Source: an uncultured Gemmatimonadaceae bacterium
GTDB taxonomy: Bacteria; Gemmatimonadota; Gemmatimonadetes; Gemmatimonadales; Gemmatimonadaceae
Length of the DNA stretch: 64,000 bases
Assembly: GCA_963822945.1 (NCBI GenBank)
Contig: CAWGJO010000039.1
Span: 1-64,000, forward strand
Direction: 5' to 3'
The notes under the pieces: model-generated
Databases searched by the model: none
What the model was told of the DNA's origin: nothing
The model's input: only the letters and a program-made list of their open reading frames with translations
Shown here: positions 1 through 64,000 of the stretch, one piece after another
Layout: every line of letters starts with the position of its first letter
Position numbering within the stretch: position 1 is the first letter of the stretch
Program-made: the position numbers and the translations under genes

Positions 1-397
1 CTGCTGCGGCGCCCATGCCGACCGCGTCGCCGGCCAGCGCCACCAGCACGGCCATCGTCACGAACGCGGCCAGCGCCTCCACCAACCGCGCGCCCTGCAG
101 CGGTGGAAATCCCATGGCCACCGGCAGTGCGATGGCCGTCGGGAAGCCGGGGGCATAGTGGGTCAATGGGCTCGTGCTGTCGCCGGAGTTCCAGGCCGCG
201 GTGGGCACCCGGAAGCCGTGCCCCTGGACCAGCGATTCCGCCGCCCCCAGATACGCGGCCGACACGCGCTGCACGCCCGGACCCGGGGGAGCCGTCACCC
301 ACAACACGCCTGCAAAAGCAACGCTCGCCATGACCAGCGACAACATGCGCACGGTGAACAGCGAGCTGCGCCACACGCGGGTGGCCTCGGGATGCAT
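1..397 (-). CDS. Membrane protein, probably a GT-C fold (ArnT/PMT-like) glycosyltransferase; 3' end lies beyond the left edge
   Basis: Not in the ORF track. Manual translation from ATG 397: MHPEATRVWRSSLFTVRMLSLVMASVAFAGVLWVTAPPGPGVQRVSAAYLGAAESLVQGHGF...PLTHYAPGFPTAIALP. TM helix then a Y..AA.SL..G.G ... YxPGFP pattern; frame open to the edge. Confidence 0.55.
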   Translation of the reverse strand, partial: MHPEATRVWRSSLFTVRMLSLVMASVAFAGVLWVTAPPGPGVQRVSAAYLGAAESLVQGHGFRVPTAAWNSGDSTSPLTHYAPGFPTAIALPVAMGFPPLQGARLVEALAAFVTMAVLVALAGDAVGMGAAA

Positions 398-466
398 GCC
401 GAAGAAGAATTTCACAGGCACGAAGATACGCTGACGCGGGAGATTCGCCGAATGTTTTGCTTGCTT

Positions 467-493
467 TTTCGGTATTTGTTCGGTATTCGTTTC
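467..493 (+). promoter_or_regulatory. 11-bp-period direct repeat (TTCGGTATT x2), candidate repressor or LexA-type operator
   Basis: TTTC-ggtattt-GTTC-ggtattc-GTTT in an AT-rich patch about 20-45 bp upstream of the radical SAM ATG at 511. Confidence 0.4.
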
Positions 494-510
494 AGCACCG
501 ATCTCCGCGC

Positions 511-1614
511 ATGGCACTTCAACTCACTCTGTTCCCCGACGCGCTCACCCGCGAACGCGTGCTGCCCGTCATCGGTGAGCAGCGCGACATCCGCTATTTC
601 GCCACCCGCGCGCGCGGAGTGCTCAACGATCCGAAGACCACCGGGTTCGACGGCTTCTGGTCCATCAACCCGTACGTGGGGTGCGCGTTCGGGTGTGCGT
701 ACTGCTACGCGCGCTACGCACACCGCTACGCGCTCGAGCGCGCGCTTGCCGCCGATCCACGACACGCCGAGCTGCAGCAGATCACGCGCGACCTTCCGCC
801 CTGGCTGGCCTTCGAGCGTGCGATCGTCGTCAAGCGCAACGCGCCCGACGTGCTGGCGCGCACGCTCCGCAACGGCCCCGACCGCTACCGCGACCTCGCC
901 CGCGGACATCAGATCGTGATCGGCACGGCCACGGACCCGTACCAGCCGGCCGAGCGGCGCTTCCGTGTCACGCGCGGCATCCTGGAAGTGCTGGCCCAGC
1001 ACCTGGACCTGCAGGTCGTGATCATCACCAAGAGTCCGCTCGTCACGCGCGACGTCGACCTCCTCGCCCGCCTCGCCCGGCACTCGAGCGTGCAGGTGCA
1101 CGTCTCGCTGATCACCGTCGATCGCGAGTTGGCGCGGCGGATCGAACCGCGGGCGCCCACGCCCGAGGCGCGGCTGCGCGCGGTGAGCCGGCTGCACGCC
1201 GCCGGCGTGCACGTGCGGGTGAATGCCATGCCGGTCCTCCCCGGCATCACCGACGCCCCGCACCAGCTCGACGCCCTGGTCCGTCGCGTGGCCGGGGCCG
1301 GCGCCGATGCGCTCGTGGCAGGCTCGCTGTCGCTGCGCTCGACCGCGCGCCAGCGCTACCTCCCCTTCATCGAGCAGGAGTTTCCCGCGCTCGCATCGCG
1401 ATACCGCGCCACGTTCGCCCGCGCGCACACACCGGGGCGGCGCTATCGGGATGGTCTGCAGCAGCGCGTTCGCTATCTCTGCGCACGGTACGGCCTGCCC
1501 TACGGCGACTGGGGGGAAGACCGGCGCGAACCGGCCGCGGCCGCCGCACCCGCCGGCGCCCGCGTTACGCTGCCCGGCTACGCGCCGTCGCGCGCCGCGC
1601 GTCGCTCCCAGTAG
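511..1614 (+). CDS. Radical SAM protein, SplB-like / Rv2578c-PA0069 DNA-repair-associated family
   Basis: SINPYVGCAFGCAYCYA (CxxxCxxC), GTATDPYQPAE, IITKS, IEPRAPTP..RL motifs. Confidence 0.9.
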   Translation: MALQLTLFPDALTRERVLPVIGEQRDIRYFATRARGVLNDPKTTGFDGFWSINPYVGCAFGCAYCYARYAHRYALERALAADPRHAELQQITRDLPPWLAFERAIVVKRNAPDVLARTLRNGPDRYRDLARGHQIVIGTATDPYQPAERRFRVTRGILEVLAQHLDLQVVIITKSPLVTRDVDLLARLARHSSVQVHVSLITVDRELARRIEPRAPTPEARLRAVSRLHAAGVHVRVNAMPVLPGITDAPHQLDALVRRVAGAGADALVAGSLSLRSTARQRYLPFIEQEFPALASRYRATFARAHTPGRRYRDGLQQRVRYLCARYGLPYGDWGEDRREPAAAAAPAGARVTLPGYAPSRAARRSQ

Positions 1615-2000
1615 CCGTCGTCGGAGATCAGCACTTCGAGCAGGCGATCGTCGTCGCGGCCGTCGTGCGCGTAATCGACCACGTGGATGGCCGAAGTCCT
1701 CACGACCGTGCCGTCCGGCTCTTCGAGCGTGAGGCCCAGGGCGTCGCGCGAACTGTGGTAGCGTTCCAGCTTCGCCTCGTCGCGCACGTCACCGCCCGCC
1801 GTGGGCACCGCCTCGGTGTACAGCCGGAACACGGGTTCCACCAGCTCGTAGCCGATGCCGGGACGGAACACGCCGCGCGCCCGCCGCTCACCCGGCCAGG
1901 CCTCCTCGAGATCGGAATAGCCGATCACGACGCCGGCCAGCCGCACCACATGGCGCGTGGCCGTGGAAGGCGTCGCCGCCGGGGGACGGCCCGGCCTCAC
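1578..2000 (-). CDS. Hypothetical protein
   Basis: 140-aa ORF with globular composition; its GTG start overlaps the TonB stop, suggesting coupling. Confidence 0.65.
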   Translation of the reverse strand: MRPGRPPAATPSTATRHVVRLAGVVIGYSDLEEAWPGERRARGVFRPGIGYELVEPVFRLYTEAVPTAGGDVRDEAKLERYHSSRDALGLTLEEPDGTVVRTSAIHVVDYAHDGRDDDRLLEVLISDDGYWERRAARDGA

Positions 2001-2703
2001 CCGGTGCCCGACCGCTTGGCGGCGGTCGTGTCCACCGTGGGACGGCGGATCTTGAACGTGAACTGCTGCTCCACCAACTGGCGCACTTTCTGATTGCCCA
2101 CCTTGGCCGGACGGAATCGCATGTAGGGCAGCGCTTCGCGCACCGCCTGTGTGAACTCGGGGTGCGTGGACCGCACGATCACCAGCGACGCGGTGTCGGC
2201 ATACCCCGTCGTGTCCACAATGTACTCCGTGTACACGGCACCTTCGATGTTCTGGTTCAGCAGATCCGGCGGATAGGCCGGCGAGGCGCTGTCCAGATAG
2301 CGTGTGGCCACGGAGTCCACCTGCAGCACGGAGAGCACCGAGTCACCGCCCACCAGCCCGGTCTTCACCGGCACCGAGAGCGGCCGGTCGCCCTCGCCCT
2401 GCTTCGGCACCACGGCCGCCGGATGCGGATTGCGATTCAACGGCGTGGGATCCAAGCCCATCTGCCCCGTGGGAGGCAACGCGACGAACTGCAGGGTCTC
2501 CGACGGGCCGGAGCGGTCGGGCACGCGATCGGGGGCGGCAGGAATTGCACGCGCTGCTCGATGGCGTCCTTGAGGCGCTGCGGCGCATTGGCCGTCGCCG
2601 CGACTGCCGCCGCGATGACGACCACGTGAGCCACCGTACTGAGCACCGCGCTCGACCCGATCGCCGGCGGAGCGGCGTACGAGGTCTTCCACAAGCGCAT
2701 CAT
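1997..2703 (-). CDS. tonB: Energy transducer TonB family protein, with a frameshift near 2531-2535
   Basis: N-terminal anchor (SAVLSTVAHVVVIAAA) is in ORF 2437..2730. TonB_C domain (PAYPPDL...IEGAVYTEYIVDTTG...FRPAKVGNQKVRQLVEQQFTF) is in ORF 1997..2692. The two frames join at a G/C homopolymer. Confidence 0.8.
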
Positions 2704-2842
2704 AGGCCCTCCCGCGCCTCTCTTACGCAAAACTCCACGTCATTCCTACTCTATCGCCCCCTAACGAACAGCGGCAAGTACGGGTTTCGTGAACCTTTGG
2801 CGTACCGGACGGCTCCCTGTGCAGACTCCGGCTATCTCATTG

Positions 2843-3373
2843 TCACGCGGACAGATACCGCTCCCGCAGAATGCGGGCGTGGTGCCGTTCGTGTCCCGCG
2901 GCAATGAATGCCAACGCTCGAGCCGTAACGGGCATCGAATTCGCCTGGCCGGTCCGCCGCGACTCCTCGTCGGTCATCCCGCGGAACAACGAAACCGTCG
3001 CCGCGCGCACGGTCTGGAACTCGGCCAGCAGCGTGGTCAGGTCCCGCCGTCCGAACTGCGCGATCGCCACGTAGGTGTCCTGGTCGAATCCGGCCAGCGG
3101 CGTCGCGTCGCCTCGCGAGATCCGGAGGGCGCGGTAGGTGAAGATCCGTTCGGTGTCGGTGACGTGGCCCACCACCTCCTTCACGCTCCACTTGTCCGGC
3201 GCATAGCGGTATTCCGCCCGCGTGCCGTCCACCGCGCCCAGCAGCTGGGTGAGGTCCCGCGCCTGCGCTTCGAGCACGTCGGTGATGTCGCCGTCCGGCA
3301 CCCCCGCGACGTAGTTGGCATAGAACGGCGCGAATTCGTCCGCGCCCGGACGCTCGATCCTGCTCATCGGCAT
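2843..3373 (-). CDS. DinB/YfiT family protein
   Basis: YAPDKWSVKEVVGHVTDTE and AGHERHH metal-binding His pattern. Confidence 0.9.
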   Translation of the reverse strand: MPMSRIERPGADEFAPFYANYVAGVPDGDITDVLEAQARDLTQLLGAVDGTRAEYRYAPDKWSVKEVVGHVTDTERIFTYRALRISRGDATPLAGFDQDTYVAIAQFGRRDLTTLLAEFQTVRAATVSLFRGMTDEESRRTGQANSMPVTARALAFIAAGHERHHARILRERYLSA

Positions 3374-3406
3374 TCCCCCGATAATGGTTGTCGTACGACC
3401 GGCGAG

Positions 3407-4978
3407 TCAGCGCCGGCCGACCGCTGCCTGGTCGGCGTCTGCGGCGCGCACGACGATCGCCGGCGCGCTCGCATTGCCCACCCGATCCACCGCAATCACG
3501 CTGACGGCGTCGGCGTTCCCGAGCGTCCCGTCCAGCGTGTGTGTGCGGGCACTCCCGGGCACGATGGCCGTGTGCCACGTGCCGTCCACGCGCGCCTGCA
3601 CCACCCACTGGTGCGGGGCGGTCGCGCCCGCGGGCTTCAGACCCAACACGATGGCCGCGCCGTCGTCGGCCGACGACAGGGTAACGGACGGCCGCGCCGG
3701 TTTCGTCTTGCCGAGCCACGGGAAAGCGGGCACCAGCGCCGGCGACGCATACGGCCCAGCCAGCAGCCGCTCGTCCAGGCTGTCCGGGTCGCTCATCAGC
3801 GCGCCCATACTGAAGAAGATGTCGCCCGTGGCCCCCGGTTCCTCTCGCGTGAGCCGGATCTGGTCGAGAATCTCGTCCGCCGGCCATGGGGGCGCGCTGC
3901 CCTGCGTGCCCGCCACCCGGGCCGCGTAGTTGCCCACCCACAGATTGCGGATCTGGTCGTTCTGCTGCACCCACCACGAGAGCAGATCGGCGTAGCTCTG
4001 GCCGGCCTGCCCGATGGGCCAGTACAGCTGCGGTGCCAGATAGTCCACCCATCCCTTCGCGAGCCATTTGCGTGAGTCCGCGTACAGCTTGGCGTACGCA
4101 TCGAACCCCTGCACGCTGGGCGGGTTGCCCGGGCGCCAGATCCCGAACGGACTGATGCCCACCTTCACCCACGGTTTCACCCGCTTCACGGCCCGGTAGA
4201 GCTGCTCCACGAACAGATCCACGTTGTGCCGCCGCCAGTCGTCGTGCGACAGCGTGCCGCCGCGCTTGCGGTAGGCGCGATACGTCGCCTCGTCGGGAAA
4301 GGGTACGTCGCGCCCGCCTCGTGTAACCGGGTACGGATAGAAGGTGTCGTCGATGTGCACGCCGTCCACGTCGTACCGCTTCACCACGTCCAGAATCACG
4401 CGGATGGCGGTGGCCCGGGCCTGCGCGCTCCCCGGATCGATCCATTCGTAGTGGCCGTAGCGGTGCACGAGCCCCGGCGAGCGGCGGCTCACGTGGCTCC
4501 GCGCCGCCGGTCCGTCGTCGCCGGGATAGCGCGCGCGGAACGGATTGAACCAGGCGTGCAATTCGAGTCCGCGGGCATGCGCCTCACGGACGGCGAACGC
4601 CAGCGGGTCCCACAGGGGGGCGGGCGCGCGCCCCATGCGTCCCGTCAGGAAGGCGGACCACGGCTCGAGCTTCGACTCGTACAGCGCATCGGCCGACGGG
4701 CGTACCTGGAAGATGATCGCATTCAGATGCAGCGAGGCCGCGCGGTCCAGGATTGCCGTCAACTCGGCCTTCTGTCGCGCCGTGGAGAGCCCCGGCTCCG
4801 AAGGCCAGTCGATGTTGTCCACCGTGGCCACCCAGGCGCCGCGAAACTCGCGCGGCACGGGGGGCGGCACCACCGCGCCACCGGTCACCCAGACGGACGC
4901 CGCCGGCGCCGCCTGTTGAGCCGCGAGCGGGCTCACCGCCGCGCCGATCGCTACGGCCAGCGCACAAATCCTTCGCAT
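3407..4978 (-). CDS. Secreted GHL10 (family 10 glycosyl hydrolase-like, YddW/DigH-type) protein
   Basis: Signal peptide; EFRGAWVATVDNIDWPS, FQVRP..DALY.S, LELHAWFNP, YDVDGVHIDD.FYPY, DYLAPQLYW. Confidence 0.9.
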   Translation of the reverse strand: MRRICALAVAIGAAVSPLAAQQAAPAASVWVTGGAVVPPPVPREFRGAWVATVDNIDWPSEPGLSTARQKAELTAILDRAASLHLNAIIFQVRPSADALYESKLEPWSAFLTGRMGRAPAPLWDPLAFAVREAHARGLELHAWFNPFRARYPGDDGPAARSHVSRRSPGLVHRYGHYEWIDPGSAQARATAIRVILDVVKRYDVDGVHIDDTFYPYPVTRGGRDVPFPDEATYRAYRKRGGTLSHDDWRRHNVDLFVEQLYRAVKRVKPWVKVGISPFGIWRPGNPPSVQGFDAYAKLYADSRKWLAKGWVDYLAPQLYWPIGQAGQSYADLLSWWVQQNDQIRNLWVGNYAARVAGTQGSAPPWPADEILDQIRLTREEPGATGDIFFSMGALMSDPDSLDERLLAGPYASPALVPAFPWLGKTKPARPSVTLSSADDGAAIVLGLKPAGATAPHQWVVQARVDGTWHTAIVPGSARTHTLDGTLGNADAVSVIAVDRVGNASAPAIVVRAADADQAAVGRR

Positions 4979-5059
4979 GGCTTCAACCTAACGCAAAGCC
5001 GATGGTTGTCAGAACGGCCGGACGGCCACAGTTTCTCCGCGGCTTTCCCCGAGGAATCA

Positions 5060-6748
<1,689 letters not shown>

Positions 6749-6821
6749 CCGCCGCCGGGTCTAGGTTCGTGCGGCCGGTCGCAGTATTGTACAAGAACTC
6801 CGCGAAAACGTGACCACGGAC

Positions 6822-7226
6822 ATGGCCAAACAACGCCCCCGTTCAGCAAAAAAGCGAAGCACCAAGCGCGGCCGGGCCCCGAAGACCAGCGCGTCCGCGT
6901 ACTACGTGCAGCCCGGAAAGCGCGGCGCGGTGATCGTGCTCCGCAAGCCGTGCGGCAATCGCGTGACCCCCAAGGTGTGCGGCGTGATGCCGAGCCGCGG
7001 GCACGCCAAGGCGCTGGTGGAGCAGTTGGAGCGTGCCGAGACGGCGGTCAACGACCTCTTCTACGAGGCCACCGACGACGGCATCGAGGCGCTCGAGGCC
7101 GTGCTCGCGGCGTGCCGCGACGCGGTGCTCAAGAAGATGCCGGTCTCGGCCGCGCGGGCCCAGGAGTTGGAGGAGTTCGGCGACGCCCCCGACGGCTCCG
7201 ACGCGTCGAACGACCCCGCCGCCTAA
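6822..7226 (+). CDS. Hypothetical protein with basic N-terminus and acidic C-terminus
   Basis: ORF with typical codon pattern filling the gap; MAKQRPRSAKKRSTKRGR start. Confidence 0.7.
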   Translation: MAKQRPRSAKKRSTKRGRAPKTSASAYYVQPGKRGAVIVLRKPCGNRVTPKVCGVMPSRGHAKALVEQLERAETAVNDLFYEATDDGIEALEAVLAACRDAVLKKMPVSAARAQELEEFGDAPDGSDASNDPAA

Positions 7227-7229
7227 CGC

Positions 7230-8288
7230 CTAACGCCTGCCGCCGTCCGCCGGCGGCGGGGCGAACCCGGTGAAGTGCCCCGTGTTGTGCCAGGTCGCGG
7301 TCTCCGACATCGATCCATCGTCGGCGTCCTCCACCAGCTCGATCTCGCTCAGCCGGCTGATGTCGATGCTCTCCGAGCCGTCGGCCGCGCGCGGCTTGTA
7401 AATGTTCACGAACCGCGCCCCGAATACGACCTCGTCGGCCTTGTACGACGTCCGGGCATGCACGGTCTGCGCGAACGTCTCGTCCACACCGCTGAGCAGG
7501 ATCAGGAATTCGGCCTCGCACGCCCGGAGATCGTCTTGCGAGCGGCCGAACACCGGACTCGACTCGTCGATCGGGTGCACCACCGTCCACGAGAGCGGGA
7601 AGAACACCACGTGCGTTCGCTCCAGCTTGAGCTGGTCGTAGGTGCGCGTGCGCTTGCCGTTGCGCGTCTCGATGCGGCTGAACAGCACGGTCATGTTCAG
7701 CTCGATGAGCTGGCTCGACCGGCCGTTCACCAGACGGAACATGAACCCCGTGCGGCCGCGGTAGGGGGCCACCACGGCGCGGTCGCCGAAGATGATGCGC
7801 GCCGTGGGGCGGGCGAATCGGGCGAAGAGCACGCCGGTGCCGAGCGCGAAACCCAACAGGCCGACGATCGTCTCGAACGTCACCAGCAGGTTGGCGCCCA
7901 GCCCCACCGGCACCACGTTGCCGTACCCGATGGTGGCGAAGGTGTGGACGCTGAAGAAGAACGCGCGCAGAAAGGGGCCGCCCATGGACGCCGCCGGCGC
8001 GCCCCCGAGCGCCCGCGGGCCGCACGCCAGGTACGCGGCCCCGAACAACAGATTCACGGCCAGGTACCCGGACACCAACAATCCGATGAACCGCGGCCAG
8101 GTGAGTGAGAGCAGCGCGTGATACAGGCTCAGCGAGGCGAACCGGGGAAGCCCCGCGCGCCGGACGTTGAACGAGCCATCGCGGTTGAGCAGCCGCGGCG
8201 CGTCCGCCTGACCCACCACCGAGCCGAAGCCGAGGTCCCTGGGCTCCTCCACCGGGCCGAGCGGCGGCGGCGGTTGCACGGTGGTCAC
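7230..8288 (-). CDS. Inward-rectifier potassium channel (KirBac-like)
   Basis: AFFFSVHTFATIGYG selectivity filter, two TM helices, cytoplasmic WTVVHPIDESSP motif. Confidence 0.92.
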   Translation of the reverse strand: MTTVQPPPPLGPVEEPRDLGFGSVVGQADAPRLLNRDGSFNVRRAGLPRFASLSLYHALLSLTWPRFIGLLVSGYLAVNLLFGAAYLACGPRALGGAPAASMGGPFLRAFFFSVHTFATIGYGNVVPVGLGANLLVTFETIVGLLGFALGTGVLFARFARPTARIIFGDRAVVAPYRGRTGFMFRLVNGRSSQLIELNMTVLFSRIETRNGKRTRTYDQLKLERTHVVFFPLSWTVVHPIDESSPVFGRSQDDLRACEAEFLILLSGVDETFAQTVHARTSYKADEVVFGARFVNIYKPRAADGSESIDISRLSEIELVEDADDGSMSETATWHNTGHFTGFAPPPADGGRR

Positions 8289-8310
8289 GACGCCACTCCG
8301 CGGCGACGCG

Positions 8311-11301
<2,991 letters not shown>

Positions 11302-11427
11302 GATCTCTCCCGGTGGAGACAGGGGGTGCGGACCGCGCGAATGTAGCACCGTGCGCCACCGCTTTCCACGCACCAGGGATCGAACGGAGGATGCGTCAGC
11401 TCCCTCCCGACGCGCCGACGGCGCAGC

Positions 11428-13806
11428 CTACATGCGGAACAGGTAGGTCAACTTCAGAAAGAACGCGTCGTTCACGCGGTAGCGCGTCTCGGTGAGCTGA
11501 TCGACGCGCAGCGCATCGGGAACCGACGAACTGCCGTACCCGGCGTAGAACACGGTGCCCGGCGTCGGCTGGTACGCCAGCAGCCAGTCGATGCGGAAGT
11601 TGTTCGCCCGGTACGGCCCGATCGGCGCGTACTGCCCGTTCCCGAGGCCGCGCAGGAGCGTGCCCCCGGTGCGCCCTTCGTCCACCAGCGCCAGCACGTT
11701 CGAGGTGGTGTACTGGCCCACCACGCGGAAGAAGAGCGGCCGCGCGACCTGGTACTCGGCCTTCACCCGGGTGATGCGCCCCGACCGCACCCAACTGTGG
11801 TCCGACGCGCGCCCGTAGGCCTGGAAGGTGTACGACGGGCTGATGCGCAGCTTGTCGGTGGGCCGGATGAGCGCGCTCGCCTGCGTGAGATAGATGCGCG
11901 ACGACGCCCATTCGTCGAAGTCCTCGTCCTGTCCCCACACGTACAGCAGGTTTCCGCTGAACCACTTCCAGGCCGGGGTGTTCACCGTGATCACCCAGTC
12001 GCGGTTGGGCAGCCGCGGCGTGCCGGTGAACGGCACCGTGTCGCCGCCGAAGGCCGGAGGACGCGCCACGTACACGTTCTGGTAGAGCTGCGGATCGTAG
12101 CCGAAGGTCTCGAGCAGCAGCGCGCCCCCCAACGACCACCCGCCGCGCAGTCCGACGTTGGCGTTGAAGTGCAGCTTCTTCTCGATCGCATCCCGGCTGT
12201 GCAGAAGGTACGAGTACTTCCAGGTGAGGTCGTACACCGGGTTGAAGCTGAAGCTCTCCAGCAGATGCCCACGTTCGGCGAACCAGGTGAACCGCTGGTC
12301 CACGTTCATGTGGGCCAATCCCGGGCGACTGATGAAGCCGGCGCCGGCCACGAACGCGGTGTCGTACCCCGAAAACAGATAGGACGCGCTGTAGCGCTTG
12401 CCCGTGCGACGCAACCGCGCGGACCACAGCGGCGCCACGTGCGCGCCCGAGGAATCGGCCGTGCGGCTGGCGGCGCCCTGGTACTCCAGCGAATACAGCG
12501 ATCCGAGCACCACGCGACCGTCCACGTCGGCTACGCGGTTCGAATAGCCGGCGTCCTCCTTGTCGGTGTACGTCACTCCCACGCGCGAGAGCTGGCCGAG
12601 GTCGCGCTGCACCCGAAGGATGTTGTACACCGGTCCGTGCCCCCCCTGCCCGGTGAGGGGATCGTAGCCCACCGACGTCGTGCGGTCGTCGACCGCCGAC
12701 AGGAAGGCCACGCTCGTGCCCGACACCTTGCCGGTGAGCTTGGTGGCGAACGCCGGCTGCTGGATGCGGCGCGTGTAGACGAGATTGCTCGGCGTGGTGA
12801 ACGCTTCCATGCCGTCCAGGAAGAACGGGCGCTTCTCGGGGAAGTAGAGCGCCTGCCGCGGATCGTAGACCACCTGACCGGCGTCGGACTCCACCTGCGA
12901 GAAGTCGGGGCGGACCGTGGCGTTGAGCGTCAGGTTGTTCGTGATGCCCCAGCGCACGTTGCCGCCGACCTTCGGCGCCCGCGCGTCGTACCCCCACCGC
13001 CCCGGCGGCACGCCCGGCGCGCCCAGCGTCTGCTGCGTGAGCTCGGGGTTCACGTCCACCACGAGCCCGCGCCGCAGATCGTGCAGCCCGTCCAGCGTGC
13101 CTTCCTGCGACAGGAACCCGGCCTGGGCCAGCCGCACCGGCGTCCACGTGTCTTCGTAGCCGGAATGCCGCACGTCGCGGATCACGTTGATCCCCCAGCT
13201 CTGCACCGCTTCCGACTGGTAGCGGAGCGACTTGAACGGAATGCGGATCTCGACCACGTACCCCCACGACGTCACACGGCCCTTGGACTCGAACACGAAA
13301 TCCTGGCTGAGGTCGGCCTGCGGGCGGGCCGTCACGCCGGTGCCGAACCCGCCGCCCGACGAGGTGAGCTCGGCCATCGTCCCGTCCATCTGCACGCCCA
13401 GCGGGTTCACGCCGAACACCAGTGCCTGCCGGGCATCGTCGAACGTGCTGAGCACGATCTGCACGTTGTCGTCGGCGCTGATGTGGTCGCGGTCGGCCAG
13501 CGTGGCGTGCGCCGTCCCGTGTGACTCGAACGCCCGCACCCCGAAGTAGATCGCCGTGGGCGAGTACCAGACCAGCACCTGCGTCGAATCGTCGGCCGGC
13601 ACGCCGTCCACCGGCGTGAGCTGGGAGAAGCCCGTCAGCCGCGCCGCCTGGCGCCACGCCGGCTCGTCGAGCACGCCGTCCACCTTCGCGTCGGCCTCGA
13701 TGCGTGGCGGGCGGGCGTGAATCTCTCCCTTCCGCGCGTTGTAGATCGCTGTGGTGTCGGCGGAGCCGAGTGCAGCCAGGAGCGGAAGCGCCAGCGTGAG
13801 CAGCAT
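11428..13806 (-). CDS. CBM9-like plus DUF5916 outer-membrane protein
   Basis: DGVLDEPAW, FGVNPLGVQ.D, EIRIPFKSLRY, PDFSQVESD, EKRPFF motifs; C-terminal beta-signal-like FFLKLTYLF. Confidence 0.85.
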   Translation of the reverse strand: MLLTLALPLLAALGSADTTAIYNARKGEIHARPPRIEADAKVDGVLDEPAWRQAARLTGFSQLTPVDGVPADDSTQVLVWYSPTAIYFGVRAFESHGTAHATLADRDHISADDNVQIVLSTFDDARQALVFGVNPLGVQMDGTMAELTSSGGGFGTGVTARPQADLSQDFVFESKGRVTSWGYVVEIRIPFKSLRYQSEAVQSWGINVIRDVRHSGYEDTWTPVRLAQAGFLSQEGTLDGLHDLRRGLVVDVNPELTQQTLGAPGVPPGRWGYDARAPKVGGNVRWGITNNLTLNATVRPDFSQVESDAGQVVYDPRQALYFPEKRPFFLDGMEAFTTPSNLVYTRRIQQPAFATKLTGKVSGTSVAFLSAVDDRTTSVGYDPLTGQGGHGPVYNILRVQRDLGQLSRVGVTYTDKEDAGYSNRVADVDGRVVLGSLYSLEYQGAASRTADSSGAHVAPLWSARLRRTGKRYSASYLFSGYDTAFVAGAGFISRPGLAHMNVDQRFTWFAERGHLLESFSFNPVYDLTWKYSYLLHSRDAIEKKLHFNANVGLRGGWSLGGALLLETFGYDPQLYQNVYVARPPAFGGDTVPFTGTPRLPNRDWVITVNTPAWKWFSGNLLYVWGQDEDFDEWASSRIYLTQASALIRPTDKLRISPSYTFQAYGRASDHSWVRSGRITRVKAEYQVARPLFFRVVGQYTTSNVLALVDEGRTGGTLLRGLGNGQYAPIGPYRANNFRIDWLLAYQPTPGTVFYAGYGSSSVPDALRVDQLTETRYRVNDAFFLKLTYLFRM

Positions 13807-13949
13807 GATCGGGGCGGGGGGACGTGGTTCGTGTCGCCTGCGGGGTCGCGGAGGATGCCCAAACGCCGACCGTGAGGCAAGGGGCGCGACGTCAGCTTTC
13901 TGTTAGTCCATCGGCTTCCTATGTTCAGGCGACTCGTCCGGAGACGCTC

Positions 13950-14357
13950 GTGGTTCGATCCGTGGTCGGCATCGCATTCGGAGTGCTCGTCGTCGCGCTG
14001 CTCGGCACGATGGCGAGCGCCGTCGTGTTCCACGGGCCCACGGCCGGGCCGATGCCGGCGCCGCTGGAGGTGATGATCCTGCTCATGCACGCGCTGGCGG
14101 CGCTCGCCGGGGGCTATCTCGGCGCCGCGATCGCGCGCCGCCGGCCCGCCACGCACGGTCTCGCCGTGGGCGTGCTCTACCTGCTGGCCGTCCAGTTCGC
14201 CCCGAGCCTCCCGGTGCGGCTGATCCCCGCGCCGGCGGCGCGCCCGCTCTGGCTCACGGCCGCCGGCATCCTCGTGGGGCTGGCCGGTGCCGTGCTCGGC
14301 GGCCTGGCCCGCGGCCAGGCGGAACGGGGGATGCAGAACGGGCGGCACGCATCCTGA
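13950..14357 (+). CDS. Small four-TM membrane protein
   Basis: GGAG RBS before GTG 13950; four hydrophobic segments; start uncertain. Confidence 0.7.
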   Translation: MVRSVVGIAFGVLVVALLGTMASAVVFHGPTAGPMPAPLEVMILLMHALAALAGGYLGAAIARRRPATHGLAVGVLYLLAVQFAPSLPVRLIPAPAARPLWLTAAGILVGLAGAVLGGLARGQAERGMQNGRHAS

Positions 14358-14390
14358 CGTGCCGCCCGCCGGCCACCACCGCGTGCCCGC

Positions 14391-15077
14391 CTACTTGCGC
14401 GTCAACTTCACGCCGCTGATCTGCACGTCGCTGTTGTGGTTGACGCGGAAACCGTACACGCCCGACATGTCCCCCATTGCGCTGCGGGGGAGCGCCGTCA
14501 CCGGCGTGCCGTTGGCCAGAAAGCGGACCGAATCGGCGCCGACCTGGATGGTCAGCTCGTTGGTCGCCTTTCCGGTCGCGTCCTTTGCCTTGATGGCCGA
14601 ATTGGAGGTCCAGTTCACGAGCTTGTGCACGTCGGCGCCGGCGCGGTGGTTGATGAGATAGTCATCCGATCCGCGCACCTCGAAGTACAGGTAGCTCTGC
14701 TTGTCGGCACTGCCCATGTCGCGACCCGCCACCATCAACCCGTACGCCTCGTTGTGTCGGGGGGCCTTGAGCTGCGTGAACGTCGCCGTATAGGTGTAGG
14801 CCGTGTTCGGCACCATGTCCTTGCCGGTCCAGTAGACACCGGCCGGACCGGTGGTGATGTGGAACGTGCCGCTGGATTCCGTGAAGTTCAGATCCTTCAC
14901 CGTCATCTTGTCGAAGCGGTTCGGGTCGAGATACACCTGCCACCCGTCGGGCAGTTGGCCGCTCCCCGCCACCTTCGTCGTGGGATCGGCGTTCATGCCG
15001 CCGCGCTGCGCCGCGGCCGGGGTGGCAAACGGAATCGCGATGGCGATCAGACCGGCAATGAGGACACTTCTCCGCAT
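14391..15077 (-). CDS. Secreted beta-sandwich protein, distantly DUF1080/ConA-like
   Basis: Signal peptide (AAA|Q), beta-rich sequence, EAYGL and GFRVNHN motifs. Confidence 0.7.
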   Translation of the reverse strand: MRRSVLIAGLIAIAIPFATPAAAQRGGMNADPTTKVAGSGQLPDGWQVYLDPNRFDKMTVKDLNFTESSGTFHITTGPAGVYWTGKDMVPNTAYTYTATFTQLKAPRHNEAYGLMVAGRDMGSADKQSYLYFEVRGSDDYLINHRAGADVHKLVNWTSNSAIKAKDATGKATNELTIQVGADSVRFLANGTPVTALPRSAMGDMSGVYGFRVNHNSDVQISGVKLTRK

Positions 15078-15199
15078 GGCAGACTCCGGGATGTTGGGGG
15101 AGAGGAAACGCTTGTCGCCGCACTGGGCCGCCGATCGGCCGGCCGCCCTCCAATGCCAATTATACCCGGCCCCGAGGAAATGGGACCAGATTGGTCCCG

Positions 15200-15778
15200 T
15201 CAGGAATCGGTCAGGATTTCGAGGTCCGCCGGCGTATCCACGTCGGGGGGCATCGGGAAATCGAAATCCACGTACGCCACCCGCGACGGATCGCGCTCCA
15301 CGACTCCCCGCGCCCCATGATCGCCCGAAAGCCGCTCCAGTTCCGGGAACACCGCGCGCGCGAACAGCACCGGCAGTCCCTGGACGCCCTGATAGCGGGG
15401 CGCCACGATCGGAACGTCGTCCCCGCCGAACCGTGCCACGAGCGAGGGGAACACCTCGTCGCGATCGATCGGCTGATCGCCCAGCGCCACGAGCACGGCC
15501 ACGGCGTTGCTCGACACCATGGCGAGGCCGGCCCGCAACGATGAGCTGAGTCCCTGCTCGGGGTGTGGGTTCTCGACGATCGTCACCGGCAGACCGGCGA
15601 GCGCGTGTCGCACGGCGTCGGCGTCGTGGCCCACCACGACGATCGTCTGCTCGGGTCCCGCGGCCACCACGCGGTCCACGCTCGCCCGCACCAGCGGTTC
15701 GCCGCGCACCGGATGCAGCAGCTTCTGCGAGCCGAAGCGGCGCGCCGCGCCCGCCGCGAGTACGAGCGCCGTGATCAT
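15200..15778 (-). CDS. mocA: Molybdenum cofactor cytidylyltransferase-like nucleotidyltransferase
   Basis: LVLAAG..RRFG.QKLL, GLSSSLRAG, LGDQP, GDHGAR, DVDTPAD. Confidence 0.85.
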   Translation of the reverse strand: MITALVLAAGAARRFGSQKLLHPVRGEPLVRASVDRVVAAGPEQTIVVVGHDADAVRHALAGLPVTIVENPHPEQGLSSSLRAGLAMVSSNAVAVLVALGDQPIDRDEVFPSLVARFGGDDVPIVAPRYQGVQGLPVLFARAVFPELERLSGDHGARGVVERDPSRVAYVDFDFPMPPDVDTPADLEILTDS

Positions 15779-15782
15779 CGGC

Positions 15783-16841
15783 TCACGCCGGCGCCGTCTG
15801 CGCCGCCCGGACCGACACCAGTTCGGCGGCGATGCTCACCGCCACCTGTGCCGGCGTGCGTGCGCCGATCTTCACGCCGATCGGCGTGCGGATCCGCGCC
15901 ATCTCCTGCTCCGTGTACCCTTCGCCGGCCAGGAACTCGCGGAGCTTCGCCCCGCGCGTGCGGCTCGACATCAATCCGATGTACCCCACGGGCGCGCGCA
16001 GCACCCGGCGGAGCACCGGAAGCTCGTACTTGTAGTCGTGCGAGACGATGACCACGAAGGTGTCGCCGGTGGCCGGCAGTTCGCCGGCGATGATGCCGGG
16101 GTCGCCCACGCGGAGTTCGTCGGCCTCGGGAAACCGGGCCGCGGTGGCGTAGCGGGCGCGCGCGTCCACGACCACCACGCGCATGCCCAGATCGTGCGCG
16201 ATGCGGGTGAGCACCACGGCCACCTCCCCGGCGCCGAAGATCGCGACGGTGAGCGGCGGGGCGAACGGCTCCACGAAGTAGAGGGTGCCGTCGGTCTCGT
16301 CGCGCAGCACGCCCGGTGCCGTGCCGGCATGGGCGCCGACGAGCGCCGCCACGCGGGCGTCGCGCTCGGCGCTGCCCAGCGTGCCGATACCGGCCTCCCC
16401 AGCGTCGAGCACCAGCCGCGCGCCGTCGCCTTCCAGCGCCCGCACCACCAGCGCTCGGCGTCCGGCGTCCACCGCCCGCTGCGCCGCCGCGTAGGCTTCC
16501 GATGCCGGGTGGCGCTCCGTGCCGCCCGTCACCGGCTCCACCAGCAGCCGCACCGTGCCGCCGCAGCCAAGCCCCAGGTCCCACGCGTCCTCGTCGGCGA
16601 GCGCAATGTCGAGCACTTCGGCACGGTCCGTGGCCAGCACGCGATCCGCCGCCTCCACTGCCCGGGCGTCCAGGCACCCGCCGATCGTGACCGAGCCCAG
16701 GATGCCCCCCGTCTCCCCGACGAACGTCTTGGCGCCGACGATGCTCGACGACGTCCCCTCCGCCGCGATCAGCGTGGCCATCGCCAGGCGCCGCTCGCGC
16801 GCGCGCAGCGCGTTGAACCGGGCGAGCACCTCGGGACTCAT
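15783..16841 (-). CDS. xdhC: XdhC/CoxI family molybdenum hydroxylase maturation factor
   Basis: GSVTIGGC, LGLGCGG, IFGAGEVA, VDAR..YA...RFP, YIGLM.SR, TPIG..IGA.TP..VAVSIAAE. Confidence 0.88.
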   Translation of the reverse strand: MSPEVLARFNALRARERRLAMATLIAAEGTSSSIVGAKTFVGETGGILGSVTIGGCLDARAVEAADRVLATDRAEVLDIALADEDAWDLGLGCGGTVRLLVEPVTGGTERHPASEAYAAAQRAVDAGRRALVVRALEGDGARLVLDAGEAGIGTLGSAERDARVAALVGAHAGTAPGVLRDETDGTLYFVEPFAPPLTVAIFGAGEVAVVLTRIAHDLGMRVVVVDARARYATAARFPEADELRVGDPGIIAGELPATGDTFVVIVSHDYKYELPVLRRVLRAPVGYIGLMSSRTRGAKLREFLAGEGYTEQEMARIRTPIGVKIGARTPAQVAVSIAAELVSVRAAQTAPA

Positions 16842-17599
16842 TCGTCGTCCGGCTCGAGGGCGTCGAGCCACACGCGCCGCACCTCGCTGGCACCCATGGC
16901 ATTCGGTTCGAGCGGCGACCGCCGCCAGTACCAGCGGTTCTTCTGTTCCGCCGCCACCCCGTGTCCCAGAAAGTGCGCGTGCAGATCGGCCAGTCGAACG
17001 CCGGGCGTGCCCGAGGCGAGTTCGCGGATCCGGTCGTTCACCACCGCCAGCCCCTCCAGACGCACCGGCTTCTTCTCGGCATCCACGCCGGGCATCAGCG
17101 CCGAGCCGTCGGAGGGATCGCACAGCGTGGCCAGCAGCAGGGTGGCATTGGGACGCAGGCGGCGAATCGCGTCGACGAGAAATTCGTAGGCATCGGCGAT
17201 GTCGCCCGCCGCCTGGCGCACGATCTCCGCCGTCGGCCGTCGCACGAGCAGGCTCATCACTTCGGTGGCGCCGGCGGTGAGCGTCACCAGTGCCCGGACG
17301 TCGCTCTCCTCCACGGTGGCCAGCTGCTCGCCGAACAGGTCGCCGATCGACGCCCCGTCCTCCACGAGCCGGCGGAAGACGATGTCGGGGCGGACCGTCG
17401 TCAGATCGCGGCCAGCGAACTCGGGCCACCGCTCGTCGTCGTTGGCGTGTAGCAGCGAGGCCGCGCCGAGCGGCGCGATGTCGCCGGCCGCCGTCTCGCG
17501 CTCCAGCGCCACCGCCACACTCGTGGCGCCGGCATCGAGCGCCGGATACAGGTCGCCGGAAAAGGAATCGCCGAAGGCGAGGTACTCTTCAAAGTCCAC
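16838..17599 (-). CDS. SGNH/GDSL hydrolase-like protein
   Basis: C-terminal part of ORF 16838..18421 from GTG 17599: YLAFGDS block I, F.GHG, EPNA.GA at the end. The catalytic DxxH appears degenerate. Confidence 0.7.
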   Translation of the reverse strand: MDFEEYLAFGDSFSGDLYPALDAGATSVAVALERETAAGDIAPLGAASLLHANDDERWPEFAGRDLTTVRPDIVFRRLVEDGASIGDLFGEQLATVEESDVRALVTLTAGATEVMSLLVRRPTAEIVRQAAGDIADAYEFLVDAIRRLRPNATLLLATLCDPSDGSALMPGVDAEKKPVRLEGLAVVNDRIRELASGTPGVRLADLHAHFLGHGVAAEQKNRWYWRRSPLEPNAMGASEVRRVWLDALEPDDE

Positions 17600-17637
17600 G
17601 GTCAGCCCTGCAGGCGCCGAACCGGCGCCGATGGGAG

Positions 17638-18849
17638 TTAGACGTCGGCGACGACGCCGCGCGTGGCGAGAATGCGGGCCACCGTCTCGCCGATCTTGTT
17701 GTTCGGCGTGCTGGCGCCGGCCGTGATGCCCACGCGCAGCGGGCCGTCCGGCAGCCAATCCACGCGATCGGCTTCCACGTGATCGATGCCGACGGCACGG
17801 TAGTGCACCGACCGCAGTTCGGGGTCGATGCCGGTGGCGGAATCGATGTGGTACGTGGGCACCCGCTCGCCGCACAGCGCCGCCAGCGAGATCGTGTTGC
17901 TCGAGTTGAATCCGCCGATCACGACCATCACGTCCAGCGGTTCCTTGAGCAACTCGATCACGGCGTCCTGCCGTTCCTGCGTGGCGCTGCAGATCGTGTC
18001 GAACGTCCGGAAGTCGCTCGCCCGGGCCGCGTCGCCGCGCTCGCGCGCGATCGTCGCGCCCACGGCTTCGGCAATCGCCAGCGACTCGCGCGCCAGCATC
18101 GTCGTCTGGTTGGCCACGCCGATCCGCTGCAGGTGGCGGGCCGGGTCGAACCCCGGGGACACCGCCTCGCGGAAGTGCTCGGTGATCGTGGTCGCGGCCA
18201 CCGTGCCCGCGATGTACCCGCACACGAGCTGCGCCTCCTCCATGTTCCGCACCACGAGATACTGCCCGCCCGGATACTTGCGCACCTGCGACGCGGTGGC
18301 CCGCGTCTCCTCGTGGTAGTACTTGCCGTGAATGAGCGCCGTGAAGCCGTCGCGCGCGTAGCTCTCCACGCGCTTCCACACGTTGAGCACCGAGCCGCAC
18401 GTGGTGTCCACGAGCACGCATCCGATGGCGCGCAGCGCTTCGAAGTCGCCGATCGTCACGCCGAACGCCGGCATGATCACGACGTCCTCCGCCCGCACGC
18501 CGCTGAAATCGAACCCTTCCGGCCCCGGCATCAGGATCTGGATCCCCATCTGGCCGAGCCGCGCGTTCACGTGCGGGTTGTGGATGATCTCGCCCACCAG
18601 GTAGATGCGCTTGTCCGGGAACTTGCGGCGCGTCTGGTAGGCGTACTCCACGGCGCGTTCCACGCCGTAGCAGAATCCGAACTCGCGCGCCAGCTTGATC
18701 GTGACGTTACCCGCCACCAATTCGTATTCGTTGGCACGCAGGTAGTCCACCAGGCGTCCGTCGTAATCGGACGCCAGGTCTCCCTGGACCTCGGTTTTGA
18801 GACCGAATCCCTTCCGGAAGTACGTGGGGACCTCGGAGCGCGCTGCCAT
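17638..18849 (-). CDS. ispH: 4-hydroxy-3-methylbut-2-enyl diphosphate reductase
   Basis: FGFCYGVERA, EIIHNP, DTTC, DTICSATQERQ, GG.NSSNT, GITAGASTP. Confidence 0.96.
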   Translation of the reverse strand: MAARSEVPTYFRKGFGLKTEVQGDLASDYDGRLVDYLRANEYELVAGNVTIKLAREFGFCYGVERAVEYAYQTRRKFPDKRIYLVGEIIHNPHVNARLGQMGIQILMPGPEGFDFSGVRAEDVVIMPAFGVTIGDFEALRAIGCVLVDTTCGSVLNVWKRVESYARDGFTALIHGKYYHEETRATASQVRKYPGGQYLVVRNMEEAQLVCGYIAGTVAATTITEHFREAVSPGFDPARHLQRIGVANQTTMLARESLAIAEAVGATIARERGDAARASDFRTFDTICSATQERQDAVIELLKEPLDVMVVIGGFNSSNTISLAALCGERVPTYHIDSATGIDPELRSVHYRAVGIDHVEADRVDWLPDGPLRVGITAGASTPNNKIGETVARILATRGVVADV

Positions 18850-18943
18850 GCGCTAAATCTAGCGTACCTCGAATGGGGAGGTCTATCTTCAGCCGTCGCC
18901 GCCGGCGCCTGCCCTCCCTGGCCGTCCCCCGCACCACCGTGGA

Positions 18944-20398
18944 ATGAGCGAACACTTCGATCTCGTCGTGATCGGCGCCGGCCCCGCCGGCGAGAAGGGC
19001 GCCGCGCAGGCGGCGTACTTCGGCAAGCGCGTCTGCGTGATCGAACGCGCCCCGAAACCCGGCGGCGCAGCCGTGAACACCGGAACCATTCCCTCCAAGA
19101 CCCTCCGCGAAACCGCCCTCTACTTCAGCGGCTTCCGCCAGCGCGGCCTGTACGGCGTGGATCTCCGGGTGAAGCACGACATCACCATCGGCGACTTCAT
19201 GCGGCGCGAACGCTCGGTAGTGCAGAGCGAGTGGGAACAGATCGACGAGAACCTCAAACGGCACGATATCCACGCGGTCCAGGGAACGGCCCGGTTCGTG
19301 GGGCCGCGGACGATCGACGTGGAACGCTACGGCCAGCCCACGCGCCGCATTACCGGCGACGTCGTCCTCATCGCCACCGGCTCCCATCCGCAACGCCCCG
19401 AGGGATTCGCCATCGACGGCACCGTGGTCGTCGACAGCGACTCGCTGCTCGCAGTGCAGCGCATCCCCGGGCGGATGATCGTGATCGGCGGCGGCATGAT
19501 CGGCTGCGAATACGCCTCCACCTTTGCCGCCCTCGGGGTGAACGTCACCATCATCAACGCCCGCGCGCGCCTCATGTCACACCTGGACACCGAGGTGAGC
19601 GAGGCGCTGCGCCAGCAGATGACCGCCCGGCTCGGCATTTCGGTGCACGTGGACAGCGAGGTCGCCCGGGTCGACACCCACGACGACTACGCCGACGTCA
19701 CGCTCTCCGACGGCACCACCCTGTCCGCCGAATGCGTGCTGTTCTGCGCCGCGCGCAACGGCAACACCGACGGCCTGGGCCTCGCCCAGATCGGCGTCGC
19801 CACCAACGACCGCGGCTTCATCCGCGTGGATCAGCACTTTGCCACCGGTGTCGATGGCGTGTACGCAGCCGGCGACGTCATCGGATTCCCCGGACTCGCG
19901 TCGACCTCCATGGAGCAGGCCCGCGTCGCCGTCTGTCACGCCTTCGACCTGAAGTACAAGCAGCAGGTCGCGTCGCTGCTTCCGTACGGCGTCTGGACCA
20001 TCCCCGAGATCGCGACCGTGGGCGAGACCGAGGAAGCGCTGAAAGCCGCGGGCACCCCCTACGAGATCGGCCGCGCGTCGTACCGGCTCAACGCGCGCGG
20101 GCTCATCCTCGGCGACGTGGACGGCTTCGTGAAGCTGCTCTTCCGCCCGGACGACCAGCGACTGCTGGGCGTCTCGATCGTCGGCGACTCGGCCTGCGAA
20201 CTCATTCACATCGGCTCGGCGTGCATGAGCTTCGGCGGGACGCTCGACTACTTCATCCAGAGCGTGTTCACCTACCCCTCGCTCGCCGAGGCGTACAAGT
20301 ACGCCGCGTACGACGGGCTGCGAGCGCTCGCCCGACGTTACGCGCGCGCCAAGGGGCTGCCGACCAGCGGACCGTACCCGGCGATCTCCGAGAGTTGA
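18944..20398 (+). CDS. sthA: Soluble pyridine nucleotide transhydrogenase
   Basis: GAGPAG, GTIPSKTLRE with no CxxxxC disulfide, GCEYAS, YAAGDVIGFP.LASTSMEQ, YPSLAEAYKYAA. Confidence 0.88.
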   Translation: MSEHFDLVVIGAGPAGEKGAAQAAYFGKRVCVIERAPKPGGAAVNTGTIPSKTLRETALYFSGFRQRGLYGVDLRVKHDITIGDFMRRERSVVQSEWEQIDENLKRHDIHAVQGTARFVGPRTIDVERYGQPTRRITGDVVLIATGSHPQRPEGFAIDGTVVVDSDSLLAVQRIPGRMIVIGGGMIGCEYASTFAALGVNVTIINARARLMSHLDTEVSEALRQQMTARLGISVHVDSEVARVDTHDDYADVTLSDGTTLSAECVLFCAARNGNTDGLGLAQIGVATNDRGFIRVDQHFATGVDGVYAAGDVIGFPGLASTSMEQARVAVCHAFDLKYKQQVASLLPYGVWTIPEIATVGETEEALKAAGTPYEIGRASYRLNARGLILGDVDGFVKLLFRPDDQRLLGVSIVGDSACELIHIGSACMSFGGTLDYFIQSVFTYPSLAEAYKYAAYDGLRALARRYARAKGLPTSGPYPAISES

Positions 20399-20420
20399 GG
20401 CGCCGCGGCCCGCCGGCCCG

Positions 20421-20966
20421 CTACCAGTGCTCCGGTGTCAGGAAGGGGGCGAGCGCGTACGACACCAGCACCTCGTAGGCCTGCTGCCGATCCACGAGGC
20501 CCGAGGTGAGGATCCCCACGGCGCCGGCGCCGCGCTTGGTGTCGTGGGACCCGGTCAACCGGTCCATCGCGTGCCCCAGTTCCAGTCCACCCCGCACCGC
20601 ATCGGCCACCACGCCGGGCAGCGGCATGGCCAACGACCCGCCCACCCCCTGCCGCCCGTCGGTCGACACGATGGCCGCCCAAGCGCAGGTCCGCATCGCG
20701 CCCGTCGCGTCGTTCACCACGCCCCCCTCGATGCCGACGCCCAGATCGGCGCCGTCCGACGCCAGCGCGCCGCGCGCGCGCGCCACCGCCCCGCGAATGG
20801 TCTCCTCGTCGCCCACCGGTTGGTCGCTCACCGACGACGGCACGGCGCGCCCCTCGACCACCGCCTCCAACCCGGCACGCGCGAGCACGGCCCGCACGGC
20901 ATTGATCTTCACGGGGTTGGTGGAGCCGACGACGACGTGGCGAACCGAGGAGAGGGGCGTGGGCAT
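20421..20966 (-). CDS. yjjX: Inosine/xanthosine triphosphatase
   Basis: VGSTNPVKI.AV, VSDQP...EET..GA..RA, GVGIEGG, ELG..MD, GAVGILT.G. Confidence 0.9.
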   Translation of the reverse strand: MPTPLSSVRHVVVGSTNPVKINAVRAVLARAGLEAVVEGRAVPSSVSDQPVGDEETIRGAVARARGALASDGADLGVGIEGGVVNDATGAMRTCAWAAIVSTDGRQGVGGSLAMPLPGVVADAVRGGLELGHAMDRLTGSHDTKRGAGAVGILTSGLVDRQQAYEVLVSYALAPFLTPEHW

Positions 20967-21123
20967 CAGGACGCGGGCTGAGTGGACGGTGGCTACGAGA
21001 AACTGACGGGCAACACCGGCCGGATTCAAGCACCGCTGGCGGCCGCGCAGCTGTTCGCTTGCCCCGGCCGGCCGCGCCACCCATGTTTGTCCGCCCAATC
21101 GGCCTTCGCCTGCGTTCTCGAAC

Positions 21124-21759
21124 GTGACCCTTCCCACTTCCCGCGCCGCCGCGCCGGCCGCCCAAGCCGGCCCCTTCGTGTTCCTGGGTGAACGCCTCTG
21201 GCTCGACTTCGTGAACTCCGAGGTGCCGGCAACCGACGCCGACGCGCTTCACGACTTCGACTCCCTCGTCGCGTGGCTCGAGGTGGCCCGCGTGATCGAC
21301 GCCGACCGCGCGATGGGCATGCGCCGGCGCGCCCAGCAGCAGCCGGCCGGCGCGTCCGCCGCCGTGGTCGACGCGCGCCGCGTGCGCCTGGCGCTCCGCG
21401 CGCTGGCCGAGCGCGGCGCGGCCGATGGGCGGGCTCGCGAAGACGCCGTGGCCGAGATCAATCGCGTGCTCGGCCGGAGTGCCGGCATCCGACGACTCGA
21501 GGCGCACAGTGACGGCTCGTTCACGCGGGCGTTCGTGCCCGAGGGCGACGCCTTCGCCGGGCTGATGATCCCCCTGGTCGAGTCGGCGGCCGACGCGCTG
21601 ATCCGGAACGAATTGGCCCGCGTACGCCGCTGCGCCGATCCGCGCTGCCACCGTGTGTTCTATGACGTCACGCGAAACGGCGGGCGGCGCTGGTGCGACA
21701 TGGCGACCTGCGGCAACCGCGCCAAGGCGGCGCGGCATCGGGCGCGCACGCGCCGCTGA
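21124..21759 (+). CDS. ABATE plus CGNR zinc-finger protein
   Basis: LDFVNS N-terminal motif; C...RC..VFYD.TRN..RRWC.M..CGNRAK. Confidence 0.92.
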   Translation: MTLPTSRAAAPAAQAGPFVFLGERLWLDFVNSEVPATDADALHDFDSLVAWLEVARVIDADRAMGMRRRAQQQPAGASAAVVDARRVRLALRALAERGAADGRAREDAVAEINRVLGRSAGIRRLEAHSDGSFTRAFVPEGDAFAGLMIPLVESAADALIRNELARVRRCADPRCHRVFYDVTRNGGRRWCDMATCGNRAKAARHRARTRR

Positions 21760-21768
21760 CCAGCGGCG

Positions 21769-24450
21769 CTAGCGGCGGCGCCCCGGGCCTCCACGCCGCC
21801 CACCTCCGCCGCCACCGCCCCCGCGCCGCTTCCCGCCGCCCTTCGGCCGCGGGCTGTCCCGGCGCGTCTGCCGCCGTCGCCCGCCCTCCCGCCCCGCACT
21901 TCGCGGCAAGTCGCGCGCTTCGTCCGGGGTGTAGGGGCGGTCGAGCAGTTCCTGCAGTTCGGCGAGCGTCGCCGCGCGCACCGCCCCCCGCTTGCCGCGG
22001 GTAACCACGAACCGGAGCGGCCGATCGAGCGCCGGCAACTCCTCCTCGACGAGCGTCCGCGCCACCTTCTCGGGAATCCGGAGCCGCGCCACCCCGCGCG
22101 GCCCCTCCGGCGTCTCCTCCACGTCATAGTGGATCTCCACCGACTGCCCGCGCACCTCGGTCCGCGACGGCAGACGCCCCAGGCGCGCGCGCTCCTCCGC
22201 GGGCACGAACGCGTCGGGATCGAAGCGCAGGTCGGCGTGGCGGAAATCCTGCATCGACTGCACGCCGCGCAGCGCCCGCTCGTAGAAGGCCGTCAACTCG
22301 GCGAGCCCCAACCGCGCCGTCCGGCCGCCCGAGCGGCGCCAGGCCTCGCGCACGTTCTCGATCGCCGGCTGGTTGCGCCGCACCGCGGGGTGGCGCGACT
22401 CGCCGCGCGCCAGCGCTTCGGCTAAGAGGGCACACGCACGGGGCGCGAGTTCCGCCGGAAAGCGCTCCACCGGTTCGCTGTCGCGTTGCAGTTCGAACCC
22501 GAAGTAGTCCACGCGGCGCACCAGCACCAGCGACCCCTGCTGGCGGCGCGCGTCGTATGCCAGCTCGGGCTCACTCCGCGTGGCGAACTCGCGGATCAGG
22601 TCGGTGGGAATCTGCGTGCCCTCGATGGCCGCTCGGGGCACACCGAACTTGTCGGCGAAGTAGCGCAGCTCCCCGGCCACCGCGCCCCAACTCCCGCACA
22701 CGCTCGTCTTCGACACACGCGCCTCGTCCCCCCATGCCGTGCGCTCGTCGACCACGAGGGTGAACGGCATGAAGCGGGCCAGCAGTTCCTGAAACCGGTG
22801 CAGCGTGGCGTCGCCGGCGCGGGGCATGCGGGTGGGCAGCGGCACCCCCACGGCGCGGTACACGCTGGCCATGCCCAGCGCCGCGTCCTCCACCGCCTTC
22901 ACCAGCACGCCCCGCCGGTCGGCCCACCGTTCGATACTCTCCTCGTCGAACAGGTGGCGCGGCAGTCCGTACACCTCTCCCATGCGTCCGGCGCGGGCGA
23001 AGGCCTCGGCGTAGAGGTTGTAGGCCGTGAGGTGGTCGCTCCCCGGCAGTATCAGCCCGCTCAGGTCACGTTCGTCGCGCGTCATGCGGTGCAGCGACTC
23101 CACCGAACTCATGACGGCGAGGTACGGCAGCAGGTCGTCCTCGGCATTGGCGATCAGCTCCGCCCACGCCCGTTCCACGGGCATCGCCTCCACCGTCCGG
23201 CCGTACACCGTGAGACGCCCCTGGGCCACGATGCCGCGCCGTTCGAGGAGCGCCACCGCGTCGCGATACGCGGTGCGGTCCAGCGGAACCGGCAGCTCCA
23301 GTTCATCGGCCCGCACGCCGAGCGCCGCGCAGGTCATCGCCACCCGTTCGGAGTCGCCGGCGAGCTGGAACTCGGGTTCCGTGGGCCGCAGCGACGCGAA
23401 GTCGATGTCGCGGTCCGACAGGATGTACACCCGGCCCCCGGCTACACGGCCGTGGACCCGCCCCGCCATCTGCAGGATCTGGTTCGCCCCCAGATGCACC
23501 TGCGTCAGCACGTTCCGCCCGCGGTCGATCAGATTGGCGTAGCGCACGTCGTCGATGATCACCGTGTCGAGGCCGTGGATGTTGAGCGCGCTCTGTCCGG
23601 CCGCGGTCATCGCCAGGAAGAACGGCTTGCGCTCACCGCCGTCGAGAAAGGGCCGGATCACGCGGATCGGCTCGCCGCCATGGTAGAACGCCACGTTCAT
23701 GCGCGGCGCGCGTTCCTGCGCCTGCGCCGCCGCCTCCTCCACGCCGCGGCGCGTGGGCACGAACAGCGCCACACCGCGCCGCTGGCGTTGGAACTGCTGG
23801 AGCAGCCGGTAGTCCAGAAAGTCGCGCGACCGCCGGTGCACCACCCGCACGTCGGCCGCCTTCTCGGGGTCGAACGCGTGGACCTGCAGCACGTCGGCGC
23901 TGTTCAGGTAGCGGCTATAGAACGTGGGGTCCACGGTAGCCGAGAGCCACACGAAGCGGCACCCAGCGCGCTTGCCGAGCGCGAGGCAGAGCTCGAGTTC
24001 CGCCGACGTCTGGTGAATCTCGTCCACGACCAGCGTATCGGTGGCCAGAATGTCGCCGTCCTCGAACCAGCGCCGGGCGATCCCGGTGGTCACGATGACC
24101 ACGTTCCAGGTCGGGGTCTCCGGGGTCGCTTCGCGCTCGCGGTTCACCACGCCCACACGCAGTTCGGTGGTGCCGAGCACTTCTTCGGCGATGGGCCGGA
24201 TGGCGAGCGTTTTGCCCGTCCCGGTGCCCGCCACGATCCCGAACCCCTTGCCGTTGCGCGCCAGGTCGCGCACCCGCGCGCCGTAGTGCTGCTCCAGAAA
24301 CGTCTCGAGGTGGAGGCCGAGCGCGATTTCGATCGTCTCACACGCGGCGCGCGTGGGCGCGATGACGATCACACGCCCCGTCGGCGGCTCAGCGCGGACG
24401 AAGGCGTCGTGGTCGGGGGGAAGGGATCGATCGTGGACCGCGCGTGTCAC
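21769..24450 (-). CDS. DExH-box SF2 helicase, divergent HrpA/HrpB-like
   Basis: AGTGTGKT, VVDEIH, LSAT, QMAGRVHGR; HA2-like region (LT.YG..V..MPV); RGG-rich tail. Confidence 0.85.
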   Translation of the reverse strand: MTRAVHDRSLPPDHDAFVRAEPPTGRVIVIAPTRAACETIEIALGLHLETFLEQHYGARVRDLARNGKGFGIVAGTGTGKTLAIRPIAEEVLGTTELRVGVVNREREATPETPTWNVVIVTTGIARRWFEDGDILATDTLVVDEIHQTSAELELCLALGKRAGCRFVWLSATVDPTFYSRYLNSADVLQVHAFDPEKAADVRVVHRRSRDFLDYRLLQQFQRQRRGVALFVPTRRGVEEAAAQAQERAPRMNVAFYHGGEPIRVIRPFLDGGERKPFFLAMTAAGQSALNIHGLDTVIIDDVRYANLIDRGRNVLTQVHLGANQILQMAGRVHGRVAGGRVYILSDRDIDFASLRPTEPEFQLAGDSERVAMTCAALGVRADELELPVPLDRTAYRDAVALLERRGIVAQGRLTVYGRTVEAMPVERAWAELIANAEDDLLPYLAVMSSVESLHRMTRDERDLSGLILPGSDHLTAYNLYAEAFARAGRMGEVYGLPRHLFDEESIERWADRRGVLVKAVEDAALGMASVYRAVGVPLPTRMPRAGDATLHRFQELLARFMPFTLVVDERTAWGDEARVSKTSVCGSWGAVAGELRYFADKFGVPRAAIEGTQIPTDLIREFATRSEPELAYDARRQQGSLVLVRRVDYFGFELQRDSEPVERFPAELAPRACALLAEALARGESRHPAVRRNQPAIENVREAWRRSGGRTARLGLAELTAFYERALRGVQSMQDFRHADLRFDPDAFVPAEERARLGRLPSRTEVRGQSVEIHYDVEETPEGPRGVARLRIPEKVARTLVEEELPALDRPLRFVVTRGKRGAVRAATLAELQELLDRPYTPDEARDLPRSAGREGGRRRQTRRDSPRPKGGGKRRGGGGGGGGRRGGPGRRR

Positions 24451-24498
24451 AGTGGCGGAAGGTGCACGCGGGCACGCTCCGCCGGAACCCCGGCGGCG

Positions 24499-25050
24499 TC
24501 AGCCAGTCGGGGGCAGCAGTCGCGGCGAGCCGCCGGCGCTCGTGGAGTCGGGCCTGTGCGCCCCCGTCTTCCGGCCGCCGCCGCCCTTCTTCTTGCGGGT
24601 GGTGTCGTCGGCCTTCCTGCCGGTCGTGTCGTCGGTCTTCTTGCTGGTGGTGTCGTCGGCCTTCTTGGTGGTGGTGTCGCCCGCCTTCTTCCCGCCAGCC
24701 GTCGTATCCGTGGACGGCCTGGACTCCAGCGACTTGGGCAGCGGCGCCACACCCTTGAGCGCTTGATCCCCACCGCGCGCGTCGTCGGCGTCGTGATCCG
24801 AATCCGCGTGGGCGTAGTCGTCGCCGAAGATCACCTGTCCCTTGGCCGGCCGGTTCCGGAGCGCCGAGGCGCAATCGGTGGGCGCCGGCTGGCGTCCCGG
24901 CGGCACCCCATCAAGCCAGATGCGGCACATGCCGGCCGGCGGACGGAGATTGGGGGGCACGACCTTGCTGGCCGACTTCGGCCGCTGGGCCTGGACGGTG
25001 GCAGCCACGAGCAGGCCGCACGCGATGACGAGAATTCGGGGTGACTTCAT
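24499..25050 (-). CDS. Secreted hypothetical protein with low-complexity repeats
   Basis: Signal peptide (VQA|Q), RPPAGMCRIW..GVPPG.QP..TDC motif, KKADDTT repeats. Confidence 0.75.
   Translation of the reverse strand: MKSPRILVIACGLLVAATVQAQRPKSASKVVPPNLRPPAGMCRIWLDGVPPGRQPAPTDCASALRNRPAKGQVIFGDDYAHADSDHDADDARGGDQALKGVAPLPKSLESRPSTDTTAGGKKAGDTTTKKADDTTSKKTDDTTGRKADDTTRKKKGGGGRKTGAHRPDSTSAGGSPRLLPPTG
24598..24693 (-). repeat. 4 x 24-bp imperfect tandem repeat (xKK[A/T][D/G]DTT units)
   Basis: Units start at 24598, 24622, 24646 and 24670 (ggtggtgtcgtcggccttc... on +). Confidence 0.9.
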
Positions 25051-25194
25051 GGCTGAGCGGGACCGCGATGCGAAGGGGCGTCACGCAGTCGACGACCGAT
25101 TGCGCTGGACGTCATACACGGAGCGCCCGCCGAGGTTCACAGCCGGACATGGGCCGGGCATTCCCGATGCCCAACCCGTCTCATCGTCGGTTAA

Positions 25195-26274
25195 TCAGTC
25201 GCCGAAGCTGATGCCCGTCGCCCGCCCCGTCTGGACCACATCGTGATCGAGTTCCACCCGCTTGGGCTGACGCAGCGCGTCGGCAATCGGGATCGCCACG
25301 ATATGGGGAGACTGAAGGGCCACCATGTGCCCCCACCTGGCGTTCGCCACCGCGACCACCGCGGCGCCGCCGAACCGGGTCGCCAACAGCCGATCGTAGC
25401 CGGTGGGCTGGCCGCCACGCTGCAGGTGGCCCAGCACCAGCGACCGCGTCTCCTTTCCGGTCCGCTGCTCGATGGCCCGGGCCACGGCATCGCCCACGCC
25501 GCCCAGCCGCGCCTCCGAACTCGCACCGGCGCGCTGCACCGTGTACGGCGTTCCGCCGCGCGGGAACGCGCCCTCGGCCGCCACCACGATGGAGAAGTGG
25601 CGCCCCGCCCGGTCGCGCGAGCGGATCTTCTCGCACACGCTCTCGATATCGTATGGAATCTCCGGAATGAGGATCGCGTCGGCCGTACCGGCCACACCGG
25701 CGTGCAGCGCGATGAACCCGGCGTGCCGCCCCATCACTTCAATGACCATCACGCGATCGTGGCTCTCCGCCGTGGTGTGCAGCTTGTCGATCGCCTCGAG
25801 AGCGGTGTTCACGGCGGTGTCGAATCCGAACGTGCTGATGGTGCCGCTCACGTCGTTGTCGATCGTCTTCGGCACGCCCACCACGTGCAGCCCCTTCTCG
25901 TACAGCCGCTGCGCCAGGTGCAGCGACCCGTCACCGCCGATGGAGATCAGGGCGTCGATGCCCAGTTGCCGCGCATTCTCCAGCAACTCGTCCGACCGGT
26001 CGACCTCGAGCACCGATCCATCGGGCTGCGGCACCGGCCACCGGAACGGGTTGCCGCGGTTCGTGGTGCGGAGAATGGTGCCGCCCAGGTGGGCAATGCC
26101 GCGCACCGAATCGGCGTTGAGGGCCACCACATCGTCCTCACCCAGAAGACCGAAGTAGCCGCGCTTGATGCCTACGACCTCCCAACCGCGGTGGATCGCG
26201 GCGAGGACGGCGGCCCGGATGACCGCGTTGAGCCCCGGGGCGTCGCCGCCTCCGGTGGAAATGGCGATGCGCAT
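25195..26274 (-). CDS. pfkA: 6-phosphofructokinase
   Basis: TGGGDAPGLNAVIR, GGTIL, IGGDGS, PKTIDND, FGFDTA, EVMGR.AG, LGHLQRGG. Confidence 0.95.
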   Translation of the reverse strand: MRIAISTGGGDAPGLNAVIRAAVLAAIHRGWEVVGIKRGYFGLLGEDDVVALNADSVRGIAHLGGTILRTTNRGNPFRWPVPQPDGSVLEVDRSDELLENARQLGIDALISIGGDGSLHLAQRLYEKGLHVVGVPKTIDNDVSGTISTFGFDTAVNTALEAIDKLHTTAESHDRVMVIEVMGRHAGFIALHAGVAGTADAILIPEIPYDIESVCEKIRSRDRAGRHFSIVVAAEGAFPRGGTPYTVQRAGASSEARLGGVGDAVARAIEQRTGKETRSLVLGHLQRGGQPTGYDRLLATRFGGAAVVAVANARWGHMVALQSPHIVAIPIADALRQPKRVELDHDVVQTGRATGISFGD

Positions 26275-26318
26275 CGTTCAGCTCCGCCCCAAGGACGACG
26301 GCGCGCGTTCGGCGCCGG

Positions 26319-26543
26319 CTATTCCGACGTGAGAAGTTCCTCGATCTCTCCCGGCTTCGCGTGGCGGCCCAGCTTCGATTTCTCGAACACCGGCACCCCG
26401 TCTCGCGCGACCTCGAACCGCCCCCCGCGCGAGGGAATCAGCGTGACCGTTGCCGCCGGGAATCTGGCCCGGAGCTCGGCCGCCAGACCGGCGGCCCTCG
26501 GCTCGTAGTTTCAGACCGTACAGTATTCGATCGAGATATTCAT
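26319..26543 (-). CDS. SelW/SelT/SelH (Rdx family) selenoprotein, 74 aa; UGA at 26511-26513 read as Sec
   Basis: MNISIEYCTV-U-NYEPRAAGLAAELRARFPAATVTLIPSRGGRFEVARDGVPVFEKSKLGRHAKPGEIEELLTSE*: IEYCxxU plus the GxFEV Rdx motif, with a SECIS hairpin just downstream. Confidence 0.92.
26472..26504 (-). promoter_or_regulatory. Bacterial SECIS element
   Basis: On the minus strand: UGA AAC UAC GAGC CGA G GGCCGCC GGUCU GGCGGCC GA GCUC. A 7-bp stem with a GGUCU loop starting 21 nt after UGA, plus an outer GAGC/GCUC pairing. Confidence 0.8.
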
Positions 26544-26581
26544 CGTAGGCGAATTGTAACCCGATTGGCGGGCGGGGGCAG

Positions 26582-26833
26582 CTACTGCCGCGGCGGCGGC
26601 CACGGCACGTGCGTGAGCGTGGCCAGGCGATCGATCAGCGTGTCCTGGTGCGCTACCACCGCGCGCAGCGAATCGATCTGGTCGGTCGCGTCCTGAAGAT
26701 CCTGCTGCATGTTCTGAACGGCGGTTCCCATGTCGATCACGGCCTGGGCCATATTGGCCTGGGCGCGGGGGTTCACACAGCTTCCGAGCACGAGCAGAGC
26801 CGCGGCGGGGACGACGAAGCGGAGGGGGCGCAT
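26582..26833 (-). CDS. Small coiled-coil lipoprotein
   Basis: MRPLRFVVPAAALLVLGS|C lipobox followed by a heptad helix. Confidence 0.75.
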   Translation of the reverse strand: MRPLRFVVPAAALLVLGSCVNPRAQANMAQAVIDMGTAVQNMQQDLQDATDQIDSLRAVVAHQDTLIDRLATLTHVPWPPPRQ

Positions 26834-26975
26834 GGGGGAGTCGGGCTGAGGGTTCCCCGAGAAGATGCGGGGCGGCGCGCCGGGCGTCCACGACCGGGGC
26901 CGTCGGTGCCGCGAGTCGATGGGCGGCGCGGGGGGATGGTACCGTTTTCCGCGGGCGCCTGCGCCATCGTGGATC

Positions 26976-27401
26976 ATGCTCCACCGCCGCGCCGCGACGC
27001 TCGTCGAACTCCTTCTCATGCTCGCCGTGCTGGGGACCATGCTGGCCCTCGCGCTCCCGCCGGCGGCCGCCGCCCTCGACGGTGCGGCGGTGCGCGCCGC
27101 GACCCGGGACGTCGAGACACTGTTCGCGTCGGCGCGCGAGCAGGCGCTGGCGCGCGATGCGGTGGTCTGGGTGGTGTTCGACAGCGCGAGGGCGACGGCG
27201 CGCGTCCGGATTCCGGGTTGGGGAACCCGGACCCGTGCCGTGGGGTCCATGTATGGAGTTGCGCTACGTTCGACGCGCGATTCCATGAGCTACGACGGTC
27301 GCGGTCTCGGGCGAGGAGCCGCCAATCTCACGGTGGTACTCACCCGGGGACGCGCCCGCGCCACCCTCGTGGTGTCGCGGCTCGGGCGGGTGCGGAGGTA
27401 A
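26976..27401 (+). CDS. GspH/FimT-like minor pilin or pseudopilin
   Basis: HRRA|ATLVELLLMLAVLG prepilin-like N-terminus with E at +5; AR..A helix; C-terminal VSRLGRVR. Confidence 0.8.
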   Translation: MLHRRAATLVELLLMLAVLGTMLALALPPAAAALDGAAVRAATRDVETLFASAREQALARDAVVWVVFDSARATARVRIPGWGTRTRAVGSMYGVALRSTRDSMSYDGRGLGRGAANLTVVLTRGRARATLVVSRLGRVRR

Positions 27402-27575
27402 CCCCCGGCACGGGCCGGTGCGGCACTTGTTTCGACGAGACGCCGGCACCGCCGGACGGCCAGCGGCGCTAGATTGGGCCCATTGGCGCTCCGGGTCACG
27501 AAATGGTCTCGGGCGTGATCCCCATCACGTAGGAATGTGACGCCGTACCGCCGGGGGTGAGTTATTCCTCATGAG

Positions 27576-28121
27576 ATGACCGACGACGCTGCCGACGTCC
27601 GACGTGTGCTCAGCGGTGACGTTGACGCATATGCGGCGCTGGTAGATCGGTACTACGAACAGTGCGCCCGGTATGCGGTCCGGATGCTGGGCAACCGTGA
27701 CGATGCGGAGGATGCGCTGCAGGCGACGTTCCTGCGGGCGTACCGTGCGCTGGCCAAGTACCAGGAGCGGGACAAGTTCAGTGCGTGGTTGTACCGCATC
27801 CTGGTGAACCAGTGCCGGAGCCTGGCAGCGCGCCGCAGTCAGCGCGAGCGGGTGTTCGTGCGCGAAGAAGCGCTGTTGCTGAATGCCGCGGACGACCGGG
27901 CGCCGGTCGGCTGGTCGGGCGAGGACGAAGAGTTCGTCCAACGTGTATTGAGTGAGCTGGATCCGTTGCTGCGGGAAGCCTTCCTGCTGAAGTACATCGA
28001 AGAACTGAGCTACGAGGAGATGTCCGCCCTGACGGGCGTTGGCGTTTCCGCGTTGAAGATGAGAGTGAAACGCGCATCCGATCGGCTGCGCGAGAGATGG
28101 GAGCGCATCAAGCATGACTGA
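27576..28121 (+). CDS. ECF sigma-70 factor
   Basis: DAEDALQ.TFLRAY, FSAWLYRI..N, LSYEEM...GV..SALKMRV.RA. Confidence 0.95.
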   Translation: MTDDAADVRRVLSGDVDAYAALVDRYYEQCARYAVRMLGNRDDAEDALQATFLRAYRALAKYQERDKFSAWLYRILVNQCRSLAARRSQRERVFVREEALLLNAADDRAPVGWSGEDEEFVQRVLSELDPLLREAFLLKYIEELSYEEMSALTGVGVSALKMRVKRASDRLRERWERIKHD

Positions 28122-28722
28122 GTCCGATCTGGACCCCCAGGATCCGAACATCGAGTGGATCGTCCGTGAAGCACGACGGCCGGTCGCACTGTCCGCGGGG
28201 TTGCGCACGCAAATCATGGACGCCGTCCGGGCCACGCCACTGCCGGCGCGCCCGCGCCGCGGCCTGGGATGGCTCGTGGCGCCCCGCCCCGTGGCCCTCT
28301 CCCCGCTCGCCAGCTCGCTGCTGGCCGCCGGCCTCGTCGGGATCGGAGTACTGGCCGGACTCGCCGTGACCCACGGCGACGACACCCCCGCGGCACCGGC
28401 GACTGTTGCCGCGACGCCACAGCAGGCCGCGTCGAGCGCGACGTTGGTTCACGAGTTCGTGCTCCAGGCCCCCAAGGCCGCGCACGTCTCGCTCGTGGGT
28501 GACTTCAACGGATGGAACGCCGAGGCCACGCCCATGACGCGTACGGCCGACGGGAAGTGGATGGTGAAGGTGCGCCTCCCGGCCGGCCGCCACGTCTACG
28601 CATTCGAGGTGGACGCCGCCGGCGGCACGAAGTTCATGCCCGATCCGCGCGCGCTGCGCGCTCCGGACGACGGCTTCGGACCGAGTTCCGTGGTGCTCGT
28701 CGGACAGGGCTCGTCCACATGA
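28114..28722 (+). CDS. Putative anti-sigma factor: cytoplasmic N-terminus, one TM, extracytoplasmic CBM48/AMPK-type glycogen-binding domain
   Basis: Overlaps the sigma stop; TM at about aa 65-85; APKA..VSLVGDFNGW...PM...GKW...L..GRHVYAF.VD....PDP. Confidence 0.85.
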   Translation: MTESDLDPQDPNIEWIVREARRPVALSAGLRTQIMDAVRATPLPARPRRGLGWLVAPRPVALSPLASSLLAAGLVGIGVLAGLAVTHGDDTPAAPATVAATPQQAASSATLVHEFVLQAPKAAHVSLVGDFNGWNAEATPMTRTADGKWMVKVRLPAGRHVYAFEVDAAGGTKFMPDPRALRAPDDGFGPSSVVLVGQGSST

Positions 28723-29342
28723 GCAGCCAACGAATCCGGCGCGGCATCGCGACCCTCCTGGCCCTGTCGGTGATCGCGCCGACGCTCTCGGCCCAGGGCA
28801 CCGACCCGCTGACCAAGCTGGACACCGCCAGCCGGCGGGTCGTGCAGTCGCTCATCGACTCGGCGACGGCCGAAGGCCTTCCCGCACAACCACTTGTTTC
28901 CAAGGCGCAGGAAGGCGTCAGCAAGCACGCCGCCGGCCCGCTCATCGCCCGCGTGGTGCGGACCGTGTTCCTCTCGCTTCGTGAAGCCCGGGCCGTCCTC
29001 GGCGAACAGGCGAATCGCGACGAACTCACCGCCGGAGCCGCCGCGCTCCAGGCCGGAATCCCGGCCACGGCGATCATCGACCTCCGCCAGGCCGGGCACG
29101 GCAAGTCCATCACGGTGCCGCTGGTCGTGATGGCCGACCTCGTTTCCCGGGGCGTGCCGCGCGATACCGCCTCGCGCGCCATCCTCCAGCTCTGGATGCA
29201 GGGCGCCGGGGAGGCCGACCTTATGGGCTTGTCCCAATCGGTTGGACAAGACATACTATCTGGAGCCGCACCGGCCGACGCGCTCCTCAGCCGAGCTCGC
29301 AAGGTCCCGATCCGGCTGCCGCCCGCGAAGGTCCCCGAATAG
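28719..29342 (+). CDS. Secreted helical hypothetical protein
   Basis: ATGA overlap with the upstream gene; signal peptide LSA|Q; GLP..PL..K..EG..K motif. Confidence 0.8.
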   Translation: MSSQRIRRGIATLLALSVIAPTLSAQGTDPLTKLDTASRRVVQSLIDSATAEGLPAQPLVSKAQEGVSKHAAGPLIARVVRTVFLSLREARAVLGEQANRDELTAGAAALQAGIPATAIIDLRQAGHGKSITVPLVVMADLVSRGVPRDTASRAILQLWMQGAGEADLMGLSQSVGQDILSGAAPADALLSRARKVPIRLPPAKVPE

Positions 29343-29378
29343 CGGCTCGCGCTTTCCCGAAGACCGAGCTCGTAGCAA

Positions 29379-30587
29379 ATGGTCGAGCCGAAGAAGCGAA
29401 ACTCCGCCTTACTGATTCTCCTCCTTGCCCTGCTCGTTCCGCAGGGCGAGTTGTTGGCGCAGTTCACTTCACGGTTGCAGGCGGGCGCAGTGACGAGCAC
29501 GACTCCCGGACTCGTGCCGGCCAACGCGCTCAGCCTCACGCCCGACGTACGATACGACAGCCGGCTGTTCAAGCTGGCCGCCCATGGGTCGGCGTGGATC
29601 AACGGCAATTCGTGGCAGTTCGCCGACGGTGACGCCACGGCGACCATGTCCACGCCCACCCGGCATCACCTGGCGGCGCAGCTCATCGCAACCGCCAGCC
29701 GCGCCTACTACGATCGCGTGAATCAGAACGACCAGATCGACGCCGAGGCCCGCGTCCATCTGGTCTTCTCGCAGAAGGGCGGCATGTGGCTGCAGAGCGG
29801 CGTCGCCCGTCCCTGGCGCGTGGCCGTGGTGTCATCGGTGGATGTGGCAGGCGCCGGCGCGTGGACCCAGGTGGGCGGTGCGACCATCACCGGCACGTAC
29901 ACCAACTTCTCGTTCACCAAGATCGCCAGCGCCAACGATTCCAGTGGCACGTTGCAGAGTTGCACCAGTCAGACGAGCAACAGCAACTGCCTCCGCCAAT
30001 CGCACTTCAGCGACGTACAGGGCACGGTTCACTGGGAGAAGGCCGCCGTCGAGCTCAACGCACAGACGGGCTATCGCTTCGGGAACGCCAACGACGTGAC
30101 CCCCGACTCGCGCCGCTGGGCCGCGGCGAGTGCCATCGTCTGGCTGTCGCCCGACATGGCCATGGTCGTCGGGGGCGGCCGCCAGCCGGCCAATCCCGCG
30201 CGTGGACTCCCGGCCCGCAACTACGCCAACCTCGGCGTCATGTTCGCGGCCTGGCCTTCGATGAGCGAGGGTGCCGTGCCCATCGAAGCGCGCGCCAGCG
30301 CCATCAGCCGGTTCGACATCGCCGCCGCCGGCGTCTCGCTCCAGCGCCTGCAGGTGCACATCGCGGGCGTGGAGAGCGTGGATCTGATGGGCGACTTCAC
30401 GGACTGGCAGCCGGTGAGCATGGTTCAGCGCGGCCGCGACCTGTGGGAGGTGCTCCTCCCGATCGCATCCGGCGTGCACCAGTTGGACGTGCGCGTGGAT
30501 GGCGGCAAGTGGCAGCCGCCGCCGAACACGCCCACCATGCGCGACGGATTCAACGGCGAGGTTGGCGTGCTGGTGATCCATCCGTAG
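29379..30587 (+). CDS. Exported protein: probable beta-barrel region plus C-terminal CBM48 glycogen-binding domain
   Basis: Signal peptide; alternating amphipathic beta strands; VDLMGDFTDWQPV.M...W...L...GVHQ..VRVDGG.W..P...DGF.G. Confidence 0.8.
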   Translation: MVEPKKRNSALLILLLALLVPQGELLAQFTSRLQAGAVTSTTPGLVPANALSLTPDVRYDSRLFKLAAHGSAWINGNSWQFADGDATATMSTPTRHHLAAQLIATASRAYYDRVNQNDQIDAEARVHLVFSQKGGMWLQSGVARPWRVAVVSSVDVAGAGAWTQVGGATITGTYTNFSFTKIASANDSSGTLQSCTSQTSNSNCLRQSHFSDVQGTVHWEKAAVELNAQTGYRFGNANDVTPDSRRWAAASAIVWLSPDMAMVVGGGRQPANPARGLPARNYANLGVMFAAWPSMSEGAVPIEARASAISRFDIAAAGVSLQRLQVHIAGVESVDLMGDFTDWQPVSMVQRGRDLWEVLLPIASGVHQLDVRVDGGKWQPPPNTPTMRDGFNGEVGVLVIHP

Positions 30588-30609
30588 TCATTGGTAGCGA
30601 CAACGAACG

Positions 30610-30639
30610 ACGGGCCGGCAACGCAGGTTGCCGGCCCGT
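30610..30639. terminator. Probable bidirectional terminator hairpin
   Basis: acgggccggcaac-gcag-gttgccggcccgt, a 13-bp perfect stem between convergent genes. Confidence 0.8.
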
Positions 30640-30677
30640 TTCCGTTGTTCACCCGCCGCACGCCGCGGCGGTCAGGT

Positions 30678-31859
30678 TCATCCGGCCGCGACGGTGCCGA
30701 AATCGTATCCTGGAACCGAAATCCGCGGAATCGGCTCGCCGAGGATGCGTTCGATCGTCCGGACCATCGCGATCTCGTCGGGCGCCATGAACGTGAACGC
30801 GTCGCCGGTGGCGTCGGCTCGGCCCGTGCGGCCGATGCGGTGCACGTAGTCCTCGGGCTGCTGGGGCACGTCGTAGTTGATCACGTGCGAGATGCCGTTG
30901 ATATCGAGCCCTCGCTGCGCGATGTCGGTGGCCACGAGCACCCGGATCTTGCCGTGCTTGAAATCGGCCAGGGCCTTGGTGCGCTGCGCCTGCGTCTTGT
31001 CGGCGTGCATCGCCGTGGCGGAGACACCCTCGTGCTCCAGCTGCCGCACGACGCGGTCGGATCCGTGCTTCGTGCGGCAGAACACGAGCACCGAGTCCAT
31101 GCCCTCGGCCTTGAGTAGTTCGGCAAGCAGAGCCGTCTTCCGGTCGGCCGGCACGGGATACACGGCGTGCGAGACGGTACTCGCCGCCGACGACCGGATG
31201 CCGATCTGCACGACTTCGGGCTTGCGCAGGTACTTCCGCGCCAGCGCCTCCACCTCGGGCGGCATGGTGGCGCTGAACAGCAGCGTTTGTCGGTAGGACG
31301 GAATCTGCGCGACGATGCGGTTGATCTGCGGCGCGAAGCCCATGTCGAGCATCCGGTCGGCCTCGTCGAGCACCAGCACTTCGAGGTCGTCGAAGACCAC
31401 GTTCTGGCGCTCCAGGTGATCGATCATCCGTCCCGGCGTCGCGACCACGATGTCCACACCGGCCCGCAGCGCCTTCTGCTGCGGGTCGAGTGGCACACCG
31501 CCGTACACGGGGGCCACGTCGATCTCGGAGAACTTGGCGTACTTCTGCACGCTCTCTTCCACCTGCACGCAGAGTTCGCGGGTGGGCGTGAGGATCAGGG
31601 CCCGGGTGCGCCGCGGTCCGTCACTCAATCGGTCGACAATGGGGAGCGTGAACGCGGCCGTCTTGCCGGTCCCGGTCTGTGCAAGGCCGATGATGTCGCG
31701 CCCCTTGAGGACCAGGGGGATCGCCTCGGCCTGGATCGGGGTCGGGGTCTGATAGCCGGCGGCCTCCACGGCTCGCAGCACCGGCTCGGAGAGGCCCAGC
31801 TCCGCAAACGTGAGTTCCGGCCGGGCGGGCTCCGCTTTCGTCTTCTTCCGTCTTGGCAT
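30678..31859 (-). CDS. DEAD-box RNA helicase (RhlE-like)
   Basis: Q motif PTPIQ, AQTGTGKT, PTREL, TPGR, LDEAD, SAT, HRIGRTGR. Confidence 0.95.
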   Translation of the reverse strand: MPRRKKTKAEPARPELTFAELGLSEPVLRAVEAAGYQTPTPIQAEAIPLVLKGRDIIGLAQTGTGKTAAFTLPIVDRLSDGPRRTRALILTPTRELCVQVEESVQKYAKFSEIDVAPVYGGVPLDPQQKALRAGVDIVVATPGRMIDHLERQNVVFDDLEVLVLDEADRMLDMGFAPQINRIVAQIPSYRQTLLFSATMPPEVEALARKYLRKPEVVQIGIRSSAASTVSHAVYPVPADRKTALLAELLKAEGMDSVLVFCRTKHGSDRVVRQLEHEGVSATAMHADKTQAQRTKALADFKHGKIRVLVATDIAQRGLDINGISHVINYDVPQQPEDYVHRIGRTGRADATGDAFTFMAPDEIAMVRTIERILGEPIPRISVPGYDFGTVAAG

Positions 31860-31895
31860 TGTGCGGTGAACGCTAACGTCCGCGGCGCGCGGTCG

Positions 31896-32777
31896 CTACT
31901 CGTGCATGAAGGCCAGCAGCGCCGCGTTCACCTCGTCGGGCCGCTCTTCGTTGACGGCGTGCCCGCCCTCGACGCGCACCACGCGCAGCCCGTCGATCGC
32001 CTGCGCGCCTGCTTCGCTGCCCGCGATCAGATGGTCGTGCGTGCCGAGCAGGAGGAGCATCGGCACCTGGATCCGCGCCAACTCCGCGGGCGGGAACGGA
32101 TCCCACGAGAACTCGTGGAGGCACGCTACCAGCGCTGCCGCGACGCCGGGCTGGCTGGCCGAAGACCAGTACTCGTCGACGTCGTGCTCGGTGACCCGCG
32201 ACTGATCCCAGTACGCGAGGTGCAGGAACCAGCTCACCAGCGGACGGGCCACGAGGTAGGACGCATAGTCGCGCACGGCGAGCGGGGTCACCATCTGGGC
32301 GATGGTGGTGAAGCGCACGGGCGCTAACCCCACGGGGTTCACGAGCGCCACGCGCGCCAGCCGGGGATGGCGTTCCACCGCGAGCCCGGTGGCGATCCCG
32401 CCACCCATGCTCACCCCGACCACGGTCGCTTCCCGGACGTCGAGCGCGTCGAGCAGCGCTCCCGCCGTTTCGGTCATCCCGGCCCGGGAATACCACCCCA
32501 GCGCGGCCGGCTTGTCGCTGAGCCCGTGCCCGGGCAGGTCGACGGCGATCGTGCGCCGCCCGGCATGCGCCAGGGCGGGAATCGCGCCGCGATACGAGTA
32601 TGCCGACGCCCCCCAGCCGTGGAGCAACACCACTGGCGGGCCATCCGCCGGCCCCGATTCGAGCAAGCGCATCCGCAGACCGTCGCGCACCTCGACGAAC
32701 CGCGTCGTGATGTCCGCGACGTGCGCCGGGTACATCTCGCCGACGGCAAGAGGTTCCGTCGCGGGCCTCGCGCCCAC
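31896..32777 (-). CDS. Alpha/beta hydrolase
   Basis: LLHGW, DLPGHGLS, GVSMGG nucleophile, D..I, GGHAVNEE; start uncertain. Confidence 0.9.
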   Translation of the reverse strand: MGARPATEPLAVGEMYPAHVADITTRFVEVRDGLRMRLLESGPADGPPVVLLHGWGASAYSYRGAIPALAHAGRRTIAVDLPGHGLSDKPAALGWYSRAGMTETAGALLDALDVREATVVGVSMGGGIATGLAVERHPRLARVALVNPVGLAPVRFTTIAQMVTPLAVRDYASYLVARPLVSWFLHLAYWDQSRVTEHDVDEYWSSASQPGVAAALVACLHEFSWDPFPPAELARIQVPMLLLLGTHDHLIAGSEAGAQAIDGLRVVRVEGGHAVNEERPDEVNAALLAFMHE

Positions 32778-32812
32778 GCTCCCCCCGTCCCGGCGCGTCC
32801 AGCCCACCGGGG

Positions 32813-33991
32813 TCAGATCGCGTCGATGGTGCGCCCCGCCAGACGTGCGATGAGCCCGAGGCGGAAGGTCACGTCGGTCCACCGTTCCTCGCCGGCCAGC
32901 TCCTCCTCGAGCGGATACATGGGCCACACGAAGGGGTTGTTGGTCTTCACCGCCTGCAACCCCTTGTGGGGGTGCCACACGCCGTCGGCGTCACGGTCGT
33001 CCAGGAAGCGATCGAACAACTTGGACCAGTTGTCGTTCAACTTCAGGAAGCCGAGCCGGGCCATCAGTTCGAGCCAGGCCAGAGCGCTCGCCACGTCCGC
33101 ATCGGCGGCGTTCCGATGCGGCAACTGGTCGCCCATGACCAGGTGCGCCTGGGCCGCGATTCGCCGCCCGAGCAGTTGCACGACCTCCTGGCGGGGCAGC
33201 GGCTGCGTGATCCACGCGTAGATGCGATCCATCACTTCCGCATGCTCGGTGCAGAAGAGCGGCATGTGCGCCAGCATGTTGAGCGCGTAGATGGACGGCG
33301 GAGCCGCCTCCGGCGCCAGCACGTGCTGGTTGCCCACCCGCATCCATGGCTTTTCGGCCAGCGGTGAGCGCAGGAAGTCGTTGATCCGATCGAGAATGCG
33401 CCGCGCTGCGCCCCGCAGTCTCGGATCGCCCTGATACCCGGCCTGCGCAAGGGCCGCCGCGGCGGCTTCGCGGAGGATCCCGCGGCCCCGGTGTACCATG
33501 TCGTCGTCCGGCGCCGCCTTGCCGCCGAACTCATACAGGAACTCCGGGTCGTCGTCCTCGGCGAGCAAGCGGAACAGGATCCGGCGCGCCTGCATCAGAG
33601 GCGGGGAGCCACGGTCCCAGCCGTACTCGAGCAGACGGACCACCGCATTGATCGTCCCCACGCCCTCAAAGTGCGTGGCACGCGGCGAGGGGAGGGTGAG
33701 CATCGTATGGGACCAGGTCCCATCGGCCGCCTGCGAAACGGCCAACAGGAGAGCAGACCGGTACGTATATGGCAGTGTCGCGGTACGGGCCTCGGGGGAC
33801 ATTTCGAGCTGCGCGACTTCGGTGATCGCGCGGTACCTGATGGCCGTGGAGGCGTGCTCGAGGAGCCACCCGAGCGGAAACCGCACCGGTGGTGGCGGCG
33901 GCGGGGGCGGGGGCGGCAGTACAGGCTCGGGCTGCTCGGGAACGTCAGCCACGAGATCGGGTTCAACGTTCGTGGTAGGCGGTAGGGTCAC
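32813..33991 (-). CDS. Hypothetical protein, possibly alpha/alpha-toroid (prenyltransferase-like repeats)
   Basis: Helical sequence; QAADGTW and DADGVW QW-like motifs; Pro-rich N-terminus. Confidence 0.7.
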   Translation of the reverse strand: MTLPPTTNVEPDLVADVPEQPEPVLPPPPPPPPPPVRFPLGWLLEHASTAIRYRAITEVAQLEMSPEARTATLPYTYRSALLLAVSQAADGTWSHTMLTLPSPRATHFEGVGTINAVVRLLEYGWDRGSPPLMQARRILFRLLAEDDDPEFLYEFGGKAAPDDDMVHRGRGILREAAAAALAQAGYQGDPRLRGAARRILDRINDFLRSPLAEKPWMRVGNQHVLAPEAAPPSIYALNMLAHMPLFCTEHAEVMDRIYAWITQPLPRQEVVQLLGRRIAAQAHLVMGDQLPHRNAADADVASALAWLELMARLGFLKLNDNWSKLFDRFLDDRDADGVWHPHKGLQAVKTNNPFVWPMYPLEEELAGEERWTDVTFRLGLIARLAGRTIDAI

Positions 33992-34148
33992 GGCGTCGCA
34001 GGAATCGGGTGGAAGGGCGATGTCGTACCATCCTCGACTACGGGCGCGTAAGCATAGCGGTTTTCGGGTGATGCGCTAGAGGGCAAAGTATAAGTGCCTT
34101 GACCGCAATCACTTGAGTGCAGGGTTCCCATTCTTTCAGGAGCGTTTC

Positions 34149-34538
34149 ATGCGTAAGTTGGCGATGGTGGCACTGGCAGTGCTGTGCATGGGGGGCACCG
34201 CTTCCGTAGCGGCCGCCCAGGGTGGCATGGGCGGCGGACGCGGTCCGCGCATGTCGCCGATCGATCGGGTGCTGACGCAGCCGACGGCGATCACGCTGAC
34301 GGCGGATCAGCAGAAGACGGTCGACAGCCTCAAGACCGCGATGACCGAAGAGCAGCGTTCGGCGCGCGAGGCGGGTGGCGGCGACCGGCAGGCGATGATG
34401 GGCAAGTTCCAGGAAATCAACAAGAAGTACATGGATGCCGTGCGGGCCCTGCTCACCCCCGAGCAGCAGAAGACGTTCGATGAGAACGTCGCGGCGATGC
34501 CGCAGCGCGGGCGGCGAGGCGGGGGCGGAGGGCGCTGA
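34149..34538 (+). CDS. Spy/CpxP-like (LTXXQ) periplasmic protein
   Basis: AGGAG RBS; signal peptide; LTADQ and LTPEQ motifs. Confidence 0.8.
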   Translation: MRKLAMVALAVLCMGGTASVAAAQGGMGGGRGPRMSPIDRVLTQPTAITLTADQQKTVDSLKTAMTEEQRSAREAGGGDRQAMMGKFQEINKKYMDAVRALLTPEQQKTFDENVAAMPQRGRRGGGGGR

Positions 34539-34564
34539 GTCCGCCACCCACTACGCATGACACA

Positions 34565-34592
34565 GCGGGCCGCTCCGAATGGGGCGGCCCGT
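34565..34592 (+). terminator. Terminator-like hairpin
   Basis: gcgggccgctcc-gaat-ggggcggcccgt after the Spy-like gene; weak U-tract. Confidence 0.6.
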
Positions 34593-34689
34593 CGTCATTC
34601 GGGACCTGCTGGACCCGGATGCGTGCTGCGGCGATCTTGTCACGCGATGCCCGTCACGCCTCCGCTCACCGAACCCCGCCCCCCGCACC

Positions 34690-35511
34690 GTGCGCGGTGA
34701 ATTCGTCGACGTCGGCGGCGTCCGACTCTATTATTACGCCGCCGGTACGCGCGGCGCCGGCGAACCGCTGGTGCTCGTGCACGGCTTCCCCACGTCGGGC
34801 CACCTGTGGAGCGAGGTGGTCCCACTGCTCCCATCGGGGCATCGCGTCGTGGTCCTCGACCTACTCGGCTACGGCCGCAGTGACCGCCCCGGGACCCAGC
34901 GGCTGGACGTGGATGCGCACGCCGATCGCGTGCTTGCGATGCTCGACGTGCTGCGCATCCGCGAGGCCGCCGTCGTGGGACACGGGCTCGGGGGCGGCGT
35001 CGCGCAGTCGCTCGCCGTGCGCTTTCCGGCCCGCGTCTCGCGGCTCTGCCTGGTGGACAGCGCGGCCTTCGACGCCTGGCCGGCCCGCGGGTTCCGGCTC
35101 TGGCGCCGTCTGCACGCACTGGTCGCCGTGACGCCGCCGTCGTGGATCCAGTCGATGCTGCGCACCTCGCTGCAGCGGGGCTACGCCAACGCGGATCAGG
35201 GGCTGCACTCCCTCGAGCGCTACGCGCGCGTATTCGCGTCCGTCGACGGACGCGCCGCGTTCGTCCGTCATCTCCGTGCGCTCGATCCGGCGCAGACGGC
35301 AGCCATCGCCCCGCAGTTGTCGCGCATCGCCGTACCGACGGCGGTCGTGTGGGGACAGGGGGATCCGTTCATCCCGCTCGCCGTGGGGGAACGGCTCCGC
35401 GACGCGATTCCCGGCGCAACGCTCGACGTGGTGCCGAGCGCGCGCCACTACCTGCCCGAGGACACGCCGGCGGCCCTCAGTGCCGTGATCGCCCACCTGC
35501 TCGCGCGTTAG
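34690..35511 (+). CDS. Alpha/beta hydrolase fold protein
   Basis: LVHGFP, DLLGYG.SD, VGHGLGG (Gly at the nucleophile position), WG..D, RHYLPED. Confidence 0.85.
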   Translation: MRGEFVDVGGVRLYYYAAGTRGAGEPLVLVHGFPTSGHLWSEVVPLLPSGHRVVVLDLLGYGRSDRPGTQRLDVDAHADRVLAMLDVLRIREAAVVGHGLGGGVAQSLAVRFPARVSRLCLVDSAAFDAWPARGFRLWRRLHALVAVTPPSWIQSMLRTSLQRGYANADQGLHSLERYARVFASVDGRAAFVRHLRALDPAQTAAIAPQLSRIAVPTAVVWGQGDPFIPLAVGERLRDAIPGATLDVVPSARHYLPEDTPAALSAVIAHLLAR

Positions 35512-36778
35512 CGCGCTTCGCCCGCACGCTGTCGGGGCGGACCGGCGCGCGCAACGCCGCCTCCGTGTACTCGCTGGCGGGATTCCAGAGCATCCAACTC
35601 CGGATCCCGGCATCCTCGCCGGCCCGGATCTGCGCGCGCACCTGCGCCTCGCCGTAGGCCGGCACGCCACGCGTGAAGTCCTGATACCAGGGTACGAGGC
35701 GGGCCGCGCCGGGCATGGCCGCGTTGCGGCGCTTCGCATCGGCGAGCGCGCGGCGCACGGTCTCGTACGGCTGAGCGTTCGGGTTGGCCAGGCCGAAGGT
35801 TCCCGCCGGGAAGAGCGAGGGGTACTCCCTCGGCATGAGTACGTCGGTGCGATCGGCGATCGCCTCCCACCGCTGTCCGACGCCCAGGTCGGAGGAGTCG
35901 ACCGCCGCCAGGCCGCTCACCGCGATTGCCATCGGCACGTTGAGGACCGACATCCGCGAGCGCAGAAACCCGAGCTGCGCGCGAATCACCTCGCCCAGCG
36001 TCCGTCCGTCGGGCGAGGTGAGTTCCACGCGCTCGCTCTCCCCGGTCGAGGTCGGAAAGCGCACGTCGTCGAACTGCACTTCGCTGAATCCGCGCGCCAC
36101 CGCCTCCGAGGCGAGGTCGGCCGCGTACGCCCATACCTCGCGGTGGCGCGGGTCGAGCCAGGCGCTCCGCTCGGGATCGTCGGCCCGGCGCATGACGGCC
36201 CACTGCGGGCGATGCGCCGCCAGCACGGGATCCCGCCCCACCACGATGCGGGCCACGGCGTAGATGCGGTACTTCCGCAGGGAATCCATGAGCGTGTGCA
36301 GACGCCGTACCGGCATCGCCCGCACGGTGTCGGCGCCGATGACGTGGGCCAGTCCGACGGTCGACGGATAGAGCAGGAGACCGTTCTCGTCCTTGACGTC
36401 GAACACCAGCGCGTTGACCTGCGTGTGCCGGGCCAGTTCGATGAGTCGCCAGACGCCCGGCCCCTGCGCTACCAAACGATTCACGTACAGTCCGCGCACG
36501 GGATTGGGTGTCGCCAGGTGCCGCACTCGTGCCGGCCGGGCCGGCGTGCGCGGGCCCGCGTCGCTGGCCGATCCGGTGTCGGTCGTTGACGCCGTATCCC
36601 GCATCGCCGCCGCCACGCTGTCCGCCCGGAGGCGGTCGGCATGGGGCATGGCCGGGGAACGCGCCGCGGCGGTGGTGGTTCCGGTGGCAGCCGGCGCGCG
36701 GCGGGCTCCCGACTGGTCGCCTCCACAGGCCGCCACCACCGCGGCGAGGAGGACCGTGGCAAGGGGTTCAAATCGCAT
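35477..36778 (-). CDS. Lipoprotein, putative glycoside hydrolase (DUF4015-like)
   Basis: VAA|C lipobox; VRGLY, NALVFDVKD..G, ARIVV..D, WLDP, GF.EVQFD.VRFP, PWYQDF, WNP.S.Y. Confidence 0.85.
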   Translation of the reverse strand: MRFEPLATVLLAAVVAACGGDQSGARRAPAATGTTTAAARSPAMPHADRLRADSVAAAMRDTASTTDTGSASDAGPRTPARPARVRHLATPNPVRGLYVNRLVAQGPGVWRLIELARHTQVNALVFDVKDENGLLLYPSTVGLAHVIGADTVRAMPVRRLHTLMDSLRKYRIYAVARIVVGRDPVLAAHRPQWAVMRRADDPERSAWLDPRHREVWAYAADLASEAVARGFSEVQFDDVRFPTSTGESERVELTSPDGRTLGEVIRAQLGFLRSRMSVLNVPMAIAVSGLAAVDSSDLGVGQRWEAIADRTDVLMPREYPSLFPAGTFGLANPNAQPYETVRRALADAKRRNAAMPGAARLVPWYQDFTRGVPAYGEAQVRAQIRAGEDAGIRSWMLWNPASEYTEAALRAPVRPDSVRAKRANARAGGRSRH

Positions 36779-36794
36779 GACGCAACCTAATGAC

Positions 36795-38807
36795 TCAGAG
36801 CCGGCGGACCTCGTCCGCGGCATCGAGCACGTGGCCGATGTCGCGCGACAGCGCGCGCGCTTCCTGTGTGGCGCTCGTCACGTCGCCCAGCGCCGAGTCG
36901 ATGCCCGCGGAGCGGAGCTTCACGAGATCGAGCTTGAGATTCTGCAGAGCCACACAGGCGCTCTCGAAGCGGGCCACCAGACGGGCCCGCCGCTCCAGCA
37001 GATCGTGCACCGTGCTCCGTTGCCGCTCGAGCAGGGACAGGCGGCGCTCCCGCTCCGGGGTATCCGGTTCCTGCTTCAGTTCGGCGATCCGTTTGTCGAG
37101 CACGCCGAGGTTGGCGCCGGAGACATCGGCGTCCAGCGTGTGCAGCGTGGTGGCCAGCGATCCGATGCGATCGCCGAGCGCGGTGACCGTGGGCTCGATC
37201 TCGGGCAGCATCTGCCGCTCCGTGGGGGTGAGCTTGGCCAGCACCTCGCGAATGACGATGCGGTCGCCGGCGGCCCGCCGCACCGCGGCCCCGTGCGGGC
37301 CGGCGAGCACCGCGTCGCCGGCCAGCGGGGCCTCGGCCGGCGGGAGGGCGCTGCGGGCCGGCGCAGGCGCGGGCATCGACTGCCCCGGAGTTCCCGGCGC
37401 GCCCCGCTCACCCGGGCGCCCTCGGCGGAAGAGTTGTTTGAGCGTCGCGCCGTCGGCCCACAGCGTGCTCCACCGGCGGATGAGGCCGATGCCGATGCCG
37501 AGCGCCGGGAACAGCCACCACCAGAACTCCGGCGAGGTGAGCATGTTGATGCCGAACAGGAAGAGCAACGTGGACAGATTGCCCACGAGCCGCCGGCGAA
37601 AAGCCGCGACGCGTTCGTCGAGCGGCCGTTGCGGGTCGTCGCGGATGTCGTGGACCACCGCGCGGATCTCACGCCGCTGGTCCCGAATGGCATGCCGATG
37701 ATCGCGCCCCTGATCGCGCAACTGCGCCCGCTGGCTTCTGAATTCGGCGGCCCGCTCGCGCAGCTCGGCGGTCCAGTCGCGCCAGTCTTCGCGGTCGTAG
37801 CTCGCCGGCGGCGGCGGGACGACGAACGAGGGCCCTCCGATCATGTGCACGCCGATGCCCGACGACCGCGGCGGCGCGCCCGGCGATCCACCGTTCACCG
37901 GTGACGGGACGTAGCCGGTGGCGGAAAGCTGTTCGAGGCGAGGTGGCGCGGCCGGCGCATCGGCGGACGTCGTTGCGCGGATCGCGTCGCGAAACGCCGC
38001 GCCGTCGGGCCAGCGTGCCGCCGGTTCCTTGGCCAACGCGGTCTCGACGGCCTGCACGATCGGCGCCGGCGCGTCGGGCCGCTTCTCGCGAATCGGGCGG
38101 GGCGTTTCCGACACGTGCTTGACCAGCATCGCCGGCGTGTTGACGGCGGTGAACGGTTGCTCGCCGGTGAGCATCTGGTAGGCCACGACGCCCAGCGAGT
38201 AGATGTCGCTGCGTCCGTCCACGTCGCGCTCGCCGAGGGCCTGCTCGGGCGACATGTACGCGGGCGTCCCCACCGCGACACCGGTCACCGTGAGCCGCGA
38301 GTCGCCGGCCGCGGCGCGCGCGATGCCGAAATCCGTCACCATGGTCCGGCCGCTCGCGCGATCGAGCATGATGTTGTCCGGCTTGATGTCGCGGTGCACG
38401 ACGCCCTTCTTGTGCGCATAGTCGAGCGCGTCGGCCACGTCGCCGATCACGCGGCGCACCTCGTCGAACGACGACCGGCCGATGTCGTGCAGGTGCTCGG
38501 CGAGCGTCTTCCCCTCGACCAGCGCCATGACGAAGTACACCACCCCGTCGCGCTCGTCCACCGAGTAGATGGGCACGATGTTCGGGTGGTTCAGCTGCGC
38601 CGCCATCTGGGCTTCGCGCAGGAAACGCGTCTTCACGTCGGCGTTGAAGGCGAGGTCTGGCGGGAGCAGCTTGATGGCCACGTGTCGGTTGAGCCGCAGG
38701 TCGAGCGCGCGGTACACCGCCGCCATGCCGCCGCGCCCGATCTCCGCTTCGACCAGGTAGTGATCCCCGACCGCCGCGACCAGTCGATCCTGCAGGTAGT
38801 CGCTCAC
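36795..38807 (-). CDS. Hanks-type Ser/Thr kinase with 2TM region and C-terminal coiled-coil
   Basis: GRGGM, VAIK, HRDIKPDN, DFG, GTPAYMSPEQ; FGINMLTSPEFWWWLFPALGIGIGL 2TM-like segment. Confidence 0.95.
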   Translation of the reverse strand: MSDYLQDRLVAAVGDHYLVEAEIGRGGMAAVYRALDLRLNRHVAIKLLPPDLAFNADVKTRFLREAQMAAQLNHPNIVPIYSVDERDGVVYFVMALVEGKTLAEHLHDIGRSSFDEVRRVIGDVADALDYAHKKGVVHRDIKPDNIMLDRASGRTMVTDFGIARAAAGDSRLTVTGVAVGTPAYMSPEQALGERDVDGRSDIYSLGVVAYQMLTGEQPFTAVNTPAMLVKHVSETPRPIREKRPDAPAPIVQAVETALAKEPAARWPDGAAFRDAIRATTSADAPAAPPRLEQLSATGYVPSPVNGGSPGAPPRSSGIGVHMIGGPSFVVPPPPASYDREDWRDWTAELRERAAEFRSQRAQLRDQGRDHRHAIRDQRREIRAVVHDIRDDPQRPLDERVAAFRRRLVGNLSTLLFLFGINMLTSPEFWWWLFPALGIGIGLIRRWSTLWADGATLKQLFRRGRPGERGAPGTPGQSMPAPAPARSALPPAEAPLAGDAVLAGPHGAAVRRAAGDRIVIREVLAKLTPTERQMLPEIEPTVTALGDRIGSLATTLHTLDADVSGANLGVLDKRIAELKQEPDTPERERRLSLLERQRSTVHDLLERRARLVARFESACVALQNLKLDLVKLRSAGIDSALGDVTSATQEARALSRDIGHVLDAADEVRRL

Positions 38808-40777
38808 CGCCGTTCAGCCGCCGACCCGGCCTCTCCCCCGGCTCCGCCTCCGCGACTCATGGCATCGGCGACGTACACGGCGCTGTCCACGCTGTCGGCC
38901 AGGTTGAGCGCGTTCACGGCGAGCGAAGTGATGTGCTGGTGCGTCTGCATGCCGGCGCGCAGCCGCAGCACGTCGAGCTTCATGTTGCGGAGGGCCAGCG
39001 CGCACGTTTCCAGCCGCGCCGACGTCGCGGCGCGCTTCTGCTCGAGGTCCACGATCGCCCGTCGTTGCCGCTTGAGATAGGCCAACCGGTGTACCCGTTC
39101 CTCGCTGGCGCGGTAGTCGAGCGGGTTGGCGGCGCCCTCCAGGCGTTCGATCTCGGCCTCGTAGGCGGCCATGCCGCCGGGCACGGTGTTGTGGTCCAGA
39201 TCGGCGAGGGCGATTGCCAGCCCCTGCACCTTCTCGTGCAGCGCCGCCGCCGACCGGATCACGTCGGGCACGCGGTCGCGGTCGGCCGCGGGCATCGACT
39301 CGATGAGCCGGACGATCTCGTCGCGGTCGGCGTTCGCCTGCCGCACCGTGTCGGCATAGGGCCCCGCGGCCTGGGCGAGGGTGCCGTCGTCCAGGCGGGG
39401 GCCGGGCAGCGCGCCGGCCACGCCGACTCCCGACGAACGGCGCTGCAACCGCCGCTGCCGCCGCTTGTCGAGCAGGGTGCGCCGCTTCTTGGAGTCGAAC
39501 ACCGCGCGCACGTGCTCCATGAGGTCGTCGAACACCTCCATGAGCGACCGGTCGCGCGGTTGCTGGAACACGTCGCGCCAGTCGTAGCCGTCGCTCCACA
39601 GCTTCGCATACCGGAACGCCATCCAGATGCTCCACAGCACCGTGATGCCGGTGAGTCCGGTGCCGAACAGCACCGACATCAGGATGATGACGCCATTCAC
39701 GTACAGATACGGCCACACCTTCCGCCGGAACGCGCGGACCTGCGGCGCGTCCCAACGGCGAATGTCGTCGGACGTGGGCACGTACGGCCCCATATCGAAC
39801 GCGGCCGCGGCAAGGGGCGCTCCACCGCCGATGCCCGGATTCCGGGACGAATCGGGGGCCGGCGACCGCCCCACGGCTCCCGGCATGGGACTCGTGGGAG
39901 GAGCCGGCATCAGCCCGCCGTCGAGCGCCTTCACCAGGTCGCCCGCCGACGGGAACCGGTTGGCCGGATCCTTCTCGAGCATCAGCATCACGGCGCGCGC
40001 CAGATCCGGCGGCACGTCGGCCCGCCGCTGGGTGATCGGCACGGGCGCTTCCGAGATGTGCTTGACCAGCATCGCGGGGGTGCTGCCGGCCGAGAATGGC
40101 GGCTCCCCGGCGAGCATCTGGTAGGCCACGATCCCGAGCGCGTACAGGTCGCTGCGGCCATCGATCACCCGCTCGCCTGCCGCCTGTTCGGGCGACATGT
40201 AGGCCGGCGTGCCGATCGCCATGCCGGTGGCCGTGAGCCGCGAGTCCCCGTCGCTCACGGCGCGTGCGATCCCGAAGTCGGTGACCATCGGCCGCCCGTT
40301 CTCGGCGTCGAGCAGGATGTTGTCTGGTTTGATGTCGCGGTGCACGACGCCGCGCTCATGGGCGTAGGCCAGCGCGTCGGCCACGTCGCGCACGATGCGG
40401 CGCACCTCGTCCACCGGCAGCACCCCGCGGTCGTGCAGGCGCTTGGCGAGGTTGTCGCCGCTGATGTACGCCATCTCGAAGAACACCAGCCCCTCCGACT
40501 CATCCACCGTGTAGATCGGCACGATGTTCGGATGGCTCAGCTGCGCCGCCGTTTCGGCTTCGCGCAGGAATCGGGTCTTGATCTCTCGGCGGAACGCGAG
40601 TTCGGGCGGGAGCACTTTGATCGCCACGGTTCGCTTGAGACGACGATCACGCGCGCGATAGACGACGCCCATGCCCCCACGCCCGATTTCGGCATCCAGC
40701 TCGTAGTGCGCACTGAGCGCGCGCTCCACGAGCGCGCGCATCTCGGAGTCCGCAGACGGGACGACGGGGTCAGACAC
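38804..40777 (-). CDS. Hanks-type Ser/Thr kinase, paralog with the same architecture
   Basis: Same catalytic motifs; TM hairpin (YLYVNGVIILMSVLFGTGLTGITVLWSIW); related C-terminal helix. Start uncertain (40741-40810). Confidence 0.95.
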   Translation of the reverse strand: MSDPVVPSADSEMRALVERALSAHYELDAEIGRGGMGVVYRARDRRLKRTVAIKVLPPELAFRREIKTRFLREAETAAQLSHPNIVPIYTVDESEGLVFFEMAYISGDNLAKRLHDRGVLPVDEVRRIVRDVADALAYAHERGVVHRDIKPDNILLDAENGRPMVTDFGIARAVSDGDSRLTATGMAIGTPAYMSPEQAAGERVIDGRSDLYALGIVAYQMLAGEPPFSAGSTPAMLVKHISEAPVPITQRRADVPPDLARAVMLMLEKDPANRFPSAGDLVKALDGGLMPAPPTSPMPGAVGRSPAPDSSRNPGIGGGAPLAAAAFDMGPYVPTSDDIRRWDAPQVRAFRRKVWPYLYVNGVIILMSVLFGTGLTGITVLWSIWMAFRYAKLWSDGYDWRDVFQQPRDRSLMEVFDDLMEHVRAVFDSKKRRTLLDKRRQRRLQRRSSGVGVAGALPGPRLDDGTLAQAAGPYADTVRQANADRDEIVRLIESMPAADRDRVPDVIRSAAALHEKVQGLAIALADLDHNTVPGGMAAYEAEIERLEGAANPLDYRASEERVHRLAYLKRQRRAIVDLEQKRAATSARLETCALALRNMKLDVLRLRAGMQTHQHITSLAVNALNLADSVDSAVYVADAMSRGGGAGGEAGSAAERR

Positions 40778-41006
40778 TCGGCGAGCTCGTTTTAGGGCTG
40801 AATACGGCATTCTAGCACTGCGGGATACATCTGGAAAGGACGCGCCGGTTCGGCAGAATCCCTACGTCAGACTAGCGGGTAGAAGTTGCAAATCCCGCCA
40901 GCGTGTCGTAACTCCTAGACAGCCTCAAGGGGCGACGCGGCAACGCGTTGGCTCGACGAGGGGACTAAGTGTATGCGGGCTCTCACTTACCCTCATCGGC
41001 CAGATG

Positions 41007-41022
41007 TGGAACGGAGTCTGCA
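41007..41022 (+). promoter_or_regulatory. Candidate sigma-54 (-24/-12) promoter for lon
   Basis: TGGAACG-GAGT-CTGCA versus consensus TGGCACG-N4-TTGCW; exact GG-N10-GC spacing. Confidence 0.5.
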
Positions 41023-41076
41023 TCGTGCGGTACTGCCGATTGTCGGCATTACCTCTTTCTGGAGTATCTGTTTCGC

Positions 41077-43672
<2,596 letters not shown>

Positions 43673-43699
43673 GCGACTGCTCCGGAGACGCGGCGGCTC

Positions 43700-43729
43700 A
43701 CGCGGTCCCGGTTCCAGCCGGGACCGCGT
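43700..43729. terminator. Hairpin between convergent lon and GNAT genes
   Basis: acgcggtcccgg-ttccag-ccgggaccgcgt, a 12-bp perfect stem. Confidence 0.75.
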
Positions 43730-43736
43730 CGTGCGT

Positions 43737-44756
43737 TCATACCCTGGCGCGCGCGTCCCAGGCCGTCACCGGTTCGCCGCCGAACCCCCGCTTGAACCGG
43801 TACAGCCCGTGGTCGGGATGGGCGTCGTCGGCCGCGCCCGCCGGCACGCCGCCCAGGTGGAGCTCCGTGACCCCTGCGGCACACAGCTCGCGGATCACGT
43901 GCGCGAACGCGCCGAACGGGGCGCGAACCCGGTAGCCTTCGGCGGCGGTACCACCCACCAGGTAGTAGGCGCGCGACCCGTAGACCAGGATGCCGAGCGC
44001 CGAGAGCGGCCGGCCGTCGCGCTCCACGAACCAGAAGCGGATGCCCCCGGCGCGCAGCCAGGCCTCGATGGTCTGTTGATAGTGCTCATCGGACATGGGG
44101 CGAGCATGCGTCTGCCCCATCTCCCAGCGGCGGGCGTAGGTCGTGTCCTGCAACCGACGCAGCGTCATGGCGCCGTTCATGGAGGAGTCTTCGCGGAGAT
44201 CGAAGCCTTCAGCCACCGCCTTTCGCACGTTGCGCCGGTGGCCCGACGACATGCCGGACAGGGTCGCATCGAGACTCTCGCCGAGCGGCACCGGGAATTC
44301 GAGGCGCGGGCTCACGGTGAAGCCGAGTTCCCCGAGCGTCTCCGTGGCCGATGGACGCAGCGAGGCGTACGCTGAACACTGCAGCCAACCGAAGCGCTGT
44401 TGCCTGGCGAACGCGCGAAGCGCCCGCACGGCTTCGTGCAGATCGGCGTCGGCCCGCAGGAGCGGGGTGGTGTTCAGTTCCAGTTGGCTGCGGCGTGCCC
44501 CGAGGATCGGCAGCCTGGACCGAGCCCCTCCGGCGACCGCGAATCCGACCGGTTCCTCGCCGTCGACGAACTCGAGGAACCACCGCTCCTGCCCGAGCGA
44601 CTCGAGCACGCCGCCCCATCCGGCGCCATGAAAGGCGTTGCCGCCCATGTTCCGCACCTGCGCGTCCCAATCCGGCGGCGGCACGTCGCGTGTGGCGCGG
44701 ATGGAGAGCGGGGCGCGCCCCGGTCCGGACGGGGTTCCCGACAGAGGATGTGTCAT
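43737..44756 (-). CDS. FemAB-like / GNAT family acyltransferase
   Basis: WD..V....F...W, RRNVRKA...G, GLYRFKRGFGG. Confidence 0.8.
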   Translation of the reverse strand: MTHPLSGTPSGPGRAPLSIRATRDVPPPDWDAQVRNMGGNAFHGAGWGGVLESLGQERWFLEFVDGEEPVGFAVAGGARSRLPILGARRSQLELNTTPLLRADADLHEAVRALRAFARQQRFGWLQCSAYASLRPSATETLGELGFTVSPRLEFPVPLGESLDATLSGMSSGHRRNVRKAVAEGFDLREDSSMNGAMTLRRLQDTTYARRWEMGQTHARPMSDEHYQQTIEAWLRAGGIRFWFVERDGRPLSALGILVYGSRAYYLVGGTAAEGYRVRAPFGAFAHVIRELCAAGVTELHLGGVPAGAADDAHPDHGLYRFKRGFGGEPVTAWDARARV

Positions 44757-44835
44757 TCAGGCCCGCGGGCAGTCTCGGTGCATGTCCGTCGGTCGAATCG
44801 AGTGTTGGTGATGGTCGCCGGCCGGTGGGGCGGCG

Positions 44836-46908
44836 TCAGTGAATCAGCAGCGCGCCCCACTGCGGAACCTTCCACGGATTGCCGCGCGTTGCCAGTGGCC
44901 CCGTGCCCGGAAGGAAGAATTCCGTGTAGATGCTGTCCAGCGGCGTCATGAACGTGGCGGGCTGCCCGGTGGCCCGATCGTATTCGCCGGAGACCAGATC
45001 GGACGCCGGCGGGAAGTTGCCGGCACTGCGACCGGAATAGTAGTCGCTGATCATCTCGCCCCACACCGGAGCGGCCAGGGATCCGCCGGCCACGCCCAGC
45101 GCGATCGGTTGCGGGTGGTCGAACCCCAGCCAGACGCCGGCCACGAGGTGGGGCGTCATGCCCACGAACCAGACGTCGACGTTGTCGTTGGTCGTCCCGG
45201 TCTTGCCGGCGATCGGGATGCCGTCGGGCACCATGCGCCGGGCCACGCGTCCCGTCCCGCGGTCGGTCACGTCCTTCATCATGTCGCGCACGATGTATGC
45301 GACCGCCGGGTCGAGCACCCGTTTCGGCGTGCTGTCGGGCGCCGTGTACACGGTGCGTCCGTAGCGATCGTCGATGCGCGTGATGAGTCTCGGCGTGACC
45401 GCCAGCCCGTTGTTGGCGAAGGCCGCGTAGGCGGTGACGAAATCCAGCGGTTTCACCACCGACGCCCCGATCGCGCTCGACGGCACGAGGTCGATGGGTG
45501 TCTCGATGCCCATGCGATGCGCGAGCGCCGCCACCGAGTCCATGCCGACCATCTGGCCGAGCTGGATGGCCACGGCGTTCCGCGAGTGGATGAGCCCTTC
45601 GCGAATCGTCATCGGTCCCAGGAACCGCCCGTCGTCGTCGCGCGGCTCGTACACATCTCCGTTCGGCAAGACGATCGACAGCGCGGTGTCGGGAACGATC
45701 GTGTTGGCGGCGATGCTGTCCTGCAGCGCCTTGGCGTACACGAACGGCTTGAACGCCGAGCCGGGCTGGCGAGCGGCGTTCACGGCGCGGTCGAAGGGGG
45801 ACGCGTCGTAATCGCGGCCGCCCACCAGCGCCCGCACGTCGCCGGTGTATGGATCGATGGCAACGACCATCCCCTGCAGGTAGTCGGTGCGCGTCGGGTG
45901 TGCCGGATCGAACTTCGGATGGCGGTAGCCGGGGCGCGCCTCGACCTTGGCGATCCCGTCCACCAGCGCCTGCTCGGCGTCGTGCTGCAGCAGCGGATCG
46001 TCGGTGGTGTAGATCCGGAATCCCCCGCTCTTCAGCGGCACGCCGGCCGCGTCGGCGGCCTGCGTCACCGCGTCCACGAAATACGGCGCATGCACGGCGA
46101 AGCCCGCGTTGGGCGCGGTGATCAGCGGCTGGGCGCGGGCCTGGTCGGCCTGGCGCCGGGTGATGTAGCCCTGGTCGGCCATGAGGCCGAGGATCAGGTC
46201 GCGCCGCTCCTTGTTGCGGTCGGGGTGGCGCACCGGATCGTAGCCGGCCGGCGACTTGGGCAGCGCGGCGAGCGACGCCGCTTCGGTGACCGTGAGCTGG
46301 GAGGCGTGCTTCCCGAAGTAGTGGCGGGCGGCCTCCTCGATGCCGCACCACCGGTGCCCGAAGTTGATCGTATTGAGGAAGGCCTCGAGGATCTGGGCCT
46401 TGTTGTAGTGCTTCTCCATCTCCCGCGCCGCCGCCTGCTCGTGCAGTTTGCGCGAGATGCTGCGGTCGCGGCGATTGATCAGATCGGGATGGAGGTTGCC
46501 GACCACGAGCTGGGTAATGGTGCTCGCGCCACGCACGTCGCCGGTGACGGCATCCTTGAGCGCGCCGGCAATGCCGACGAGATCCACACCGTCGTGCTCG
46601 TAGAAGCGCTTGTCCTCGACCGCGATGAATGCCTCGGGGACGTACTTGGGGAGCGTGGCGAGCGAGATGCTCGTCCGCCAATCGAGGCCGATCTCGCCGA
46701 TGAGGGAGCCGTCGCTCGCGTACACCTGCGACGACTGCGGCAGCGGCACGATCTGCCACGCCTCGGTGGGCGTGGAGCCCAGATGGGGCGCGCACGCGAT
46801 CTCCTGCGGCTGCTGCGCCGCGAGGCTCGAGGCCGCCATCCACATTCCGCCGGCCAGAGCCAGCACCAGACCGGCCCGTTTCCCGGTACGAATTCCCGAA
46901 TTCACCAT
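44836..46908 (-). CDS. Class A penicillin-binding protein (PBP1A family)
   Basis: Transglycosylase EDKRFYEH.G, GASTITQ, RKLHE; transpeptidase SAFK, SRN, KTG. Confidence 0.93.
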   Translation of the reverse strand: MVNSGIRTGKRAGLVLALAGGMWMAASSLAAQQPQEIACAPHLGSTPTEAWQIVPLPQSSQVYASDGSLIGEIGLDWRTSISLATLPKYVPEAFIAVEDKRFYEHDGVDLVGIAGALKDAVTGDVRGASTITQLVVGNLHPDLINRRDRSISRKLHEQAAAREMEKHYNKAQILEAFLNTINFGHRWCGIEEAARHYFGKHASQLTVTEAASLAALPKSPAGYDPVRHPDRNKERRDLILGLMADQGYITRRQADQARAQPLITAPNAGFAVHAPYFVDAVTQAADAAGVPLKSGGFRIYTTDDPLLQHDAEQALVDGIAKVEARPGYRHPKFDPAHPTRTDYLQGMVVAIDPYTGDVRALVGGRDYDASPFDRAVNAARQPGSAFKPFVYAKALQDSIAANTIVPDTALSIVLPNGDVYEPRDDDGRFLGPMTIREGLIHSRNAVAIQLGQMVGMDSVAALAHRMGIETPIDLVPSSAIGASVVKPLDFVTAYAAFANNGLAVTPRLITRIDDRYGRTVYTAPDSTPKRVLDPAVAYIVRDMMKDVTDRGTGRVARRMVPDGIPIAGKTGTTNDNVDVWFVGMTPHLVAGVWLGFDHPQPIALGVAGGSLAAPVWGEMISDYYSGRSAGNFPPASDLVSGEYDRATGQPATFMTPLDSIYTEFFLPGTGPLATRGNPWKVPQWGALLIH

Positions 46909-46983
46909 GCTCTCCACATAAAGTACCCAATCGGGGGCCCACGGTTGCCCGGCGACCGGCGCCCCGCGATGCTTATACCCGAT

Positions 46984-48822
46984 ATGACGGCATCCGTGCA
47001 TCTGGCCATCGCCCAGTTCCACCCCCGCAAGGGGGACTACGCCGGAAACCTCGCCCGGCTCGGCCCACTGCTCGCCCAGGTCGACGCGCAGCAGCCGCGC
47101 CCGCACGTGCTCGCCTTCCCCGAGTCGGCCCTCACCGGCTACTTCCTGGAGGGAGGCGTTCGCGAGCACGCCGTGACGGCCGGCACGCTGGCCGCCGACC
47201 TGCAGGCGGTGTACCGCGAGGCCGTGCCCGGCGACAGCACGCTGGACGTGGTGATCGGCTTCTACGAGTCGTGGAACGGGAAGTTGTACAACAGCGGCCT
47301 GTACGTCACGCTCGGCGGGGCCGAGCCGGTGATCCGGCACGTGCATCGGAAGATGTTTCTGCCCACGTACGGGCTGTTCGACGAGGAGCGGTTCGTGGAG
47401 CGCGGCCGAGAGATTCGCGCCTTCGACACCGCGTGGGGGCGCGCGGCGATTCTCATCTGCGAAGACGCCTGGCACAGCATGACGGCAACGGTCGCCGCGC
47501 TCGATGGCGCGCAGGTGCTGTTCATTCCCACCGCGCCGCCGGCCCGCGGTCCGTGGCGGGACGCCGATTCTCCGGGCATGCCGTCGAGCGTGAGCCGGTG
47601 GGAACGGCTGGCCCGCGATATGGCCGACGAACACGGCGTGTTCGTCGTCCTCGCCAACCTGGCCGGGAGCGAGGGCGGCCGCACCTTCCCGGGCGCCGCC
47701 ATGGTGGCCGGCCCCAAGGGCGAAGTGCGCACCCGCGGCCCGCTGTGGACGGAGGCGCTCATCGTCCATACGCTCGACTTCGAGGACGTCGCGCGGGCCC
47801 GGGCCGACCAGCCGCTACTGGCCGACCTCGAGGTGATGGCGCCGCATCTGCGGGCAGCCATGGAACGCGTGGAGCGCCATCAGCCGCCGGTATTGACCTT
47901 CGATCCGCCGACGCGCCGCGCCACTCCCATGACCGCCGGCGCCGGTGCGCCGGGACTCGCCGGAGCGGGCGCGCTGCCGGTGGTCAACGGCGATCGCACC
48001 GACAAGCCGCCGGTGCCGCTCGAGATCGACCCGGCGCTCACCGAACAGTGGCTCGTGGAGTTCCTGCGCGACGAGATTCGCCAGCGGGGATACGGCAAGG
48101 CGATCGTCGGCGTCTCGGGCGGCGTGGACTCGGCCGTCACGGCGTTCCTGGCCGCGCGCGCGCTGGGCCCCGAGAACGTGATCGGCGTGCGCATGCCGTA
48201 TCGGACGTCGAGCGCCGAGAGCAGCGCCCACGGCCAACTCGTGATCGACGCACTCGGCATCGAGGGCCGCACGGTGGACATCAGCGCCGGCGTGGACGGC
48301 TACCTCCAGACCGCCCCCGATGCCGACGCCACCCGCCGCGGCAACGTCATGGCCCGGATGCGCATGATCGTGCTGTTCGATCTCTCGGCAAAGCACGGCG
48401 CCATCCCGCTCGGCACGGGGAACAAGACGGAGCGGATGTTCGGCTACTTCACCTGGCATGCCGACGATGCGCCGCCGGTGAACCCGCTGGGCGACCTGTT
48501 CAAGACGCAGGTGTGGGCGCTGGCCCGGCACCTCGGCGTGCCCGAGGCCATCGTCAGCAAGCCGCCCACGGCGGATCTCGTCGTGGGGCAGACCGACGAG
48601 GGCGACTTCGGGATCAGCTATGCCAAGGCCGACCAGATCCTGAACTGGCTGCTCTCCGGCTACACGGAGTCGGACCTCGTGCAGCGGGGCCTGGACCCCG
48701 CCGAGATCGCGCTCGTGCAGAAGCGCGTGGCGCGGACGCACTGGAAGCGCAAGCTGCCCACGGTCGCGATGGTGAGCCCGACCGCGATCGGGGAGAGCTA
48801 TCTGCGACCGGTGGACTACTGA
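46984..48822 (+). CDS. nadE: Glutamine-dependent NAD+ synthetase
   Basis: Nitrilase-type domain (FPE, HRK..LP.Y..FDE.R, ICED) fused to SGGVDS synthetase with GN..AR.RM and K.PTADL. Confidence 0.95.
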   Translation: MTASVHLAIAQFHPRKGDYAGNLARLGPLLAQVDAQQPRPHVLAFPESALTGYFLEGGVREHAVTAGTLAADLQAVYREAVPGDSTLDVVIGFYESWNGKLYNSGLYVTLGGAEPVIRHVHRKMFLPTYGLFDEERFVERGREIRAFDTAWGRAAILICEDAWHSMTATVAALDGAQVLFIPTAPPARGPWRDADSPGMPSSVSRWERLARDMADEHGVFVVLANLAGSEGGRTFPGAAMVAGPKGEVRTRGPLWTEALIVHTLDFEDVARARADQPLLADLEVMAPHLRAAMERVERHQPPVLTFDPPTRRATPMTAGAGAPGLAGAGALPVVNGDRTDKPPVPLEIDPALTEQWLVEFLRDEIRQRGYGKAIVGVSGGVDSAVTAFLAARALGPENVIGVRMPYRTSSAESSAHGQLVIDALGIEGRTVDISAGVDGYLQTAPDADATRRGNVMARMRMIVLFDLSAKHGAIPLGTGNKTERMFGYFTWHADDAPPVNPLGDLFKTQVWALARHLGVPEAIVSKPPTADLVVGQTDEGDFGISYAKADQILNWLLSGYTESDLVQRGLDPAEIALVQKRVARTHWKRKLPTVAMVSPTAIGESYLRPVDY

Positions 48823-48845
48823 AGCCGCGGAACGACGAGTTCAGG

Positions 48846-48887
48846 GTCGGCGGTCCACGGTGGACCGTCGACTGTGCACGCTCGACT
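48846..48887. repeat. Heptamer-periodic tract forming a hairpin between convergent nadE and HNH genes
   Basis: gtcggcg gtccacg gtggacc gtcgact gtgcacg ctcgact; 48846-48872 is near-palindromic. Confidence 0.6.
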
Positions 48888-48903
48888 TCAGGTCACGCTG
48901 GTC

Positions 48904-49308
48904 TCACGCCGCTTCCGCATACGCCAGACTCACCGCCCGCCGCGCACAACGCTTGAGCGCCCGATGGACGGCGCGCGCGTAGTGAATGAAGTTCAGGCCC
49001 GCCCAGGGAAAGCGGGCGAAGAACTCACTCGGCAGCAGATCGGCCTTCAGACGATTGCAGCGGCAACAGGCCAGGACGAGGTTGCCGGGATTGTGGGTGC
49101 CACCTTTGGCGAGCGGAAAGACGTGGTCCAGCGTGGCGGTCTCGAAGTCGAGACACGCCCCGCAGTACACGCAGCGGCGGCCGCAGTCGCGCATGGCCGC
49201 GCGCTTGAGCGCACGCTTCTGGTTGGCGGGGTGGGTCCGGCGGGCACGGCGCGGTGCCCGTGGGACGCGAGGGAGGGTGACGTGGTGATAGTGCCGACGG
49301 CCGGACAT
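48904..49308 (-). CDS. Small zinc-binding HNH endonuclease (134 aa) with Arg-rich termini
   Basis: GAGGTG RBS before ATG 49308; CVYCG...TLDHVFP...GG.....NLVLACCRCNRLK. Confidence 0.9.
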   Translation of the reverse strand: MSGRRHYHHVTLPRVPRAPRRARRTHPANQKRALKRAAMRDCGRRCVYCGACLDFETATLDHVFPLAKGGTHNPGNLVLACCRCNRLKADLLPSEFFARFPWAGLNFIHYARAVHRALKRCARRAVSLAYAEAA

Positions 49309-49320
49309 TTCACCTCGCGG

Positions 49321-49368
49321 AAAAAGGAGACACCCCGCGACGGGACAGGAGTCCCATTGCGGGGTGTC
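49321..49368 (-). terminator. Intrinsic terminator or attenuator just upstream of the HNH RBS
   Basis: GACACCCCGCAAUGGGAC-UCCU-GUCCCGUCGCGGGGUGUC-UCCUUUUU; 17 of 18 positions pair. Confidence 0.8.
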
Positions 49369-49515
49369 GCACCGGCTCTCGGTAGCCGGGTTCGGAAGAC
49401 GAAGCACGTGCGCCGCTCGCGCGGGCGCATCGGACAGGCAATTCGTCGCTGTCGGAGCGGTGCGTGCATTCGCCTCCGGTTGGCGAGAGACGGGCGCCGT
49501 GCCCGCCTGGCCCAT
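49321..49515 (-). ncRNA. Putative structured leader or ncRNA upstream of the HNH gene (family unassigned)
   Basis: Five further hairpins (49489-49507, 49470-49486, 49433-49453, 49409-49429, 49372-49389) precede the terminator; an AT-rich promoter-like patch lies at about 49512-49550. Confidence 0.5.
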
Positions 49516-49606
49516 AAATGTGAGGTCGCGCCCGATCGCGCAAGACTTTTCTGCGTCGATCTCGCCACCGGACGGGTCACGGGCCGGTCACGGCGGCGGC
49601 CGGTGC

Positions 49607-49843
49607 TCAGCCGGCGCCTCCTGGCAACCGGCCGTCGGTGATCCGCAGCACGGCGCCGTGCGCATCTACCACGTCGGCTGCGGCGGGCGCGCGCTTCCGG
49701 AGTTCGGCGCTCGATCCGACCGCCACCACGCAATCGTCAGCCAGCGCGACCGCGTCGGCCCACGGACGCCGCGGGTCGCCCGTCTGGACGCGGGCGTTGA
49801 CGATGACGCGGGTGATCTCGGTGCGGTGGGGAGTATCGGGCAT
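49607..49843 (-). CDS. Stand-alone fragment resembling the N-terminal beta-sandwich of YtcJ-like amidohydrolases
   Basis: IVNARVQTGDPRRPWADAVAL....VVAVGS..EL......VVDAHGAVL, then stops before the expected PG..D.H.H motif. Confidence 0.6.
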   Translation of the reverse strand: MPDTPHRTEITRVIVNARVQTGDPRRPWADAVALADDCVVAVGSSAELRKRAPAAADVVDAHGAVLRITDGRLPGGAG

Positions 49844-49919
49844 CGGCGGCGGAACACGCAAAGCGCTTCAATAGGCGCACGTTAGCTTACAGGAATTCCG
49901 AACACCAGCCACCGTCCCC

Positions 49920-50867
49920 ATGCACTCCATCGCGACCAACATCTGGTTCTGGGTAGGGTTCATCGCGTTCGTGCTCGCGATGTTGGCGCTCGACCTGGGC
50001 GTCTTCCATCGCGAAGCACACGAAGTGCGTCCGCGCGAAGCGGCGATGTGGACGCTGGCCTGGGTGTCGTTGGCCATGGTGTTCGCCGGCGTGCTCCACG
50101 TGTTCGAGCCGCGGGGGACGGCCATCACCTTCCTCACCGGCTATCTGCTCGAGGAGTCGCTGAGCGCCGACAACATCTTCGTCATCGCGCTCATCTTCGC
50201 GTACTTCGGGGTGCCCAAGCGGTCGCACCACCGCGTGCTGTTCTACGGCATCCTGGGGGCGTTGGTGCTTCGCGGCGCGTTCATCGGCCTTGGCGCCCTG
50301 CTGCTCGCGCGCTTCCACTGGGTGCTCTACGTGTTCGGCGTGCTCCTGGTGGTCACCGGCACGCGCATGGCGTTCCACGACGAGATGGCCGAGTTCGACG
50401 GCGAGAAGCACCGCGTGGTACGGTTGGTCCGGCGCTTCGTCCCGATGAGCCCGCACTACGACGGCACGCGCTTCTTCACCTGGGACGGGGCGCGCCGGTT
50501 GGCCACGCCGCTCCTGCTGGTGCTGGTGCTCGTCGAGGTCACCGACCTCGCGTTCGCCATCGATTCCATTCCGGCGATCTTCGGCGTGACCCGCGATCCG
50601 TTCCTGGTGTTCACGTCGAACATCTTCGCCGTGCTCGGACTACGCTCGCTGTTCTTCCTGCTGGTGAGCGTGATCGACCGGTTCTACCTGCTGAAGTACG
50701 GGCTCTCGGTGATCCTGACCTTCATCGGGGTCAAGATGCTCGTCGATCACTGGATCCAACTGCCGATCTCGGTGTCGTTGACGGTGATCGTGGCCGTCCT
50801 GGCCGCCGCGGTGGGCGCGTCGCTGCTCTTTCCGAAGCGGGCCCACGCGACCGGGGAGCATCAGTAG
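49920..50867 (+). CDS. TerC/Alx family membrane protein
   Basis: LALDLGVF, YLLE.SLS.DNIFV, RVLFYGILGALVLR, E.TDL.FA.DSIPAI, SNIFA.LGLR. Confidence 0.93.
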   Translation: MHSIATNIWFWVGFIAFVLAMLALDLGVFHREAHEVRPREAAMWTLAWVSLAMVFAGVLHVFEPRGTAITFLTGYLLEESLSADNIFVIALIFAYFGVPKRSHHRVLFYGILGALVLRGAFIGLGALLLARFHWVLYVFGVLLVVTGTRMAFHDEMAEFDGEKHRVVRLVRRFVPMSPHYDGTRFFTWDGARRLATPLLLVLVLVEVTDLAFAIDSIPAIFGVTRDPFLVFTSNIFAVLGLRSLFFLLVSVIDRFYLLKYGLSVILTFIGVKMLVDHWIQLPISVSLTVIVAVLAAAVGASLLFPKRAHATGEHQ

Positions 50868-50928
50868 GGCGCCGGCCGTCGGGGGCCGGCAGTGCGCCGC
50901 CGCCCTCGCGCCGCCGGCCGCCGTGCCG

Positions 50929-51108
50929 CTACCGCCGCTCCATCGCGTCGCGAATGTCGAGCAGGATCTCCAGATAGAGCTGCTCGCGGCGGTACGCGAA
51001 GTCGAGGGTCGTCATCTGCGTCGGGTCGTCGGACGCTTTGGCGCGCTCGAACGCCTCACGGTACATGTCGTCCAGGTTGTTCAGAATGCGGTCGCGGGAG
51101 CGGGACAT
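50929..51108 (-). CDS. Small helical hypothetical protein
   Basis: MSRSRDRILNNLDDMYREAF...LEILLDIRD; start could be further upstream (51249). Confidence 0.65.
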   Translation of the reverse strand: MSRSRDRILNNLDDMYREAFERAKASDDPTQMTTLDFAYRREQLYLEILLDIRDAMERR

Positions 51109-51334
51109 ACGGATCTTCTCGAGGGCGCTGAGGGTCAGTCGGGGAAAGTCGTTGACGGGGTCGGCCCGGTGGGCATCACCGCGCGTGGCGAGCAGCCGCT
51201 TGGCGGCGCTTACCATCATGCGGCGGGATTGCAGCGGTTCGTCGGACATCGGTACCGGGCCGGATACGGGCTGGGGCGCAACTTAGCCGTCCGCCGACGG
51301 GGGAGCAATCGCCGGGCGAGCCGGCGTCACCCGT

Positions 51335-51604
51335 TCACCGTAGCTGTTTTTCCCGCATCAACTGCGCGATCAGGCGGTCGTCGCGCGCCGTCGGTTCCAG
51401 AACGGAGAGCACTTCGGCCTCGGAGGCTCCCTCGCAGTGCACCAATGCCGGCGAGGTACCCCCCTCCCGTTCGCGGGGAGTGCCGGCCCGGCGATCCACC
51501 TCGAGCACGGCGGTGACGGGCGCCGTGCCGGCGTCGCTGGTACGCCGGATGCGCACGGCGGGTCCGTGGGAGAGAAAACGCTGATACAGGATCTCGTCGG
51601 CCAT
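51335..51604 (-). CDS. Hypothetical protein (89 aa)
   Basis: MADEILYQRFLSHGP... at the 3' end of ORF 51335..51958, after an AT-rich upstream patch. Confidence 0.6.
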   Translation of the reverse strand: MADEILYQRFLSHGPAVRIRRTSDAGTAPVTAVLEVDRRAGTPREREGGTSPALVHCEGASEAEVLSVLEPTARDDRLIAQLMREKQLR

Positions 51605-51672
51605 CGCAAAGAAAAAGATAAGGTGGGCGAAAGAAGGTGCGCCGGACGACTGTCCGCCGCAAGCGTTGCCGC

Positions 51673-52020
51673 TCAGCCCGGTGCCAGGCGATGGAAGACC
51701 GCCTCGTCCACCACGCGACCGTCGCGCAGATGTTCGACGACGATCCGTTCGAGCAGCGCCGGCGTCACCGCGGCGTACCAGATACCCTCCGGATACACCA
51801 CCACGATCGGCCCCGTGGTGCAGACGCCGAGACAGGGCGTCTCGCCGCGCTTCACGCGCCGCGGACCGTAGAGCAGCCCCTCGCGCTCGAGCAGCGCGGG
51901 CAGCCGCCGGTAGAGGTCTCGCCCCGCATGGTCGGGAGAACAGAACCCTCCCGTGCACACCAGAATGTGCCGGGCGTACGGTTCCATCAGTTCGGACAGC
52001 CGGGCCATGGGAAGGGTCAT
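51673..52020 (-). CDS. Thioredoxin-like [2Fe-2S] ferredoxin
   Basis: HILVCTGGFC ... CLGVC..GP.VVVYPEGIWY..VTP. Confidence 0.9.
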   Translation of the reverse strand: MTLPMARLSELMEPYARHILVCTGGFCSPDHAGRDLYRRLPALLEREGLLYGPRRVKRGETPCLGVCTTGPIVVVYPEGIWYAAVTPALLERIVVEHLRDGRVVDEAVFHRLAPG

Positions 52021-52092
52021 CGGAGTCCTCAAGATAGCGGGCCCGGTGAACGGGGCGGTGGCCGCGTCCTCCGGGTGGGCTAAGTTACCGGC

Positions 52093-52425
52093 ATGGCCAC
52101 CCCTGAGCAGTTCGCCGCGCTCGACATGCGGGTGGGAACGGTACTGCAGGCCGAGCCGTTCCCCGAAGCCCGGAAGCCGGCCATCAAGCTGACGATCGAT
52201 TTCGGCCCCGAACTGGGTGTGCGCCGGTCGAGCGCACAGCTCACCGTGCACTACACGCCGGAGTCGCTGGTCGGCCGCCAGGTGGTGGCCGCCGTCAACC
52301 TCGGAACGCGCCGCATCGCCGGGTTCGAGAGCCAGGTCCTGGTGCTCGGCGCGATGCCCGGCCCCACCGAGGTCGTGCTGCTCTCCCTCGACCACCCGGT
52401 GCCCGACGGCACCCGCATCGCCTAG
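52093..52425 (+). CDS. csaA: CsaA-like tRNA-binding / export chaperone
   Basis: DMRVG.V..AE.FP.ARKPA.KL.IDFG...G...SSAQ.T..Y, VN...R.IAGF.S..LVLG. Confidence 0.9.
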   Translation: MATPEQFAALDMRVGTVLQAEPFPEARKPAIKLTIDFGPELGVRRSSAQLTVHYTPESLVGRQVVAAVNLGTRRIAGFESQVLVLGAMPGPTEVVLLSLDHPVPDGTRIA

Positions 52426-52433
52426 GACGGCCC

Positions 52434-52898
52434 ATGACCGATTCCCCTCCCGCCAAGCCCGTCAGCATGATTCGCGCCATCTGGCAGGGCGAGCACCGCT
52501 TCGACACCGGCCGAGTGGGCCAGCCGACGGCGCGCTTAGACGGCAGCGCGGCCACCGGGCAGAGCCCGACCGATGCCCTGCTGAGCGCCCTCGCGACGTG
52601 CAGCGCGATCGACGTCGTGGACATCCTCGCCAAGCGGCGAACGCCGGTCTCGGCGCTGGAAGTCGAGGTGGTCGGGGAGCGGAACGCCACGCCGCCGCGG
52701 CGCTTTCTGGCCATCGACCTGACCTTCCACGTCACCGGGGCCGACATCGAGCGGGCACACGCGGAGCGCGCGGTCTCGCTGTCGCTGGAGCGCTACTGCT
52801 CGGTGGCGTCGTCGCTGGCGCCGGACATCGTGATTCAGACGGTGGTCGCGCTCAACGGCGAGCGGGGCGAGCGCGTGCAGCAGATCGTGGGTCGCTGA
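52434..52898 (+). CDS. OsmC/YhfA family protein
   Basis: SP...LL.ALA.C...DV..IL.K and YCSV..SL two-Cys pattern. Confidence 0.9.
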   Translation: MTDSPPAKPVSMIRAIWQGEHRFDTGRVGQPTARLDGSAATGQSPTDALLSALATCSAIDVVDILAKRRTPVSALEVEVVGERNATPPRRFLAIDLTFHVTGADIERAHAERAVSLSLERYCSVASSLAPDIVIQTVVALNGERGERVQQIVGR

Positions 52899-52911
52899 CC
52901 CGGCGCGCCAG

Positions 52912-53178
52912 CTAGCGCGCGAACCCTTCCTGGCGCAGGGAGCCAAGCACCTTGTCGCGCAGTTCGGGCGAGGCGCCCGGGCGCATCCGCAGGGTTCCCA
53001 CCGCTTCGAGGAAATTCTGCTGGAAGGTCGTGTACTGGAAGCACCCCTGGCACTCTTCCAGGTGCGCCCGGAGGCGCTCCGTGGTCTCGTCGGTGAGCTG
53101 CTCGTCGAGATAGTCCCAAACGTGTTTGAGGACTTCGAGACATTCCGGCGGCAGCGGTGGGATTCTGGAGCCGCTCAT
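52912..53178 (-). CDS. Zinc-binding (zf-HC2/ZAS) anti-sigma factor, RsrA/RshA-like
   Basis: C..V...WDYLD.......HLEECQGC; no TM segment; overlaps the sigma stop. Confidence 0.9.
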   Translation of the reverse strand: MSGSRIPPLPPECLEVLKHVWDYLDEQLTDETTERLRAHLEECQGCFQYTTFQQNFLEAVGTLRMRPGASPELRDKVLGSLRQEGFAR

Positions 53179-53777
53179 GGGGTCTCCTTGGCGTCCGGAC
53201 GCGCGCCGCCGGCGACCCCGAGGTCGCGCGCGTGCGCCAGCAGCCGTTCCTGCACCAGCCGTCGCCCGCGGAACAGCCGGGAGCGGATGGTGCCGATGGG
53301 CACGCCGAGCACCTCGGCGGCGGATTCGTACGACTGGTCCTGCACGTCGACCAGCACCAGCGTCGTCCGGAAGGGTTCGGGGAGTTCCTGCACGGCCCGG
53401 TCAATGGCCGGCCCGATGTCGGTGCGGGCGAACAGGTCGGTGTACCCCTCCTCCAGCGCCGCCACGTAGACCTCGCCCGCGCCGATCACGTCGCGCTCGA
53501 CGTCGTCGAGATCCACGGTAGGCCGTTCACGCTCCAGCGACCGCAGAAACGCATTGCGACAGATCGTGAACAGCCAGCGCCGGCAGTCGCTGCCTGGCGC
53601 ATAGGTGTGCCAGGAACGATACGCCCGCAGGTAGGTTTCCTGCACGACGTCGTCGGCGTCGCTCGGATCGCGCGTGAGCGAGAGCGCGAACCGGTAGACG
53701 TCGTCCATCCACGGCAACGCTTCGCGTTCGAACGCGGAATCGTCGGCGGAAGGCCCATTGGCAGAAGATGGCGGCAT
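53175..53777 (-). CDS. ECF sigma factor (SigR/SigH-like)
   Basis: FE.EALP.MD..YRFA..LT.....ADD.VQETYLRAY, WLFTI.RN, SYE..A..L..PIGT..SRL.RGR. Confidence 0.93.
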   Translation of the reverse strand: MPPSSANGPSADDSAFEREALPWMDDVYRFALSLTRDPSDADDVVQETYLRAYRSWHTYAPGSDCRRWLFTICRNAFLRSLERERPTVDLDDVERDVIGAGEVYVAALEEGYTDLFARTDIGPAIDRAVQELPEPFRTTLVLVDVQDQSYESAAEVLGVPIGTIRSRLFRGRRLVQERLLAHARDLGVAGGARPDAKETP

Positions 53778-53899
53778 AGAGGTTTGACGTGCCAAAGTAA
53801 CATCGCGAAGTTCGCCGCGACCAGCGCGGGGCGAATTCGGCGACGACCGGACCGCCTTTCCAGGATCCACCCGTACACACCCAGAACACGTCATACGCT

Positions 53900-56033
53900 G
53901 TGTTTCCCTCCGTTGTGAGACCAAGCCGTGGAGTGCTGCTCCGGTTCCTGTGCGTCTGGGCCGTGTTCGGGCCCGCCGCCGCCGAGGCGCAGCGGGCACG
54001 TCCCGATACCACGGCCCGCGACTCGACCGCGGCGGCGCGCCTGGCGCCGATCACCGTGTCCGGCGTCGCGCTCCGACGTGGCGCGAGACCGCGTGCCCAA
54101 CGCCACCACGGTGCTCGACCGGACGGCGATCACGCGTGGGCGCGCGACGATCGGACTCGACGAATCGCTGGCCCTCGTGCCGGGCGTGTACGTGGCCAAC
54201 CGCTACAACTTCTCGCTCGACGAGCGGATTTCGATTCGCGGGTTCGGCGCCCGTTCGGCGTTCGCGGTCCGGGGCATCACCGTGCTGCTGGACGGCATTC
54301 CTCAGACCCTGCCCGATGGGCAGGGACAGCTCACGAACCTCGAACTCGGCGAGACCGACCGCATCGAGGTGCTGCGGGGATCGGCGTCGGCGCTGTTCGG
54401 CAACGCCGCCGGTGGGGTGATCAGCATCTGGAGCGACCCCGTGCCACCGCGCCGCACCACGGAAGAACTCCGGCTCACGGGCGGAACCAGCGGCGACGGG
54501 CTGCAGCACACATGGAACAAGTGGCTCAGCACCACGCGGTGGCGGGTAGGCCGGGGGGTCGGGCAGATCACCGTGTCGCGGCTGGTATACGACGGCGAGC
54601 GGCAGCACAGCACGGCCGACCGGCGGACACTGAACGCCCGGCTGATACTGCCCACCGCCGGCGGCTGGACGACGAGCGGGGTGTTCGAGTTGGGCGACGA
54701 TCCGCGCGCCGACAATCCCGGCTCGCTCACCGCCGCCGAACTCGCCGCCAACCCCGACTCCGCCAGCGCCATCTATCAGACCACGCAGGCGGGCAAGTGG
54801 GTGCGCCAGGTCCAGGGCGGGCTCACGCTGCGCCGCGACTTCGCTGGAGGCGGCCAGGCATCGCTGACGGCATTCGCACTCGGGCGCGACCTGAAGAACC
54901 CGCTGACGTACGCGTACATCGATCTTGCCCGGCGAGCGTACGGCATTCGCGGGTCGATGAGCCGGCCGGCGGTGCTCGCGGGCGTGCCGCAGACGGTCAC
55001 GGCGGGACTCGATGCCCAGTGGCAACGGGACGACCGCGCCAACTTCGCCAACAACGGCGGAACCCCCGGCGCCGTGCCGTCGCTCGACCAACTGGAGCAC
55101 GTCTCGTCGGTGGGGCCGTTCGTGCAGACCGCGCTCGCCCTCACGCCCCGCCTCACCGCCACCCTGGGCGCGCGATACGATCGCATCCGGTTCCAGGTCC
55201 ACGACCGTCTGGTGACGCCAACGAACCCCGACGATTCCGGGAACCGCCTGATGCATGCGCTGAGCGGCTCCGCCGGGCTCGCGTGGCAGGCGGATCACGC
55301 GACGACGCTGTACGCGAATGTCGGCAGCTCGTTCGAGACGCCGACCACCACCGAACTGGCCAACCGGCCGGACACGGCGGGGGGCTTCAATCCGTCGCTC
55401 GCCCCGCAGACCGCCACGACGTACGAACTCGGCGTGCGCGGCCGCGCGGCCGGCCGTCTGACGTATTCGGTGGCCGTGTACGAGGCGGCGGTGCGCGGCG
55501 AGTTGATCGCTTTCGAGGAGCCGTCGTCGCCCGGGCGCAGCTTCTATCGCAACGCCGGCCGCTCGCGCCACCGGGGTGTGGAGGTGGGCGCAACCGCGGC
55601 ACTGGCCCCCGGCTATACGCTGTCCGCCAACTGGACGGTCTCCGATTTTCGCTACGCCAGCTATGCCGTGAGTGGCCGCTCGCTGAACGGGCGGCGCCTG
55701 CCCGGCGTTCCGCCGCAGTGGGTGGACCTCGTGCTTCACACGCGGCCCGGCGCCGGGGGCGCCTGGGCGGACGTCGAGCTGCAGCACGCATCGGGCTACC
55801 TGGTGGACGACACGCTCGCCACGCGCACCTCGCCCTGGACGACGCTCGGGGTGCGCATCGGGTGGCGGGGGGTGGCCGCCGGAACGCCACTGTCACCCTT
55901 CGTGGCCGTGAACAACCTGTTCGACCGCCGGTACGTGAGTTCCGTGGTCATCAACGCCACGCGTGGCCGGTACTACGAGCCGGCACCGGGACGGAACGTC
56001 TACGTTGGGCTGTCGCTCGCGGTGGGCTCCTGA
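53900..56033 (+). CDS. TonB-dependent receptor (YncD-like), with a frameshift near 54065-54075
   Basis: Signal and TonB-box region (LAPITVS) in ORF 53900. Plug and barrel (ISIRGFGARS.F.VRG..DGIP, IEVLRG.AS.LFGNA.GG, FETPT..EL, YYEPAPGRN) in ORF 53928..56033. Confidence 0.88.
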
Positions 56034-56149
56034 CCACTTCCGGCGGTCACTAGATTCCGCCCGTTCCGAGAGCCGCGTTCATAAGGATGGCGGCCTCCCG
56101 TTCCGGAACGGAGTTCGTCCGCCGTACCGTCGCACCCTGAAGACCCTCG

Positions 56150-57103
56150 ATGATCGCTCACCTGGCCGGGGACCATCCGCAGGCGCAACGCGGGCGACTC
56201 ATCGTCGCCTTCGCCGCCGTCTATCTGCTGTGGGGGTCCACCTTCCTGGCCATGCGGTTCGGGATCCAGACCATCCCGCCGCTGTTCATGGCCTCGATGC
56301 GACATCTGGTGGCGGGGACGGTGCTCATGGCGTGGTCGTGGCGCCGCATGAAGCGCCGGCCCACGGCAGCCGAGTGGCGCGACGCCGCGATCGTGGGCGT
56401 GCTGCTGCTCGGCGCCAACGGCACCGTCGCCTGGTCGGAGCAGTACGTCCCGTCGGGCACGGCGGCGTTGCTCGTGGCCACCGTGCCGTTGTGGATGGTG
56501 CTCATCGACTGGTGGCGGCCGCGCGGCATCCATCCCGGCCACGGCGTGTTGCTGGGCCTGGCGCTCGGATTCGCGGGGCTGGTAACGCTGGTCGGGCCCG
56601 GCGCGCTGATGGGCCACGGCGCGGTGAACCCGATCGGCGCCGCGGCGCTGCTGCTCGGGTCGCTGAGCTGGGCGGCGGGATCGATCGTCGCACAGCGCCA
56701 GCCCAAGTCGCCCGTGCCGTTGTTCGCCGTCGGCATGCAGATGGTGTGCGGCGGCTCGGCGCTGTTCGTGACGGCCACGCTCACCGGACAGACGGCCCGG
56801 TTCTCGCTGGCCCACGTGTCGCTCGCGTCGGCGCTCGGGTGGGGGTACCTGATCGTGTTCGGCTCGCTGCTCGGGTTCACGGCTTACGCGTATCTGCTGC
56901 GCACCACGACCGCGGCCAAGGTGGCGACGTACGCGTACGTGAACCCCGTGATCGCCGTGTTGCTGGGATGGGCGTTCGCGGGCGAGGCGGTCACGACGCG
57001 CACGATGGCGGCCGCGGCCGTGATCGTCGCCGGGGTGGCCATCATCACCATCACGCGCGCGGACGTGATTCCGACGGTGCCGGAGGAGGGCATCGGCGAC
57101 TGA
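56150..57103 (+). CDS. EamA/DMT transporter (YedA-like)
   Basis: VYLLWGSTFLA, about 10 TM helices, YL..FGS...FTAY, TYAYVNP.IAV.LG. Confidence 0.92.
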   Translation: MIAHLAGDHPQAQRGRLIVAFAAVYLLWGSTFLAMRFGIQTIPPLFMASMRHLVAGTVLMAWSWRRMKRRPTAAEWRDAAIVGVLLLGANGTVAWSEQYVPSGTAALLVATVPLWMVLIDWWRPRGIHPGHGVLLGLALGFAGLVTLVGPGALMGHGAVNPIGAAALLLGSLSWAAGSIVAQRQPKSPVPLFAVGMQMVCGGSALFVTATLTGQTARFSLAHVSLASALGWGYLIVFGSLLGFTAYAYLLRTTTAAKVATYAYVNPVIAVLLGWAFAGEAVTTRTMAAAAVIVAGVAIITITRADVIPTVPEEGIGD

Positions 57104-57200
57104 TCGGGCGGCCTCGCACCGCCGGGGCGTCCACGGATTACCGGGCGACGGTGCGCGGTGCATATTGCGCGGGTAGGCTCCCACCCATCAGGAGTGCCGA

Positions 57201-57995
57201 TTGCACCGCTGCCCCACCTTCCCGCCCCCCCCAATCGCTCGTCTCGCGGCCGTCGCGGCCGCCCTGTTGCTCGTTGCGCCGCACGCCGGCGCGCAGGTCG
57301 ATACCCGCTGGCCGCAGCATTCCATGGATCGTCCGCAGCCGCCGGTGGTGGATCCCGGCCCGTACGTGCGCGACGACTCGCGGCCCTCCGACGCCATCTC
57401 GCTGTTCGACGGACACGACCTCTCGCAGTGGCGGAGCGAGAAGGACGGCCCGGCTCCATGGATCGTGAAGGACGGCTACTTCGAGGTGAAGCCCGGGTCC
57501 GGGATGATCCACACGGCGCAGGGTTTCGGCGACGTGCAGTTGCACATCGAGTGGAGCGCGCCGACCCCGCCCACCGGCGAAGGCCAGGAACGCGGCAACA
57601 GCGGCGTATTCCTGCAGGGACTGTACGAGGTGCAGGTCCTCGACTCCTATCACAACGTCACCTACGCCGACGGCCACGCGGGCGCCGTATTCGGGCAGTA
57701 TCCGCCGCGCGTGAATCCCACGCGTCCACCCGGACAGTGGAACGTGTACGACATCGTGTTCCGCCGGCCGCGGTTCGACGCCCACGGCACCGTGACGTCG
57801 CCGGCCCGCATCACCGTGTTCTTCAACGGCGTGCTGGTGCAGGACGACGTCCCCCTGACGGGCCCCACCGCATATCAGCACCGCCCCCCGTACACCGTGA
57901 CGCCGGCCGAGCTGCCGCTCGGCCTGCAGGACCACAGCTATCCCGTTCGATTCCGCAACGTCTGGATTCGTAAACTCTCAGCGCAGGAGCGTTGA
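57201..57995 (+). CDS. DUF1080 (3-keto-disaccharide hydrolase/lyase) family secreted protein
   Basis: PSDA..LFDG.DL..W, FGD.QLH.EW, GNSGV, YEVQVLDS, W..YDI.F, LQDH..PV.FRN.W; start uncertain. Confidence 0.9.
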   Translation: MHRCPTFPPPPIARLAAVAAALLLVAPHAGAQVDTRWPQHSMDRPQPPVVDPGPYVRDDSRPSDAISLFDGHDLSQWRSEKDGPAPWIVKDGYFEVKPGSGMIHTAQGFGDVQLHIEWSAPTPPTGEGQERGNSGVFLQGLYEVQVLDSYHNVTYADGHAGAVFGQYPPRVNPTRPPGQWNVYDIVFRRPRFDAHGTVTSPARITVFFNGVLVQDDVPLTGPTAYQHRPPYTVTPAELPLGLQDHSYPVRFRNVWIRKLSAQER

Positions 57996-57997
57996 AG

Positions 57998-59693
57998 ATG
58001 CAGGTGAAGAAAGCGCGCACACAGTACGACGTCTGCGTCGTCGGCTCGGGTGCCGGCGGCGGAATGGCCGCGTACATGCTCACCAAGGCCGGCGCCAACG
58101 TCGTGCTGCTCGAAGCGGGACAGATGTGGGATCCCGTGAAGGACGGCGCGATGTTGAAGTGGCCGTACGATTCGCCGCGCCGCGGCGCGTCCACCAAGGA
58201 CCGTCCGTTCGGCGAATTCGACGGCTGCATCGGCGGGTGGGAGATCGACGGCGAGCCGTACACCCGGGCCAAAGGCACCGAGTTCTCGTGGTGGCGCGCC
58301 CGCATGCTCGGGGGGCGGACCAACCACTGGGGGCGCATCTCGCTGCGCTTCGGCCCCGACGACTTCCGCGGCAAGAGCATCGACGGGCTCGGCGACGACT
58401 GGCCCATCAGCTACGACGACGTCAAGCCGTACTACGACGAGGTGGACAAGCTGATCGGCGTGTTCGGAAGCAACGAGGGGCTGCGCAACGCCCCGGACGG
58501 CATCTTCATGCCGCCGCCGAAGATCCGGTGCAACGAGGTGCTGGTGAAGCAGGCCGCCGACAAACTCGACATCACCTGCATTCCGTCGCGGCTCTCGATC
58601 ATCACCAAGCCCCTGAACAACCGGCCGCCCTGCCACTACTGCGGGCAGTGCAACCGCGGCTGCATGACGGCGTCGAACTTCTCGTCCACCAACGTGCTCT
58701 TCCCGCCGGCGCTGGCCACCGGCAAGCTGACCCTGATCGCGAACGCCATGGCGCGCGAGGTCACGGTGGACGCCCAGGGGCGGGCGACGGGCGTCTCGTA
58801 CATCGACAAGCACACCCGCACCGACAAGCACGTGCGCGCCCGGGTGGTGGTGCTCGCCGCCAGCGCGCTCGAGACGGCGCGGCTGCTGCTCAACTCCAAG
58901 TCGGCCCACTTTCCCAACGGCCTCGCCAACGGCAGCGGCACCGTGGGCAAGTACATCACCGACACCACGGGGACCGACGTGGGCGGCTTCATTCCGCGCA
59001 TGACGGACCAGGTGCCGCACAACCACGACGGCGTGGGCGGCGCGCACATCTACATGCCGTGGTGGCTGGACAACAAGAAACTCGACTTCCCCCGCGGCTA
59101 CCACATCGAGGTGTGGGGCGGGCTGCACATGCCGTCGTACGGCTTCATGGGCGGCATCCAGCAGTATCCGCCGGGCGGCGGCTACGGGAAGTCGTTGAAG
59201 GCCGACTACCGCCGCTACTACGGCGCCACCGTCGGATTCTCCGGCCGCGGCGAGATGATCCCCAACGACGACACCTACTGCGAGATCGATCCCGACCGTC
59301 GTGGACCAGTACGGCATCCCCGTCCTGCGCTTCCACTGGAAGTGGTCGGACCACGAGTACAACCAGTCGAAGCACATGCAGGAAACCTTCCGCGCCATCA
59401 TCGAACAGATGGGCGGCACCGTCAGCTCGCCGATGCCCACCCGCGAGGAGGGCTACGGCCTCGCGACGGGCGGCACGATCATCCACGAACTCGGCGGCTC
59501 CCGCATGGGCAGCGACCCCAACACGTCCGTGGTGAACGCGCACTGCCAGACCCACGAGGTGAAGAACCTGTTCGTCGCCGACGGCGGGCCCTTCGTCTCG
59601 CAGGCCGACAAGAATCCCACCTGGACCATTCTCGCGCTGGCCATGCGGACCAGCGACTACATCGCGCAGCAGCGCAAGCAGGGGGCGCTATGA
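57998..59693 (+). CDS. GMC family flavoprotein (glycoside 3-dehydrogenase large subunit-like), with a frameshift near 59291
   Basis: GSGAGG, GGRTNHWG, CHYCGQC.RGC Fe-S motif. The C-terminus (IHELGG.RMG, NLFVADG, KNPTWTI.ALA) is in ORF 59301..59693. Confidence 0.88.
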
Positions 59694-60400
59694 GCACGCA
59701 GGACGAACGAGACGACCTCGCGGCGGTTCCCGGGGTCGACGAATCGCAGCCCACGGACCGGCAGCCGGGCAGCGGCGTCACCCGGCGGGAGGCGCTCGGC
59801 TACCTGGCGGCCCTCCCATTGGCGGGCGCCATCGAGTTCACCCCACCCGCCTTCCAGCGCGCCTTGCAGGCCGCGGAGCGCGTGCAGGCGGGCGAGGCAC
59901 CGGCGGCGCCCAAGTTCTTCACGGCGCACGAATGGCGCACCGTACGGATGCTCGTGGATTACGTCATTCCGCGCGACGCGAAGTCGGGGAGCGCCACCGA
60001 CGCCGGCGTCCCCGAGTTCATGGACTTCATCATGCGCGACAAGCCGAACAACCAGCTCTGGATGCGCGGCGGACTCGCCTGGCTCGACCTCGAATGCGAG
60101 CGGCGGTTCGGCACCACGTTCCTCGGTGCCAGCGGCGCACAGCGCAAGCAGGTGCTCGACGACATCGCGTATCCGGAGAAGGCGGCCGATGCCATGCGCC
60201 CCGGCGTGGCGTTCTTCAATCGGTTCCGCGACCTCACCTCGTCGGGGTTCTGGACGACGAAGATCGGTATCGCCGACCTGCAATACATGGGCAACCGGGT
60301 GATGCCATGGTGGCACGGCTGCCCCGACGCGGCCCTCACCAAGCTCGGCGTGAATTACGGCGAGGTCTACGACGCGAAGGGCAACTTCCGCACCAAGTAG
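59690..60400 (+). CDS. Gluconate 2-dehydrogenase subunit 3 family (Tat-signal small subunit)
   Basis: ATGA overlap; TRREAL Tat-like motif; FFT..E....L.D..IP....SA..AGVP.F.D, GFWT..IG..DL.Y.GN. Confidence 0.88.
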   Translation: MSTQDERDDLAAVPGVDESQPTDRQPGSGVTRREALGYLAALPLAGAIEFTPPAFQRALQAAERVQAGEAPAAPKFFTAHEWRTVRMLVDYVIPRDAKSGSATDAGVPEFMDFIMRDKPNNQLWMRGGLAWLDLECERRFGTTFLGASGAQRKQVLDDIAYPEKAADAMRPGVAFFNRFRDLTSSGFWTTKIGIADLQYMGNRVMPWWHGCPDAALTKLGVNYGEVYDAKGNFRTK

Positions 60401-60438
60401 CCGCCGCACCCGCTCACCCTCTCACCCTCGCACTCGTC

Positions 60439-61686
60439 ATGGCTCAGCCAGCCCTTCGCATCGGATTCGTCGGAAGCGGGTTCAACGCCCGCTTCCACAT
60501 GCAGGCCTTCACCGCGGTGCGCGACGCCGAAGTCCGGGGCGTATGGAGCCCCGACGCCAAGCGCGCCGGGAGCGGCGGCCGCGTACGCGCGATCGCTCGA
60601 CATCGGCGAGGCGAAGCCGTACCGCTCGATCGCGCGCGATGGTGGCCGATCCCGAAATCGACGCCCTCTGGCTGTGCGGCCCCAACCACGCCCGCATCGA
60701 GAACGTCGAGGAGATCGTCGAGCACGATCGAGCGCGGGCGCGCGGAACGCTGCGGGGGCTCGCCTGCGAGAAGCCGCTGGCCCGCAACGTGGCCGAAGCG
60801 AAGCAGGTGCACGCGCTCGTGAAGCGCGTGCGGCTCAACACCGGATATCTGGAGAACCAGTTGTTCGCGCCGCAGGTGGAGCACGGGCGGCATCTGATCT
60901 GGGCCCGCGGCGCCGCGCTCACCGGGCGCCCGTATCTGGCCCGCGCCGCCGAGGAGCACAGCGGGCCGCACATGCCCTGGTTCTGGCAGGGCAAGCTGCA
61001 GGGCGGCGGCGTGCTCAACGACATGATGTGCCATTCGGTGGAAGTCGTCCGCCACCTGCTCACCCGCCCGGGCGAGCCGCGCAACTCGCTCCGGCCCGAC
61101 GCGCGTCACCGGGCACATCGCGAGCCTCAAGTGGTCGCGCCCGGAATACGCGCGCAAGCTCAAGAAGATGATGGGCAACGCCGTCGACTATGCCCGCCAT
61201 CCCGCCGAGGATTTCGCCAGCGTCGTCGTCGAGTTCCGCACGCGGGAGGGGCTCACGGTGATCGGCGAAGCCACCACGTCGTGGAGCTACGTCGGCGCCG
61301 GACTCCGGCTCTCGGCCGAACTCCTCGGCCCCGAATACTCGATGTCGTGGAACACGCTCGACAGCGGGCTCAAACTGTTCTTCAGCCGCGAGGTGAAGGG
61401 CAAGGTGGGCGAGGACCTCGTGGAGAAGCAGAACGCCGAGATGGGGCTCATGCCCGTGGTGGCCAACGAGGCCAACGCGTACGGCTACGAGGCCGAAGAC
61501 CGGCACATGGTCCGCTGCTTCCGGCAGGGGAAGAAGCCGTCGCTCACCTTCGCCGACGGCGTGGAGACGGTGAAGATGCTGATGACGGCGTATCAGAGCG
61601 CCGAGCAGGGACGGACGCTCCCCTTCCCGGCGCGCGGGCTCGACAAGTTCGTGCCGAAGGTGGCGAAGGGGACGTGGAAGCCGTGA
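60439..61686 (+). CDS. Gfo/Idh/MocA NAD-dependent oxidoreductase with about 5 small indels
   Basis: RIGFVGSGF, CEKPLA and GGGVL.DM.CH motifs are spread over several frames; breaks near 60568, 60634, 60720, 60741 and 61098. Confidence 0.8.
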
Positions 61687-61704
61687 AACGGCGGAACTGA
61701 ACAC

Positions 61705-61809
61705 GGAAGGCGGTGAGCCGGCAGCTGACAGCTATGAGCCCACCGCCACTCCCCGTCGACGGCCCCGTGCCCCGTGCCCCGTGCCCCGTGCCCCGACGGC
61801 CGAACGGCG
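61705..61809. repeat. Heptamer-periodic intergenic tract including (TGCCCCG)4
   Basis: ggaaggc ggtgagc cggcagc tgacagc tatgagc ccaccgc cactccc cgtcgac ggccccg (tgccccg)4 acggccg aacggcg. Confidence 0.75.
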
Positions 61810-61892
61810 AGATCGTGGCATCTCATGGCGGCGCTTCGGCCGCGATCCGTCACGGCGTCGTTGCGGGAAGCTGACCGCTGGCTACTCGCCGC

Positions 61893-62564
61893 TCATGGCC
61901 TGCCGTTTGCCGTTCCCGCCGTTTCCCTGTGCCGATCCACCCAATACCCCCACGGCACGAACAACCAGAGTCCCAGCGCGCCGTAGGCGATGATCCGCGG
62001 ATCGGGCGGCGGCGGGGCGGCGAGCCCGCTCAGTAGCATGGCCCCGAGCAGAACGAGCATCGCCCACAGCCCCCAGCTCCCGATGCGATCGCGTGCGCGC
62101 GTGGTGCGCACGTAGACCACGGCGCCGAGAACCAGCAATCCGAACTCGACGATCAGGGTGCCGGCGATCGAATTCCAGAGGCCCAGGCCGACCTTCACCG
62201 GTGATCCGGGCCAGAGCGGCAGATCCGGGCGGTGCACCACGAGGTCGAGCACCCAGTGACTCACCACGAGGGCACCGACCACCCACGCACCGCGCACGTA
62301 CCGCCGGGCCGCGAAGTAGACCCCGCCGAGCACCAGCCCCCACACCACCAGCATCAGCAGGCTGTGCGAGTACGGGTACGAGACGAAATCGAGCGAGTTG
62401 GCCGCCATCAGGCCCGGCGCCACGCGAACGCGCTCCACGCCGAGGAGCAGCAGCGCCGGCCACAGCAGGTCGGCCCACTGCGCGGCGAGGATGAGAGTGC
62501 CCAACGAGGTACGCGGTGCCACGCGCTTGGCCGCCAGCGCGACCCCATAGTGTCCGAGTATCAT
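61893..62564 (-). CDS. Membrane-bound metal-dependent hydrolase (YdjM-like)
   Basis: GHYG, DLLWP, YPYSHSL, SHWVLD.VVH..DL motifs; multiple TM helices. Confidence 0.8.
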   Translation of the reverse strand: MILGHYGVALAAKRVAPRTSLGTLILAAQWADLLWPALLLLGVERVRVAPGLMAANSLDFVSYPYSHSLLMLVVWGLVLGGVYFAARRYVRGAWVVGALVVSHWVLDLVVHRPDLPLWPGSPVKVGLGLWNSIAGTLIVEFGLLVLGAVVYVRTTRARDRIGSWGLWAMLVLLGAMLLSGLAAPPPPDPRIIAYGALGLWLFVPWGYWVDRHRETAGTANGRP

Positions 62565-63544
62565 CAGCCGATCCCCAACAACGCCGCTGCATTCCCTCCC
62601 ATGATGGCCGCGCGCTCGGCGTCGGTGACGGGCAGGGCGCGCAGGCTCTCGATCATCTTCGGGATGCTCCCGATCTGGTGCGGGTAGTCGCTGCCCGCGA
62701 GCAGGTGGTCGGGGCCCGCGAAGGCGAGGGCCAGCTTCATCGCGTCGACGTTGAAATTCACGGTGTCGTAGTAGAACCGCCGCAGATAGTCGCTGGGCGG
62801 ACGGTCGATGTTGACCCTGCATTCTTGAAACGCGAAGTAGCCGCGGTCAAGCCGTTCGGCCAGATACGGGATGGCGCCGCCCATGTGCGTCAGCACCCAC
62901 CGGATGTTCGGGAAGCGCGCCGCCACGCCGCTGAACACGAGCTTGGCGGCCGCCAGCGTGGTGTCGAAGGTGAAGCCGAGGAGCGGCATCAACCAGTACT
63001 CGGTCATCGATTCCACGCCCACGGGATCGGTGGGGTGGATGTAGAGCACGGCGTTCAGCCGGTTCGCTTCCTCGTACAGGGGCCAGTAGCGCGCGTCGGC
63101 GAGGGCCGTGCCGTTCACGTTGCTGAACAGCATCGCGCCGGGCAGGTGCAGCTCGGTCATCGCGCGGCGCAATTCCGCCACCGATGCCGCCGGGTCGTTG
63201 AGCGGCAGGGTCGCCAGCGCCGTGAAGTGGGAGCCGCGCTCGGCGATCACGCGCGCGAAGGCGTCGTTCACCAGCCGCGCGAACTTCACCGCCGTCGCCG
63301 GCTGCTCCACGTGCGTGCCCGGCGTGGTGAGCGTGATCACCTGTTTGCTCACCCCTTCGGCGTCGAGCACCTGCTGCCGGTACGCGATGTCGCGATGGCC
63401 GCGCACCGCCACGTTGTAGTCGCCCGGATAGTGGATGCAGGGATTGCCGTCGGCGTCATCGGTCACCCGCACGGCGCTGTCGCCGCCGCGGAGGGCGTCG
63501 ATGTACTCGGGCGGATAGAAGTGGTTGTGAAAGTCGATGATCAT
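62564..63544 (-). CDS. Amidohydrolase_2 family protein (ACMSD-like decarboxylase/hydratase)
   Basis: IDFHNH, ATLPL.DP, YIHP, HMGG.IP...ER, YYDT, GSDYPH. Confidence 0.9.
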   Translation of the reverse strand: MIIDFHNHFYPPEYIDALRGGDSAVRVTDDADGNPCIHYPGDYNVAVRGHRDIAYRQQVLDAEGVSKQVITLTTPGTHVEQPATAVKFARLVNDAFARVIAERGSHFTALATLPLNDPAASVAELRRAMTELHLPGAMLFSNVNGTALADARYWPLYEEANRLNAVLYIHPTDPVGVESMTEYWLMPLLGFTFDTTLAAAKLVFSGVAARFPNIRWVLTHMGGAIPYLAERLDRGYFAFQECRVNIDRPPSDYLRRFYYDTVNFNVDAMKLALAFAGPDHLLAGSDYPHQIGSIPKMIESLRALPVTDAERAAIMGGNAAALLGIG

Positions 63545-63590
63545 GGGCGTGACCAGCGCCTCGAGGCGCGGAAACCGCGTGCCGCGGGGA

Positions 63591-64000
63591 TCAGGCGGCC
63601 GCTTCGGTTTGCGGAACCACACGCGGGCGGAAGATGATGGCGAAGATGATGCCGATGGCGAGCGCCCCCACGGAGGGGATGAGCCAGATGTTGTGCCAGT
63701 TGTGGACGGTGGGGGCGCACTGGCCTGCCGCGGCCGCGGCGGCGGTGCACGACAGGTTCACGGTGGCGTAGTGATTGGCCACGGTGCCCGACACGAACGC
63801 GCCGATGAAATAGCCGAGGCCGTTGGTGACGAAGTTGATGAATCCCTGGGCGGCGGCCCGGATCTTGGGGCCTGCCTTCTCGTCGGTGTAGATCTGCCCG
63901 GCCACGAAGAAGAAGTCATAGCACACCCCGTGGATCACGATTCCCAGATAGATGAGCCACATCCCCGACCCGGCATTCCCGTTGGCGAAGGCGAAGTAGC
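63591..64000 (-). CDS. Nucleoside:H+ symporter-like MFS permease (NupG/YegT family); 5' part lies beyond the right edge
   Basis: [18 protein letters not shown]....RA.AQG....T.G.G motif. Confidence 0.85.

Follow-up and report, generated by a model that had tools for sequence, protein, structure and literature searches.

The region immediately upstream of a small HNH nuclease gene in an uncultured Gemmatimonadaceae bacterium is probably a cis-regulatory element built from an upstream open reading frame (uORF) and a terminator, whatever its polarity. As to how it acts, we lean towards a translation-coupled transcription attenuator of the pyrBI polarity, tuned by slow decoding of CGA codons, a specific reading to which we give a little less than an even chance. 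The locus lies in a window (by which we mean the whole stretch of DNA analysed) of 64,000 nucleotides, positions 1 to 64,000 of contig CAWGJO010000039.1. The original prediction, made from the sequence alone, described a structured small RNA that ends in a terminator just ahead of the nuclease gene, and a promoter-like box, hairpins, a U-tailed stem and a 134-aa HNH gene are all present where it had placed them. What had been taken for a small RNA is in all likelihood the control region of the HNH gene itself, a gene of soil Gemmatimonadaceae, and a uORF starting at 49469, absent from that prediction, is the main leader feature. Sequence comparison provides the conserved uORF start, the read-through of the uORF into the stem, the in-frame excess of CGA codons, the stem with its U-tail, and the position of a segment complementary to the uORF ribosome site.

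The HNH gene and its genomic setting

The HNH gene (48904..49308, minus strand) encodes a predicted stand-alone Zn-binding HNH nuclease of 134 aa with the McrA/Cas9-type fold, an Arg-rich N-terminal arm and a long, conserved C-terminal helix. Its ATG at 49308 follows the Shine-Dalgarno (SD) sequence GAGGTG (49311..49316), close behind the terminator as predicted. The protein scores above the curated Pfam cut-off (HNH, PF01844; HNH_5, PF14279), with the catalytic His/Asn and the Zn cysteines present; all 120 distinct loci retain the motif CVYC..DH..N..CxxCN..K, and the gene has a dN/dS of 0.16 within the genus. A fold search with the structure model (pLDDT 80.6) gave the Gme HNH nicking endonuclease (PDB 4h9d) and Cas9 HNH domains as best matches; fold searches otherwise returned generic HNH matches, and the ESM Atlas led to HNH clusters. 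These proteins, with the HNH domain of IscB, are the best sequence and fold matches of the core, but the core is all that matches: there is no RuvC or other Cas9/IscB part, and the C-terminal helix is family-specific. The IscB model reached 32.7 bits against a cut-off of 175, in the HNH region only, Cas9 models likewise fell far below theirs, and PADLOC gave weak HNH-core matches only (best E 2e-6). The fold shared with other HNH proteins gives no substrate for the nuclease.

Matches at E ≤ 1e-20 were found in 207 of 300 Gemmatimonadaceae genomes (genomes G022 and G073 are included in these tallies), mostly as a single copy (among the genomes listed, just three had a second match); an alignment search of 162 genomes from 11 other families of the phylum found none. 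The gene holds a fixed chromosomal position across the family. Among the 120 loci, nadE is convergent downstream in at least 81, a HIT gene lies upstream in at least 77, and a 2-oxoacid dehydrogenase E1 gene is divergent upstream in at least 66, all lower bounds from flanks of 0.5–3 kb. Fixed synteny, the family-only spread, the intact motif and the low dN/dS together argue that this is a vertically inherited orphan nuclease that is probably active.

In the window, a short HutI-like amidohydrolase fragment (49607–49874, minus strand) and a divergent TerC gene (49920–50867, plus strand) stand in for the usual E1 and HIT neighbours, an arrangement shared by 6 of the 120 loci; no Rfam riboswitch matched ahead of terC in the window. 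Where HNH and nadE converge, a perfect 7-bp inverted repeat (48851–48867) lies between their stop codons and is likely a shared 3' end hairpin. An Ada-like AraC/O6-methylguanine methyltransferase gene is found, convergent, between HNH and nadE in 23 of the 120 loci; a RidA-family gene comes next on the same strand in 12. The source genome (G000, an 88%-complete assembly) has two more stand-alone HNH genes (C20:259446–259691, minus strand, and C20:351692–351958, plus strand), neither preceded by a leader of the uORF/terminator kind when inspected by eye; the second HNH copies L175 and L176 likewise have no such leader. Weak HNH matches of the stand-alone kind occur in nearly all genomes searched in the order.

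Leaders compared

Duplicates, the weak matches L028–L030 and two loci with short upstream sequence (L073 and L091) were removed to give the set of 120 loci. Twelve of these without an assigned stem and adjacent SD-led start were set aside, as were L081 and L092 (wrong stem), and the remaining 106 leaders were dereplicated to 50 (<55% alignment score). Codon counts use 40 of the 50, having dropped leaders with no start or a start outside −125 to −240, as well as L077, L112, L122 and L151, whose starts had been misassigned by the script. A set of 39 leaders with starts at −135 to −176 was used for family alignment and folding, C content and the per-leader CGA comparison. Loci excluded from the counts were read by eye, and L024 is included in the leader counts. 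The loci are related, and the counts overstate their independence.

Promoter and 5' end

A −35-like box, TTGCGC (49538..49543, minus strand), recurs across the family: a TTG-anchored pattern fits 41 of 50 leaders, with C, G and C at positions 4 to 6 in 37, 40 and 34 of the 41. It is followed by a −10-like AT-rich patch (49514..49522, minus strand) containing CACATT at 49522–49517, and transcription would start a few nucleotides further downstream, at about 49510. The promoter-like patch of the original prediction is present and its TTGCGC box (49543–49538) recurs, although a sigma-70 scan found no sites at the leader; the tRNA promoters of the same genome read TTGAC..TANNNT, unlike the leader's box. 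In 7 of 85 leaders (L021, L100, L102, L114, L115, L147 and L151), though not in the window, a sigma-54-like box (TGGCAC..TGCA) lies across this promoter.

The leader begins with a 5' hairpin (49489..49507, minus strand) in which 95% of cells are paired and 3 of 8 pairs show two-sided changes among 16 genus sequences; across the family it folds at z < −1.65 in 18 of 39 leaders. It is probably a stabiliser or an RNA polymerase pause element, and 5' hairpins of this kind could pause polymerase.

Folding and conservation of the leader RNA

The predicted folding energy of the 198-nt leader strand is −107.5 kcal/mol (z = −5.37), a value that none of 200 shuffles equalled. Within the genus the fold covaries (12 pairs, 0/500 shuffles; 16 sequences), including a small hairpin before the terminator (49372..49389, minus strand; 86.5% of cells paired, one pair with two-sided changes) that is evident at the genus level only. 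The long central helix is 75% paired in the 16 genus sequences, against 95–97% for the 5' hairpin and the terminator, and the proposed long-range pairing CCGCUC/GAGCGG does not hold up, since two of its six pairs are broken in 10/16 and 15/16 of these sequences.

Across 39 dereplicated family leaders the middle has a median alignment score of 16, against 15 for shuffled sequences, and a fold better than z −1.65 is reached by just 6 of the 39. The covariation is seen within the genus, and a small-RNA leader as a conserved RNA fold was not confirmed across the family. Four things in the leader are conserved family-wide: the promoter box, the uORF ribosome site with its start, a C-rich segment, and the stem. 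No known riboswitch had been recognised in the original prediction, and an Infernal search against Rfam agrees, with nothing at the gathering score and chance hairpin matches only at E ≤ 10. No direct-repeat families were found in 49300–49560, and the leader is single copy in the genome. The 6S model (RF00013) matched neither the leader, whose fold is not a single rod, nor anything else in the 88%-complete genome by Infernal, and ARAGORN found no tmRNA in this assembly. Four RNA runs available as contigs only, apparently two duplicated data sets, gave no cover on the leader and low cover on the HNH and nadE 3' ends. In L119, a REP-like inverted-repeat insertion was seen by eye within the uORF region.

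The uORF and its CGA codons

The uORF (49047..49469, minus strand) starts at 49469 behind the SD sequence GGAGG (49473..49477) and runs for 140 codons to its stop, about 33 of them to the terminator stem. It passes through the stem and then over the HNH start in another frame, and a terminated transcript would hold about 50 uORF codons without a stop. With a search window picked after the data had been seen, 25 of the 50 leaders contain a strict pattern of GGAGG, 2–5 nt and a start codon, whereas an upstream control window gave 2 and shuffles a mean of 0.49 (maximum 2); a looser SD-start pattern gives 40 of 50, against 6 and 5.5, respectively. The starts are ATG in 34, TTG in 4 and GTG in 2, and are swapped between genera. 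In 15 of the 16 genus loci the start is placed exactly at −161, while the length of the 5' UTR ranges from 69 to 76 nt. By eye, L096 and L148 have an apparent CTG start, 8 nt behind GGAGG and in frame with CGA-CAG-CGA.

The uORF frame is kept open up to the stem. Of the 40 leaders, 2 have a stop ahead of the stem in the uORF frame, compared with 12 and 10 in the other two frames; in the remaining 38 the uORF extends at least as far as the stem. Two of the uORFs end within the stem and 6 in the gap that separates it from the HNH start; 3 are fused to HNH, and 27 enter the HNH gene out of frame. Within the genus the uORF has a dN/dS of 0.79 (0.69 for codons 2–23) with variation equal over the codon positions, which points to little constraint on the peptide. 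Such weak constraint fits a sensor, but it would fit an untranslated region as well.

Codons 6–9 of the uORF are CGA-CAG-CGA-CGA (49443..49454, minus strand), a putative slow-decoding sensor. Across the 40 leaders there are 76 CGA triplets in the uORF frame and 21 and 28 in the other frames (75, 20 and 28 in 39 leaders if L024, from genome G022, is left out). CGA makes up 76 of 189 uORF Arg codons (40%), compared with 90 of 993 (9%) in codons 2–21 of 523 genome genes and 7% of Arg codons genome-wide, and two or more CGA codons are found in 25 of 40 uORFs against 12 of 523 control genes. Leader by leader (39), the in-frame count is above that of the best other frame in 27, below it in 5 and tied in 7. 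The maxima are at codons 6 and 8, and because CGA is spread from codon 3 onwards a codon effect fits better than a fixed RNA motif. A genome-wide filter for leaders of the CGA-uORF/terminator type passed 6 of 11263 SD-start sites, and this leader alone had three CGA.

The Arg tRNAs found by ARAGORN in the 88%-complete genome have the anticodons ACG, CCG, TCT and CCT, plus two doubtful GCG; none has the TCG anticodon, which reads CGA. Where no such tRNA is present CGA is decoded by inosine wobble, and this should therefore be how it is read here. A guessed pattern for tRNA-Arg(UCG) matched 0 of 61 genomes but had been given no positive control and carries no weight. In a Salmonella leader-peptide assay, CGA was read slowly according to the accessible part of the report (PMC4046918).

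The putative anti-Shine-Dalgarno segment and terminator

A C/U-rich anti-SD segment (49393..49401, minus strand) forms a consensus helix (columns 83–90/161–169) with the uORF ribosome site. This SD pairing comes from folding prediction. A predicted SD partner no more than 45 nt before the stem is found in 26 of 40 leaders, against 4–9 in shuffles; pairing anywhere in the leader is only in modest excess (30 of 40, against 17–23 shuffled), so only the position stands out. By eye, ribosome sites with G-runs are matched by partners with C-runs. The last 20 nt ahead of the stem have a C content of 0.45–0.47 and a G content of 0.14–0.25.

The intrinsic-terminator-like element (49321..49368, minus strand) consists of a stem at 49368–49329 and a U-tail at 49328–49321. 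The 18-position stem of the original prediction is confirmed, with 18-nt arms that are 89% complementary. Among 46 family sequences, 5 of 8 core stem pairs show two-sided changes (18 at one pair, for example). In 40 of 50 leaders the 10 nt after the stem contain 4 T or more, which is true of 37 of 387 strong hairpins located behind genes of the same genome, a control that includes non-terminators; the other 10 tails have 3 T or fewer. A similar stem with no U-tail lies just after rpsG in G000 (C20:81383–81419), with a convergent gene next, indicating that the sequence of the leader stem is ordinary for this organism.

In constrained folding the stem forms at 0.95–0.96 with a ribosome at codons 1–20 and at 0 once its 5' arm is covered. 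Equilibrium folding predicted no antiterminator. Accessibility of the HNH ribosome site is 0.23–0.27 whatever the ribosome position, with its partners spread, and this constancy does not support a translational switch. No U-rich pause tract or other polymerase pause signal was found in the leader.

Variant layouts in other lineages

All six loci of genus g10 are without the stem/terminator leader and have a short, CGA-free uORF that stops on the HNH start. The Gemmatimonas-like loci have uORFs with few CGA; in L086, L092 and L170–L172 uORF and HNH make up a single fused frame that includes the stem, and in L169 and L129 the uORF ends on the HNH start codon. In a g43-like clade (L064–L066, L076 and L081) no leader is left, and the HIT gene extends as far as HNH. 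The variant-layout HNH genes tested all have intact catalytic and Zn residues, and the intact genes in the g10 and g43-like lineages indicate that the leader RNA is dispensable. In the fused and stop-start lineages, translation of the uORF would appear to feed HNH expression.

A translation-coupled attenuator as the preferred reading

Attenuation at E. coli pyrBI needs no antiterminator, and with none predicted here steric control of that type is the simplest explanation. Classical trp/his attenuators have an antiterminator that competes with the terminator, a leader stop upstream, and control codons that match the downstream pathway; these features are absent from the HNH leader, which has no antiterminator, no stop upstream and a nuclease gene downstream. 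In pyrL, the pyrBI leader, an intrinsic terminator lies within a translated leader ORF and is suppressed by a closely trailing ribosome, as described in the available sections of two papers (PMC4824070, PMC5021804). Both features have counterparts in the HNH leader: the terminator is inside or at the end of the leader ORF in 38 of 40 leaders, translation being read from the sequence, and folding at equilibrium gives no antiterminator and a steric block by the ribosome. The systems differ in that pyrL senses UTP via polymerase pausing and controls a biosynthetic operon, whereas in the HNH leader it is ribosome speed at CGA that seems to vary, an anti-SD segment closes the uORF, stops close to the stem are mostly missing from the uORF, and the gene controlled encodes a nuclease. 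Provisionally, then, we take the HNH leader to work like a pyrBI-type attenuator.

From the features above we infer translation of the uORF, termination at the stem, polarity, signal and nuclease activity as follows. RNA polymerase would make the 5' hairpin and then the uORF ribosome site and start codon, and the first ribosome would have a brief loading window until the SD is captured by the C-rich segment some 75 nt further downstream. A ribosome that loads, moves past the CGA codons quickly and stays close behind the polymerase would cover the 5' arm of the terminator, so that no stem forms and HNH is transcribed. If loading fails or the ribosome lags at CGA, whether from few free ribosomes or from little charged or inosine-modified tRNA-Arg, the stem would form and an RNA of ~190 nt would be released. 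The ribosome site of the released RNA would be buried, and ribosomes would not be trapped on a stop-less message. The default state is probably mostly off. The suggestion in the original prediction of a cis-attenuator that keeps the nuclease off fits this scheme, acting via the uORF and its ribosome and not via a ligand-binding fold.

Several observations count against parts of this reading. According to PMC4824070, a terminator that lies within 100 bp of the start of an ORF acts normally unless the ribosome has been coupled by a pause, and the HNH stem begins about 25–37 codons in, with no pause signal found. CGA is not universal, being absent from codons 2–21 in 5 of 40 uORFs and scarce or missing in the g10 and Gemmatimonas-like lineages, and the first 20 codons of HNH are themselves somewhat CGA-rich (44 in frame). 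Weak tails, with three or fewer T, are found in 10 of 50 leaders. The further proposal that the leader senses CGA decoding as such, the supply of charged, inosine-modified tRNA-Arg(ICG), and licenses the nuclease only when that supply is good, with possible feedback by a nuclease acting on translation-machinery RNA, we consider distinctly unlikely.

Two other uORF-controlled genes are looser analogues than pyrBI. In the accessible text on Salmonella speF (PMC6386406), orf34 has early rare Arg codons and its translation averts premature termination, as proposed for the HNH leader, but it has a conserved peptide and Rho in place of an intrinsic terminator, and rare and common Arg codons behave alike; in the HNH leader the CGA codon is conserved and the peptide is not. 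In E. coli toiL-topAI a uORF likewise gates a potentially harmful protein by translation status, but it does so via a downstream ribosome binding site and Rho, and stalling induces, according to the part of the report available (PMC12121999). A literature search, which took in few subscription journals and no supplements, found no HNH or Gemmatimonad genes with such attenuation, a leader ORF or a type III toxin-antitoxin (TA) system.

Alternative explanations

The S. meliloti duf1127-1 leader provides a precedent for the opposite polarity, the main rival reading. As far as the available text goes, the core of the published mechanism is that, in the absence of a bound ribosome, the uORF ribosome binding site base-pairs to a C-rich segment, and the leader is proposed as a monitor of ribosome availability (PMC12218461). 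Transferred to the HNH gene, translation of the uORF would expose the C-rich segment to Rho, with termination at the stem as a pause, and after failed loading the SD would mask that segment, so that translation stress induces the nuclease. The C-rich, G-poor 20 nt before the stem and the weakness of some U-tails suit this idea, and the genome has a Rho-like motif. The C-rich patch, however, is about 20 nt long compared with 70–90 nt for a typical rut site, and duf1127-1 depends on Rho, carries its C-rich element at codons 3–10 and is turned off by translation (same source, PMC12218461). The C-rich element of the HNH leader sits right against a strong U-tailed stem. Being in the distal part of the uORF, it would be occluded by a ribosome translating that stretch, and the U-tail is kept in 40 of 50 leaders. 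Moreover, translation would promote, not block, HNH output in the fused and stop-start lineages. We regard Rho-mediated control of this polarity as rather unlikely.

The leader may also sense nothing, with the uORF, the buried SD, the rare codons and a leaky terminator forming a fixed dampener on a potentially harmful nuclease. Every part lowers output, layouts vary by lineage and the leader can be lost, as would be expected of a dampener, but a terminator alone would do, and an open, CGA-loaded frame kept up to the stem in dozens of genera exceeds the need. This explanation is unlikely.

It is very unlikely that the ~190-nt terminated RNA acts in trans with the nuclease, either as an antitoxin of the type III TA kind or as an OMEGA guide or scaffold, a guide, scaffold or antitoxin role having been offered in the original prediction. 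OMEGA loci have an IscB-sized protein with RuvC motifs and a bridge helix, a conserved structured RNA and a transposon context. The HNH protein has 134 aa and matches the HNH region only, its Arg-rich sequence and its likeness to Cas9/IscB HNH domains being what recommends the comparison. The original prediction had itself noted no RuvC motifs or transposon context, and it was right: besides the sub-threshold IscB score, the locus has fixed synteny with nadE, HIT and E1, is mostly single copy and is not mobile. The locus is not a new RNA-guided nuclease system. Its order of promoter, RNA, terminator and nuclease gene, the terminator directly before the toxin gene, is that of type III TA loci (PMC3401426, in the sections available), and the strong fold with its covariation in the genus is as a partner RNA would have it. 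It differs from them in having no tandem pseudoknot repeats and another protein fold (PMC3401426, likewise in part), its Pfam matches being to HNH families alone and not to toxins of the ToxN/CptN/TenpN type. With the middle of the RNA unconserved family-wide, no Rfam match, and conserved features that are translation signals, the claim of a partner RNA is not supported, and the loss of the RNA beside intact HNH genes in two lineages argues against its neutralising the protein.

That the uORF product is itself a functional small Arg-rich protein, for example a nuclease inhibitor, with the terminator setting its ratio to the nuclease, is highly improbable. The strong ribosome site, the Arg-rich peptides with a recurring R-(Q/H)-R and the dN/dS of codons 2–23 speak for such a product; however, its stop and length are not conserved, the frames diverge beyond the start, it is the CGA codon and not Arg that is constrained, and a terminated transcript would be stop-less.

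An N-terminal extension of HNH from the ATG at 49515, which the original prediction had named as its own possible refutation, has next to no chance of being real: the frame is open in the window, but it is refuted by frameshifts in close relatives, being out of frame with HNH in 7 of 16 genus loci, with a dN/dS of 0.98 and an ATG that overlaps the −10 region.

Implications

If the translation-coupled attenuator is the right reading, this would be a case of family-wide attenuation in which the conserved sensor is one rare synonymous codon and not a peptide or a ligand-binding fold, and in which a clamp admits only the first ribosome to a stop-less leader. Should the CGA-decoding proposal also be true, the attenuator would read the state of tRNA modification, and not an amino acid or nucleotide pool. 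On the attenuator reading, the leader would also offer a reporter route to transcription-translation coupling in the Gemmatimonadota, and a handle on the role of a conserved orphan HNH nuclease that is, by motif, catalytically intact.
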